Positions 1 through 64,000 of a stretch of 64,000 nt of DNA are shown here, one piece after another (the stretch's first letter is position 1; each line of letters begins with the position of its first letter). This DNA comes from Andalucia godoyi And28 (Eukaryota; Protista; Jakobida): positions 1-64,000 of the forward strand of contig VRVR01000009.1 of the NCBI GenBank assembly GCA_009859145.1, given 5' to 3'. The position numbers and the translations under genes were made by a program. Under the pieces are notes generated by a model, which searched no databases, was not told the DNA's origin, and saw only the letters and a list, made by a program, of their open reading frames with translations.

Positions 1-123
1 CGCATTTCAGCCAAAATTGCTCTGTTTTAATATATACACAACGTATGAAATGGCACAAGGAAAAGAAAAACACCGACTCACAAAAAGCGCGTAGTTCCCC
101 GAGGAGAGAACGGGGGGCAGAGA

Positions 124-1650
124 CTAGCATAGCTGGGACATGACCTGGAGTAGCGAGGACTGGCTGCCAGAGGTTCCTGGAGTGACGTCCCCGTGAACAT
201 CCCACATCAGCATTCCTCCCAGAGACTGCGACTGCACGTAGCTCACGTAGCTCTGGACAAGCGATGCATCAGCGTACGAGACAAATGCCTGCGAGTATGA
301 CGCCTGGGTGCCCGCGGGTGTCCACTGTCCGTCGTGATACGCCCACACCCCCGAGACCACGCCGCCGTCGTACCACTCGTGCTGCACAAACGTGCCTGCG
401 GCAACGAGCTGCGCGAGGTATGCGTACGTGAAGGATCCCGAGCATGCGATGCCCGACCGCGGATCCGTGGAGCACGACGGCTCGTCCTGGTTGCCCTGCG
501 CCACGCCCGCGAACTTCTCAAAGAGACCAAAGTTCGATCCGGCGGCAACCCCGGTCAGCATGCGGCCGTACGCCGGCACTCCCACGACGATCTTCTGCGA
601 CGGCACTCCCATCCCCAAGAGCGACTGCACGGACTGCTGGACGGAAAAGTCCGGGTTGTACGGCGATGCCGCGTCGGCCGTCAGGCTCGTGAGGTAGCCG
701 GTTGCCCCGACGGGTCCCGAGGCGTCGAACCCGCCATGAAAGTCGTAGGTCATCAGGTCGATGAAATCTGCATTCGCGGACAGGATTTTCCAGTTGTCGG
801 CTCCGACGGTCTGCAGCCAGGACGGGCCCGAGAGTACGGCGAGCGAGATGATGTACCGGCTGCCGATCGCACTGCGCACCTTGGCGACCAACGCCGCGTA
901 CTGCGATGCGAGATCGGGGGTCATGGACACCGGCTCAAAGTCAAGATCGATGCCATCCATCGCTGTTTTGTCCAGGATCAGCTTGACGGTCGATGCGAAC
1001 CTGTCGGGGTTCCGGAACGCACTGAGAAATGACGCGTCGTGTGCATATCCACCAACGGAGATCAGCTTTTTGAGAGTGCCCTTGGAATTCTGGAGACCCA
1101 TGAAGGCCTGGAAGTTTCCGCGGCCCCAGGCGGCTGGCGTCTGGGCAGTGCTGCAGATTGCCGAGTCCACCGTGCAGAGACCAGATGCGCCGAACAGAGC
1201 GTCGTAGTTTGCAAACGACTGGGCCACCCGAAGATCCGCGTTCGGATCGTTGAAGTACGTCGTGCCGTCCTGACCCACCTGCAGGAACGCATATGCAAGC
1301 GCATTCATGTGTTCGAGCTTCGCAGTCAGATCGGCGTTCGCAGCCACGGACCCGTCAGCGTTGATGGATCCAGGGAGCGGGTACGGCTGCGTGGGAACAG
1401 GCGTCGATGCGTAGATGGACCAGTCTGTCCAGTAGCTCATCACAAAGTGTCCGTTTGCTGCGGCTGGTGCGCTGCTGCCAGCGGAGGATGCGCGGGCAGG
1501 GCGGGACGAGTGCACGGAGCCCAGGTGTCGAGACGGAGACACATGCGCTGCATCTGCAAACAGCAGCACGTTTGACGTGCAGCACACGCACACGCACACG
1601 CACACCACAAAGGCCACGCTCCAAGCTGTGTTGGACCGTGCAGCCATCAT
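124..1650 (-). CDS. Secreted GH18 chitinase, bacterial-like, GC-rich
   Basis: 508-aa ORF with ATG and TAG. It has a hydrophobic N-terminal signal, the GH18 catalytic motif DGIDLDFE (DxxDxDxE), ISVGG, LMTYDFHG, GVPAYGR and a C-terminal GGMLMWDV. Confidence 0.92.
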   Translation of the reverse strand: MMAARSNTAWSVAFVVCVCVCVCCTSNVLLFADAAHVSPSRHLGSVHSSRPARASSAGSSAPAAANGHFVMSYWTDWSIYASTPVPTQPYPLPGSINADGSVAANADLTAKLEHMNALAYAFLQVGQDGTTYFNDPNADLRVAQSFANYDALFGASGLCTVDSAICSTAQTPAAWGRGNFQAFMGLQNSKGTLKKLISVGGYAHDASFLSAFRNPDRFASTVKLILDKTAMDGIDLDFEPVSMTPDLASQYAALVAKVRSAIGSRYIISLAVLSGPSWLQTVGADNWKILSANADFIDLMTYDFHGGFDASGPVGATGYLTSLTADAASPYNPDFSVQQSVQSLLGMGVPSQKIVVGVPAYGRMLTGVAAGSNFGLFEKFAGVAQGNQDEPSCSTDPRSGIACSGSFTYAYLAQLVAAGTFVQHEWYDGGVVSGVWAYHDGQWTPAGTQASYSQAFVSYADASLVQSYVSYVQSQSLGGMLMWDVHGDVTPGTSGSQSSLLQVMSQLC

Positions 1651-2558
1651 TCTGTCCTTGCTGGTGTTTTCGGTATATAACCCCGGTGTATTCGGTACTT
1701 TTTCTTGCAGTAAAGAAGCCTGCTGATGCTGGTGTCAAGTGAAAACAGGATCTGATAGTTCTCGGTGGAAATGAAGCAAACATCTGCAGGGCCACCACGC
1801 ATACGCAGAGGAGGAGTTATATACTGTGAGCGAGGGATTCGCACTTCGCGACTCGCGACCGAATACGGAACAAGATGGTTGATGGCGATGACTGCGCGCG
1901 TTTGTTCCTTTTTTGAGGAAACCCCCTGTAAAGACGGATGATTCCCTCTAAAGCTGCTTGAGCGCACTCGCACAACCCCCACGGTTTCTCGGATGGTAGG
2001 ATGCGCAGACGATGCACACGCGATGCGCGCAGTGATTCGCACTCCTTGTGACGGTACCCGATTTTGTATCTGAAAATCCTCAAGAAAGACACTCTCGGAG
2101 GTAGAATTTCCAAAAAAAAATAAATAATAATAATAACAAGACTGATTTTTACTGGGAAGGGGAGGACACAGCATCACTGTGCACTGTCCATCGTGTCCTC
2201 TCCGCCATCATCATCAGGAACAGTTTGCTCATCCCGAACATAGTCCACGCCCTCGATGGAAAGATCTTCCGGGATGTGCCGGCATGCACAGCCCCCATCG
2301 ACATAAGTACCAGCAGCAAAGGGAGCAGAAGCGGAAGTTGGAAGCGGGTGCAGGAGACGGGATTGAGAAAAGGAAATTTTAATTTTAAAAAATAAAGACA
2401 TAAAAACGGGAAAACGGAGCAAATCTCGAATTGTCGGAATTCAATTGGTATGGAAGCGTCCTTCTGAACAAACCACAAAGAGTGCCTGAAGTCGTCATCC
2501 CGTCGTTGCATGGGCAACAGCGAAAGCGACTAAGAAGGTGTTTGAAAGACAGCACCAG

Positions 2559-4085
2559 CTATCTTTTCAATTTGTGCTTTTTAAGAACTGCTCCAAGGGT
2601 TTCCTTGTGCACAGGCTTGCATAAAAAGTCGTCCATTCCAACTTCAAAACACCTTTTTCGAGTCTCATACAGCACATCCGCGGTGACAGCAATGATCGGT
2701 ATATGATGAGTTTCAGAGATCAGTTTTTCTTCCTGGCGAATCTTCGTTGTCGCTTCAAAACCGTCCATCTCGGGCATGAAGCAATCCATCAAAATCGCAG
2801 AGTACTTCTCCGGAGAATCCGTGAAGAGCTGAAGAGCCTCGCTTCCGTCACATGCAACATCGTATTCCCATTCGAGCTTGGAGAGATGCTTCGCAAGAAC
2901 ACGAGCGTTCAGCGGATTGTCTTCTGCAATAAGGGCACACGCGGGCAGCTCAATCACGACTGTTGGAGAGTCGACAGAAGTTGGATCATGGTATCCCGCG
3001 CCCGTATCGATGTGCACAGATAAAGTCATATTGTGAATTCCATCATTTTGAATTGCCATCAGAGTATCTTCCAGCGGCTTGCATGCCAGCGGCTTAAAAA
3101 TAGTGTAAGTCTTACACATCTTCAGCGCATCAGAAAAACGACCGACCTTTTCAAACATTCCCGCAGCCACGGCACCCACGCGCAGGATGGATTCGTCGAA
3201 TCGAGCCTCGACAAGCGGAAGAAGATCCTCCGAAAATGAAATTCCGTCACTGAAGGCATTTCCACTGCCGCTCTTGCTTGAGAGCGATTTCGACGACGAT
3301 GTTGCATTCGAAGACACAGAGCCAAGAGAAGGTGACGCGATGCTGGAAGCAGCATACGATGATGAGGACGAGCTTTCCGAATCCGTAAATGATGCACAGC
3401 TGTCTTGCATACTCCCCAGTGCTCCGGAGTTGTTCTCTCGGTCTGCTATCTTCGACGTATGTTGCGACCGGATGCGAACAACGTAACTGTTTCTCCATGC
3501 GGATTCTTTCACTATCTGCAAACACTGTAATGTTTCTGACATGGACTGAAGGTCATGACAGAGACTCTCGTCTTCCAAGAGGATCAGGTACTTCCGTTCA
3601 TACTGAAGCCGGTTCCGCAGCGACGGCAGGCCAATGCATTGAAACACTTCAAACCCAAGGAATCGCAGCACCCATGCTATGGTGTCGAAAAATGATCCCG
3701 CAAGCACCAAAACTATAGGATAGTTTCCGCGGAGCCATCCAATCTTGTTGTGGAGCACAAGATAGTCATCTCGCAACGTGCGCACAGGTTTTCCAACAGG
3801 CAAGCGCAGCGGTATGCGGATAATGAACTCGGAGCCGGCTCCAATCGAGCTGTCAACGACGATGCTGCCATTCATTCGGTCGATGGTCTGTTTGCAGAGC
3901 GCGAGTCCCAAGCACGATCCGCCTCGCTTCCGCTTCGACACATCCGCGTCATTTGGGAACAGCGGGATTCCGTATACTTGATGGCGCTCCGAAGAACGTT
4001 CATCAATACTTGACTGAGACACTGCACATCAGAAAGTATGGCAACCGTCGGAATATGAGCACGAGGGGTCGACAACGTCGTACAT
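2559..4085 (-). pseudogene. 5'-truncated, frameshifted hybrid histidine kinase (degenerate HATPase, degenerate receiver, intact C-terminal receiver)
   Basis: The N-box-like SDVQCLSQVLMNVLRSAIKYT is in one frame (ORF 3872..4075). GIPLFP..GGSCLGLALCK..MNGSIVVDSSIGAGSEF is in another (ORF 2559..4022), with the junction near 3971. No HisKA or sensor domain fits upstream. The receiver is intact (ALIAEDNPLN, LMDCFMPEMDG, TAD, FLCKP). First in-frame ATG is at 3875. Confidence 0.7.
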
Positions 4086-4298
4086 CTCGGTCCGTTATCG
4101 ACGCTACGATTTTATTACACGACGATGGTGGTGTTCTGTTGTTGCACAATTAATTCCAATAACAAGTTTTTGATAGGCAATTCAGCCAGGGGAAAAAGAA
4201 ATTTTCTTTTTTTCTCTGATAGCTCTGTCTCCATGCCCACAGCCAAAAAAAAAAAAAAAATATTCGTCATTCCCAGGGAACGTATGGCATCGACCTGG

Positions 4299-5330
4299 TC
4301 ATGCGGTTGCGATCGGAGATTTGCGAATTGGAGCGCTCAGAATGACATTCCAGTCACACTTCTTGCAGGCATACAGATTTTCCGCTCCTGCATCCTCCGA
4401 CTGCGTCTCACGAAAGAACTGCTCAACTTCGGTCAGCGCTAATTCAATGCCAGGCCCTTCCAAATAAAAGGAATCGAATCCCGCCTCGAGGACGAGGCGC
4501 AGCCGATCTTCCCACCACCCGTCCCAGTTCGGACGCAAAAAGACTTCGATGACCAGGAAACGCACGAGATTTCTGCGCAAAATGTTCGCCGCCGACTTCA
4601 GCGCAACAGTCTCGCATCCTTCACAATCGAGCTTCATAATGCCCACTTTCCCATACCCTCTGGTTTCGTGGAGAAAATCCAGAGACAGTGCAGGAACCTC
4701 GACGTCGAAGCAAGACGACGTGTCCCCCTCCGCGATGCAACCTCCCAGACTCGACATGTGGGACCTGCCGTCCGCTGCACGCTCCGCGAACACAACGGTG
4801 TTCCGAGAGCCTTCGCTTTGAGATACAGCGGCATTGAGGACCTCCGCATGATCGCTGAACCCGTTGAAAACAATGGCGGCTTGCACAGCACGAGACATGT
4901 ACAGCGATCCCTCGATACCCACAACTCGCATTCCCAAAGATGCCGCAAGCAGCGTTTCCGTTCCCCATTCCACGCCAACATCGATCATGACGGATTCAGG
5001 ATCAATCGCTCGCGCATACGAAACGATAGCGGCGAGATTCGGAAGAAGTTTTCCCAAAGGAGTCGAGTATCTCGGATCCGGATTGTTCCAGGCGGGAACC
5101 GGAAGAAAGAATGGTACAGGGAGGTTGTTCGTGGGAGCCAGGGTCAACGACGGAAAACTTGAGGACAAGGCGTTGTTGGCGTTCGTCCTGATCAACGTAT
5201 CCAAGTAGTCATCCTTGGGGCTGCTCTGAGGAAACGACAAGAGGTAAAGCACAATGAAGACACATGCAACAGCGAGGCTGCCCTTTGTCCACAAATCCTT
5301 CCAAGCGAAGGGAATTGCTTTGCGTAACAT
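4299..5330 (-). CDS. FkbM-family SAM-dependent methyltransferase with N-terminal membrane anchor
   Basis: Motifs MIDVGVEWG, VVGIEGS, VLNAAVS and IMKLDCEGCE, plus a hydrophobic segment near the N terminus. ATG at 5330. Confidence 0.85.
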   Translation of the reverse strand: MLRKAIPFAWKDLWTKGSLAVACVFIVLYLLSFPQSSPKDDYLDTLIRTNANNALSSSFPSLTLAPTNNLPVPFFLPVPAWNNPDPRYSTPLGKLLPNLAAIVSYARAIDPESVMIDVGVEWGTETLLAASLGMRVVGIEGSLYMSRAVQAAIVFNGFSDHAEVLNAAVSQSEGSRNTVVFAERAADGRSHMSSLGGCIAEGDTSSCFDVEVPALSLDFLHETRGYGKVGIMKLDCEGCETVALKSAANILRRNLVRFLVIEVFLRPNWDGWWEDRLRLVLEAGFDSFYLEGPGIELALTEVEQFFRETQSEDAGAENLYACKKCDWNVILSAPIRKSPIATA

Positions 5331-5832
5331 GAATCGCCGACTGAATGCCCAGGAACAACTTCGGGTGCAGGAACAAATGCTTCTGATTCCAAAATTGTCA
5401 AGCTGGTGCTTGAAACGGGATATCTGATGCTTCTTGAGAGACCGAGCTCCCGACTACAGCGGCTGTTTGCTTTTTTTTTTTTTTTTTGGTGCTTCCTTCA
5501 CATCCCCCTCATCCCAGTCAAAAGTGCGAGCGTTCGGGAACCTCGAGTTTGCAGCAAAAGGAGAAGCACAAAAGTACACACTGGCCTCTACGTCGCCATG
5601 AGCAGCGCAACATGCGAGAATTAGAAAGACTCAGCTATGCAACATGCATTGCGGACTGGCAGACAATCAGACAGCAGACAGCCAAAAGGGGGAGCGGGAA
5701 AATCCGGCAGTGCGAGCCGTACACTCCCCCCCCTCCCTGTCTCTCTCTGTCTCTAGAAAAACTCAAAACAGATTCATAACCTTTCTGCATGTTATACAAT
5801 TGGTTTAAATTCACCAACCGCGATCGAGCGAA

Positions 5833-6195
5833 ATGTCCGAAGATTCGAGCGAAAAGCGCTCTCAGTTTAAAGCGGAGCTTGCAAATATTGTCATGGAATC
5901 GCTCAAGTCCGCGAAGCTGTCTCGCGAGCGTTTTAAGCATTTGGCTCGAAAGCTTGTTCACAAGATCATGACTGCTCTTGGCGACGATGTGGTTGAATCC
6001 GGACGGGTTCCTGAAAAAGAGTTTAACAAGATCAAGGATTTTGTCAAAAAGAGTGTTCAGAAGGAAGATGTCTCAAAAAGAAAGTCTGTTTCGAGTCATG
6101 TATCTCGCCGCGATTCTCCAGGAACCCCTCCGGACCCTCCAAAGTCTGATATTCTTGACTTGCTCCGAAAGGCCAGAGACGGAAATGCGGACTAA
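5833..6195 (+). CDS. Small stand-alone SRI (Set2-Rpb1-interacting) domain protein
   Basis: 120 aa. FKAELANIV..L...RERFKHLARKLVHKIM...KIKDFVKKSVQK matches the SETD2/Set2 SRI pattern (FKHLARKLTH..M...K.YIKKYMQK). In-frame TAA at 5806-5808 upstream. Confidence 0.7.
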   Translation: MSEDSSEKRSQFKAELANIVMESLKSAKLSRERFKHLARKLVHKIMTALGDDVVESGRVPEKEFNKIKDFVKKSVQKEDVSKRKSVSSHVSRRDSPGTPPDPPKSDILDLLRKARDGNAD

Positions 6196-6340
6196 GCTTT
6201 TACTTGTATAATTTCGTGCTCAATAAATGTTATCTCTCTCTCTCTCTCTCTCTGTCTGTCTGTGCCATTGAAGGAGCTGGCCGGAGTTTAGAGCTGATGA
6301 GTGGTCTTTGCTGAGTTAACTTACGGGGTGCAGGGAGAGA

Positions 6341-6365
6341 GGGGGGGGGGGGGGGGGGGGGGGGG
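6341..6365 (+). repeat. G25 homopolymer run
   Basis: Read directly from the sequence. Confidence 0.9.
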
Positions 6366-7233
6366 ATATGGGGGTCCACTTCTTCATTTCGAGTGACCGT
6401 CTCCTCTACCCAAGTTTAAAAAAACAGTTCGTGGTAGAAAAAAGGCTGATCACCACCACAAGAAAAAAAACGGACCCAAGGCATCGAACTGCAACGGGAA
6501 ATCGGACCTCATCAGAGCGCCTATGCATCGTCATCAACCAGAGTTCTGCTTCCTTGGCGATGGAGTGTCTAGCCCCTCATTGTCATGCAGCCCTGCAGCA
6601 ACGCTGATTATCGCCCCATCTATCCCACCCACCACTACTCTTGTCGGTTTTTTTGCGCATGCTCTCCACGGCTTGCCACAAGCGTCGTATTTAATTTTTA
6701 TTAATTAGAAAATACTCCTTGACCCAATGCTTTTTGAACAGTCGTCTGTACAAGAATGTTGCAACAGCTGCGTCGTTAGAAGGGTGCCTCTGGTGGGACG
6801 GAGCAAGAAGAAGAAGGAGAAGGCGGAGAAGCGCAGAAACATAACCAACAGCGGATCACAACGGACACCCACGGTTCCGTGAATTCGCCTGATCCCTCGG
6901 AATCGGCAAAAACTCGTGATTGTTCGGCTTCGTGCCAGCGAGACTTGCATACCGAACAAGAATGGTGGGTGCGGGATGACAGCGGACAGCTCTGCAGCAA
7001 GCGGCAAGAAGGTGCTCCTACCGCATTTCATCTTGATGTCAGAACAAAGTGCGAATTTGCCAGCACTTGAACCGCGTGAGGTGGTCGGAGCTGCCGAGGA
7101 ACCAGGTTGCCGAGCATCCCGCACCCTCCTTCTTTATCATCGTCGTCTTCTTCTTCTGTGTCCACAATCTCTTCTTTTTTGAAAAGTGTTGCGTCCACGC
7201 TGCGAGATACTTGAGTGTGAAGATTCTAATACA

Positions 7234-8061
7234 ATGACTGCGGCTACTTCAAGCACGATCAACGCTGAAATCAAGTTCGACTGCCGTCCTTCGGACCTTT
7301 TCCGAATCCTGACAGACAGCACGCTCCACGAAATTTTCTCCTGCCAAAAGGCCACGATTGCGCCGGTGGAGAATACTGAAATTTCTCTGTATGGAGGCTA
7401 CATTTCAGGAAAGGTTGTCAAGATTGAGAAGCCGGGTTTGATTGAGCTTGAATGGAGGCATGCGGACTGGGACATCGCAGAACCAGTTTCCTCCGTCCGC
7501 TTCGAGATCAAGGCCGGGGATGCTAACGACACCGTCCTTGTGTTTGAGCATCGCAACGTTCCGAAGAAGGCGCTTTCAGAAACTGAAAAGGGTTGGGAGA
7601 CATTCTACTGGAAGCCGATTCGTGTGATGCTGGGCACCCGGAAGCACGGATGGGACGCCAGCGGTGCCATTTGCCACGTGGATTTGCCTTGCTACGATTT
7701 GCCACGCATTCAGAAGTTTTACGGTGATCTCTTCAACTGGTCTTGGTCTGCGTGGAAGGAGGATTATGCCACGTTCTCGGGCCCGTTCGGATCTTTGAGC
7801 GGTGGTGCTGCATTAATTAAGCCCCAGGAAGGCGGTAAGCCGTCTGCCAAGAAGCCGCGCGTCGAAATGACCCCCGATTGCATGGCAGAGCGCGTCTGTC
7901 TGTACATCAACGTCAAGAGCATTGAGGATACTCTTGAGCAGATTGAGAAGGCCGGCGGAAAGAACGTTCGCGGAAAGGAACCAATCGGTACATTTGGTTT
8001 CGATGCTCGGTTCTTGGACACGGAAGGCAATCTTGTCGGATTGTACCAGTCGGCTTTGTGA
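7234..8061 (+). CDS. AHSA1/SRPBCC (START-like) domain fused to a VOC (glyoxalase-like) domain
   Basis: First ATG at 7234. The N half (ISLYGGYISG, LEWRHADW, FEHRNVP, GWETFYW) is AHSA1-C-like. The C half (ICHVDLP, KFYGDLFNW, IEKAGGK, FLDTEGNLVGLYQ) is VOC-like. Confidence 0.8.
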   Translation: MTAATSSTINAEIKFDCRPSDLFRILTDSTLHEIFSCQKATIAPVENTEISLYGGYISGKVVKIEKPGLIELEWRHADWDIAEPVSSVRFEIKAGDANDTVLVFEHRNVPKKALSETEKGWETFYWKPIRVMLGTRKHGWDASGAICHVDLPCYDLPRIQKFYGDLFNWSWSAWKEDYATFSGPFGSLSGGAALIKPQEGGKPSAKKPRVEMTPDCMAERVCLYINVKSIEDTLEQIEKAGGKNVRGKEPIGTFGFDARFLDTEGNLVGLYQSAL

Positions 8062-8133
8062 TGCGGAAGATGATGCTGATGCACAGGATGTAAACAGTGC
8101 ACCTTTTTTTTTTTTTTTGGCTTTTCACAACGT

Positions 8134-8826
8134 CTATTTGATCACATCCCCAATGTTCTTGCATACGACGCTGCCTGGAGGCGCATCATTCGTCACGAGT
8201 ACTGTATTGCAGGCGATTGGACTGCACGAGAAATCATTGGGCAGCAGTTCCAAAATGAGATCATCTACCCACTCTCCTCGCATCAAGATGGATCGATAAG
8301 AACGGTGGCGCTCTTTGAATCCGAGGCGAAGGAACAGCGCCAATGAAGAGGCATTCCGAGGGTCAATGGACACGGTGACCAGCCTTTTCTTGTGTCTGTT
8401 GAACAATTCCGTTATGATCCAGTGCATTGCCTCCAACGCTAGACCCTTTTTCTGCCAATGCGGTGCAATTGAAATTCCCAGCTCAACTTTCGAACAGTCT
8501 GGAACATCTTCAATCACATGTATGCCGATATCTCCGATCAGTTCGCCGTCACACGAAAAGGAGGAGGCGGAAGAAGAAACGGAAGAAGGAGGCAGCGACG
8601 ATAATGATGATGCGCAGCGAAGCGCTAACTGGTACCAACCAGGATTCATAAGATTCACAGGTTCGCTGTTGTCTTGAATAAACTGGTCGACGTCACGCAA
8701 GGATCGCGGAAGCCAGTACTGGTATTGCGAAACACTCGGATGAGATCTGTAGGAAAACATTGCAGGAGCGTCGGATGCACGCAGAGCGCCAATTTCCAGC
8801 CTTTTTGTGGCTCCATAGAGTTCCAT
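8134..8826 (-). CDS. GNAT N-acetyltransferase, RimJ/RimL-like
   Basis: Motifs RLEIGALRASDA, LIGDIGI, ELGISIAPHWQKKGLALEA and DPRNASSLALFLRLGF. ATG at 8826. Confidence 0.85.
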   Translation of the reverse strand: MELYGATKRLEIGALRASDAPAMFSYRSHPSVSQYQYWLPRSLRDVDQFIQDNSEPVNLMNPGWYQLALRCASSLSSLPPSSVSSSASSFSCDGELIGDIGIHVIEDVPDCSKVELGISIAPHWQKKGLALEAMHWIITELFNRHKKRLVTVSIDPRNASSLALFLRLGFKERHRSYRSILMRGEWVDDLILELLPNDFSCSPIACNTVLVTNDAPPGSVVCKNIGDVIK

Positions 8827-9182
8827 TCTCGCAAGTTGTCCACTCCGTAACGGCTAATGAGGAAAATCCAACGAGGAAATGACGAACAAAAACTCCTCGG
8901 TGCGCCATCGTGCCCGCGATCAATTCCCACAACTTTTCTTTCGTAAAAGAATAAATAACATAAACAACCCCCCAGTTTTTGCAGAGATCGAGTCGACGAT
9001 CGCCGATCGTCAACTCAGCCCAGCTTGAACCACCTCCCTCTCACACACAAAGAATTCAAATTCCCCAGCGTATGCTTTTTCAAAGTAGCAGAACCTCATA
9101 AAAAGAAAGAGAGCATATTTACTTTTTGTTGCTGTAAAGAAAGATCCCCATCAAAGGTCGGAGCGTTGAACACATCCGAAAT

Positions 9183-11798
9183 ATGTCGCAAGGAACCGGG
9201 ATTGAGACTCTCGTTCAATCCGTGTTTTCACAGATATCGCATGATATGCCAACCGATTCTGCTGTCGGACTTCGCGCCTGGTACGACAACTTTCGGGCTT
9301 CGTTCGTTCGTGGAACACCTCTGGAGACGCTGGTGTATGGCGCCATTCGTGAGAAACTTATGGAATCATGCAGAGTGTTCCAGATCCCCAGATTGCTCAA
9401 AGGGTTTCATGCTCAGCATCACCACACTGCGTCCGGGTCCTCGTCGAATTCGTCGACCTCGAGCATCAGCAGTCCCTCTTCTGCATCGTCCAACGGGAAA
9501 GAACCAGTTGTTTCATTCGCACACAAGCTTCGGGAATTTCATGACTTGCTGGAAGAATACTGCCAGGTGCTTGCTGATTGCGTGGCCCACTTTCCTGCAG
9601 ATGCTTCTGTACCCGACGCACCAGACGTGGTGTCGGCCCGTCCGGTCCTCGTTGCGGGTGGCGTCATGCGTTTACCTTTTACGCTTTCATGGTCCTTTAT
9701 GGAAAGCGTCAAAGCACGGCTGCTGATTGAGGGTGGAGAAATCATCCGCGAACAACTAAGATTGCAGGTGCATGAGAATTTCTCGGCATTTCGGAAACAG
9801 ATGCAACAGTCCAGCGACATCGAGCGAAGGTATCAAGATCAGTTTGAAGAAGATTCTCAGGAAGAGGAAATCGAAGCGGAGGAGGAAGAGGAAGAGAACG
9901 ACGAACCAAATGACACTGTCAACGACGGGGGGACCGAAGGCGGAGGAAGTGATTCCTGCGAGGATGGGCGAGTGCCTGCGTACGTGCATGCTCCCCAAGA
10001 GGATGTTTCCATGCTTGACACACGTGTTTTTGTTGGTCTTGTCACGGATCTTGGCTTGCTGCAGCTGTGCATTGAGCAGGTCCGGTTTGTCTTGCGAGAA
10101 GCGGTGCACAGACTTGTGTTTACATTTTGCAAAGACGACATTGGAGTAGCGTACGAACAGACTCTGTTGAATTGGACAGATCGAATTGCATTTCCGTTTG
10201 TTCGATTGTTCGACCCGTCTTTCAACTCTTCTGCGCTGCTTGCCATGGTCTACGAGGAACTTTGCATTTGCCGGATTTCCAATATTTTTGAGATTGTCGT
10301 CGATTTTCCGGATTCCGAACCGGCTGTCACAGACCTTTTCCACTGCTTGACGTACACACACATGTACAGAGAATTCTCCGATGCCCTCCTGGCCTCCATT
10401 TCTTCTCGTCTGTTGCAACCAGGAGCCAAGACGATCGACGTGGTAAACACATACGTCGCAGCGGTCCGTATCGTCACTTTCTTGGACTCCTCTCGTTCAA
10501 TTCTGAAAGGACTTTCTGAGCGAGTTGGCGCATACTTGAAACAACGACCGGATGCCATTCGCTCCATTGTACTCGGGATGGTTGAAGAGGATGGGGACCT
10601 TCATGCTGATTTGGTCCGTTTTCCGCAACAGCAGCAGCTACAGTATGTGCAGCGGTCATCTTCGTCGGGGGGAGACGAAGATCCCGATGACATTCAGTGG
10701 GAACCAGTGCCCGTCATGGCGGGCTCGCATGTTCTCGGTGCATTTCCTGATGTCCCTCTTTCGAATCGCATCCAGAGCGCTACTGTTTCTCCCTCGGATA
10801 CTCCGATTGACGTCATATCGCTGTTGGTCACGCTTCTTGGAAATCGAGAAGTCGTGCTTGTGGAGTATCGTAGTGTTCTTGCTCAGCGACTGCTCGCAAA
10901 AAATTCGTTCAATGCTGATGCGGAAGTGCGAATTCATGAACTGCTCAAGCTACGATTTGGTGAAAAGTCGCTTCATGCTTGTGATGTCATTTTGAAGGAT
11001 GTCACGGACTCCAAGCGTCTGAACACGCAGTTGCAGATCCCGCTGTTTGACCAACAAAAGACCGAGTCCGCCGTCCCAGTGGGATGTTTCCATACACTGA
11101 TCACGTCCGCGTGTTTCTGGCCCAGTTTGATCATTCAGCAAGAGTCGGATTTTGTTCCGCATCCGTTTTTTAAGGACAGGATGACGGCATTCAATACCAG
11201 ATATGCGGCACTCAAAGCACCCAGACATTTGGAGTGGAAGCCATTTCTAGGCACCGTCGATCTTGATCTTGAATTGGATTCTGGGGAGGTTGTCGTCTTG
11301 AACGCGTTGAACCCAATTGCAGGCTCTGTCCTGATGCATGTGGTGGACCACCAATTGACGCATGGATCGAGACATCTGTCCCTTACCCGCGTTTCTCAGC
11401 TTGTACACCTGTCACCAGACATCGTGGTGAAAAGAATATCGCAGCTCCTGCTGCAGCACATTCTGCTGCTTGATGCAGACTCGCAGAACCTTTCCGTTGC
11501 CTCAGCGCTGCCCACAGCATCAGGGGGCCTTCCACTGTCCAATTTTGAGTCTTCCGATGCAGAGGATGCAGCTCGAAGACAGTCGGATGCAGAAATGGCG
11601 ATCTTTGAATCGTACATCATGGCGATGCTCGAGAATCTTGGTTCCATGTCCGGCGACAAGATCCACAACATGCTCAAAATGTACTGCCTGGACCCGCCGT
11701 ATGACAAGACTCTGGAGCAACTGCAGGCCTTTTTGAACAAACTGGTTGCCAACGAGCAACTCGATCGCGACTCGGGGCAGTTTAAGTTGCGCAAGTAG
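9183..11798 (+). CDS. ANAPC2: Anaphase-promoting complex subunit 2
   Basis: 871 aa. Cullin domain (LQPGAKTIDV, LAQRLL, ELLKLRFGEKSLHACDVILKD, FWP, LEWKPFLG) and a C-terminal winged helix (YIMAMLENLGSM..IHNMLKMY). Confidence 0.93.
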   Translation: MSQGTGIETLVQSVFSQISHDMPTDSAVGLRAWYDNFRASFVRGTPLETLVYGAIREKLMESCRVFQIPRLLKGFHAQHHHTASGSSSNSSTSSISSPSSASSNGKEPVVSFAHKLREFHDLLEEYCQVLADCVAHFPADASVPDAPDVVSARPVLVAGGVMRLPFTLSWSFMESVKARLLIEGGEIIREQLRLQVHENFSAFRKQMQQSSDIERRYQDQFEEDSQEEEIEAEEEEEENDEPNDTVNDGGTEGGGSDSCEDGRVPAYVHAPQEDVSMLDTRVFVGLVTDLGLLQLCIEQVRFVLREAVHRLVFTFCKDDIGVAYEQTLLNWTDRIAFPFVRLFDPSFNSSALLAMVYEELCICRISNIFEIVVDFPDSEPAVTDLFHCLTYTHMYREFSDALLASISSRLLQPGAKTIDVVNTYVAAVRIVTFLDSSRSILKGLSERVGAYLKQRPDAIRSIVLGMVEEDGDLHADLVRFPQQQQLQYVQRSSSSGGDEDPDDIQWEPVPVMAGSHVLGAFPDVPLSNRIQSATVSPSDTPIDVISLLVTLLGNREVVLVEYRSVLAQRLLAKNSFNADAEVRIHELLKLRFGEKSLHACDVILKDVTDSKRLNTQLQIPLFDQQKTESAVPVGCFHTLITSACFWPSLIIQQESDFVPHPFFKDRMTAFNTRYAALKAPRHLEWKPFLGTVDLDLELDSGEVVVLNALNPIAGSVLMHVVDHQLTHGSRHLSLTRVSQLVHLSPDIVVKRISQLLLQHILLLDADSQNLSVASALPTASGGLPLSNFESSDAEDAARRQSDAEMAIFESYIMAMLENLGSMSGDKIHNMLKMYCLDPPYDKTLEQLQAFLNKLVANEQLDRDSGQFKLRK

Positions 11799-12671
11799 TT
11801 TGCAATTATTTTTATTATTATTATTATCATCATCATCATTATCATTACTTTTTTCTGTTTATACTGTTGTTCTACTTCTTCGAATCAAAACACGATTCGG
11901 ACAAATAAATTCAACAAAAGACCAAGACGAAAGCCAAAAGAAAAAGAAAAAGAAGAGAAAGGGGGAACGGAGGAGGTGGCGGGAAAAAAGGAACAATCAC
12001 CCGCGTTTGACTTCATAAGCGCCGTTCTATTTGCTCGTGGTTTTCGAGCTATCCCCATAACTTGCGGAAAGACGACAGCAACCTGCAGGTCCAAGGCACC
12101 ATGTGCCTCTCCTTGCGGATCTTCGACAACAGGAACGCACCTTGGACACGAGCAAGCTAGCACACAACAAGCTACGCTCGTCGTGCAGCCCTTTCGGCTT
12201 ATGCGTGTCCGGCGACTTTCTCAGGAGCAGTGGAAAGGCAAAGCAACGAGCGCACAGCTGCGTCGTCGTATGTGGCTCCTTCGGAGATGGCATCAAACTC
12301 GGGCTAAATGATGCTGTGCCACAACTCGGAATTTAAAGGGATCCAGACCTGATGGTTTTCGTACTTGTGGGTGTTCGCGGAATTTTTGGCGCCAGAATCG
12401 ACGTCCAAAATCCCTCCTGCCCCCCCCGATCCCTTTCCGATTTTCCCGCGTGTTTGCGCGTTTCTTGCTCGTGAATGTTGGAAAACACAACCGAGTTCTC
12501 ACATTTTCTTCTTTTTCTCTTTTTCTTTTCGGTTTCTTCTCCATCCTTCTTGCCACGTTTACATTTCGTATTTTTTCTTCTCCCTTTTCTGTATTGCAAG
12601 AATTGCATTTAATTCGTCCGTCTTGGCTCCAATCCTTTTTCCACCGTTGAAGAGTTATCCGGTTTTTGCAA

Positions 12672-15600
12672 ATGTCGACGTTTAACAAGTACGCGGCTCT
12701 TCGTGAAGAAGACGAAGATTATGACGACGGTGTATGTTCATTTTCTATTCGTGGTTTACTTCTTCTCTCCTCCCCCTTTCTTCTTCTCTTCTTCCCCTTC
12801 TATGTTTTTTTTTTCTCCCCCGCCCCTTTTCCCGACGGCGTCGTTTCTTCCTGAACAGTCTTTGCTTACAATACGAGGGGCGAACAACACCAAAACGCAC
12901 ACACACACACACAATGAATGCATTAGATTCGAACGAAAAATCTCGACGACGACGATTACGGCGACGACGGATCGGATCTAGACGATTTTGTTGTTGGAGA
13001 GTACGACGATGAAGAAGGTGGATACTTGGACGAGGAAGAACAAAGAGCAATTCAAGAAGGAAGGCTCTATGGTGCGTCTCACGCGGGGATCAAGAGAAAG
13101 CGAAAAGACTTTGGACAAGGGAATCGTCCACAAAAACGGAAGCCCATGCCACCGCCAGATGACCGAACGGGCAACATCGGAAAGGCTTTCGTCTCTGGAC
13201 TGATTTCAGATGCTTCTGGCTCTTCGCACTTGGATAAGAAAGAAGCTGCTGCTGCTGCTGCCCAGTCTGACGATTTCGTCAAGAACCTACTGCAGAATTT
13301 GCAATCGGATCCGCTGAACGTCAGTGCAAAGGCGCATGCGCCGTCCATGGTTTCTCAGGTCCGAAAGTCTCTTCGGAAGAAACAGAATGCTGAGGATCTT
13401 GCTATGTTTTCCACCTCTTCAGTTCTGCCATCAATTACTGACAGTGAAGACACTCACCCAAGCTACGGTCTTCCACCTGCTGCTCCTGGAATGCAGCAGC
13501 AGCAATCACATCGCACAAGAGTGGATTCGACCTCATCTCGACCATCTACAGATTCTTTCCACAATCCTGTGGCTGATGAGGGGCACTCTGCTGCATCCAA
13601 CGAGACCCTCCGGAAGGACGATGGTGCAATGTCTTCGCCGCCGTCAATCACAAGAACTCCAGCACACGGCTTGTCAGCCGTCACTCCGCCCGCCGCTTCC
13701 AGCGCGCCAAAATCCACCCCCAACACATCGAGTGACTGGTTTTCACTCTCAGAACAGTCTGCATCTACTGTGCATACGTCTCCTGCGACGACTGCATCGG
13801 CTTCTTTTTTGTCCAGTCGTCCATCCGCGGATCTTATTCCTACTGACAAGCAAGCCATGACTTTTTACTGGATCGATGCAATTGAAGACATGTTTTCCCA
13901 TTCAGGGACGGTGTACTTGTTTGGCAAGGTCTACATTCCCTCCAGCAAGTCATACGAATCCATTTGCGTTCACATCCAGGCAGTTCCAAGATGTGTATAT
14001 TTTTCTCCCAAGGAACCGGATCGCTTGGATCTTGCGTCGTGCATGGAGGAGGTTTCGCAAATGTGCTCAAAATGTGGCATCCGAAAACATGGTGTGAAGA
14101 TTGTGAAGCGAAAGTATGCCTTTGAGAACGCAAGTGTCGTTCGTGACGAGTGTCAGTGGCTGAAGCTAAAGTATGATGCACAGTTTGGTGCCTTGTCATC
14201 GTTCGATGCAGCCAATTCAGAAAATTTCTCAGCCGCCTTTGGAACCCACCAGTCCCTTCTGGAGCTGTTTTTGATCAAAAGAAATGTCATGGGTCCTTGC
14301 TGGTTGACGCTCAAGAAGTTCGATGCTGTGGACCAGCCCTTGTCCTGGTGCAAATTTGAGGTGCGTGTCTTGAGCCCAAAGGACGTGATCGTTTCTCCAC
14401 TGCAGCCACCAGCACCACCTCTCCGTGTTTTGGCGCTTTCTTTCAAGACTGTCCGAGGGGACAAACAGCATCACCACGAAGTCGTGGTTGCATCTGGCAT
14501 TCATGTGGACGGAGTGTCGGCGGACGGACCAACTCCAAATTGGGATCGGAAACTCAACTCATTCACAGTGGTGCGGAAAGCTGACCCGGATACTCCCTTT
14601 CCCATCGACTTTGCGGGGGCGAAGCACCGAATTGAACTGTGTGGAAACGAGAAAGCCTTGCTGGCGTATCTTGTTGCAAAGATTCACAGCATCGACCCCG
14701 ATGTGATTGTCGGCCATAATTTCTGTGCATTCGACCTAGACATGCTCCTTCATCGTTTTAAAGCACTGAAGACTCCGCATTGGTCGCGCATCGGTCGTTT
14801 GATGCGGAAGGAAGTCCCGCAGTCTTCATCCTCGGCATTTGCTGATCGCCAAGTCATGGCGGGCCGTCTCATTGCGGACACTGCGCTTGCGGCAAGAGAG
14901 TATCTTCGAGAAAAGTCTTTCCAGCTCGGATCGATCGCGCTTACGCAGCTGGGCATCAATCGAGAAGAAATTGACTCGTCTATTGCAATGTTCAAATCGC
15001 TGTTTTCAAAGTCGGAGCATCTTGTTTACATTGCGCGGCATTGTGAAAACGATGGATTCATCATGCTTTCGTTGTTGTTCAAGCTGATGCTGCTTCCCCT
15101 TACTAAGGAACTGACCTGTGTGGCTGGAAATTTGTGGACTCGAACTCTCCAAGGGGGCCGTGCAGAAAGAATTGAATATCTCTTGATGCATGAATTTCAT
15201 CGAAGAAAATACGTGGTTCCTGACAAGCCTGTTCCGGTCTGGAAGAAGGGAGGACAAAAGAAGGACGAACTGTCTCTTGAAAGGGAATTTTTTGACGATG
15301 ACGACGAAGAAGGCGGTCAAACTACCAAGCAGGTCGCAAAGGAAGACAAGAAAGACGAAGGAGCCGCTGCTGCCAAAGGAAAGAGAAATCCAAAGTATGC
15401 AGGCGGTCTTGTTCTGGAACCAAAGAAAGGATTTTATGACAAGTTCGTTTTGCTGCTGGATTTCAATTCCCTGTACCCCTCCATTATTCGAGAGTATAAC
15501 ATTTGTTTTACCACTGTCAAACGCCCCCGCCGCGCGAGTGATGGCTCGTGGCTCGAGAAGGCGGTTCTCCCGGATGCGTCCGCACCGTCTGTGTTGCCTT

Positions 15601-17381
15601 ATGTGATCTCTCGTTTGGTAGACCAGCGCCGGGAAGTGAAGAATCTTCTCAAAGCAGAAAAGGATCCGCTTAAGCAGGAGCAGCTCGAGATTCGACAGAA
15701 AGCGCTGAAGCTTACCGCGAACTCCATGTACGGATGTCTGGGGTTCTCTCATTCCAGATTCAATGCCCAGCCTCTTGCAGAACTCATTACATCGACGGGG
15801 CGCGAGACTCTTCAGCATGCAGTAGACATTGCGCAGGGAAAGCTCTCACTCGAGGTCATCTATGGAGACACGGATTCCGTGATGATTCACACTAATTCGC
15901 GAGTGTTGGATGAAGCCAAGAAGATGGGCGAGGCACTCAAACGTGAAATCAACAAGTTGTACAAACACTTGGAGATTGACATTGACGGAGTGTTTCAGTG
16001 CATGCTGTTGCTGCGGAAGAAGAAGTATGCAGCTTTGCGTGTCGTTCCGACCGGAGGAGACTCTTTTACCGTCAAGGAGGAAATGAAAGGTCTTGATATG
16101 GTTCGCCGAGACTGGTGTCCATTGTCCGCAGAATGTTCTCGGTCCGTGCTGACGAAGATGCTTTCTGGAGAGCCGCGAGAAGAGGTGGTGGATTTTATCC
16201 ACAATCATTTGCGGGAGCTGGGCGATGCAGTGCGAGCCAATCAGATTCAGCTCAACAAGTTCGTCATCACCAAGGGTCTTGCGAAGCCTCCAGAAGAGTA
16301 TCCGGATAAGCGCTCCCAACCGCATGTCCAGGTCGCTTTGCGGTTAAAGGCATCTGGAAAGGCTGTGAACGTTGGGGATCGCATTGAGTATGTGATTTGC
16401 CGCGAAGCCGGTGTTGGCAACAGCAAGCCCGAAGGCTCCGGAGAGAACCAACCGGTCTCGAACTCGTCCACGTCGTACGCAGAAAGAGCGTATCATCCCG
16501 AAGAGATTGTGAAGGCTGCAGGTGCCCTCACAATTGACGTGGATTGGTACCTATCTCAGCAAGTACATCCTCCCTTGGCTCGTCTATGCGAGCATCTGGA
16601 AGGCATCAACAGCGCGATTCTTGCGGACTGCCTCGGTCTCGACAGCGGGAGATACCGATCCATTGCTGCTGCCAGTCACGGAGATGAGGAGGACGAATTG
16701 GCCGGAACATCATTGTCGTTGCAAGACCGGATGAATCGATATCGAGAGAATGCGCTGTATCCTCTGGAATTCACCTGTCCGCATTGCAGCCACCCGTCGT
16801 CATTTTTGGGCGTTGCAGACTACATTTCACAGAGGGTTGTTCGTGCAGACGTGACATCCTCGAACTTGTTCATGTGCCCTTCGTGCCGTCGCTCGATGAC
16901 GGATCATGCAGGGTCCCTAGAACTGCAGTTCCGAAACCTGATTCGCAAGTGCATCGGCAAGTACTATGAGGGGTGGGTTCATTGTGAAGAACCGTCTTGC
17001 CAGTATCGAACGCGTCTCCGCGATGCGCGAATTGCGCGAGGTCTTGCAAAGCCAGTCTCAGGAAAGCATGGCGTCTCTGTGGGGCTGTGCCCTCGTCCCG
17101 AATGCCGAGCGCCGCTGTTCGAGAGTTTTTCGGGTCGACAGTTGTTCAATGAGCTGAAGTACCTCGAGTTTCTCGTGGACGTCAAAGGAGCAGAGAGCAT
17201 TATTCTAGAGCAGGTTCGCGCTTCCAGGAAGGACGCCAAAGTGGAGCACGTCCAAGGATTGGCGATGTCCCAGAAAGATGAGCAAGCGTGTAGTATGTTC
17301 CAGACCGCAATAACAAATTTCCTCAATCACCATTCTCGAAATTATGTTCAGCTGGAGAGCCTTTTTGGAATATTCCTGTAG
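12672..17381 (+). CDS. POLA1: DNA polymerase alpha catalytic subunit; predicted join(12672..12731,12927..17381)
   Basis: Family-B motifs DFNSLYPSII, KLTANSMYG and YGDTDS, C-terminal Cys clusters, and the N-terminal DDFVV..GYLD motif upstream of the ORF-track start. Exon 1 ATG at 12672, donor GTATGT at 12732, acceptor TAG ending 12926, phase 0 on both sides. Confidence 0.93.
12732..12926 (+). other. Spliceosomal intron in POLA1 (195 nt)
   Basis: GTATGT...TAG, pyrimidine-rich, contains the in-frame stop, and removal keeps the frame. Confidence 0.75.
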
Positions 17382-17873
17382 TAAACAAACGTGTCGTGTT
17401 TTTTGTTGTTGTTTTTTCCCCCTCGAGGCAGAGAGATGCTATGAAATGTGGACGAAAATCGGACGTCTCTGTGCGGACTGGTTTGCCATGACTCGTGTGG
17501 GAAAATCGGGGAGCAAAGCAAGCATCTGCTGTAGCCCAGACGGACCCCAATCGAAAAACGTCCGCAATGACACAAACCACGTTTCATTCTTACACTTTTT
17601 TTTCCCATGGCTCTGACCGACGACTGCTCGTTCTGACTTGCACTGCAGCATTGTGTAAGCTTCGACTTTATCGATTCCAAAAGAAAGGGTCTCTGACGAT
17701 TTTTCATCGATCGAATTTTATTTATTTTTTCTTGGGTTGTCGTTTGGTTCCCCCTTTCAAGTTGTTTTCATCTTTTTCTCGTAATTCATTCCACTGCAAC
17801 AAAAAACCGAAAAAGACTATTCTTCTTTTTTAAATTTTTTTTCCCCATCTTCCAACGAGTACAGCGAGCAAAA

Positions 17874-19661
17874 ATGAGCCAAATGTGGGAGTATCGCAAG
17901 AAGTTCAATGATCTGAAGAATTCGATCATGAATGTTCCTGACGCCGAAGCCAAAGTCAAGGAGGCCACATCCAACGAGAAATGGGGAGCCTCATCGACTT
18001 TGATGCAGGAGATTGCAGAGTACACACATTCTTATGATGACTATCGTGTTGTTATGGACACATTGTGGAAGAGAATGGACGCTCCGGGCAAGCAGTGGCG
18101 ACATGTCTACAAGGCTCTTACGTTGTTGGAGTATCTCTTGAAAAACGGCTCGGACCGTGTCATTGACGACGCAAAGTCGCGCGTCTACATGATCGAGACG
18201 CTTGAGCGCTTCGATTTTGTGGATGAAAAAGGAAAAGACGAAGGACGCAACGTTCGTGAAAAGGCAAAGCGACTCGCAAAACTTCTCAAAGACGAATCTG
18301 CAATCAAGGAAGAGCGACAGAATGCGTCCAAGAACCGAGGTAAATATACGGGATACTCGAATGATGGAGGAAGCGGAGGTGCGTACGATCGACCTATGGG
18401 ATCCTCGACTGCGTCCTATGGAAGACCACGTGCGCCGTCAAACGGTGACGACGAAGGCAACTCGTATCGCTCGCAGTCTTATGCTCGCGAAGACCAGAAC
18501 GAGGAGGAGGTGGAGGAGGAACATGAGCCACCTGCTCCAGTCAAGAAGTTGATGTCCACTGCACCAGCTGCTGCAAAGGCAACTTCGACTGCGACCCCAG
18601 TTCGAAAGACCGGTGCAAATTCCCAGGCTCATGCTCCGGCTTCTGCGTCTGGCTCCAAGTCCGGGACTGCAGATCTCTTTGGATTTTCCTCATCTTCTAA
18701 CGATCCGTTTGCAGCATCTAGTTCTGCCGGTAACAGTTCGGGATTCGGTGCGTCAAATGATTTTCTTTTTGGCTCTGCTCCTGCTCCTGCTCCTGTTCCG
18801 AAAGCACCTGCACAGAATGTGGACCCATTTGGAGGTCCCTTGTCCTCTGCGCCATCTTCAAAGCCCATCTCTGTGCAAGACCTTTTTGCTCCGACAGATC
18901 CATCCGTTCCGTTGATGCCTGCGGCTTCGATGGCGCAGCCGCAGCCCATGGGAATGCCCGGAATGGCCCCAATGGGAATGCCGGGTATGGCCCCGATGGG
19001 TATGGGAATGCCAGGAATGGCCCCAATGGGTATGCCTATGATGATGCCCATGGGTGGTATGCCGGGAATGGCTCCGATGGGGATGGGGATGCCGGGAATG
19101 GCTCCGATGGCCATGGCTTCGCGGCCTATGCCGCCTGCGCAGCCTGCTCCTGCAGCAAACAAGGGAGGCTTTGATGGTTTTGGTGACTTTGAATCCGCAA
19201 AACCAGCACCCAGCGCAGCGGGTGTTAAGAAATCTCAGAATCCGAATGAAGTTGAACGCAACTTGGTCAACTTGGACTCGCTGTCCTTGACTGGCGGCGC
19301 GAAAAGTGCGTCATCATCATCAACATCTGCGTCGTCGAATCAGGGTTCGCGTGTGTCGATGAATTCCATGGGAGGCTCTTCTACTGCCGCTCCAGCTGCC
19401 GCCCCGCAAGGCATGGGAATGCAGCCGATGGGTATGGGCATGCAACCGATGGGTATGGGAATGCAACCGATGGGTATGGGAATGCAGCCGATGGGTATGG
19501 GCATGCAGCCGATGGGTATGGGAATGCAGCCGATGGGTATGGGAATGCAGCCGATGGGTATGGGCATGCAACCGATGGGTATGGGCATGCAGCCGATGGG
19601 TATGGGAATGCAGCAGCAGCAGCAGCAGCAACCAAACCGATCAAACGATCCGTTTTTCTAG
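17874..19661 (+). CDS. ENTH-domain protein (epsin/EpsinR-like clathrin adaptor)
   Basis: KVKEATSNEKWGAS, WRHVYKALTLLEYLLKNGS and DEGRNVREKAK form the ENTH domain. The tail has DLF/DPF motifs and Met-Gly-Pro-rich repeats. Confidence 0.92.
   Translation: MSQMWEYRKKFNDLKNSIMNVPDAEAKVKEATSNEKWGASSTLMQEIAEYTHSYDDYRVVMDTLWKRMDAPGKQWRHVYKALTLLEYLLKNGSDRVIDDAKSRVYMIETLERFDFVDEKGKDEGRNVREKAKRLAKLLKDESAIKEERQNASKNRGKYTGYSNDGGSGGAYDRPMGSSTASYGRPRAPSNGDDEGNSYRSQSYAREDQNEEEVEEEHEPPAPVKKLMSTAPAAAKATSTATPVRKTGANSQAHAPASASGSKSGTADLFGFSSSSNDPFAASSSAGNSSGFGASNDFLFGSAPAPAPVPKAPAQNVDPFGGPLSSAPSSKPISVQDLFAPTDPSVPLMPAASMAQPQPMGMPGMAPMGMPGMAPMGMGMPGMAPMGMPMMMPMGGMPGMAPMGMGMPGMAPMAMASRPMPPAQPAPAANKGGFDGFGDFESAKPAPSAAGVKKSQNPNEVERNLVNLDSLSLTGGAKSASSSSTSASSNQGSRVSMNSMGGSSTAAPAAAPQGMGMQPMGMGMQPMGMGMQPMGMGMQPMGMGMQPMGMGMQPMGMGMQPMGMGMQPMGMGMQPMGMGMQQQQQQQPNRSNDPFF
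19413..19613 (+). repeat. Coding 21-nt tandem repeat (MGMGMQP, about 9.5 copies) in the epsin tail
   Basis: Unit ATGGGTATGGG(A/C)ATGCA(A/G)CCG; variation is only at synonymous third positions. Confidence 0.95.
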
Positions 19662-19814
19662 TCCTTGGAAAGCGATGATGTAAGGATTTGCAATGTCGGG
19701 AAAATGCATACAAAGAATAAACAGAAAAACAAAAGTAATGCAAGAAGAAACAGGAGAGGGCTACAAGAGGACTTTGTACATGTAATCGAAGAGAACGAAC
19801 GAGTACGTGCAGTA

Positions 19815-20219
19815 CTATCGCACGGCCTGCACCAACAGCGCGACGCGAGTGTGGAATTTGGGAGACACGGCCAGCGGAGTATCGATTGGCGCAAACGGAT
19901 TGCTGATCGCCGTCAGGTACGCTTCGTGAATCTGAGAAAACAAGTGATGCATGGCTGCGTCGTTTTCAAATGTTTCCAGAGTGATGACCACGAATTTGAT
20001 GTTGGTATTCGTAACATACCCATAGACATGCAAGTCATCAACTGGGAAAAGCAGTCCCAAGTACGGCGACTCGGCATGTCCTTCGACAATCCGCTCCTGA
20101 ATCACGTCCAGCGCCGCATGCGAGATTGTGGAAAATCGCACCCGATCTGCCGCACCTTGGAAAGTCGCCAGATAAAGCGGATTATTCAATCGTCCAATCA
20201 CAGCTATCGAATAGATCAT
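19815..20219 (-). CDS. TRAPPC2L: TRAPP complex sedlin-family subunit (TRAPPC2L-like)
   Basis: IAVIGRLNNPLY, YLGLLFP, VYGYVTNTNIKFV and SNPF. An alternative upstream ATG is at 20234. Confidence 0.8.
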   Translation of the reverse strand: MIYSIAVIGRLNNPLYLATFQGAADRVRFSTISHAALDVIQERIVEGHAESPYLGLLFPVDDLHVYGYVTNTNIKFVVITLETFENDAAMHHLFSQIHEAYLTAISNPFAPIDTPLAVSPKFHTRVALLVQAVR

Positions 20220-20562
20220 GTCGCTCCAATGCATGCTTCTTCTTCTTCTTCTTCTTCTTCTTCTTTCTTATTTATGTTTATTTAATTATTATTTTGGGAA
20301 CGGAACGAGTTCGGGCTTCTTTGGAAGCTTTTGGCAGACTGACAGATCGGACTTGGGATGTCATTGGAGAATGGTGAGAGCAGCTCGACGACGATTGACA
20401 TATGTCGACATCAATGACCACTTAGGACAATAAGTAATAAAGAATGAGAATTAGCATTAGAATTAGAGTAAGAAAGGAGAGGGACAGATTCACTCGCTGG
20501 GGCAAGCACTTTTTTGGTTGTTCGTGATTGCGCAGAGAGCGCTTTGAGAAAGGATAGAACCC

Positions 20563-21432
20563 ATGCTGCGTGTGCTCTGTCGACGACTGGGTTCGTCTCC
20601 CTTTGAGAAAGCTGGTGGATCGTTGCACGTGCCCGGAGTCAAGCATATTGTTGCGGTGGCTTCCGCAAAGGGTGGAGTGGGTAAGTCAACCACGGCCGTG
20701 AACTTGGCGCTTGCATTGAGTCGTCTTGGGTACGCCATCGGGCTTCTTGACACGGACGTCTACGGACCAAGCATTCCAAGATTGATGAATCTAGAGGGTC
20801 AAAAGCCGCGTGTGTCGGACAGAAAGTTCCTAATGCCTTTGAACAACTATGGCATCACGTGCATGTCCATGGGGTTCTTGCTGGGCGACAATGCGCCAGC
20901 GATTTGGAGAGGACCTATGGTGCAGTCTGCCATTGAGCAAATGATCAAGCAAGTGGAATGGGGAGCAATTGATGTTCTTGTCCTGGACTTGCCACCAGGC
21001 ACGGGTGATGCACAGCTGGCAATTTCGCAAAAGATCAGTCTCGCTGGCGCAGTTATTGTGTCGACGCCGCAGGACATTGCGCTCCTGGATGTTCGCCGTG
21101 GTTGCAACATGTTTGCCAAGGTCAATGTGCCCGTGATTGGAGTAGTCGAAAACATGAGCTACTACATTTGCCCGAATTGCAAGCATGAGGCACATGTTTT
21201 CGGTCACGGCGGCGCCGAAAGACTGGCATCGGAACTCGGTGTCGACTTTCTCGGAGGGATTCCTCTGCATCTCGAGGTTCGTGAGACCTCCGATTCCGGA
21301 AAGCCAATTGTTGTATCCAACCCCGATTCTGACATTACTGCAATGTATCTGCAGGTTGCACGCAAAGTCGCTCAGCGAGTGCTAGCATCTCCCGAGAAAG
21401 CACCAGCAACGCCTTCCATTTTAATGGAGTGA
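20563..21432 (+). CDS. NUBPL: Mrp/NBP35-family Fe-S scaffold ATPase, mitochondrial Ind1/NUBPL type
   Basis: SAKGGVGKST, DTDVYGPS, WRGPMV, DLPPGTGD, ENMS and CPNC, with a short basic presequence-like N terminus. Confidence 0.88.
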   Translation: MLRVLCRRLGSSPFEKAGGSLHVPGVKHIVAVASAKGGVGKSTTAVNLALALSRLGYAIGLLDTDVYGPSIPRLMNLEGQKPRVSDRKFLMPLNNYGITCMSMGFLLGDNAPAIWRGPMVQSAIEQMIKQVEWGAIDVLVLDLPPGTGDAQLAISQKISLAGAVIVSTPQDIALLDVRRGCNMFAKVNVPVIGVVENMSYYICPNCKHEAHVFGHGGAERLASELGVDFLGGIPLHLEVRETSDSGKPIVVSNPDSDITAMYLQVARKVAQRVLASPEKAPATPSILME

Positions 21433-21595
21433 GTGAGCAAAGGGATGAGAGGAGGTGGAAAAGAAGCAAAGGAAGGGGGGATGGCCATATTACTACTGTT
21501 ACTGTTACTATTTCTGTTTCTGTTTCTGTTTCTGTTTCTTTTTTCTCCCTCTCTTCGAAACGTTATCTATGATGGCAAAATGGTATATTGTACAG

Positions 21596-24500
21596 TTAGT
21601 TTGTAGCGGACGGGGTTGATGCACCGGTGACGGACGCTGCTGCATGCAGTGGGTCTTCGGAGGGCTGGCATGCCAACGGAGCAGAGCCGCTCGAGCTGCG
21701 TGAATGGGACTGCGACGAAGAGGCGCTATCCCGAGACACTGTCTGCGATCGTGCTCGCGGAGCAGATGCACGAGGTGTGCCAAATGCAGACGTATTGCTC
21801 GCAACGCTGTACGAGGCCTTCCGCGAGGAAACGGGTTCGGACGACGCAAGCGTCCGAATAAAGGCGGTCAAAAATACTGCTTTTGAGACGCTCCCCGTTT
21901 GGTTCACATCGAGTGCTGAGAGCGCAGCACACAGTTCCGACTCCGATACTCCAATGTCCAGTCCCGAGGCAGAAGAAGCCAACTCCACAAGAGAAACTTC
22001 ACCAGATCCGTCTTTGTCCAGTTTCTGGAACCAATCTAACAACTTGCTGTAGGCTTCTTCGTCGACCGTCACCGCTGCGCCAGTTTTGCGTCTTTCCGAA
22101 TAGCGCCGCCGAGTCACCTCCTCGCCGCCAATCGACTCAAAAAACCGATCCATCGTGTCTGACCCGATGATGAGATCCTTGGAGCGGCGGATGGAAGAGT
22201 CCACTTCCTGTTTCTGCAGAGACTTGCACATCTGCAGCGTATTGTGAAGTTCCTGGACGTGCGGACTCTCAATGATCCACCGCTTTGATCGAAAATCTTC
22301 GAGAACGACGTCCATAAACAGTTGTGATTTGTCCATGTCCACCAATACGTTCGATATCCGGTTGTACGGAACTTCCTTTCGCAGCGAACCATCCTTGACA
22401 TTGAACAGGGAGTCGATGCCAAGGAAAAACGTACGATTCTGTCGTCGCTTTCTGTGGTTCGTCTTCACGACGTCAAACAAGAAACGGTTCGACGATCGCA
22501 AGTGGGCAAGCAGACTGCGCTCATAAATGGTATGCGAAACCTGTTCTCGCTCTCGAAGAGACGTGCAGGAAATGAGAAAAGACGAACCAGGAGACAGTTT
22601 CTGCTTCCTCTGCAGGAAATGATGATCGCCAACAATGGGGAATTGGGAATGAAGCTTGAGCTCAATTTCGTCCTGAGTGACCGACGGTTTGATTTCTTCG
22701 ATAAACGACAGCGGAATGTCCACAACAATATCGTTCTTCTCCGAAAGAAATATAATGGAAAGATGCCCCAACACAACAGACTGGTGCCCAACAAAGGAGT
22801 GGGGCCCCGACGCCGTCAGTTCCCGCAATTGCACAATGGATGAGTAACGGACAAATCTCTTGGAATCTACAGGAAGCTCCAAATCAGAAAGAGAAACAAC
22901 ATCCGACATGGACGTCCACTGCGACACCGAAATGAGCAACTCCTTCTGTTTGGCTTCTGGCATCATCGCAAGAATATCAACGACAGTGGACATGGAATTC
23001 TCCGTGGGATGGACAAAGAAAATTTTCCTCATCAATTCATAATGCTTTTGCGAGAAAACGCGTGTCAAATTCACGATCGCACGATGCATGAGTTCCACAG
23101 TGGAGTCGTTGATGTGCGAGTCCATCCAAGAAACATCACACAATATGATGAACGGCGCGTCAAGGAATTTGAACATTGTCCGAACAACGTGCACTGTAAG
23201 CAGATCAGCGTCGGCAAGCAGCTCTTCATGCAGTCTGCAGAGAACCAGGTAGAACACAGCGGAGCCATCCAACGCAGGTTTTGCTCCACGGAAGAAAAAC
23301 CCAGCACGTTCAAGAGAAGACGTGTCAATAACGTCCGGCGACTTCTCTGCCAGATGTTGGAGGTTGAGATCAACAAGCAAGTCGGATCGTTCGTCTACTA
23401 CGGATCTCGTAGACTTATGGGAACCTGAGGTGCTGTTCTTCCCCGCAGAGCCACTCGATTCACCACTAGCGCTCACGACTGTCACCGTGTCCCCGGTAGC
23501 AGCTACTGTTGCGGAACGGTTGGTGCGAGGCGGCGAGACGCTGCTGGATCGCGCACGAGACACGGACTGCCCTCTCTGTCGTCCGGATTGCTGCTGCTCT
23601 TGAACAAACCGAGGGGACTGCATTGTCGTGCCTGGTGGTGGCCCCAGATCAATGATCATCTTCAAAAAGTCGGCATCCTCCGTGAGAAACGACATGGAAT
23701 TCGAGTTTGAATTCGACATGCGCTCTTCTGAAGACCCCTCTTGCAACTTCATGATAATGTCTGTCGAATACCGATCGAGCATTTTGTGCAAAAAGATCAA
23801 ATCGTCCAAGACGAACTCTTTGGAATGCAGATCCTCAAAGGAAACCGGAACATCAAGATCCGTGAACGGCTCAGTGTCCGGCGTGCCGGGCTTTTGAGGA
23901 TCCTCGCAGACGGCAAGCAGATAATGACGCATCTTCTCTTGATTTCGATTGATGAAATCATTCAACGGAATGAGGTGCGGCTCGCTTTCTTCAAACCGCT
24001 CTCGATTGCACAACTTTTGCAGCACTTTGCAAACAAGTACGAGCGACCGTCTTTGCTCTTGCATGATGACCTGTGATGCCGGAAGAATACCAAACGTCGA
24101 TGGAAGGCTGAGCGCTGGTCCAAAAAATCGCAGCATGATAAATCCCCCAATCAACGAGACGACGGAACACTCCACATGCTTGTCCAAATCAAACAACGTA
24201 CCATACAATTGAATGTAATGCGCGACGGCTCGTAATTCTCGCGGCATTGCACTTAACACATCCTCCCCAACGATTCTATCCAATACATTTTGGCACATCT
24301 CGTCAACAAGTTTGATGTTGCTCTCGAGAACCGCCTCTGGCGACAGCTTCGAAGCTTCCACCTCGAGGGATTTTGGATCTCTTGCCAAAATGTCATCCAC
24401 GCATGATTTGAGAACGAACTTGACATAGCCAAGACCGTGTCTTCTTGAAAAGAGGCCCATCATCTTGGACGCAATAGAATTCACTCGCAAAATAGTCGCG

Positions 24501-24721
24501 GGGTGGCCTGCCTTTTTTCTGAACTCCGAGTCCAGCAGTTCGCGAATAATCAGCAGAGTGCCGCCCACACGGTCTGTCACTCCAAACAGCGCCTGAGACA
24601 GTTTCTCATGTTCACTTGGCTTCGACACGTCTGCAAGGACCTTGCAGTACCGCGGCTCCCTCGACAACCTTTGCACCAGAAACCGATACTTGGACGCAGT
24701 TCCAGATAGCGGAGTCGTCAT
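21596..24721 (-). CDS. RasGAP + Sec14/CRAL-TRIO + PH-like + EF-hand protein (neurofibromin-like core)
   Basis: Arg-finger region TILRVNSIASK and MLRFFGPAL; Sec14-like segment (FIILCD, KIFFVHP); PH-like segments; EF-hand loops DKDGSGEVSLVEL and DVNQTGSVSKAVF. First ATG at 24721 (the ORF-track start is TTG). Confidence 0.8.
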   Translation of the reverse strand: MTTPLSGTASKYRFLVQRLSREPRYCKVLADVSKPSEHEKLSQALFGVTDRVGGTLLIIRELLDSEFRKKAGHPATILRVNSIASKMMGLFSRRHGLGYVKFVLKSCVDDILARDPKSLEVEASKLSPEAVLESNIKLVDEMCQNVLDRIVGEDVLSAMPRELRAVAHYIQLYGTLFDLDKHVECSVVSLIGGFIMLRFFGPALSLPSTFGILPASQVIMQEQRRSLVLVCKVLQKLCNRERFEESEPHLIPLNDFINRNQEKMRHYLLAVCEDPQKPGTPDTEPFTDLDVPVSFEDLHSKEFVLDDLIFLHKMLDRYSTDIIMKLQEGSSEERMSNSNSNSMSFLTEDADFLKMIIDLGPPPGTTMQSPRFVQEQQQSGRQRGQSVSRARSSSVSPPRTNRSATVAATGDTVTVVSASGESSGSAGKNSTSGSHKSTRSVVDERSDLLVDLNLQHLAEKSPDVIDTSSLERAGFFFRGAKPALDGSAVFYLVLCRLHEELLADADLLTVHVVRTMFKFLDAPFIILCDVSWMDSHINDSTVELMHRAIVNLTRVFSQKHYELMRKIFFVHPTENSMSTVVDILAMMPEAKQKELLISVSQWTSMSDVVSLSDLELPVDSKRFVRYSSIVQLRELTASGPHSFVGHQSVVLGHLSIIFLSEKNDIVVDIPLSFIEEIKPSVTQDEIELKLHSQFPIVGDHHFLQRKQKLSPGSSFLISCTSLREREQVSHTIYERSLLAHLRSSNRFLFDVVKTNHRKRRQNRTFFLGIDSLFNVKDGSLRKEVPYNRISNVLVDMDKSQLFMDVVLEDFRSKRWIIESPHVQELHNTLQMCKSLQKQEVDSSIRRSKDLIIGSDTMDRFFESIGGEEVTRRRYSERRKTGAAVTVDEEAYSKLLDWFQKLDKDGSGEVSLVELASSASGLDIGVSESELCAALSALDVNQTGSVSKAVFLTAFIRTLASSEPVSSRKASYSVASNTSAFGTPRASAPRARSQTVSRDSASSSQSHSRSSSGSAPLACQPSEDPLHAAASVTGASTPSATN

Positions 24722-25604
24722 TCCCAGTTGCAGCCAGCAGAGATCAATTCCGAGCCAATCAGGAAAGAGGGGGGAAACCAATAGCAAAGAGAGTCAAAAA
24801 ATAAAAATAAAAAATAAAAAAATAAGAAATTAAAAAAATGCAGGAACGCAGTTATAATACAAAATGCGAAGGCGGGAATGCGAATGAAAATGGTGAAAGA
24901 TGCAAACCAAAACAATGTTAGATATTTTCAATCTTTTTAGAAAAGAGAAGAAAACGAGGTTGACTAAACAAGCAAGCAAGAGCAAAAGCGACAGCGAAAA
25001 GGGAAAAGGAAAGGAAAGGAATTCCCAAAGAAAGACGGAGAAAGAGAAAGAGAAGAAGAAAAGAGAAGAAGAAGAAAAAGAAGAAGAAGAAGAAGAAGGA
25101 AAGGGGTTTTCAAAACATCAACAGCAGTAGCAACAACAACAACAATGAGAAGCGAGAAGAGTTGCCAGAAGGAACGCTGAGAAAGCGGTGAGGGAAGAAG
25201 ATGAGCAAGAAGGTGGAGAGGGAAAGATGAAAGAGGGAGAAAGACAGATGGATAAAACAATTTCCTTTTTCTTTTTAATAAAGAAAAATATTAAGAAATT
25301 GAAGATTGAAATTAACCACAGATATTATTATTTTTTTATTAATAAAAACAAGAAAAGACAAGTATTAAAAATTAAGAGAAGAGTGGGAAAGGTTTCGGAG
25401 CAAGGTAGTTTGTGTCCCGCAGGGAGCAGAGGATTGTGGGGATTGGAGGCCTTATATGGCTGGGGGGGGGGTTTCGGCGGAGAGAGGGAGAGAGAGGAGG
25501 AGGGAGAGAGAGGAGGGGGGGTTTTTACAGCAGCTCGGCAAATACAAAAGGGACGAAGTTGCCGAGAAAGAGAAGAGGATACTGCCTCATGCACAAGGGC
25601 CTCT

Positions 25605-26501
25605 CTACACGGCCTTGACCATCAAGGCTATTCCGATGCAAATGATGCCGACGATCAAGAGTAAAATGCACAACTTCATTCTTGCCTTCTTCTGATAGTC
25701 GGAGGCCTTTGAGAGTTCCTTGACAGCTTCGGTGACCTGAGCAGCCGACTGTTCGAGATTGTAGTCAATGCGATCGAGGATTGAGCCCTGCTCGACGACG
25801 AGAGTTGCCAAGTCCTTGAACATCTCTGCGAGATCCTGAATCGACTGCGCAATCGCCGTGATTTCCGCATCTCGCTCTCGGACAAGCCCTTCGCGGAGAA
25901 TCATCTCTGCAATCTGGTCCTCTGTGAACTTTGGATCATACAGCTTCTGCTCAAGTTCCAACACCGCCTCTGACTTTTCCTCCAGAAGCGTATCATCAAA
26001 CGCGGCAAACCGTTTTCTGCGGTCTTTTTGCATCTTGATCTGCTGCATGTATCCTCTCTGGTCCTTGCGAAAGTCGTTGGAAAGATCCATGACCTGCGCA
26101 GCAAGCGACCGCTGAATGTTCTTTCGCATCTGCTCTTCCTCTGCCGACCGATGGACCCCTTCAACCGGCGGAATACCAATCGATTTGATCTTCGTCTCGC
26201 ATCCTTTGAAGAGCCGCTTGATTTCGCCCGTCACAATCTCGATCTTCTGGGACGCATCTTCATCCCCAGCATCGAACGTCACCGTCAAATGCTCCTTGTG
26301 CAGTTCCTTCAGCTCCTCCATGCGCGACTTGACTCGCTCAACGTCCGTCTTCACATCATCCATCAGATCCATATACATCGGACGAAGCCCAACATCCACC
26401 ACTGCAGACGGTGAAAGAGGCGCAGAAGACCCTCCAAATCGCCGAGATGACAGCGCAGACCGAAGTCGGACAAACTGGTCAGTTCGGTTTCGCGTCGCCA
26501 T
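25605..26501 (-). CDS. STX16: Syntaxin-16/Tlg2 (Qa-SNARE)
   Basis: N-peptide MATRNRTDQFVRLR, SNARE motif LATLVVEQGSILDRIDYN and a C-terminal TM segment. Confidence 0.92.
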   Translation of the reverse strand: MATRNRTDQFVRLRSALSSRRFGGSSAPLSPSAVVDVGLRPMYMDLMDDVKTDVERVKSRMEELKELHKEHLTVTFDAGDEDASQKIEIVTGEIKRLFKGCETKIKSIGIPPVEGVHRSAEEEQMRKNIQRSLAAQVMDLSNDFRKDQRGYMQQIKMQKDRRKRFAAFDDTLLEEKSEAVLELEQKLYDPKFTEDQIAEMILREGLVRERDAEITAIAQSIQDLAEMFKDLATLVVEQGSILDRIDYNLEQSAAQVTEAVKELSKASDYQKKARMKLCILLLIVGIICIGIALMVKAV

Positions 26502-26959
26502 AGTCCCTCTTTCTCAGCCCTCTTCTTCAAAATGCTTTCTGGGAAGAGCAGATACGTACGTGTGTGCAAAGTGTGTCACAAAAAAAAAAAAAAAAAAAAA
26601 AAGAGAACTGGCTGGTATAGATGATGTATGTACGCGTGCACCTGTGTGTATTATATATCTGAACACCCCTGATGCTTCTGCTGAACAATTTTCACCGTGC
26701 AACAAGCAAAATCCTGATTTACAGAGGGAAAGAGAGAGGGGCAAAAAAAATTAATTTAATTAAAATTAAATTAAATAAAGAAAAAGAAAGAGAAAGAGAA
26801 AAAGAAAAGAAAAGAGTGCCAAACCCAGCTCGACAATTGGACGAATACTGTAGAAGAAGAGTTTGAGAGTTGAGCTTTTCGAAAGAGCGCCCGAATCAGA
26901 AAGTGTATCCGAATTTGGGAGTTTCAAAAAGCAGAAAGGACTCGATTTGGTGGCCTTGG

Positions 26960-26999
26960 TGTCACTGTGTCAGCGGACTGACAGGCAGTGACTCTGACA
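26960..26999. promoter_or_regulatory. Cluster of TGTCA/TGACA motifs in the divergent STX16-eIF3f intergenic region
   Basis: TGTCA at 26960 and 26968, TGACA at 26979 and 26995. Similar clusters lie at 28682-28735 and 60656-60673. Regulatory function is inferred. Confidence 0.35.
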
Positions 27000-27220
27000 T
27001 ACCGAGCCGAAAAGTTGCCTACTTTCGCCTTTCTTTTTCAAAAAATGCAAATAAGAAATCCTTCCTCTATCTCGACGCGGGTCTACGTTTCTCTTCTTCT
27101 CTGTCGTCATCGTCGTCGTCGTCGTCGCCGTCTTTTGATTTCATTATCATTTTTAAGTCTCCCTTCTTTTCTTTTTTTTTTTTTTGCTTGCGTTGGTTCA
27201 TATTGTCCACAAAAAAGAAA

Positions 27221-28615
27221 ATGACTACCGACGACTGCACCGCCATCACGCTTGGCCAATCTCCGATTGTTTCTGTCCATCCATTTGTGATTCTTTCTGT
27301 TCTGGATGTGTATGCCCGGCGCATATCGTTCCAAGATCACTGTGTCTTTGGTGCCCTTCTCGGGTCGTTCTCTGCGGGCCGTGTCGAAGTAACACACTCG
27401 TTCGCTATCCATCCTGCAGATCTGGAGACTGGGCCGCGGGCGTTTGACGCTGCGTTGTCTCTTTTTGAGCGCGCCAACGATCGCGAGCAGGTCGTTGGAT
27501 ACTACTGCACAGGCGCCGGGGTGCTTCCAGAGATGTGTGGAACGAACATGTACGCATTCTTTGCCTCGCGCGTCAAGGACCCCATCGTTCTGTTTGTTGA
27601 CGTTGCTAGCTCTGCGTCCAACGCGTCGTCTTCGTCATCCGCTGCCCCCACAACTTCCTCCTCCTCGTCGTCGTCGTCGTCGTCGTCGTCGTCATCGTCG
27701 TCTGCTTCTTCCAATTCCTCCGCTTCGATGTCCACCACGCCCGCTTCCTCAGCGTCGTCGTCTGCTTCGTCAGTCTCCTCTTCCCCAGGAGTCTTTGTCA
27801 GAGCATTCATGACACAGCGAATTGAAATGGGAGACGAAGACGTTGTTGGCTGCAAGGTCACGCAGGTTGCTTGCGAGTACAAGGTTCATGCACTCGAAGC
27901 ACTGGCAACCGATTTTGCTCTCCAAGCATCCAGCAACTGCAATCCGAACAACACCAACAACAGTGGTACTGGAAGCGGTAGTGGGAATGGTGTCGCCGCT
28001 GGACTGGGCGCTGAAGTGTCGTCGTGGATGGACCAAGTTGGAAGACTGTCTACGATCTTGCATGCATCCGCGGTCTATGTGGAGAACATTGTGTCTGGCA
28101 AAGTAGCCGGAGATTCGGCGATTGGAAGACGGATCTTGGATGCAGTTTCTTCGATTCCTCTTTCGTACTCGTCAGGCTCTGGAGAAGCAGCCGAGAGCGC
28201 TGCGTTCGAGCGAGTGTTCTCGCAAATTGTTGTCGACATGCTCATGGTTATGTACCTTGCCCAGATTACCAAGGCACAGGTCGGCTCTGCTGAAAGGCTC
28301 GTTTTGGCTGCGGCAGACAAGATGTCGGGAGACGGCACTCCGTCGGTGTCCTATGGAGGGAATGCACAGTCCTCAGGTGGACAGTCCGCGCCATATGGAC
28401 AAAGGCAATATCGACAGGATCGTCCTTATCACCACCACCATCAGCATTCGCATCACCACTCGCATCATCAGCACCACCAGCATCAGCATCACCATCACCA
28501 GCATCAGCACCAGCATCAGCACCAGCACCAGCAGATGCAATTGAGTCAGATCCCGCCCAACATTGTACCGCCACCTTTGGCCCCCACGCCAGTCCCGACG
28601 GACCGCCATGTTTAG
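27221..28615 (+). CDS. EIF3F: eIF3 subunit F (non-catalytic MPN domain) with Ser-rich insertion and His/Gln-rich tail
   Basis: VHPFVILSVLD, GALLG, VEVTHSF, VVGYY, GRRILDAVSSIP and DMLMVMYLAQITKAQ. First ATG at 27221. Confidence 0.8.
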   Translation: MTTDDCTAITLGQSPIVSVHPFVILSVLDVYARRISFQDHCVFGALLGSFSAGRVEVTHSFAIHPADLETGPRAFDAALSLFERANDREQVVGYYCTGAGVLPEMCGTNMYAFFASRVKDPIVLFVDVASSASNASSSSSAAPTTSSSSSSSSSSSSSSSSASSNSSASMSTTPASSASSSASSVSSSPGVFVRAFMTQRIEMGDEDVVGCKVTQVACEYKVHALEALATDFALQASSNCNPNNTNNSGTGSGSGNGVAAGLGAEVSSWMDQVGRLSTILHASAVYVENIVSGKVAGDSAIGRRILDAVSSIPLSYSSGSGEAAESAAFERVFSQIVVDMLMVMYLAQITKAQVGSAERLVLAAADKMSGDGTPSVSYGGNAQSSGGQSAPYGQRQYRQDRPYHHHHQHSHHHSHHQHHQHQHHHHQHQHQHQHQHQQMQLSQIPPNIVPPPLAPTPVPTDRHV

Positions 28616-28751
28616 ACGATTAATTAAATGAAAGCAAGAATGGGAAGAAGAAAAAAACAACCGTACAGCTCCTTCTTTCCCTGTCACTGCGGTGTCAGAG
28701 CACCCTAGCATCAATTCGAGACGTGTCACTTGTCAGCCTCAACCTCCCCTT

Positions 28752-28784
<33 letters not shown>

Positions 28785-29025
28785 GTCTCTTCTCCTGTTA
28801 TGTCATTCCCCTTCTGAACAAACCCTACGCTCTGTTGCTTTGTGCAGTCAAGAAACACTTCTGAAATAGCCATTTCCTCAATTTCGATCGTCCGATTGGT
28901 TTCGTTTCGTTTTGTTTTTTCTGTTTCCGGATCATATTTGCGTTCTGCATCTGGATTTTTCTTTCTTTTAGCTCTTGAATTTGCTGTTAAAAGGGAAAGA
29001 AGAGAAGAAAAAGAAAAAGAAAAAA

Positions 29026-30042
29026 ATGTTTGTTGCGCGTCGTTTCATGACTTCTTCGGTGCAGCCGGTTCGTGTGGCCGTTACGGGTGCCGCTGGGCAG
29101 ATTGGCTATGCACTTCTTCCGCGCATTGCAGCCGGAGAGATGCTTGGACCGAACCAGCCTGTGATTCTCCATCTTTTGGAGCGTGACGACCCCAAGGCGT
29201 TGGCTGCGTTGGAAGGAGTTGTCATGGAACTTCAGGACTGTGCATTCCCTCTGCTGCGCGGTGTTGTGGCGACGTCGGACATCAACAAGGCGTTTGACTC
29301 GGTCGACTATGCACTCTTGGTTGGAGCAAAACCCAGAGGTCCTGGTATGGAGCGTGCAGATGTTCTCAAGGACAATGCAGCAATCTTCAAGGTCCAGGGT
29401 CGTGCGTTGAACGAGTCTGCCAAGAAGTCCGTCAAGGTCTGTGTTGTTGGAAATCCCGCAAACACGAATGCAATGATCGCCGCCGCCAATGCACCCAACA
29501 TCCCCGCCACCAACTTCACCTCCATGATGCGTCTCGACCACGATCGCGCCATGGCACAGATTGCCCTGAAGCTCGGCGCATCGTCGGTTGCAGACGTCGA
29601 GAAGCTTGTGGTGTGGGGAAACCACTCTGCAACTCAGTATCCTGATCTCTCCAACGCTGTCATCAAGGGCAAGAGCGTTGCAAAGAATGTTGACCAGGAA
29701 TGGGTCCGCAACACTTTCATCCCCACTGTCCAGCAGCGAGGAGCAGCCATCATCAAGGCACGTGGCGTTTCGTCGGCCGCCTCTGCAGCCAATGCAGCAA
29801 TTGCCCATGTTCGCGACTGGGTCCTTGGAACGAACGGACGTATCGTTTCAATGGGAATCCCATCTGATGGCAACCCGTACGGTGTCAAGGAGGGTCTTCT
29901 CTTCGGGTTTCCCGTTACTTGCCAGAACGGCCAGTACAAGATCGTCGAGGGTCTCCAGTGGGATGAGTTCGGAAAGGGCGCCATTGAACGTACCATCAAG
30001 GAGCTCCAGGAAGAGAAGGACGCCGTCAAGCACCTCCTCTAA
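29026..30042 (+). CDS. MDH: Malate dehydrogenase, MDH1/type-2 family, with short presequence-like N terminus
   Basis: [38 protein letters not shown] and [14 protein letters not shown] at 29026. Confidence 0.95.
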
Positions 30043-30136
30043 ACTGTGAGTGCCCAATTCTCGGTAGCAAACGTGGTTTCCTTGCGAAGCGGACGTAAAA
30101 TTAATGAAAGAAAATCGAAATCCAGAAGAAGGAACG

Positions 30137-30158
30137 CACACACGCACACACACACACA

Positions 30159-30196
<38 letters not shown>
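30137..30196 (+). repeat. Compound (CA)n(CT)n microsatellite between convergent MDH and ValRS
   Basis: Read directly from the sequence. Confidence 0.9.
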
Positions 30197-30199
<3 letters not shown>

Positions 30200-30388
30200 G
30201 AAACACTGAATATTTTTCCAGCTTCCTCTTTTATTTATTGTATATATGATTAATATTTTAAACTTTTTACGCCACAAGAGATGCAAGTACAAAACAAACA
30301 TGATTCAATCAATCATCACAAAAACAAAACAAAAACAAAAAAAGAACAGAATTTCATCCACAAGACACATCATAGGATCGAACCTTGA

Positions 30389-33319
30389 TTACTTGAGCTT
30401 ATTCATCTCGTCAATACCACGAAGGATGTCCGAAATTTCAACCTCCAGCTGTTGCAGCTTGGTGGTGTTCTCTTGGCGGACCTTCTCAGGCACGCGCTCC
30501 TCGTATCCCACCATCTCGACGCGCTTGCGAATCGCATCCTTGCTCGCTTCCGCCGTTGCAAGCTTCTTATTCAGCTTCTTGATTTCGTTGTCTGCGTCGA
30601 TGACCCCCTTCAACATCACGTACACCGCAACCTTGTCGCTCAGAACCTGCACTCCGCAGCCCAGGGGAATCTCCACAGACTCGTCATCAAGCACCTCCAC
30701 CTTTTCGCACTGTGCAAGAGTCGCAATGAGAGCGGATCCGGCACGAGTCGCAGAAGTGGCCTCTGACGAACGACATCTGACAAACAGCTGCAGCTTCTGT
30801 GAGGTGATGTTGTACGACGCGCGCATGGACCGCACAGCGTGCACGACGTCTGACACCAGCTTCATGTCATTCTCGAGACTGACATTTCTGAGCTTGGAGA
30901 CGTCTGAGGCGACCGGGTAGTCCTGCAACATAATAGAGCACTTTCCAGAGACATCTTGGAACGCTTTGATGCCCGGGAGATGTTGCCACAGCTCTTCGGT
31001 CAAGAATGGCATGAACGGATGCGTGAGGCGGAGAGACACTTCGAGACAATGGAACAACACGGCCTGTGCATTTCGCTTTTCCACATCCGTTCCGGCACGC
31101 ATCACGGGCTTCATGCTCTCAAGATAGACGTCGCAAAGTTCATACAACCAAAATGTGTACACAAGAGTCGTTGCACCACCGAAATCAAACTCGCCGAGAG
31201 CGCTGTTCACAGATGCGACACAGTCTGCAAGCCGAGAGAGAATCCATTTGTCTGCAAACAACAACAAAGACTGAACAGAGTCCTCTTGCAGAGCTGACAA
31301 GCCATCCGTCTGCGGGACAAATCCCGTGAAATTCAACAATGCAAAGCGAATCGTGTTCCACAATTTGTTGCACCACTGCCGATACCCTTGCACACGTCCG
31401 ACATCCAAATTGATGTCGCGGCCCTGGGAAGTGTAGTTGAGCAGTGTGAAGCGCAATGCGTCCGCTCCACATTCCGGAATGCCAGAAGGAAACTGTTCTT
31501 TCTGCCCTTTCTTTGCTTTTTCAACTTCACGTGGATCGAGATTTCCTTGCTCCAGCTTCTTTCCCAGTTCCTCCAGCGAAATGCCGTGAATGACATCAAT
31601 CGGATCGATGACATTGCCCAGCGATTTGGACATCTTGCGCCCGAATTTGTCACGAACCATTGCATGCAAAAATACCTCCGTAAACGGCAACTGATCGGTC
31701 AGCTCGAGGGACATCATAACCATGCGGGCAACCCAGAAGAACAAGATATCGTGCCCCGTTTCCAGCAAATTGCCAGGGAAATAGCGCGCCATGTCGTTGG
31801 TATTGTTGGGCCAGCCGCACACAGAAAATGGAAACAGGCCAGAGGAAAACCAGGTGTCCAAAACATCAGGGTCCTGGTCCATGCTTTCAATCACTGAACC
31901 CGGGAACTTCGCCTCGGCCTTTGTGCGAGCCTCTTCGGTGGACCGCGCAACAACCCACTCCACATTGGGTTGTCCCGCAATGCGGACACAGTACGCGGGG
32001 ATGCGGTGGCCCCACCACAGCTGACGAGAAATGCACCAGTCATGGATGTTGTCGAGCCAACGGTACCACGTATCGCAGTGCCACTCGGGAATGATACGAA
32101 GCGTCTTGTCTCGAGCAGCCTGTGTGGCACGAGCAGCCATACCAGCGCAGTTGCAGAACCACTGTGGCTTGATCATGGGTTCAATAACATCTCCAGTGCG
32201 CGAGCAGACACCCAGACGCATTGCGTGTCCCTCCACACTCTTCAAAATTCCCTTTTGCTCCATCGCCTTGATGATTGCAGTTCGGCACTCAAAACGGGGC
32301 AGTCCCTGGAAAGGAGCACCATTCGCATTCATCTTGCCATCGTCGTCAAAGACGGAAATTTCGGGAAGATTGTGACGTTTGCCGCACACAAAGTCATTGG
32401 GATCGTGGGCAGGCGTCACTTTGACAGCGCCGGTTCCAAAAGTCATGTCAACCAAGACAGAATCGCATATGATAGGGATCAGCCGGTCCTGGAACGGATG
32501 TCTTACGAACTTTCCGTGGAGATGCTTGTATCGCTTGTCTTCCGGGTGGATAGCAATCGCGCTATCGCCCAGCATGGTTTCCGGACGAGTTGTCGCCACC
32601 ACGATTTCTTCTCCCGTTTCTGATCCGTCCACCTTGTACGCAAAGTGCACGAGAATTCCAAATTCAACCTGCTTCAAGTACCCGGGAACGCGAATCTTTG
32701 CATTCTTCTCGACATCAATGTACTCGACTTCCAGGTCCGAGAGAACGGTCTTGAGCGCCGGGCACCAGTTCACCAACCGCGTCGATCTGTAGATAAGACC
32801 CTTTTCAAACAACCGGATGAACGCCTCCGTGACCGACTCGCATCGCACAGGATCCATTGTGAATGCCTCGCGCGACCAGTCCAGCGATGCCGCAATCCTG
32901 CGAAGCTGCAGCTGGATCGTTCCAGCAGACTTGTCCTTCCACTCAAACACCTTCTCCAAGAATGCCTGGCGGCCGTAGTCATGACGGCTCTTTCCCTCTT
33001 CCTTCTGCAGCTTCTTCTCTACCACAACCTGCGTCGCAATCCCAGCATGGTCCGTACCCGGAACCCAGAGCGTATCATGCCCAAGCATACGATGCCATCG
33101 CACAAGACAGTCCTGGATCGCACACGTCAGCGTGTGGCCCAAATGAAGCGACCCCGTCACATTCGGGGGAGGCAGAACAATCACAAACTTACCCTTTGAC
33201 GAGTCTCCCGACGGACGGAAGAACCCCTCAGACTCCCACCACTCGTACCACTTGGCCTCCACCTCCTGCGGCATGTATCCAGCTGCCATCTCAGCAGTCA
33301 CGTCCTTCGGCAACGACAT
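30389..33319 (-). CDS. VARS: Valyl-tRNA synthetase
   Basis: PPPNVTGSLHLGH (HIGH), GTDHAGIATQ, ISRQLWWGHRIP and KMSKS. First ATG at 33319, with an in-frame TGA just upstream of the GTG at 33331. Confidence 0.96.
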   Translation of the reverse strand: MSLPKDVTAEMAAGYMPQEVEAKWYEWWESEGFFRPSGDSSKGKFVIVLPPPNVTGSLHLGHTLTCAIQDCLVRWHRMLGHDTLWVPGTDHAGIATQVVVEKKLQKEEGKSRHDYGRQAFLEKVFEWKDKSAGTIQLQLRRIAASLDWSREAFTMDPVRCESVTEAFIRLFEKGLIYRSTRLVNWCPALKTVLSDLEVEYIDVEKNAKIRVPGYLKQVEFGILVHFAYKVDGSETGEEIVVATTRPETMLGDSAIAIHPEDKRYKHLHGKFVRHPFQDRLIPIICDSVLVDMTFGTGAVKVTPAHDPNDFVCGKRHNLPEISVFDDDGKMNANGAPFQGLPRFECRTAIIKAMEQKGILKSVEGHAMRLGVCSRTGDVIEPMIKPQWFCNCAGMAARATQAARDKTLRIIPEWHCDTWYRWLDNIHDWCISRQLWWGHRIPAYCVRIAGQPNVEWVVARSTEEARTKAEAKFPGSVIESMDQDPDVLDTWFSSGLFPFSVCGWPNNTNDMARYFPGNLLETGHDILFFWVARMVMMSLELTDQLPFTEVFLHAMVRDKFGRKMSKSLGNVIDPIDVIHGISLEELGKKLEQGNLDPREVEKAKKGQKEQFPSGIPECGADALRFTLLNYTSQGRDINLDVGRVQGYRQWCNKLWNTIRFALLNFTGFVPQTDGLSALQEDSVQSLLLFADKWILSRLADCVASVNSALGEFDFGGATTLVYTFWLYELCDVYLESMKPVMRAGTDVEKRNAQAVLFHCLEVSLRLTHPFMPFLTEELWQHLPGIKAFQDVSGKCSIMLQDYPVASDVSKLRNVSLENDMKLVSDVVHAVRSMRASYNITSQKLQLFVRCRSSEATSATRAGSALIATLAQCEKVEVLDDESVEIPLGCGVQVLSDKVAVYVMLKGVIDADNEIKKLNKKLATAEASKDAIRKRVEMVGYEERVPEKVRQENTTKLQQLEVEISDILRGIDEMNKLK

Positions 33320-33733
33320 CTCCTCGTTCACCCTTCAATCTGTCTATTACAAACGAAGAATTATTATTTTAGTGCTTTTTCCTTTTGAGAAAAACGGACA
33401 GTAAAGGCTCAAATAACAAAACAATCAAATAAACCAATCAAACCAGCAAAAATGAAAGGAAAGTGAAGCGAAGTGAAGCGAAGCGACTCGGAAAGCTGAA
33501 ACGCTGAAAAACGCGAACGATGATGAAAAGAAGGGGATTCTTCTTTTTACGACCGTTGGGAAAGCATTCGCCCGCGCGCAAGAATTCCCAACCTGCAGTG
33601 TTTCTCAAAGGTTTTTCCGTATTTTTTTTTTTTTTCTTTTTGGTTTGTGAGTGTGTGTGTGTGTGGGTGGGTTTGTCGCGGATTCATTTTCTGGAACAGA
33701 CAAGAGAGCCAGTGGAAGAGAAAGAGCAAGAAC

Positions 33734-35512
33734 ATGGACGGGTGGAAACATGTCTTGCGAGAGTTGGCTGACCAAGTGTCGCTGTTTGTGCGCGAAGACG
33801 TGTTCTCAAACGGGTCTGGAGGTCTGCAGCAGACCTTGCATTCGGGAACGTTTTTCGCGACATTGTTGTTGTGCATTGTGTTTACACTCCGCGTGGTTTG
33901 TGGACGCTTTGTGTCGTTTTTCTGGATATGGAGTGCGGTTGCATCCGAGTTTGTGTGCGAATTGCTGATTGCGGGTCTGCACTCGCATGTTCCCGTGCAC
34001 GATGTTGGGAAGACTGTGTTCCTGTTGCGCCAGGCTTCGTCTGTCTTGGTTTTGGGACTGTGTGCCTTTGGATGGATTCAAGGCAAAAAGGAAAGTCGAA
34101 TTCGCAGAAAGACAAAGGGGGGAGTCATCAGGTTTGAAAATGGCGTGAAGGGATTTCAGCCAAAGCATGAAAATCCGTACAGACGAAAGTTGGCTGAACG
34201 AGCAAGGGAACGAAGCGTGCTGGAGACGTCGTATGATTTGGCGGTGCAGCTGGACAAGGAAGATCCGCTCAGGAGCTTCCGGGATAAATTCCATGTCCCC
34301 GAGAAGACGGTTTATTTGTGTGGAAACTCTCTTGGACTCCAGCCGAAGAACGTGCGCGGCATTCTGGAAGAAGAGCTTGACAAGTGGGCACACTGCGCAG
34401 TCGAGGGCCACTTTGAAGGTAAGAGACCGTGGTTCGAAATCGACGACATTCTTAAGGACCACATGGCAGAAATCGTTGGCGCAAAGCCTTCGGAAGTCGC
34501 CGTTGCAAACTCTCTGACAGCAAACGTCCACTTCTTGCTTGTTCCGTTCTACCGTCCAACTGCAAAGCGCTTCAAGATTCTTATTGAGCGATTCCCGTTC
34601 CCATCGGATATGTGGGCTTTGCGATCGCACATTTCTGCTCGCGGTTTCAATGCAGACGAAGCTCTCTTGCAAATCGAGCCCAGAGATGGAGAAAACAACA
34701 TCCGCACGGAAGATATTCTTGCGCTACTGCGACAGCGCGGCGACGAAATTGCGCTGGTGTTCTTTTCTGGCGTCCAGTTCATGACTGGACAGGCGTTTGA
34801 GATCGAAAAGATCACTGCTGCGGGACACAACGCCGGTTGTGTTGTGGGGTGGGACCTTGCGCATGCTGCTGGCAATCTTCGTCTGCAGCTGCATGATTGG
34901 AACGTGGATTTCGGCTGCTGGTGCTCGTACAAGTATTTGAATTCTGGTCCGGGTAACCTTTCCGGGTTCTTTGTGCATGACCGCTGGACGTCCAACAAGA
35001 ACATCCGTTTGGAAAGGTTCGCCGGCTGGTGGGGGAACAAACGAGAGACGCGATTTGGACTGAGCGAACAGTTCGACCCCAGCGACGGTGCTGCCGGATT
35101 CCAGCTGTCCAATCCGCCCATCTTTGCAATTTGTGCGGTAGCCGGCTCGTTGGAAGTGTTCCACGAAGCCGGCATGGACCGACTCCGCGAAAAGTCTTTG
35201 TTGCTGACATCGTATCTGGAGCTGTTGCTGGACCACCGATTGTCAGACAAGATTGAAATCATTACTCCTAGAGATCCGCAGCAGCGGGGATGCCAAATCT
35301 CCATTCGAGTCCCTGGCTGGGATGCTGTGGAGTTGCAGAAACGATTGGCCTCCAATCGGTGTGTGGTCGACGATCGGAAACCGGACATCATCCGCATTTC
35401 TCCTGCCCCATTGTACAACACCTTTACGGACGTGGCGGATCTTGTCGAGGAGCTCACTCGGGTTCTCAACGCGCGCGAGGCAAAGTCCCCTATCAATATC
35501 AAGATGCGGTAA
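33734..35512 (+). CDS. KYNU: Kynureninase with ~160-aa hydrophobic N-terminal extension
   Basis: YLCGNSLGLQPK, ANSLTANVH, FPSD, WDLAHAAGN, WCSYKYLNSGPG (PLP lysine) and SPAPLYNTF. First ATG at 33734. Confidence 0.92.
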   Translation: MDGWKHVLRELADQVSLFVREDVFSNGSGGLQQTLHSGTFFATLLLCIVFTLRVVCGRFVSFFWIWSAVASEFVCELLIAGLHSHVPVHDVGKTVFLLRQASSVLVLGLCAFGWIQGKKESRIRRKTKGGVIRFENGVKGFQPKHENPYRRKLAERARERSVLETSYDLAVQLDKEDPLRSFRDKFHVPEKTVYLCGNSLGLQPKNVRGILEEELDKWAHCAVEGHFEGKRPWFEIDDILKDHMAEIVGAKPSEVAVANSLTANVHFLLVPFYRPTAKRFKILIERFPFPSDMWALRSHISARGFNADEALLQIEPRDGENNIRTEDILALLRQRGDEIALVFFSGVQFMTGQAFEIEKITAAGHNAGCVVGWDLAHAAGNLRLQLHDWNVDFGCWCSYKYLNSGPGNLSGFFVHDRWTSNKNIRLERFAGWWGNKRETRFGLSEQFDPSDGAAGFQLSNPPIFAICAVAGSLEVFHEAGMDRLREKSLLLTSYLELLLDHRLSDKIEIITPRDPQQRGCQISIRVPGWDAVELQKRLASNRCVVDDRKPDIIRISPAPLYNTFTDVADLVEELTRVLNAREAKSPINIKMR

Positions 35513-35767
35513 TGAAAAAAACAGCAATCCACAGCAAAAATTAAAATTAAAAAATTAAAAACAAAACGGAATCACATGAATCGCGCAGGCGCGTCCCGGC
35601 GCTATCTTTCGAATGATTTCTTTTAGCTTGCATTCTTTCTTTTAATATTTTTATTCCTTTTCAAATCTCTCTGTCTGTCTCTCCCCACGTCTCTCTACAT
35701 TTTCTTTGCTATTCATTATGCCATGCAACACCGTCTCGCCATCGCTATGCACGACACTCTAGGACAG

Positions 35768-36562
35768 CTATTCAGTAAGTCGGACAAAGTTGTCCGGCCG
35801 AATTGCCGAGCGGGTCATTGGGTTGGTCTGCGTGCCAGTCCCAAGCCAGTGCAGCAGCGCCGACCCCCGGAAAAAGTATACAAAGAAAGCTTCGTGTTCC
35901 GCTGCAGTCGGTGTGTCGTTGGGCTCCAGCACTGCAACGACATCTCTTGACAACCTGGAGCTGTTTTCTTGAAACAGCGATTCAAACGTAATCGGATCCG
36001 AAAGATCCCCACGACAAGCGTTCAGACCATGCAGAATTGCTTTTCTCTTTGCATTTGACAAACCAAACACCCCCGGCAATCGAATGCCGTACTTATCCTT
36101 CAGCACGCCGTCGACCTCTGGAAGCGTCGTTCCCCTTGCATCGTCACGAGCATCATACGATGATGATGACGAAGCCGGCGGCTCATAAAACGAAGTGGCT
36201 GCATGACCCGGGGCCGAAGAGTACACAGACGAAGCAGAAAAAGACGACGAGCTGCCTTGGAATAGGCCCGGAAACTGGCCCAGCAACTGCGAAAGAACAA
36301 CCGACGTAGCCGTCATCGGCGATATTAGAAACAGCGCACTTCGCAGAGTCCTCCACATCTCATCTGTTCGGCCAGCACTGTACGCAGCAAGTGCCACACG
36401 AACCGTCTGCTTCACGGAAAGCTTCTGCGCATCCGACAGGCGCGGATTGTACGAAATCATCCAGTTTGAAACTGACTCTGCAATATCCTCTCTGAACGCC
36501 GTCGCTACAAACCGTGCTCCAACACTGAACACATTTCCAAAAAATTCAATCAAGCCAAACAT
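35768..36562 (-). CDS. Hypothetical protein with a degenerate U-box/RING-like C terminus
   Basis: 264 aa from ATG 36562. The C-terminal DPITFESL...LLHWL...NPMTRSAI resembles the U-box pattern (PIT..L...I..WL....P.TR). Confidence 0.55.
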   Translation of the reverse strand: MFGLIEFFGNVFSVGARFVATAFREDIAESVSNWMISYNPRLSDAQKLSVKQTVRVALAAYSAGRTDEMWRTLRSALFLISPMTATSVVLSQLLGQFPGLFQGSSSSFSASSVYSSAPGHAATSFYEPPASSSSSYDARDDARGTTLPEVDGVLKDKYGIRLPGVFGLSNAKRKAILHGLNACRGDLSDPITFESLFQENSSRLSRDVVAVLEPNDTPTAAEHEAFFVYFFRGSALLHWLGTGTQTNPMTRSAIRPDNFVRLTE

Positions 36563-37306
36563 CCCCTCAAGATCTCGTCGCGCAGGCCCGAAGCTTCCTC
36601 TTTCTACTCTGCGTACACTCTCTCTCTGTTTCTCCGACCCTTCAAATACCACAATACATGTTCATACAAAAACATAATAATAGAACAGCAGTTTTCCTAT
36701 TATTTTATTTTCCTCAAAAAAACCCGATTATTGTCCGATGTCGGAACTCGAAGCGGGCTATTTCTTCTAGAAGCCTCATGTTCTGGCAACGTAGGCTCAA
36801 ATGCTCGACCGTGCCCACGGCCTTACAACAGGCTGCGGTCCTGGAGACCACATGTCGAAACGAGCCACACGTCTATATTGTACACTAACCACGGATAATC
36901 ATCGCTGACCACCCATAATCGATGTTGCAACCCAACAACATGCATAGCATAATTGGGAAGGAGGTAGGCCCCAACAAGCCCCTCGGCATGAGCGACGTTC
37001 CCAAGATAGATGTTGCATTGCATGGACAGTAACAATAAAAATAAAGAAATGAAATGAGCGTCGCTGTGCGAGAATGCAACGCGGCGGTGTGTGTATAGGG
37101 TTTTCATGATCAAAATGGGGGCGAAACGAATCGGGCATCGTGTGACGGAGTTGTCAAGATTACCAACGCATGCGCATGGCGAGTGACAGTGTTTTTGTGC
37201 TTTGCGTGCGCTTCGCGAGTGGTGGAGGCACAATATATATATATATATGTGTGTGTGTGTCGCTTTCTGGTTTGGTTGGATGTTTGTGAGTCCCTTTATG
37301 TCTGTC

Positions 37307-37308
<2 letters not shown>

Positions 37309-37400
<92 letters not shown>
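37309..37400 (+). repeat. (TG)46 microsatellite immediately after the LST8 stop codon
   Basis: Read directly from the sequence; 92 nt. Confidence 0.95.
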
Positions 37401-37402
<2 letters not shown>

Positions 37403-37403
<1 letters not shown>

Positions 37404-38371
37404 CAAAAATCGTCGTTCATGGCGAGTGCAACACAAGGTTTTTGGTGCCCCGAGTAGACACGCACGCACTCGCCCTCTGAGACGTCCCACAGCCTCGCGG
37501 TACAGTCCGAGCTACATGATACTACGTATGCCGAGTCGGACGAAAAAACAGATTTCCAGACCCATTTCGAGTGTCCTGTGAGCGTTTTTCGCAGTGAGAC
37601 GTCGGCCGAGTTCCATATCTTGACGGTTGCATCTGCCGATGTTGTCGAGACCAGCTTTCCATCTGGCGATATTGCGCAGGACAGACCGTATTTCTCATGA
37701 GCCTTGATCGAAAGAGGACTGCTGCTGATACTGTGGCTGCTTGACGCATCCAGCGTCGCAGAGGTGACGAGAGATGCCGCAGAAGTGGTCGAAAGCGCGC
37801 GAAAGACATGCAGACTTCCCGCCTGAGTCAAACAGCTCACGAGCGCGCCGTTTGCAGCAATGGACACATCCGTCAGCCCGTTGTTCTCTGTCTTGTCCGG
37901 TCGGAACTCCAGCGAGCACTTGTCAGCCACAAGGTCCCACACACACACCTTTCCTGCAGTATCACACGTGATGACTTCCGCATCGTTTGCATGGAGCACT
38001 GCGCCGCTCATCGGTGCATCGCCCTTGTACTTCCGTGTAAACGTCTTTGTTCGAAGGTCCCAAATACGGCATGTAGAGTCCTCGGATGCAGTAAAGAACC
38101 ACTTTGTGTCGCGATTGAAGCCACACGAAACAATGTTTCCCGTATGGCCCTCAAGTGTGAGCAGCGCCGCAGAGCTCTGTGTCTGCAGCTCAAAGATCCG
38201 GACAAGCGTGTGGCCCGCCGCAGCAAGACAGCTCCGATCACGACTCACCGCAAGCGCATTAATATGCGAGTCTTGGAATTGTATCGTTCGATAGCACACC
38301 CCAGACGGCGCTTCCCACAAGCATATCGTACGATCATACGACGCTGTCGCCAAAATTACACGATTCACCAT
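37403..38371 (-). CDS. LST8: TOR complex subunit LST8 (WD40)
   Basis: VILATASYDRTICLWEAPSGVCYRTIQFQDSHINAL is the LST8 N-terminal signature, followed by WD repeats. Confidence 0.9.
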
Positions 38372-38841
38372 CTCCCCCTCTCCTCCTATACTATACTACA
38401 ATACACGCAACTGCTACTGCTACTGCTACTGCTACTGCTACAAGAAAATGCAAATTTGAAATTTGAAAATTTTAAACAAAGAAAATAAAAACAACAACAA
38501 TAATAACAAATACGTAAAATAAAAGGGAAAAATAATTAAAAGCTGGCTTCTCGATTTCTCGTGCGCTTTTGCTTTTTATTTTGCATTTTGGTGTACGGCA
38601 GTTGACTCAGAAAAAAAAACTCCGAAGCAAACTGTTGTACAAGCAGTTTGATGAAATCGAACTCGGGTCAAACTCATTCGTGTCCGTGTTTCCACGTTGT
38701 TTTTCGAGCTTCCTGCTTGTTCTTCTTCATTCTTTGTTGTTGTGTTTTCCTTAAGTTGTATTATTATTTTATTGTTATTTGTTATTATTGTTATTATTGG
38801 GTAGGAGGAACAAAGGAGAAAAAGAAAGGGGAAAAAGAAAC

Positions 38842-39495
38842 ATGGCGACTGTGGTTCCGCGTAATTTCCGGCTTTTGGATGAACTTGAAAAGGGAGAAAA
38901 GGGCTTTGGAGATGGAACAGTCTCGTACGGCCTTGAGCGTGCGGACGATATCACCCTCACTCATTGGATGGGAACGATTCTTGGACCGCCTGGCGTATGC
39001 ATTTCATTATAGTATCTTATCCTTTCTGCCATCCATGTGGCTGCTGTCGTCCCTATTGTTTACCGATTTATGTTTGATGTTGATACTGATGATGATGTTT
39101 GGGTCCTAACTTGCTTGATTGTTTTCCCACATGGTTGTGATCTCTCGGTCTCTCTCCCCCGTTGATGTTGGATTATAATGGATGTTATTATTATTATTAT
39201 TATTATTTATTTATTTTTTTTGGAAATTCAGACTGCGTTTGATGGAAGAATCATCTCGGTTCGCATTACGTGTGGGGAAAACTACCCGCAGGCGCCACCA
39301 ACGATTCACTTTGTTACGCGTGTGAACATGAATTGTGTGACTGCGCAGGGCGCCGTGGACAACCGGTCGTTCCCGCTCTTCTCTCGATGGAACTCGTCAA
39401 TGGGAATCGAGACGGTGCTGACCGAACTCAAAAAGGAGATGGCAAGCGCTGTAAACCGCAAGACCAGCCAACCACCTGAGGGATCTGTGTACTAG
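38842..39495 (+). CDS. UBE2V: Ubiquitin-conjugating enzyme variant UEV1/MMS2; join(38842..38994,39232..39495)
   Basis: [34 protein letters not shown] | TAFDGRI...[12 protein letters not shown]...QPPEG. Donor GTATGC at 38995, acceptor CAG ending 39231, phase 0. Confidence 0.93.
38995..39231 (+). other. Spliceosomal intron in UEV1/MMS2 (237 nt)
   Basis: GT..AG; removal restores a contiguous UEV domain. Confidence 0.9.
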
Positions 39496-39683
39496 TAGTA
39501 TTAATTAAAAAACAAGAATTGTGCACTCTACCTCGTCTTTTTGCTCTTCGCTGATCTTTCGACGATTCTTCTTTTTCGTTGTTGACCAAAGGGCTTCAGC
39601 GTGTACTTGATTTGCGTTGGGCTTCTTCTGTCTTGGTTTCGTGTTGTGTTTTTTTATTTTATTCTTTTGTTTTTTATTTTTAA

Positions 39684-40958
39684 TTACGCGTAGTAGTTGA
39701 GCGACGTCTTCTTCTTTGCCTGAACCTGTGCAATACCTTCCATAAAGTCTTCGTGTGACAGCTGTCTTCCGTCTCTTCTGAGGGCAATCATCCCCGCTTC
39801 AACGCACACTGCTTTGAGCTGCGCTGCGTTAAAGTCCTCAGTGCATCTCGCAAGTTCCTCATAGTTGACCGACGGTGAAACATTCATTTTGCGAGAATGG
39901 ATCTTCATGATGCGCGCACGAGCTTCTTCATCCGGCATCGGAAACTCAATCTTTCTGTCCAAGCGCCCAGCGCGCAGAAGCGCAGGATCGAGAATGTCCA
40001 CACGGTTGGTCGCAGCAATAACCTTGACTCCCTCCGAAGACGAAAACCCGTCCAGCTGATTCAGCAACTCCAACATCGTTCGCTGCACTTCTCGGTCTCC
40101 AGACTTGTCCGAGTCAAATCGCTTTGTGCCGATAGCATCGAGCTCGTCAATAAAGATGATTGCAGGTTTCTTTTCCTTTGCCAGCGCGAACGCATCACGC
40201 ACGAGCTTTGCACCGTCTCCAATGAACATTTGCACAAGCTGCGGCGCTGCAAGCTTCAAGAACGTCGCGTTCGTTTGAGCGGCACAGGCGCGTGCAAGGA
40301 GAGTCTTTCCAGTGCCGGGTGGTCCGTACAACAGACAGCCCTTTGGAGCCTGGATTCCAAGCTTTTCAAAGCGTTCTCGGTTCGTCATTGGAAGTACAAT
40401 CGCCTCCGTCAGCTCCTGGATCTGCTTATCCAGACCTCCAATATCACTGTAATCTTCCGTCGGTCTTTCGTCAACCTCCATTGCCTTGACACGAGAGTCG
40501 TACTCGGCCGGAAGCACGTCCAGCACCAAAAATGAGTCCTTGTTGACCCCTACAAGGTCGCCAGGCTTCAACGAATCCGCATCCACAAGACCGATCATCG
40601 GCAGAAAAATAGTCTGGCGAGTTGATGTCTTCACAACAGCTGCCTTCTGTGCAGGATGCTCCGAGATCATTCCTTCATCGTCTTGCGACTCGTCTTGGTC
40701 TGCGTCCGGCGCAAGCACTTCAATGATGTTTCCCACAAGATGTGGAAGCTGTCGATTGAGCTTGATCTTATCTGCATTCTCTCGGACGGATTCCTCCATC
40801 TTTTGAAGCTCGTGAGACAAGCGCGAGCTTTCCGACCGCAAAATTCGAATCTCGGAATCCAAAAGACGAGTACGGTTCTCAATCGCTTCCGTCGACATCG
40901 ATTGCATCTCGGAAGAGAGCGAAGGAGGCAGCTCTTCGGATTGCCAAATCTCAGTCAT
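39684..40958 (-). CDS. PSMC3: 26S proteasome AAA-ATPase Rpt5
   Basis: [43 protein letters not shown] and [11 protein letters not shown] terminus. Confidence 0.96.
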
Positions 40959-41727
40959 GTTTTTTTCTTCTTCTTTTTCCCCTGGCCTCCTTCCGCTTCT
41001 TTCTCTGTGCGTTGGGACTCTGAATGTGAGCTACAGATGTGGGGAAGAAGATAAAAGAGAAGAAAAATTAACTGAAAAAAAATAAATAGAAAGATGGAAT
41101 TGCGCAATGCAGCGACCTCCTTTGTTGACTTGAATATCAGAAGAAACTGAGAGGAAAATGGGACTAATGGGCTAATGCTCACTTGAACAACAAACAGAGT
41201 GGACAGCAGAATCGACAACTCGAAGAGAAAGCGTGTACGACCGTTTTTCAAACTGGGAATGGGGGTAAAATGAAAAAGTAGGATGCCTACATTGTAAACT
41301 AATCGTGCATAATCGGTCTTGCGTCCAACGGGTAGTGAGAGATCCGGTGCGGAAGAATCGAACGCGTCCAGCGGTGGTGCAGATGTCATACGTCTTGCGC
41401 ACAGCAGACGGGTGAAGAAACATTCATAAGCCTAGAAAAAGAGAAGTTTAATTTTCGATTTTACATATTAAAACAAAAAACTTGAACAACGATGTCTACA
41501 GATGGATAGCGAAAGAGCGATTCACGGAGAGAGATTCTGAATTTTGTGGAGCTGGATGGAAGCAGGGGCTATTCGTTTGACAATACTCTTGGTTCAGATT
41601 GCGATGACAATTTTGCTCACGCATACGTCGAGGTTGTTGAACCAAGTGCTGCGCTTCATAATCAACGGCTGTCTGGAAACAGTCCGTCGATCGATCGATC
41701 GAGATGGCAAGGAGCAGAAGCTTGGGC

Positions 41728-44277
41728 TCACGCTCTTCCGCGACCACGACCTCGTCCACGGCCCCTTCCGCTTCCTCTTCCCCGGCGTCCTCCGCGGACA
41801 AACATTTTGTGGCGGTTCCGACCATGACTCTCTTCAATAAACGACGAGAGCAGAGGATCGCACAAGAGACATCCGCGATACGAAAGGTCGGCATTCGGCA
41901 GCGGAGACTTGTCCTTGTGAAAAACAATATCGAGCAACTTGGATCCACATTCGCTGCACAAATCATCTTCTCCTGCCGGGCTCATCCTGAATACCTTTTC
42001 TGGGATTCGCAGAATGAAGTTGCATCGATTACACCGAAGCCTCCAGACAGGCGCAGAGAACGGATCGAGAGTCAGCGTTCCTTCCTCACACTCGAGACAA
42101 TCGCAAATGCCGTTCGTCATCACGGAAAACTTGCAGGTTGGGTGCAGGCACCTGTTGCACGACATTTCACCGTGCGCAAAACCATCGAACGGAGGGTTGT
42201 TGTAGCAGAACGGACACAGAGGATACGAAACTGCATTGGATCCGCCAGTCGTGTAGAGGACAAGTTCAAAGTCGTCGAGTGGACATCGCAGCTCTTGGTA
42301 ATTTTTGATGTTTCCGTTCTGCGGGAGCGCATACGTCTCATCGCAGGTGGGGCAGTACAGACGAACCGGTTTGCTCAAGACAACCTTCATGAACCGCCGG
42401 CACTTTCCGCAACGAGAAAGCGGCTTGCCGGAGTCCTTGAGCAGTGTAAATGTTGTTTCAAAGAGCACATCCATTCGCGCAATTGCAGAAATAAAGTACT
42501 TGAACTTTGCTTGGAAATTCCTCAATGCGTGTTCGAGCACTTCGTCAAAGCCAGCCTCGCCTCGCGCAATTAAATCGATTTCACGCTCAATGTGCGCTCG
42601 AACCTTTGGAAGTACAAGCTCTGGATCGATCTTCAAGTAACCGTGAACCAGTACAATGCCCAACTTCGTCGGGACCAAGAAACGTTTGTTCCCTTTTTGG
42701 ACCAGCTGAACATAGTTTCGCTGCACAACGTTTTGAATGTGCGTCGGAATCGAGGCGTCCGTCCCGATCCCGTGCTTTTCCATGAGACCGATCAGATCAG
42801 ACTCGGTCAGATAGTCGGGAACAGACGTCTGCCCGATCACACATCGAATGTCTTTCAGCACGTACCTTTCTCCGTTGGAAAAAGGAGGCAATGACTCGTC
42901 TTCGGTGGACATCGATGAATACACCCTCAAGAATCCAGGATCGATGACCTTCTTGCCAGACAGCGAGAAGAGCTCGCCATCGCCCGTTTCAAACTGCACA
43001 ACCGTCTTCTCGAGGATGCAATCCGGTGAGACCGACGCAAGAAAATTCTGCACAACAAATTCATAGAGCCTCCAAGAATCATAGTCCATATCTGTCTCAT
43101 ACGCAAGCTGCATGGGGGTAATGGGAGGATGGTCACCAACATCTGTGCCGCCGCGAGGAGGGACAACACCCCGCCGAAAGTCAAACCCCGAGCCAAGACC
43201 GCAACCTCTGAACAGCGCCGCAGTACCGACCAGATCAAAGTGTTCGGGATATGCAGTGGACTCCGTTCTCGGATAGCTCAAAAAACCGCTTGTGTAGAGC
43301 CTCTCTGCAAGCTGCATCGCGTGCTGTGGCCCAATCCCGAGCTGCGACGACGCTGCCTTGAGCATTTCCACCGTGTTCAGTCCCGCAGGGCGCTGGCGCC
43401 TCTCCTCTCGTGTTACAACCTTTGAAACGGCCACAACCTTTGAATCTGCGAGCACCTGAGCAAATGTATTGGCGACTTCAAAATTGAACATTCGGCCACG
43501 CTCATACTGCAGTTGGACACTTCTTGCATTCTTCTCAACAGCCGCAGTCACGGTCCAAAAGTTTTCTGGCACGAACGACTGGATCACATCGTGACGCTCG
43601 ACGCAGAATCCAAGCGTGGGGGTCTGGCATGGTCCGTACGAAAGAAGCGCAGCGTCCAAATCGCCGTATCGTCCGAGAAAATATCTCGACTGGAAACGAG
43701 TGAATGCAACGCCAACCTTTAAATCAATCTCCTGTCGTGCATCGACGGACCTCGCCTCATTTTCATTAGGAAGTCCCAGATTGGCCATGGCCCGCTGCAC
43801 GTCCGGGCCCGAAAGCGCCGAGAACCGCGCGCGATAAACACAGTGTCGTGGAATTGCGCAGTTTTCCATCACTTCAAAACAGATGTTCTCTCCTTCACGA
43901 TCGCAATCCAACCAGAGCAACAGATAATCACAGCCCTTCGACTCGACTTGCAAATGCCGCGGGATGCACGCCTTTGGATTCGACTCTGTTTTCCGAGTGG
44001 TGGCAGCAAACAGCGCTTCGGGATCCGTCGTATCCCAGTTCTGAAACTTGCTGTCAAAATCAAGCGAGTAGCAATGCCCAATGACCGAGGTGCATCTGTA
44101 GAAGGCCTTTGCAGAATGCACGTTCCGAGGAGCAGGGAGTGAAAACGGTGCTTCAAACTCAAAGACTGGCGCCGCAGACGACGGGCCGTGTCGTCGTTCG
44201 TACGAACCCTTCGAAAGAATCTTGGACAGCGACTCGGCAATCGAGGGCTTTTCAGCGACCATTAGAATCCGTGTCAT
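41728..44277 (-). CDS. TOP3B: DNA topoisomerase III beta
   Basis: MVAEKPS, WLDCDREGENI, SYGPCQTPTL, SYPRTES (catalytic Tyr), GIGTDAS, multiple CxxC clusters and an RGG tail. First ATG at 44277. Confidence 0.94.
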   Translation of the reverse strand: MTRILMVAEKPSIAESLSKILSKGSYERRHGPSSAAPVFEFEAPFSLPAPRNVHSAKAFYRCTSVIGHCYSLDFDSKFQNWDTTDPEALFAATTRKTESNPKACIPRHLQVESKGCDYLLLWLDCDREGENICFEVMENCAIPRHCVYRARFSALSGPDVQRAMANLGLPNENEARSVDARQEIDLKVGVAFTRFQSRYFLGRYGDLDAALLSYGPCQTPTLGFCVERHDVIQSFVPENFWTVTAAVEKNARSVQLQYERGRMFNFEVANTFAQVLADSKVVAVSKVVTREERRQRPAGLNTVEMLKAASSQLGIGPQHAMQLAERLYTSGFLSYPRTESTAYPEHFDLVGTAALFRGCGLGSGFDFRRGVVPPRGGTDVGDHPPITPMQLAYETDMDYDSWRLYEFVVQNFLASVSPDCILEKTVVQFETGDGELFSLSGKKVIDPGFLRVYSSMSTEDESLPPFSNGERYVLKDIRCVIGQTSVPDYLTESDLIGLMEKHGIGTDASIPTHIQNVVQRNYVQLVQKGNKRFLVPTKLGIVLVHGYLKIDPELVLPKVRAHIEREIDLIARGEAGFDEVLEHALRNFQAKFKYFISAIARMDVLFETTFTLLKDSGKPLSRCGKCRRFMKVVLSKPVRLYCPTCDETYALPQNGNIKNYQELRCPLDDFELVLYTTGGSNAVSYPLCPFCYNNPPFDGFAHGEMSCNRCLHPTCKFSVMTNGICDCLECEEGTLTLDPFSAPVWRLRCNRCNFILRIPEKVFRMSPAGEDDLCSECGSKLLDIVFHKDKSPLPNADLSYRGCLLCDPLLSSFIEESHGRNRHKMFVRGGRRGRGSGRGRGRGRGRGRA

Positions 44278-44609
44278 TTTCCGATGCCCACTGCATGTCA
44301 CTGCTCGTCCTTCTCAGTTCTCGCTTCCCACTTTCTTATGCACTGACCCCGCTGACTCGTAGTATCCTCACAAGTGTGTCCAATCTCCATCATCAATGAT
44401 CCTGCAAATAGTCCATTTGCGTGAAAAAAATCCGGCAAACCAAAAAAGGGACGTCGACGCTTTTCAACCATTCCATTTCTCATGGTCCGCAGATAAAATC
44501 CGATTTTTTTAAATTTATTTATTGTTAAATTATCTCCCTTGCCTTGCGAGCTTTTTTCCTGTAAGATCCATCAGCCAGAAGTTGCGGGAGGAAAAAGAAA
44601 GAAAGAAGA

Positions 44610-44837
44610 ATGGTGTTTCAATTTTTTGGCTCTGTGGTGGTCCGTGCTGCATCGGAACTTCTGAACAAGACGTTGACTCGAAAGCTTGTTGAGTCGCCGA
44701 CGTTTCAAGCTGCGGCGCGCGGTGAGCTGAATGACAGAGCAGTTGGATTCGGAAGGGCCCTCAGCCAAGAAATCAAAGCCGAGCTCATCCGGTTTAAAAT
44801 CCTCCAAGAAGTGAAACCCGCATCGAAAAAACCATAG
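44610..44837 (+). CDS. Small protein, possibly NCBP2-AS2-like
   Basis: 75-aa ATG ORF divergent from TOP3B. LTRKLVESPTFQAAAR and FGRALSQEIK resemble that family from memory; not verified. Confidence 0.5.
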   Translation: MVFQFFGSVVVRAASELLNKTLTRKLVESPTFQAAARGELNDRAVGFGRALSQEIKAELIRFKILQEVKPASKKP

Positions 44838-45204
44838 GGTGAGCTGAGCTGCTGTACACGAGGGCAAACAGGCCTTCCTCCCACAGCTTTGATGCTACCC
44901 GGTATTTTAGCTGTTTTGATGCTAGAAAGGCGTAGACGTTGTTAATGAGCGCCGCCTTTTCATTTTGACAAACGGACCCAAAAAGCCCAATTCTGATAAC
45001 CAAATGCTGAAATGAGCCATTTTCCTTCGTTTAGTTTTCCTTTTACATATATATACATATATATATATCCATTTAAATTGTGCTGTACATTTTTTTGAAT
45101 GGAGTGTCAGTTGTTTAGTATTTATTTATTTACCGCGAATATACATAGGCATTTTTAATTTTGTAGGAAAAGTGGATTTCATTTAAAGAAACCGACGGTA
45201 GAGA

Positions 45205-48200
45205 ATGGAGAGACCTTCGTCTGCGGTGGTGTCGCGACCTGGTTCTTCGTCGCATGGAGGCCAAGAACTTCCTCCTGTGATCCGTCCACAGTCTGCAAGT
45301 GCATATGGAGGTATCCGATCGTCAGCGGCTGGTCCTGGGGGAGCGTCATTTTCTGAAGAAGATGCAGAGCGGATCCGAGCAGAAGAGCTCATTCAACAAT
45401 TGGAGCGGGATTTGCTGGAGGAATATGCAGCAACAGCAGGCGCAAGAGGAGGAGGGGGAAGAGAAGGGTCGGATGTGCATCCGTCGAATCACAAAAGTTC
45501 GGCAGCACTCGACGGAGCTGCCGAGGATGGAAACGTCGTGACTGCCTATAAGAGGAAATCCGAACGCGATCTGATCATTCGTGCGCGATCTCTGAAGCAG
45601 CTGCAGGACCAAATTGCATATCAGCTCAAGTATGCAAAAGAACAGGTTTCGAGCGCGCAAAGCCGAGGAGATCGTGCGCTGGTGATTGAAGCCGAGCGTA
45701 ATGCAATGCTTCTTGAACGAGATCTCACGAGAGTGGATCGAGAATTCATGGAAGTGCAAGATGCATTGGCGGCCGTGGAAGACGCAAATGCTCGTATTGC
45801 AGAAGCACGGAGACATCGAGAGCGCCAGATTGCACTTGCTGCGAAATCCCGAAGGATGGGGCATGAAGCAAGCCTTGAAGAGTGGCACAAGACGGAAAAG
45901 GAATCAGAATTGAAAATTATCAAAGATGCAATGACGGGCCTTCGAGAGGCGAAGAAGAGAGTGCTGGAAAGACAGGCGTTTGTAGCAAAACAGGCAGAAA
46001 GGATTGGTGCCGAATTACAGGACGATCGGAATCGAAAGGTTGCGTCGATTCTGGGATTGCGCAAGAACACAGAAGTCATTCGAGATAAGCTTCGCGAAAG
46101 ATCAGAGATCGAAGAGAAGAGAAAGGCATCTGAGCAAGGAAATGTGGACCAGGAAATCCAAAGCATTCTTGCCGCTGGTGGAAATCCATATGAAGTTTTT
46201 CGCGCCAGGGAGGAGCGAGCAAAGCTTGATGCGTTCTTGAAGAAGAAGGCCGTTGCGCAAAGAAAACGAGAACAAAACATCGTCAGCAAGATTGCGCTGG
46301 AGCGTGATCGTGAGCTCGCTCGCTTGGCGGAAGACGCAAAGGAGCGTCACCTTGCCAAGCAGTTTGTGCTTGAAAAGCATCCTGATCGAATTGCTGAAAA
46401 GATCTCTGCCTTTGTCGCCAGCAAAACCATGGATGGCCGCGATATTGTGGACCCAACAGGACGGGCGACGCGTATCGATGCGTCCAAAGTCATGACCGTG
46501 AAGAACTGGAAGTTTGGCGCAACGACAAAGGTTGCAAGAGAGGATATCCTTAAACTGATGCAGGACAAGTTCCCGGATGCCACTCCGGATCCGAGACATG
46601 CGTATGTTGCGGGATCGTCGGACATGTCCGCGACTTACCAGAAGAACTGTGCCGAGAACAAGTCTTCCGTGGATCTTGAGGACGACATCGCCAAGTTGGC
46701 GACACAGAAAATGGCGGTTCGAGAATTCGGAGCCTCGTGGGTGGATCCCGCGTTGCTGATGAAGGGGACAGGCCATGGAGACGAGGACATCGATGACGAT
46801 GAAGAGCGGGAAGGAGAAGGAGAAGGAGAAGGAGACGACGGAGCCGCATCGGGAGAGAACGCAGGCGGCGCTAAGCCAAAGAGGCAAATGTCGAAACTCG
46901 AGAAACAGTACATGGCAGAAGCTCGACATCGGCACAAGAACAATCTGACGACGAAGCAAGTTGTTTGGGGCAAGGAGTTTGTGGGTCAGGCATTCTTGCC
47001 GTCGCCATCGGAAGTGCATTTCCGGGACTTTGATGTTGGTAAGGAGTATTCCACGCAAGTAGTCCTGACCAACGTGTCGTACACATTCAACACTTTCAAG
47101 CTGTTGCCACTCGACGATGCCATCTGCGACTACTTTGATGTCCAATTTGCTCTGCCTGGTGCCATGTCGGCGGGAACTGCTTGTACATTGTCCATCACGT
47201 TTCGACCAAAGGTCAACAAGGACATCGATACAGTGATTCCTTTCCTGGCGCAAACGGGAGCCTTTGAAGTTCCGCTGCATTGTTCCACCAAGAAATGCGT
47301 GCTTTCTTCGAGTCCTCCTTCTGGAAGCCATATCGAGTTCGGTGATGTTGTGCTTGCGGAGACAGAGACGCGAGAGATCGTTATCCGCAATGACGGAGCT
47401 TTGGACTCCGAGTTTTCCCTGCGTTTTGTTGCCGATACAAATGCATTCACACTTGTGCCGAATGACGGTGGTTTCGCAGATCCCTTTTCTTCGTGCAGAA
47501 TCAAAATTTCATACTTGCCGATGGTGTTGGGTCCCTGCAGAGCCACGTTGCATGTGGATTTCAAGCGGCCCGGAACGGGGAGCTTCGTATACGACATCAC
47601 GGGAGTCGGTGCGGATGTTCCGATCTACGTCGACCGGCCATTGGTGGACCTTCGGTGCTGCCGATCGGGCGTGCTCTACCGAGACAAGATCAGAATTTTC
47701 AACAGAAGTACGGTCGCCATGAAGGTCTCCCTGAGAAGAAAGAAGTCGTCCAGAGCGGCACATGATCCGTGCGATATCGTGTTTGTTCCTTCACTGGCAT
47801 TTGTGCAAGCTGGAGAGGACCAGTCTTTGGAAGTGCAGATCAAGTTCACCGGATCCCACCCGTTCTGCTTGCCTCCTGATCCGAGTCTGCCGCCCGAGCT
47901 GCAGTCGCGTCCCTCGGATGATATTGAAATCGACGAAGAAATCGAGTTGGACATTCCAGAGCAGTCGATGCCGGTATCCTTCCGTATCAAGAGTTTGCTG
48001 ACGCCCTCCGTGTTGAATTTGAGTACGAGTGTCCTTGATTTCGGCACGCTCTCCACACAGATGAGTGTGTCCAGGGGTTTCACTGTGCGAAACATCAGTT
48101 CTCTTCCCAGGACGGTGTATTTTTCTTCGAAACTTCCACAGGACGTTCTCACCTTTTTGCCTTCGGGGGGTGCGGCGGTGGTTCTCCCGTTGGAGAGTCG

Positions 48201-49851
48201 CGACTTCACGGCAATTTGGACCCCGAAGTATGCAGGAACATATGACAATGCTGAGACGACGAATCTGAACTTCTCGGTTTGTGTCGAAGACGGAATTTCC
48301 GAATCGTACAGGGTGGCTTGTTTGGGGCGCTCTGTGGAACCGATGATCGTAGCGGACAAGCTCTTTGTCCGCATGAAGGCGTGTGCTCGAGGAGACCAGG
48401 TTTCGGAAACCATTGTGCTGAAGAATGCGACCAAGTCGTCCATTGTGGGCTGCGATTTTGCGTCTCCAGTGGCCACGCTTACCGTTTCACCTCGCGTGTT
48501 TGACCTCAGTCCCGGCGAGTCAAAGTCGATCGTCCTCACGTTCAGTCCGCCGTTTTCTTCCTCTTCGAATACAGTGGAAGAGATTCCCATTGTCTGCAAT
48601 GTTCTGAATCGGGCTCGCGAGGACCAGCGTGCAAGCGATGTGAATCTCCCCACAATCGTCCGCATTGCGACGGCGGTCGTCGAACCACAACTGGTCCTGT
48701 CTCCTTCCAGTGACGTTAACTTTGACTCGACATCCGTGCTGTCGTGCGTCAGCAGAACTGTGTATCTGGAAAATACGTCCACGGAGGAGTCGGACTTTCC
48801 TGTCGAATGCGAAGTCATGGATCCGCATGGATGCTTCTCTCTTGTTTCTGCGCTTCCAACGTCACTCAAATCAGGTACGAGATATCCCATCACGTTCCAA
48901 TTTTCTCCGATTCTCGAGGCGCGATACCGTCTGAAAGTTCGATTGCGTCACAAGTCATTCAACTCGATCGAGGTGTCGCTCTCTGGACGTGGTGTTGTCC
49001 CCGTTCTTGACCTCAATCCTTTCCCGCTTGTGTGTGTCGGTGATTTGGTGATATCTCCTGCTGTGTTGCTGGCGACCAACATGGATGCGGCTCCTCCGCC
49101 TCCTGCAAAGGGCGGGAAGGAAGCCAAGGAAGCACCTTCTGTGCTGGAGAAGGATGTTTCGGTCACGCTGTCTACCTCCTCACCGTTTGTCATTCCAGTG
49201 TCGCTGCGTGTCGAGTCACTGACAGGCGAGCCACATGCGATTCGTGTGATTCCCGAGCAGTTCGATTTGGCGGCAGCTGGAAAGAAGGACGTCCGAATTC
49301 GGTTTGCACCTGCTGCCCTAGCCAGGAAGAAGTACATGCGATATGGGCTCTATGCAGCACGTGTCTTCGTCTCCTTTGGCGGACAAAAGCAGCCAAAGAT
49401 CTTTCATATTTACGGATTCGTCTATCCTGATGTACACAGCGTCGTGCACTCGGTGCCATCCGTGACATCCCTCGAATTGCAAATGTCGAGTCGCTCGGCA
49501 GACAAGCTCTCGTTTGACGCTAAAACGGTTTCCACCGAAACTGCGGTGCTGACTGTGGAGTTCGCTCCCGGGGAAAGCGAAAGAAGGATTCGAGTCTATG
49601 GCAACTCCGAGGCGACTGTTGAGAGTACACATAAGGCGTTCAAGGTGGACAATCCGAAGCTGGCATTTGCGGCTGCTGGAGAGAGCAAGGAAGTTTCCAT
49701 TACGTTTTCACCTTCCAAGGACGAGGAGGTTGTTGGATTGCCCTCGGCTCCCAGTCAAAAGCTGCGGCTGACTGTCGAGGGCGCGCTGAAGATTTCTTAC
49801 AAGAGCGGCAAGGTGTTGCATGTCGCTGTCACCGGTGAGTTGTCATTGTAG
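45205..49851 (+). CDS. CFAP74: Cilia- and flagella-associated protein 74
   Basis: 1548 aa. N-terminal coiled coil, GGNPYEVFR, PSEVHFRDFDVGKEY..VVLTNVSYTFNTFKL, then tandem Ig-like ASH-type domains. Confidence 0.82.
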   Translation: MERPSSAVVSRPGSSSHGGQELPPVIRPQSASAYGGIRSSAAGPGGASFSEEDAERIRAEELIQQLERDLLEEYAATAGARGGGGREGSDVHPSNHKSSAALDGAAEDGNVVTAYKRKSERDLIIRARSLKQLQDQIAYQLKYAKEQVSSAQSRGDRALVIEAERNAMLLERDLTRVDREFMEVQDALAAVEDANARIAEARRHRERQIALAAKSRRMGHEASLEEWHKTEKESELKIIKDAMTGLREAKKRVLERQAFVAKQAERIGAELQDDRNRKVASILGLRKNTEVIRDKLRERSEIEEKRKASEQGNVDQEIQSILAAGGNPYEVFRAREERAKLDAFLKKKAVAQRKREQNIVSKIALERDRELARLAEDAKERHLAKQFVLEKHPDRIAEKISAFVASKTMDGRDIVDPTGRATRIDASKVMTVKNWKFGATTKVAREDILKLMQDKFPDATPDPRHAYVAGSSDMSATYQKNCAENKSSVDLEDDIAKLATQKMAVREFGASWVDPALLMKGTGHGDEDIDDDEEREGEGEGEGDDGAASGENAGGAKPKRQMSKLEKQYMAEARHRHKNNLTTKQVVWGKEFVGQAFLPSPSEVHFRDFDVGKEYSTQVVLTNVSYTFNTFKLLPLDDAICDYFDVQFALPGAMSAGTACTLSITFRPKVNKDIDTVIPFLAQTGAFEVPLHCSTKKCVLSSSPPSGSHIEFGDVVLAETETREIVIRNDGALDSEFSLRFVADTNAFTLVPNDGGFADPFSSCRIKISYLPMVLGPCRATLHVDFKRPGTGSFVYDITGVGADVPIYVDRPLVDLRCCRSGVLYRDKIRIFNRSTVAMKVSLRRKKSSRAAHDPCDIVFVPSLAFVQAGEDQSLEVQIKFTGSHPFCLPPDPSLPPELQSRPSDDIEIDEEIELDIPEQSMPVSFRIKSLLTPSVLNLSTSVLDFGTLSTQMSVSRGFTVRNISSLPRTVYFSSKLPQDVLTFLPSGGAAVVLPLESRDFTAIWTPKYAGTYDNAETTNLNFSVCVEDGISESYRVACLGRSVEPMIVADKLFVRMKACARGDQVSETIVLKNATKSSIVGCDFASPVATLTVSPRVFDLSPGESKSIVLTFSPPFSSSSNTVEEIPIVCNVLNRAREDQRASDVNLPTIVRIATAVVEPQLVLSPSSDVNFDSTSVLSCVSRTVYLENTSTEESDFPVECEVMDPHGCFSLVSALPTSLKSGTRYPITFQFSPILEARYRLKVRLRHKSFNSIEVSLSGRGVVPVLDLNPFPLVCVGDLVISPAVLLATNMDAAPPPPAKGGKEAKEAPSVLEKDVSVTLSTSSPFVIPVSLRVESLTGEPHAIRVIPEQFDLAAAGKKDVRIRFAPAALARKKYMRYGLYAARVFVSFGGQKQPKIFHIYGFVYPDVHSVVHSVPSVTSLELQMSSRSADKLSFDAKTVSTETAVLTVEFAPGESERRIRVYGNSEATVESTHKAFKVDNPKLAFAAAGESKEVSITFSPSKDEEVVGLPSAPSQKLRLTVEGALKISYKSGKVLHVAVTGELSL

Positions 49852-49983
49852 AGTAGAAGTGATTTGTCGAGTAATGCAAAATCTGTCTTTTTCCTTATCA
49901 TAAATGATACACTGAAAATCAAGTGTGGTTTATAAAATTAAAGACGCGGGAGAAAGGGGGAAGTGAAAACGGACGAGACAGTG

Positions 49984-50940
49984 TTATCTCCAATGGAGCT
50001 CGCCAAGCATGCATCGCACACCACCACCACCAACGCGTTCAATCGTGGGCACTGCAGCATGAACGATAGGTCCCATTTGCTTCTTCTGTTCATCGGTGAA
50101 TGCATGGAAAGCACAGGTGCTCATGACCCACATGTGCTTACCCTCGTTGCTCGACACCTGCAAGACATTTCCGCAGAACGAACGAACCTGAGAAAGCGTA
50201 ATTTCGATGAGCTCCTTTCCAGAGTTGCGAACGCTTGAGAGAAACTTCTGCTTGTCCATCTCGGTTGGGATGCACTCCACACACGCAACCACATGACACA
50301 CTCCCACCGCCATGATGACATTGGTGTGATACATTGCATTTCCGCTTTCATCAACAGCATCAAACACGCACGTACCCCAGCCGCCCAGCTCCTTCGCAAC
50401 AACACCGACAATCTCTTCATGAGTGCGCTCCGACCTGCATGCATAGATGATCTTCGCCGCGTGATCCAGAATCATCGAGCCCGTGCCCTCGAGATACACA
50501 CCTTCCTTTTCCCAGTGTGTAAGATCCAGAACGCGCGTAGCACGTGCTTTCAGCTCCGCCAGCAGCTCTCCGTCCCGCTCATTCCTGCGCGACGGCCACT
50601 TCATTGGGTACAAAACAAGCAGCCGTTCGGGAAGCCTGTTCTCCTCCATCGAGTTGTCCGGATGATGCAAAATATGTGTTGAAAACCAATTGTTTGGAAA
50701 CACCGCGTCTGGACAGACACGCTGCGCGGGAGAAGGAAACATCTGCACATTCACCCCAGCCTGTCCAAGTGCGCGACACAACGCCAGCGACTCGGCCACC
50801 GCAACTTTGCAAACTGGAACTTCCTCCGTAGCCACACCGATATTCGACAAATTCGTTGACATGAACTGGTTGTCGATTGCAGACTCTGCATTCGACGCAA
50901 AGTCTGTCGGAAGGACCATCGCAACACTATTTGCTGGCAT
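49984..50940 (-). CDS. Amidinotransferase / arginine-deiminase-related (CtlX-like) hydrolase
   Basis: PDAVFPNNWFSTH, LYPM..RRNER, LEGTGSMILD, YHTNVIM and GGGGVRCM (catalytic Cys). First ATG at 50940. Confidence 0.88.
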   Translation of the reverse strand: MPANSVAMVLPTDFASNAESAIDNQFMSTNLSNIGVATEEVPVCKVAVAESLALCRALGQAGVNVQMFPSPAQRVCPDAVFPNNWFSTHILHHPDNSMEENRLPERLLVLYPMKWPSRRNERDGELLAELKARATRVLDLTHWEKEGVYLEGTGSMILDHAAKIIYACRSERTHEEIVGVVAKELGGWGTCVFDAVDESGNAMYHTNVIMAVGVCHVVACVECIPTEMDKQKFLSSVRNSGKELIEITLSQVRSFCGNVLQVSSNEGKHMWVMSTCAFHAFTDEQKKQMGPIVHAAVPTIERVGGGGVRCMLGELHWR

Positions 50941-51519
50941 TACTCGTTTCGTCGTCAATCGAATGTAGGTATGTCTGTATATCTCCTCCAGCCACAAACA
51001 AATACAAATTCACAAATTAAATCTACAAATTAAATATTTAAATAAAACGTGCTCCAGAAAACACTGAAGGAAGAAACACAAACGAATATACCAACGGAAA
51101 AGTAGTCAAAAGAAAAAGAATTCCCGACATCGGGATTTATTTTATTTATTTGGGGGGGGACCCGCTCGAAATTGCCGAAAATTTCATCAGTCACTGGATG
51201 AGCTCATCAAAAAAAAAAATTGAAATTTTAATTTAAAAAAAAATGCTATACCCCAGATCGGGCAGTTTATTACAGAAAAAAAAAGGTCCCCACCATTTTC
51301 GGAGAAAATACCCGACTATCGACTGTAAAAAACAAAAAAGGCAAAAGACACGTTCCCAACGCTTTTTCTATACGCACATTAGCGTCTGGAAATGTGCTCG
51401 TTTTGCGCTCGTTTTGTAGTTTTTCTTTTCTTTTCTTTTTCTTTTCTTTTTCTTTTTCTTTTTTTTTGTGCAGAGTGCGTTTTGACAGAAAAAGAAGAAA
51501 AGGTATCGGCGGGAGAAGG

Positions 51520-52809
51520 ATGGTGTTGAATCCAGTAGTACTTCCTCCAATTGGAGCGACAATGACTGGGAATTCGTCAAATGGAATTGACTTGAGAAAA
51601 CTCGAGATTTGCACGAAACCGCTTCATTCAGGCTTTGTGCAAGTCTATGCGGACATATTTCGAATTGCGTTTCGTCCTCCGATACTGATTGATGAGCTTT
51701 CGGAGACGTACTTTCAGATTTCCCATGCTCAGCTTGCGTTTGTGTGTGAATCATTGATGGATGCAGAAGAGTTTCGACGGCAATCGGACGCGCGGACTGC
51801 GTATGAACGGATAGTGTCAGTTGCCGAGCTGTTTGCTTCCAATAAGGATATCAGCACGTCGCTCTTGTTTTACGAACGTGGACTGCAGCTTGCAAAGGCT
51901 TCGGCGGATCCGGCGTTGGAAGGCGTGGCGCTGCAGCATTTGGGAGATGCATACGAGACAGTCGGCAACTTGGCGGCTGCAGTTCCGCTGCACGAGGCTC
52001 ATTTTCAGCTTGTGCAGGATGCTGGACTCTCCGAAGATCATGTACTGTCTGCTCGGATTGCGCTCGTGGAGGCATACGTACGCTTGTCCGCAGTGTTTTT
52101 GGTGGATGCAGACCGGCTGCTCGGCAACCCAAAGGACGAATTGGTGATGCGGGAAATTCTCATCAAGGCACAGCGCATTCTGGAAAAGGGATTGGATGTT
52201 GCTCGGATTGGAGGAGATGAGATGCAGCAGCGGGATCTGGAACATCGGCTCGCGCAGGTGCATGTGAAGCTTGGAGATGTTGCTTCGGCGGTCGCGCTGG
52301 AGCAGTCTGCACTGCAAGGTGCACTCAATCAGAACGACCCCACCGCCCGCGCAAAGGCGCTGTTTGCGCTGGCAGACTTGGACACGTCGACTGCTCGCTG
52401 GGGCGAGTATCTAAAGGTTGCGGAAGATTTGGGGGATATTGAAGGACAATGTGAAGCCCATGAAAAGCTTGCTCGGCTGTTCAGAGAAGAAAAGAACCTC
52501 AAAAGCTGTGTCGTTCATCTCGAATTGAACTTTGCAACCGCTCAAAAAACTGGAGATCTGAAACGCGTGGATCGTGCCCGCATGCTGCTGGGAATGGCTC
52601 GGGCTGAGTGTGGCTTGCCGAAGTACATGCATCTCGTCAATCATGATTTTCCTGCTCTCCTGCGATGGAAAAGTGGGCAGCGCGATGTGCTTCAAGATGA
52701 TATTGAGGACAAGGGGAGCACAAAACTCGGTACCTCGGCAGGGACGGATCTGAATGCCAATGGCGATTTACATTCTGCACAGCACCACCAAACTGTGTCC
52801 TTTGCATAG
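51520..52809 (+). CDS. TTC29: TPR protein TTC29-like (axonemal)
   Basis: TPR-like helices and C-terminal RARMLLGMARA...LLRWK. First ATG at 51520. Confidence 0.65.
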   Translation: MVLNPVVLPPIGATMTGNSSNGIDLRKLEICTKPLHSGFVQVYADIFRIAFRPPILIDELSETYFQISHAQLAFVCESLMDAEEFRRQSDARTAYERIVSVAELFASNKDISTSLLFYERGLQLAKASADPALEGVALQHLGDAYETVGNLAAAVPLHEAHFQLVQDAGLSEDHVLSARIALVEAYVRLSAVFLVDADRLLGNPKDELVMREILIKAQRILEKGLDVARIGGDEMQQRDLEHRLAQVHVKLGDVASAVALEQSALQGALNQNDPTARAKALFALADLDTSTARWGEYLKVAEDLGDIEGQCEAHEKLARLFREEKNLKSCVVHLELNFATAQKTGDLKRVDRARMLLGMARAECGLPKYMHLVNHDFPALLRWKSGQRDVLQDDIEDKGSTKLGTSAGTDLNANGDLHSAQHHQTVSFA

Positions 52810-52968
52810 CATTCATATTTCATATAGTAGTACATTCAAATAAAACACCAGCGGAGAAATTATAAACAAACGATACCCGTTGGAGGAAGAAGAAGAAGAC
52901 AGGGAGAAAAATACGAGTGGATGTGGAAATCAGCGGGTATTGCGGGTAAGAACCAAACGTTTCTCGGC

Positions 52969-54384
52969 CTAGGAATTCTCAACGAAATGTGCTCGCGACC
53001 GCAACTCGGTCTCTACTCCATTGTGGAGAGCAACAAGGAATTCCGAGAGTGAACACTCTGTTCGTCCAGCAAAGTGGGCGGCGAACGCAGTGAAGGGGAT
53101 CTTCCGCAGCACTCGACCGGAAAGTCCAGAGCAGCGCGCTGCAATTGATCGCAGCATGCCAGAGGGAGAACTGTCGACATTCGCAATCGAGGCAAGATCA
53201 GAGAACGGGAGTACAGTATTCCTGTTGGAAAACGAATGATCCCCATCAATCTCTTGTTCTTCTTCGTCGGATTCGACGTCACCGTCGTCGTCGTTGTGTC
53301 CTTCTCCGGCTGCTCTGTCGGTCTCGTTGTGGACGACGATGATTCCGCACCGTTGGAGTTCTTCCACGCACGACTTGAGGATTTCATAACGAGCTCGGAG
53401 TCCAGGATGGCCTACGAACACCTTCAGGTCCGCTCGATCCACAAATGCGACATCCATCGCCTGACTAAGGTTGGACGTCGTCAGCACAAGCACATTCGAC
53501 TGGTACGAGAGTTGGTCAATATGTGTCAAGAGCGCATTCACAGCCCGCACAGCATCGGACGGTTCCCCGTTCTTAATCGAAGAACTGCGAGCCGCAGCCA
53601 GCGACTCGACTTCGTCAATCAAGACGCAGACCAGCATGTCCTTATCCTCCAACAAGTCTCCGATCCTTTTGAACAGCTTCTGAACCAGCTTCCCAGACTC
53701 GGAAAAGAACCGTGAGAACAGTCCGTGGGCTTGTACTTCGACGAGCGATGCGCCAGCTGGGAACTGCCTTCCTAATCGAATCGACAGTTGCTGCGCCAGC
53801 GCTCTGCACAGGGTTGTCTTTCCGGTTCCTGGCGGTCCATGAAGCAAGATAACACGGTTGCATGAGACCAGAGATTGGTTCACACCACGCGTTCCATACA
53901 GCATCATGGTTGCCGCATATCTCCACAGCTGGTTCTTCAGCCCGCTGTTTTCTCCGTCAAACACAATGGAACTCCACAACGAACTGAACCTTGCATGAGG
54001 TAAAATCCAATGAGAGTAATGTGGCTCTTCCGCAGGCTCTTCCTCACACAGCGCATACACAAACACATCGATTTTTGCGAACTGCAACTGAACACTCTCC
54101 GGAGCCTCGACAGCCGAAACAAGCGAATCGAGGCTAATCACCACCTTGTCAATGTCGTTGAACAATCTGTAGCTCAGAGTCCGCACAGAGTCCGGCAACG
54201 AAGGCTCCTCTGCAACCACCGCAAACAGTCGAGTATCCAGCTCACCAGACGCAAGAATCGCAACATGTCGATGTAAAAACGCTCGCAAATCACTCTCAGT
54301 CTGCGATATCCGCCCGTCATAGTGAGCTTTCACCCGAGCTTCCACTAACACATGCACCGTAACTTGATCTACATGTCTATTCAT
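52969..54384 (-). CDS. PCH2: Pachytene checkpoint AAA+ ATPase Pch2/TRIP13
   Basis: [67 protein letters not shown] and LSGRVLRKIPF. Confidence 0.93.
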   Translation of the reverse strand: MNRHVDQVTVHVLVEARVKAHYDGRISQTESDLRAFLHRHVAILASGELDTRLFAVVAEEPSLPDSVRTLSYRLFNDIDKVVISLDSLVSAVEAPESVQLQFAKIDVFVYALCEEEPAEEPHYSHWILPHARFSSLWSSIVFDGENSGLKNQLWRYAATMMLYGTRGVNQSLVSCNRVILLHGPPGTGKTTLCRALAQQLSIRLGRQFPAGASLVEVQAHGLFSRFFSESGKLVQKLFKRIGDLLEDKDMLVCVLIDEVESLAAARSSSIKNGEPSDAVRAVNALLTHIDQLSYQSNVLVLTTSNLSQAMDVAFVDRADLKVFVGHPGLRARYEILKSCVEELQRCGIIVVHNETDRAAGEGHNDDDGDVESDEEEQEIDGDHSFSNRNTVLPFSDLASIANVDSSPSGMLRSIAARCSGLSGRVLRKIPFTAFAAHFAGRTECSLSEFLVALHNGVETELRSRAHFVENS

Positions 54385-54803
54385 TTTTTTCTTTCCTTTT
54401 TTCTGTTTTCCTCTTCCTTTTATTTCCCAACCCTCCCAAAAGAAATCCCTCTAAAATGCTCACAAACAATGCAAAGCAATGCAAAACAAAAATCAAATAA
54501 AAACCTGATCTCTCCTGTATTATTTTTGGTGCTTCCCCCCAAATGGCGGGAAAAAGCACACAAGCCCTCACAGCATCAAAGCATCAAGTCCCCGTGGACC
54601 GCTTGTCCCATCGAAAATGAAAACCGTTTCATTTCAGGTTTTTTTTTTTTTCGTTTTCGTTTTTGCCTTCGATTTTTGTTTTATCATGATTTCATCATTA
54701 TCCTTGTGTGCATTACTTCGTAGCGTAATTGGTGTGCTTGTACAGAGTGGGACTCGGGATACAATTTACAAGTTTTACATAGTTGCGTAACATAAGTGAA
54801 AAC

Positions 54804-57800
54804 ATGTCGGGTCATGTTCCAACTCTTGCATGGACTGAGTCCGTTGCGAACTCGGACGCGCTACACGACTCGTCAGCTCTTCACAAGCAAGGCTCGCAAG
54901 GTCGCATCAATGCGTCTTCTTCACATGGTATGTAGTTCTTGCTATGATGGTATTGGCGAACGTTTTGTGGGTTGTTTTTTTTTTTTTTTTTTTTTGGTTT
55001 TTTCAATTTTCTTATTCTAATGTGATCTGCGTGTTTTTCGGTGAACATATATATTTGTATATATATTTGTATATTCATCATGATGATTTTAGCGAATGCC
55101 GGATATGTGAGAGGGAGGCTGGACTACGATGAATTGGAGGACAAATATCTGAAGCTTCGAGAGGAGAATCACGGGTTGAAGACGAAGCTCATGGAGCAAG
55201 AAGATCGGATTAAGACACTACATGCAAAATACATGAAACTTACGGATGATCTGAGGAGAAAGGATGCCGAGGTGTCACTGCCTGCGAGTCGGCATAAGCG
55301 AGATATCGAAGTCGATCGGTTTGTCGAGGAGCTGACGGATAAGGTTCGTGTTCTCACGAAGCGGAATGAGCAGCTCGAGATGAAAAACTCGCAGCTTTCC
55401 GAAATGGTTGGGTCGAAGTCATCGACAAGATCCTTGTCTGCTTCCAAAAGACCGCAGTCTGCATCTTCCAAGAGACCGCCCGTGTCTCATCAGGATGCTC
55501 CCGTGATGTCCTCTGCAGCGGATTCGAAAAAGGACGAGGTGGAAAAGGAGAATCTTGTCCAGCTTGTTGAAATGCTGAGAAAACAGCTGTCGCAAGCGGA
55601 CTCTGCAATCCAGGATCTGAAAGCAGAGAACAAGGCGCTCAAGTCGACGTCAAAGACGACAACGGATCAGCTGGTCATTCTTCAGAGTCAGAGGGAGCTG
55701 CGAGAAAAGCAAGCACAGCTCAACTTGATGCAGAACAAGTACGATCATCTCGACAATACGCAGACAGCATTGAAGGAGAATCATATCCAAGTGCTCGCAC
55801 AGCTTGAAGAAACGGCTCGGAACTTGACCAATGAGAGACGACGGGCGATCCAGCTGGAAACGCAGCTCAAGATTGCGCAAATGCAGGCCGACCGCTCGCG
55901 AGAATTGGAAATGATGTGCGATTCGTTGCGCTCGGAAAAGAGCATTGTGGAGCAGGAGAACAGAAAGCTTGTTGAGGCAGCATTTTCAGAGGACGGCATT
56001 ATGAATGCCTCTCGCAGGAAACAGCAAGATAAGGCAATTCAGGAAGCTCTGGATCGAGCGACTGCGGAGGCAAAAGCAGCACAGGAAGACAAGGCGTCCC
56101 TGACCAGCCAGTTACAAGCTTTGCAAATTCGGTATGACGAGCTGCAGAGAGAGTCGCTGCTTTCTGTTTCGGAGCGAAGAAAGAAGGAGGAGCAGATCCA
56201 GCAGATTACAGAAGAGCTCAACAAGGTCAAGGCAGAATTCAACCTGCTTGCAACCCAGTCTGGCCTGGACGTGCAAGACTTGCAAGAAGTGTTTGCGCTG
56301 CTGCGCAAGCGCAGAGAGCAGTCTTCCTCCAAACGATTGGTGGATATGTTGCGCGCGGAGCTTGCGCTGCAGAATGTTGATGAAATCGATGTGGCTGCAC
56401 AGAACGCTGATCTTGCCGCAGAGGTCTCGTCCCTGCAGAAGCATGTTGCGTTTCTTAAGCAGTCTCATGTTCAGCTGGAAGAGGCAAAGGACCAATTGCA
56501 GCGCCACCTCAATCAGCAGCTTGCAGTTGCGGAAGAAAAGAATAGTAGAGCCGAACAGACAATTACCATGCTCAAGGAGCAGATTAAGCATCTCGAGGAA
56601 GAACTCCAAAAACTCGAGTCCGATCAACGGCATGCGCAGTATTGGAGAACACGGTCCTTTACAGGATCCGCGCAGACGCTTCAGTCCCGCGACGTTCCCC
56701 TGTCTGCCACGTACGCATTTGCAGCTGGAGAAACTGCAGCGGCTGCTCTTACAGGTGTGCATGCAGAGTACCAGAATCTCCTGCAGGAAGATGATGATTT
56801 TCCACCGGCAAATTTGGCAGATGATGAAAACGCTCTGGAATTTACCATTGTCGGGGCTTCGTTGGACAGCTCTGCAGTCTCCGATCCGTCTATCACGACC
56901 TTCTGCTGCTTGGAGTTTTTGGACTTTGAGACTGTTGTAACGCCGATCGAAGGTGGAATGTGCCCGGCATACGATTTCTCGGCTCGCTTTTCTTTCAAGC
57001 AGGACGCGTTCTTTTGGAAGTACGTCAGCAGCCACTCGGTTCGCATCATCGTCTACCGAGCGCGGGGTTTTGAGCAAGCAGACATGGTGTTCGGCATATG
57101 CACGATCCCTGCTGCAGACATCTTTGCGGTGCCGGCGCTGGCACGTCCGAGGTCGCTCATGTCCGTGATATTCTCTGCATCGTCGGCCTCGGGGACGTCT
57201 GTGGAGGTTGGTCGTTTGGAAATCACCGTCCGATCTGCAAAGCAAGTGCAGGTTCCACTGTCGGTCCAAACCTCAAATGCCACTGGCGGCAAGGCCGGCG
57301 CTATCCAGTCGTTTGTGCACAGCTCTCTTTCGAACGTCGTGACCGTCGGATATGTCCAGATTCATATCATCCAGTGCACCGGTCTGTGTCGAGCAGCGCG
57401 AGTCTATGCTGCCTATGAATTTTACACCTTCCGTCCGCGCGAGACTGCGGCAGCAAGATTGCCGCAAACGATGGCCCGCTTCGACGACATTCAATTGTAC
57501 CCCGTGCAGATGGATCGAGCACTGGAAGCATATCTCGTTAATGAGAAGCTGCGGATCTTCTTGATTGATGAAAACTCCGTGGATCCCAATCCCGGCGCGG
57601 CACTGGTCGGCAGCGTCGCGCTTTCGTTGCAGATGATCAAGTCCAAGCAATCCTTTGAGGGGAAGGTTGAAATTGACACGGGAGGATTCTTGGAGGTGCG
57701 CATTGCGTGGAAGGACCACGCAGGACGCGACGCTCCGCATTCTGCAATCGAGCAGCATGGTTCCTTGCAAGCCCTTGAAGATGATGCGGTGGTTGTCAGC

Positions 57801-58772
57801 GCGCAAACGCGTGAAAACTCTGGTCGTCCACCACATCCAGTGTCGCAACAAGACGAGAAGTCCGCTTCGGCTTCGGTACCCCCGTCGCGAATGAATCCGA
57901 TCATTACATCCCCGCGGACAGATTCTTTCAATCCAATGACGACCCCGACCCCGACTCCAATCAAGCCGTCCAACATGAGCATTTCGCACTCGGCTGCCAA
58001 CACCCCGCGACGCCCAAGCGACGGGCATACAAACTCGAGCTCGAGCGGTCCAGAGGTTCCCAAAGTACAGTGGTCTACACCGCGGGGCGCACCGGGTACT
58101 CCGAGTGCACCCTTGGAGCCGTCGTATACGCCGCGTGGTGATGCTCCAGGATCTGCGCGCAGGGTGATCCAGATGCCATCAACGCCGGCCCCTGTAGACA
58201 CGCCTTCCGCGGATGTCGAACAGTCCGACAATGATGTTACGCGGTTGGTGGAAGAGCTGCATACGGAGGCTCCCTTTGACAGACACAAGAACGTTCTGGT
58301 CGCGGTGAGTGATGTACATATTGAACCAACCCTTCTTTCGAAGGACGGTCTTTCCTCAGTATATGTTCGTGTGGCGGATCGGTCTTCGAATTTTGAAACG
58401 ATCTTTGCGCTCCCGTCCTCTGTTTCCACGTCGAAATCCGTTGCTGTGGAATCAAATGGGAGAGCGAGAGTGTCGCTTTCTGCCGTGTTTGCAATGGAAC
58501 CAGGCTCCAAATCCCGGTTCCGTGTATCGCGGATGCTAAAGGACCAGGATGAGGATAATGCGGATATTGTGTTCACTGTCTTCTCGGCAAACGACGGCAG
58601 AGTGCTCGGCCAGTGCGAACTCAACATGCAGCACGTTGAAAACAGCGGGAAGGATATTTTGAAGGACGAAATTCCGGTCATCGATCTTAGCGGAATTTCC
58701 GTGGGATACTTGGTCGTCAGTTTTGTTGCAGTCAAGTTCCTTCAGCAAGTGCGACGAGAAATGTCGCCATGA
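54804..58772 (+). CDS. RPGRIP1L: RPGRIP1L/Fantom-like transition-zone protein; join(54804..54927,55093..58772)
   Basis: LEDKYLKLREEN..LK....QEDRIK N-terminal motif, coiled coils and C2 domains (FLDFETVVTP..G..PAYDF). Exon 1 ATG at 54804, donor GTATGT at 54928, acceptor TAG ending 55092, phase 1 on both sides. Confidence 0.8.
54928..55092 (+). other. Spliceosomal intron in the RPGRIP1L-like gene (165 nt)
   Basis: GTATGT..TAG, T-rich, phase-compatible. Confidence 0.7.
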
Positions 58773-59037
58773 TTTAGGAGTAGCAGAGACGCCTATATTG
58801 CCATTGTCATTGTCGCTGTCCCGCCCCGCCCCTCCCCTTCCTTCCTCCTATTCACAGGATTATCGCCTACGATGCCGATGCAGCCAAACTAAGCCATGTA
58901 AAGCAAAACAAGCAAAGCCCATCTCTGATGTGATCCTGCAGAGTAAGCGGGGAGGCAAGACCTGTGCGTCACAAACGGAGTTTACAAAATATCATGGGGC
59001 GGAAGAAGGGGGAAAGGGAGAAAAAAATATAAAAAGT

Positions 59038-60471
59038 CTACAGTTCTTCAGACGGATCTAAAGTCGATCCGCCCAACACAGTACCCCAGCCAATAAGACG
59101 CCAGTGCTTTTCCACTCTTCTGCTGAGCGCCACCTTTTCATCAATCGACGTGCAAACAGGATGCGTCAGTTCAATCCGCGCAGTACGGCTTTCACCTTTT
59201 CCAATGTCAACGACGCGACCGCCGGTAGAGGTCGAACCAATGTTCAGCATCAGCAGCTCGTTCACTGTGAGCTTGGTGACACGACCCTGCTTCTCCCCGG
59301 ACGTCTTGACTCCAAGAAGTCTGCGGAGCAAGAAATAGTTGATCTCCAATTCGTAGTAAATCTGGGGAAGCGAACCGACCTCTCCCAGCACTTGACCAAC
59401 CAACCGATCCGCACGTGTCAAACTCGGGTCAATGTGCGTGCCGACACCGATAAGACCTCCGGGAACTGCATACTGCAGTTCGTTGTTCTCCGCAAACAGA
59501 GAAACAACTCGGGACCGAATTGGCACGCAGCGAATCTTGCCAGAAGCGTCTTTACTCACGACACCCGGGCGGACCTCGATGTTCTGCCCAACCTTGAGCA
59601 CTCCTCGCAGAATAGTACCACCAGCAACTCCTCCTCTGAGATTTCTCGGTTCCTCGCCAGGCTTGTTCACGTCAAACGACCGGATCACGATCAACCGCGG
59701 GGGGGAGATGAAGTCCCGGATCGGAACCGGAACCTTCTTGACAATGTACTCTGCAACAGCGTCAATATTGTATCGCAGCTGGGCCGAGATTGGGACAATC
59801 GGGGCACCCTCTGCGGCCGTTCCCTTGATGAAGTTCCGGATGTCGTTGTACTGTGCCTTTGCAGATCCAGTGTCGACAAGATCGATCTTGTTCTGCAAGA
59901 TGATGATGTGCTTCAAGCGCATAATGTCAACAGCAGCGAGATGCTCTGAAGTCTGCGGCTGCGGGCAAGGCTCGTTTCCCGCAATCAACAACAGGGCTGC
60001 ATCCATAACTGCAGCTCCGTTCAACATGGTCGCCATTAGAATGTCGTGACCGGGGCAGTCCACAAAGGAGACATGCCTCAGCAATTCCAGTGGATACGCC
60101 GACCCATCCACTTTTGGATTATCTTCCGTGGAAGACCCGAACGAAAAGTAGCATCCAGGACGCTTCGAATTCGGATCCGTTGATTTGAAGATCTTTGCAT
60201 TCGCATAACCCAGCTTGATCGTAATGTTTCTTTCCAGCTCGCTCTTGAATCGAACGGTCTTCACTCCAGAGAGAGCCTTGACGACAGTGGACTTTCCATG
60301 CGCAACATGGCCAATTGTACCAATGTTGATCGTCGCTTGACGAGAAATAACCTCGGGCATCAACGGATGCAGCTTCGTCACATCCAGCGTTTCCAAATTC
60401 TGGGCGCGCAATCCTTTGTTTTCAGACGTCTGCATAGACGGGAGAGTCGACGCAACTTCGTTCTCGGCCAT
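59038..60471 (-). CDS. EIF2S3: Translation initiation factor eIF2 gamma
   Basis: [40 protein letters not shown] and [13 protein letters not shown]. Confidence 0.96.
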
Positions 60472-60570
60472 TTTCTCCTTTTCAATCCGTATCTATCCCA
60501 AAAAAAGATGACTTCTTTTTTTCTGTTCTTCTTTTCCTTTTTCCCAAACTAAAACTTAAAAGAGACAGAG

Positions 60571-60610
60571 GAAACCAAAGGAAACCAAAGGAAACCAATG
60601 GAAACCAAAC
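60571..60610 (+). repeat. 10-nt tandem repeat GAAACCAA(A/T)(G/C) x4 upstream of eIF2-gamma
   Basis: gaaaccaaag gaaaccaaag gaaaccaatg gaaaccaaac. Confidence 0.85.
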
Positions 60611-61053
60611 AGTCTCGCATTTGAATCGAGAGAATACAGCGAATAAATGTGAAATTGTCATTGTCAAGTGTCAGCGCTCCAGCGCACAGCAGTCAGAGCT
60701 CGAGGACCCTTGAGACTACTACGACTCGGACATCTCGTGTCCTACTGCAAAAAGAAAGGGGGGAAAAACACCAATTTATTTAAGATGAGGGAAGGACGAC
60801 GAACCGCGCTGGACTGCTCTCATGTCTGAGCATTTCTACTGAATGCGTATTATGGTTACCCCGCCTGAGTTGCTTTGCGTGCCTGTGACTCGGTAGCGAC
60901 AACCCCCAGGCTCTATTTTTTTTACATTGTGTTACTGTGAAACAAGAAAAGTGCCCATATCAAAATGTTTCGCAGTATTTAAAAAAAAGGAAGTCACGTG
61001 AATGTCTGCGCACTACATAAGAATTTTTTTTCTATCGATCAAGGCAAGTGCAA

Positions 61054-61341
61054 CTACGCAGCAGCAGTAGATGATGATGACTGACTGGTAGCTTCGGTCG
61101 CCTTCTTTTCCGCCAACTGCTGTCGCTTCACTTCCCATTTCGCCTTCTCAGCATCGGCCTTTCGGGCATTCTTCGCTCGGATGACTTGGAATTCTGCATT
61201 CAAACACTGGTCAAGCTGGTCGCGCACGCTGTTGCAGCACCCAATGAACTTCTTTAATGGGTGACTCGAGTGACACGACTTCAGCGCTTCCATTTCCTTG
61301 GAGCACATTGAATGCGCCGTCTCGGTCAAGAACGGATGCAT
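61054..61341 (-). CDS. CMC2: COX assembly twin-CX9C protein CMC2
   Basis: MHPFL...H..CSKEMEALKSC H..HPLKKFIGC CNSVRDQLDQC: two CX9C motifs. ATG at 61341. Confidence 0.85.
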   Translation of the reverse strand: MHPFLTETAHSMCSKEMEALKSCHSSHPLKKFIGCCNSVRDQLDQCLNAEFQVIRAKNARKADAEKAKWEVKRQQLAEKKATEATSQSSSSTAAA

Positions 61342-61650
61342 AATATACACTCAATTCAAGTCAATCCACTAAATACAATAATAATGTTGATAAAGAGGAA
61401 AGATGAAAAAGATGAAAAAGACGCACGGAAGCAGAGGCAACTGAAACCGCTGAATAATGACACGTCATTGTCATGCATACGGAAATATACTGTTTCACAG
61501 GAATTCGTGCTTACGCACGCTCGGCCAAAATTCAGCCTGCGAACACAGGCTCCGCATTTTCGACACTCTTTAACGCAGCATCCATAGCCATCTATTCTAT
61601 CATTCGTTGGTTTCACTCTTTTATTCAAATATGGGCGTGAGTGTGCTGGG

Positions 61651-61946
61651 ATGACGCATTCGCCTACGCCGCTCGATACAGGGCCTCCTAGGTCCCGCAG
61701 ACCTCCTAAGAGACCACGTGTCACTACACCTACTGCTAGGGCCGTCAGGATCAAAATGCACCCTTCTCAGGAACAACGTGCCACGCTGAGAAAGTGGCTC
61801 ACCGATTGATCGAGATTGGGAACGGAGCGCGGAACATTTATCTGAAGAGCGCCGTGAGGCGTGTTGGCGGCCTATCCCCTTCCCGGCAACGGGATGCAAG
61901 ACTGGGTATGCATGTCCATTCGTATATATGCATGTTCAGTATATAA
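61651..61946 (+). pseudogene. TnpB/Fanzor nuclease remnant: NLS-like leader + HTH fused to RuvC-III tail, core deleted
   Basis: ATG 61651: MTHSPTPLDTGPPRSRRPPKRPRVTTPTARAVRIKMHPSQEQRATLRKWLTD* (stop 61807-61809). IDRDW follows at 61805-61819 in a second frame, then one extra G (61820), then NGARNIYLKSAVRRVGGLSP...* at 61821-61946 in the third frame. Confidence 0.8.
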
Positions 61947-62033
61947 TGTAGGCGTATGTCTAGCGGGCGACACCGGTACTCTTCGGCGTCCGTTTTACAG
62001 CCGTCCTCATCATGGGTGAAAAAGCGACCTAGG
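61860..62033 (+). ncRNA. Putative omegaRNA (reRNA/fRNA) scaffold overlapping the 3' end of the TnpB/Fanzor remnant
   Basis: Stems found by eye: tcccg-GCAA-cggga (61881-61894); 13-bp actgggtatgcat/atgcatgttcagt (61901-61913/61928-61940); gcctat/gtaggc (61870-75/61948-53); gcgggcg+ccgg/tcgg+cgtccgt (61963-61993); long-range ggcggc/gccgtc (61866-71/62000-05). The position matches known TnpB/Fanzor RNAs. Confidence 0.55.
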
Positions 62034-62224
62034 AAACTGGCACGCACGATGTACTGCTTTGTGAGATTTATATAATAAACACATTCCAGTGCATGTGCAT
62101 CATCATGTAAATCAAGCGGAGAGAAATAAGGAGGAAAACATACAGACAATGCACAACACAGGCAGCGAGGTAGCGACAGAAAATACAATTTAAAAAAGAA
62201 ACACAAACGAGAAACGGGAAGAAA

Positions 62225-64000
62225 TCAGCGACGATTCGACACAACACGTTTCCAATCCTGGACTCTATCTTGATTCTCTGGAGGATAGTCATCGTAGCCT
62301 CGCAGAGTTGACGATGACTGTTGCCGACTGGCGGGCCCGTTTTGCCTCTGGAATGGCGGAGATCTTCCTTGTGATAGGGAACTTCTCGATGGCCGGCCAA
62401 AGCCCGTCGCATTCTCAGAATCCATTCTGCCATTTACCCCGTAGAAGGAATCCGAACCATGCCACTCCTGACCAGTCTCTCGTCCAAAGCCACTGTCTGG
62501 TCTTCTTGTGGCCTGTGAACCTTGTTTGAAAGAGCGCGCATTGTGATGTCCACTTCTGTACATTTGCAGAGACGCCTCTCCACCAACGGACTCAGACGAC
62601 TTTGCAAAATGTGGTCCATCCAGCGAATCAGCCTTTTTGGTACGATCCTTTTTTCGTCTGCTAGTATCTTCCTCTCCGCCCTCGTCATCATCCGCAGCGT
62701 CAAAAACGCTGGTGGAATGCACAAAACCCGGCGGTGTCGGTCCGCGGACCTTCGATTTACTTTCGAACGGCCCGAACTTGGCTCTGGCTTGATCCATCTC
62801 CGGAATCGACATGTGGGACCACAGCACCACAAACTGTCGGTACACATCGTTAATTGCCTCATCCTCTCGCTCGGCAGGACAGCTGTCCATGCTACAATAG
62901 ACCACATCTCGAATCTTGAACTGCAGGCGTGCCAAAAAACTGTGGTCCACGGTTTGCTTGATGAGCAGCGGTTTCGCAATATTCCACGATCGACAGTACT
63001 GCTCTGCTAATTCGCACCAATAGAGCATTGCCTTAGATGCGGTGGAACCGGCGGCAGTTGATCCGGAAGTCGACGACGATGAAGGGGCTGGAATCGGAAT
63101 TGGAATCGGAATTGGAATTGGAATCGCAGCAGAGCCGGGGACTGCAGCAGAGTGTGAGCTTGTCGAAGAACTCCGATGCATCTGTAATGGATTCGTTTGG
63201 TCATTGGATGCAGCCACCACGGTCTCTCGACGATCAATGCCGTCGATGAACATGTTTGACGGTCGCTGTAACGCCGTTGAAGACAATCGTCGAGGAGAGC
63301 CAGGTGAAGGCCGCACAGGAGACCGAGGAGGAGACCGTTCAGGAGACCGGGGAAGCGAATGCGATCTTCGACGGTAAAGAGACGGCTCGTAGTCTCCGTA
63401 CGACGTCAATTCCCATGATTTTGCAGCGAAACTTCCATCTCTTCGGTACGATGGACCAGAACGACGACGGTCTCGATCATGGTCTGCGTACGCGTATGCA
63501 GATACCCCATCCTCTCGGGAGCCTGCATTGGCAGGTGCGCGGTTTCCGCCACTCGGCATGTCGTCCGACCTTGTAGTGAACGGTTGGTGCAATGAACTTC
63601 GCGGACGATCCATCTGCGGCGCATCACTGTGGTGGGATCGGTTTCGCGCACTGGACGCAGACTTCGTTTCCGATGCGGAAACCTCAGAGCCGTATCCATA
63701 CTGGACTATGGAAGGTGCCGGTGGTCCGGGCTGTTTCGGATAGCCTTGTCGCGCTGGAGAGGGGGAGAGGGACGGGGACGGGGACGGGGACGGAGAAGGG
63801 GACGGAGAAGGGGCTGGAGACGAAGATTTGAAGGGATGGCTGGTGCCAGACAGTGACAAGTTCGAATTCACTTGAATAGGGGTCGACGGAGAACGACTCG
63901 AGACCGGAACTTCCTGCAGTGCTGTTGATTTGGCTGATTTCCAAGAAAACCCCATTGGATCCGCAGGCAAGGTCCGTGATAGCGTTGCCGATCGACCACC
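62225..64000 (-). CDS. Hypothetical low-complexity Ser/Pro/Arg-rich protein, 5' end outside the window
   Basis: The frame is open from the window edge (64000) to the stop at 62225. One small globular-looking segment (MLYWCELAEQYC...FVVLWSHM); no family recognised. Confidence 0.7.
   Translation of the reverse strand, partial: GGRSATLSRTLPADPMGFSWKSAKSTALQEVPVSSRSPSTPIQVNSNLSLSGTSHPFKSSSPAPSPSPSPSPSPSPSLSPSPARQGYPKQPGPPAPSIVQYGYGSEVSASETKSASSARNRSHHSDAPQMDRPRSSLHQPFTTRSDDMPSGGNRAPANAGSREDGVSAYAYADHDRDRRRSGPSYRRDGSFAAKSWELTSYGDYEPSLYRRRSHSLPRSPERSPPRSPVRPSPGSPRRLSSTALQRPSNMFIDGIDRRETVVAASNDQTNPLQMHRSSSTSSHSAAVPGSAAIPIPIPIPIPIPAPSSSSTSGSTAAGSTASKAMLYWCELAEQYCRSWNIAKPLLIKQTVDHSFLARLQFKIRDVVYCSMDSCPAEREDEAINDVYRQFVVLWSHMSIPEMDQARAKFGPFESKSKVRGPTPPGFVHSTSVFDAADDDEGGEEDTSRRKKDRTKKADSLDGPHFAKSSESVGGEASLQMYRSGHHNARSFKQGSQATRRPDSGFGRETGQEWHGSDSFYGVNGRMDSENATGFGRPSRSSLSQGRSPPFQRQNGPASRQQSSSTLRGYDDYPPENQDRVQDWKRVVSNRR

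Follow-up and report, generated by a model that had tools for sequence, protein, structure and literature searches.

Genomic Context of the Locus

The DNA analyzed here, referred to as the window throughout, comprises 64,000 nucleotides and corresponds to VRVR01000009.1:1-64000, part of a nuclear scaffold of Andalucia godoyi with a length of 423,762 bp (GCA_009859145.1). Window coordinates and record coordinates are equal, and the window therefore begins at the scaffold end. Nuclear genes were recognized along its length, including those for DNA polymerase alpha, APC2, CFAP74, ValRS, Cmc1, and RNase MRP RNA. Seven ORFs of the window correspond exactly to EukProt or NCBI entries. The element described below is adjoined by the Cmc1 gene and lies in the spacer between this gene and the next one. 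All coordinates of the features are collected in Table 1.

The genome of A. godoyi is about 20 Mb in size, gene-dense, and mostly without introns (Gray et al. 2020, PMC7050145). Subtelomeric scaffolds, consisting mainly of transposon- and virus-like sequence, are omitted from its assembly (PMC7050145).

Several other properties of the window were recorded. The RNase MRP RNA gene was located at 12001-12303 on the minus strand, between APC2 and DNA polymerase alpha (RF00030, 70.8 bits, E 1.2e-17). The first 2 kb were richer in G+C, with a value of 0.589 vs about 0.50 elsewhere. Dinucleotide and other short-unit microsatellites were frequent and often ran through open reading frames (37310-37400, 63075-63120, 63789-63818, and 17874-19661); examples are (TG)n beside relic 2, IPIPIP and SPSPSP in a 581-aa ORF, and PMGMGMQ in an epsin-like gene. 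A 10-nt tandem repeat, CAAAGGAAAC, was present in about 4 copies at 60566-60605, directly upstream of the eIF2-gamma gene.

Table 1. Fanzor2/TnpB-related features of the window, with coordinates and strand.
Feature	Position	Strand	Description
Fanzor2/TnpB relic	61651-61955	+	First ~50 codons and last ~30 codons, followed by ~70 nt of noncoding tail
N-terminal coding remnant	61651-61800	+	50 intact codons, start codon to ...LRKWL; aligns with P0044 residues 24-59
Basic, NLS-like cluster of the leader, PPRSRRPPKRPRV	61684-61722	+	P0044 counterpart at the equivalent place is PRKRKEKKNGH
HTH_OrfB_IS605 start ARAVRIKMHPSQEQRATLRKWL	61735-61800	+	Pfam match; first half of the domain only
Internal deletion junction	61801-61808	+	Frame shifts +1; ~1 kb absent relative to P0044
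C-terminal coding remnant	61805-61887	+	IDRDW, extra G, NGARNIYLKSAVRRVG, extra base at ~61869, AYPLPG; RuvC-III DRD and family C-terminal tail
3' tail and right end	61888-61955	+	Closes with the terminal motif TCAGTATATAATGTAGGCGT (61936-61955)
Subterminal hairpin, ~20 bp	61899-61942	+	61899-61918 pairs with 61923-61942; RNAalifold consensus
Relic 2, 3' module only	36869-37020	-	~150 nt, starting at ...NIYL... and closing with the terminal motif; more decayed; found by blastn with L002
Relic 3, terminal ~40 nt of the right end	41283-41326	-	3' hairpin arm and terminal motif; nhmmer E 6e-4

Structure of the Relic

The relic was compared with P0044, a protein of 437 aa encoded on the JGI metagenome contig L002. 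This protein was reached through a scan of viral contigs, which yielded a TnpB on contig L001; the latter was used as a query and gave 258 relatives, among which P0044 matched the window far better than the others.

The first-pass annotation had described peptides spread over three plus-strand frames, and all of them were present where it had placed them. The ORF at 61651-61809 on the plus strand consists of 52 codons, MTHSPTPLDTGPPRSRRPPKRPRVTTPTARAVRIKMHPSQEQRATLRKWLTD*. Its last codons are overlapped by IDRDW (61805-61819), which is read in the next frame. One extra G at about 61820 shifts the reading to the third frame, in which NGARNIYLKSAVRRVG is encoded at 61821-61868. A one-base insertion at about 61869 restores the first frame, and AYPLPGNGMQDW follows at 61870-61905. 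Thus, the single extra G noted at first was found as described, and a second insertion had been overlooked.

The transition from one coding part to the other takes place within about 8 nt, and the sequence of the junction is TGGCTCACCGATTGATCG. The RuvC-III motif DRDxN(G/A)AxNI is preserved at the C-terminus as IDRDW and NGARNI, split by the extra G. The basic leader reported at the N-terminus was likewise recovered, both in the relic and in P0044, and its role as a nuclear localization signal is predicted.

Missing from the relic are residues ~61-397 of P0044, equivalent to about 1 kb. As judged by P0044, the deleted stretch comprised the WED/REC region, RuvC-I (DPG, D226), the RuvC-II glutamate, and the C4 zinc finger. 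Neither the RuvC-I aspartate, which falls inside the deleted ~1 kb, nor the RuvC-II glutamate and the [TS][TS]xxC C4 zinc finger are present in the relic. No core fragments were detected anywhere in the window, either by the family HMM or by tblastn with P0044. Since the catalytic core is gone, the relic is incapable of nuclease activity.

Two additional relics of the same family, which had escaped the first reading, were found in the window (relics 2 and 3 in Table 1). For relic 2, an nhmmer E-value of 9e-39 was obtained, which is not an independent value, as relic 2 was among the 3 sequences in the model. Insertions and numerous substitutions have accumulated in this copy. No related sequence was detected upstream of either relic 2 or relic 3; both are devoid of the N part and of the junction and represent 5' truncations of different lengths. 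The terminal motif was common to all three relics, and all three lie in intergenic spacers.

Homology to TnpB and Fanzor Proteins

Profile searches, nucleotide alignment, and comparison with a single intact protein were used for assignment of the relic. In Pfam, the only match of the N peptide was HTH_OrfB_IS605 (E 0.13, profile positions 4-24 of 47), and the only match of the C peptide was Cas12f1-like_TNB (E 0.087, profile positions 47-60 of 60), both below the curated thresholds. Each peptide thus matched, at sub-threshold level, the family that the first-pass annotation had predicted for it, and did so at the predicted positions of the profile. The match of the C peptide in PHROGs was a transposase family.

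A family HMM was built from 120 relatives and run on the 2068 six-frame segments of the window. The two highest-ranking of these were the N and C segments, which are adjacent and correctly ordered (E 0.0019 and 0.26, respectively; the next segment, 0.47). When P0044 was used in tblastn against the window, the N and C parts alone gave matches, with E-values of 2.9e-5 and 4.8e-4.

At the nucleotide level, 61804-61887 of the window matched positions 1599-1680 of L002 in 73 of 84 bases, i.e., 87% (blastn, E 3e-22). The alignment contained only two gaps of one base each, and both sit exactly at the frameshifts. At the protein level, 15 of 20 residues were identical to P0044 in the N-terminal helix-turn-helix (residues 3-22 of ARAVRIKMHPSQEQRATLRKWL), and 24 of 27 at the C-terminus. 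In the N part, PRSRRPPKRPRVTTPTARAVRIKMHPSQEQRATLRKWL of the window is aligned with PRKRKEKKNGH--PPAESAVRVKMYPTAEQRITLRKWL of P0044, and in the C part, IDRDWNGARNIYLKSAVRRVGAYPLPG is aligned with MDRDWNGARNIYLKNAERRVGAYPLPG. The tail RRVGAYPLPG of P0044 has its counterpart in the relic only when the second frameshift is taken into account.

Searches with the peptides alone were negative. The joined, frame-corrected peptide gave no candidate with enough common words among 5.8 billion proteins, and the 52-aa N-terminal ORF gave 0 matches at E <= 0.001 among 1.84 billion representatives. Such null results in huge libraries were expected because the queries are so short. The NCBIfam search gave no match either. 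Kinase matches of the joined peptide in the PDB (phmmer) were taken as chance.

A fortuitous likeness between short peptides, or contamination of the assembly, would agree with the single peptides remaining under the Pfam thresholds and with their absence from the results of the large single-peptide searches. Such an explanation is opposed by the 84-nt alignment at 87% identity to an intact homologue, with its gaps exactly at the frameshifts, by the match of both ends to one protein in the right order, and by the first two ranks of the N and C segments among 2068. Contamination is further opposed by the position of the locus within a 423-kb scaffold amid host genes and by the two further relics on the same scaffold. 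The probability of either cause was considered practically negligible. The assignment made at first, a TnpB/Fanzor remnant in which the HTH start is joined to RuvC-III and the core is gone, was therefore borne out by the P0044 alignments, the family HMM, and Pfam alike.

The Nearest Intact Relative

P0044 gave matches to all three TnpB domains of Pfam, with E-values of 3e-17 for TNB and 2.7e-10 for HTH, and with OrfB_IS605 below the cutoff. Its best relative of solved structure was the mimivirus TnpB-like protein L79, a Fanzor2 (PDB 9b0l, E 3.6e-26), and the alignment of the two extended from the HTH through DPG to DRD. The motifs of P0044 were located at residues 226 (DPG), 367-377 (EEYTTKTCGKC), 392 (CPQC), and 400 (DRD); a glutamate adjoins TTKTC.

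Family members from Lipomyces yeasts, as well as a protein bearing the name of mimivirus R104, were 42-47% identical to P0044, and a cyanobacterial TnpB was 35% identical. The nearest relatives of the relic are thus Fanzor2-type proteins of eukaryotes and giant viruses. DPG has been described as the RuvC-I signature of the Fanzor/pro-Fanzor clade, together with an alternative glutamate (Yoon et al., PMC10711439). N-terminal leaders that are disordered or act as NLS are known for Fanzor2 proteins (PMC10530073, PMC10432273).

On account of DPG, the likeness to L79, the identity to the Lipomyces and R104 proteins, and the leader, the lineage of P0044 and the relic was filed as probably Fanzor2-type; the filing follows motifs and nearest known proteins, and the clade signature is read in P0044, as the RuvC-I region of the relic is deleted.

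Among 5.8 billion proteins, a set to which the A. godoyi proteome belongs, P0044 had no relative with more than 55% identity. A metagenome scan with P0044 gave 23 loci, none above 56% identity; therefore, there are no close copies of P0044 among them. The claim that this protist hosts or hosted an intact family was accordingly upheld in its second half, with three relics as evidence that the family was once hosted, and found no support in its first half, as no intact copy was recovered from the proteins searched.

The surroundings of P0044 on L002 (2481-11458) show about 50% G+C, ORFs that are apparently intron-free, and dipeptide repeats. Genes in this stretch include those for a NACHT/AAA-like P-loop protein and an FkbM-type methyltransferase. 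No viral hallmark genes were found on L002, and, apart from the element itself, no genes or orthologues in common with the window.

3' Module and Right End of the Element

Homology between the window and L002 continues about 40 nt past the stop codon of P0044 and halts at ...AATGTAGGCGT, which corresponds to position 61955 of the window. About 50 noncoding bases were thereby added to the remnant as it had first been delimited. In four sequences, namely the three relics of the window and L002, homology ends at ...GGCGT, and since all four diverge from the same base, this position is taken as the right end of the element. The terminal motif TYAGTNTANAATRTAGRCRT occurred 3 times in the window vs 0 expected, a count that has to be read with the pattern having been derived from these same copies. 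The right-end motif was not found in viral contigs.

No homology to L002 was detected upstream of the start codon of the relic. The ends of the element had been reported as kept; with no left end recognizable, this statement was limited to the ends of the gene and the right end.

The subterminal hairpin listed in Table 1 was paired in 91.7% of cells in 3 long, related copies, compared with 23-38% in slid controls. Four pairs were changed on both sides among these 3 related sequences. Several pairs are G-U, which are workable on sense RNA only; for this reason, the hairpin is more simply explained as part of a guide-RNA scaffold than as a feature of a MITE-like element.

A 14-nt pair at 61467-61480 and 61906-61919 was considered as a terminal inverted repeat. 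Nothing similar occurs in L002, and the pair was rejected because one of its arms is the palindromic ATGCAT core of the hairpin.

It was evident that the two coding parts had diverged from P0044 in different ways. The N part agreed with P0044 in 37 of 60 bases (62%) and in 75% of residues, and 14 of 20 third codon positions differed. In the C part, with the frameshifts removed, 71 of 81 bases agreed (88%), and 8 of 27 third codon positions differed. This third-position difference between the N and C parts was statistically significant (Fisher p 0.0085). The pattern suggests selection at the protein level in the N part and constraint at the nucleotide level in the 3' module. Such a difference would arise because the 3' end was doubly coding, carrying a presumed guide RNA in addition to the protein.

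IS607-type TnpB systems have an reRNA of about 150 nt, part of which coincides with the element's 3' end (PMC10711439). By analogy, the region 61888-61955 is a candidate for the 3' part of an omegaRNA/reRNA scaffold. The Rfam search gave no match of the 3' module to a guide-RNA family, and the predicted fold of 61800-62060 (261 nt) was no better than that of shuffled sequences (z -1.32). Two sub-threshold Rfam miRNA matches located 3' of the relic (62185-62331) were read as chance.

Origin of the Relic and Alternative Explanations

The region 61651-61955 is best explained as a defunct Fanzor2-type (TnpB-like) mobile element with an internal deletion, residing in the nuclear genome of A. godoyi, with an estimated probability of roughly 93%. 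Three relics in 64 kb, together with the protein-level selection suggested for the N part, support the view that the host lineage once carried the family.

The ancestor of the relic would have been an active RNA-guided endonuclease of the nucleus, comparable to P0044 or NlovFz2. Its protein may have entered the nucleus by means of the basic leader and would have bound an RNA of about 150 nt transcribed from the 3' portion of its gene together with the right end. The nuclease would then have cut DNA matching the sequence just past the right end. The present copy presumably has no activity of its own, having been left by deletion and decay after insertion.

The relic had also been proposed to be a non-autonomous derivative, i.e., a MITE-like deletion product that keeps both ends and depends, or once depended, on an intact element elsewhere in the genome for mobilization in trans. 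The deletion did spare the right end and both extremities of the gene, the family is multi-copy here, with 3 relics in 64 kb, and a source copy could hide in the omitted subtelomeric scaffolds (PMC7050145). However, neither the N part nor the same junction was found in any other copy in the 64-kb window and the 7 kb beyond it (71 kb), no left end is recognizable against L002, and no transposase remnant lies nearby. The further decay of this copy and the plain 5' truncations of varied length seen in the other relics suit random decay better. This explanation was therefore regarded as unlikely.

In a second alternative, the 3' modules of about 150 nt (the relic ending at 61955 and 37020-36869) are orphan omegaRNA genes that serve an intact Fanzor2 of the host in trans. 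Both longer relics are approximately as long as the TnpB/IS607 reRNA scaffold (~150 nt, PMC10711439), and the hairpin still pairs in both, including the G-U pairs that hold on the sense strand only. Yet no intact Fanzor2 of this lineage is present among the annotated proteins of the host, relic 2 bears insertions and many substitutions, and relic 3 is only 40 nt long. The conservation between copies may descend from an active ancestor, in which case no present function is needed. Orphan guide genes were accordingly judged highly improbable.

A related and very unlikely scenario is that A. godoyi or a close relative possesses an active, compact (~440 aa), TnpA-less Fanzor2 that uses the 3' modules as guides directed to their own flanks. 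Were this the case, the scattered relics would belong to a functional homing or regulatory system instead of being debris. The active lineage would then possibly reside in the omitted subtelomeric scaffolds with their transposon- and virus-like content.

Comparison with Known Systems

The relic is an ordinary decayed remnant of a mobile element of a known family and does not represent a new kind of system. Its likeness to Fanzor2 proteins (mimivirus L79/ApmFNuc, NlovFz2, and MmeFz2) consists in a basic or disordered leader followed by HTH_OrfB_IS605, in a C-terminus with DRDxNGARNI, in the DPG RuvC-I and the TTKTC with the C4 zinc finger of P0044, and in the location in a eukaryotic nuclear genome. 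In contrast to these proteins, the window copy is frameshifted and without the catalytic core, and is thus a relic and not a Fanzor protein. Differences are also seen in size, as P0044 has 437 aa vs 520 aa for L79, and no neighboring serine recombinase was seen.

Non-autonomous derivatives of IS200/IS605 (PATE/MITE-like) and TnpB-only elements resemble the relic in having lost the core and kept a terminal sequence and a subterminal hairpin. Unlike PATE/MITE-like derivatives, the relic is without a demonstrated copy number, a common junction, or a left end.

The relic extends the eukaryotic host range of Fanzor2 elements to the jakobids; no paper tying Andalucia or jakobids to Fanzor or TnpB was found in the literature. 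The host is of interest because of its very small, gene-dense genome and its use as a reference organism for the early evolution of eukaryotes. The relic itself is functionless, and the wider family is well known. Fanzors are widespread, with 3,655 proteins in 22,497 assemblies (PMC10530073), and a discoban Fanzor2, NlovFz2 of Naegleria lovaniensis, has already been characterized biochemically (PMC10432273).

P0044 is an intact, compact, probably Fanzor2-type protein with an NLS-like leader and could be considered as a candidate small genome editor; its comparison with the relics also yields a defined right end. The conservation at the protein level only in the 5' part and at the nucleotide level in the 3' part would mean that the constraint imposed by a guide RNA is visible even in dead copies.

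IS607 TnpB elements such as ISXfa1 and ISvMimi consist of a TnpA serine recombinase, TnpB, and reRNA. Features held in common with them are the lack of terminal inverted repeats and of target duplications, and a conserved 3' module of about 150 nt, as in the reRNA of ISXfa1 (PMC10711439). A complete IS607-type pair, consisting of serine recombinase and TnpB, is present in a more distant relative on the giant-virus contig L001. The TnpB of this contig ends in VDRDWNGARNIYLKS / VDRDWNGARNIYLKSFL / DRDWNGARNIYLKSFL, and its RuvC-III motif is identical to that of P0044 and of the relic. The element had been called IS607-like in the first-pass annotation; this part was not sustained, as neither an intact nor a decayed serine-recombinase (TnpA) gene was detected in the window, on contig L002, or next to P0123, a family member from a soil metagenome. 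In further contrast to IS607 elements, neither a dinucleotide crossover site nor a left end was identified. The IS607 link would rest on the more distant L001.

Two gene neighborhoods of relatives were also noted. In the giant-virus MAG to which L001 belongs, the recombinase ORF (1383-1988) overlaps, in another frame, the TnpB-bearing ORF (1369-3054), the pair being recorded at 1383-3054. P0123 (L027, 164-4721) is flanked by a zf-MYND protein and a protein kinase, without a recombinase, and these surroundings suggest that solo copies of the subfamily reside in eukaryotes or giant viruses.
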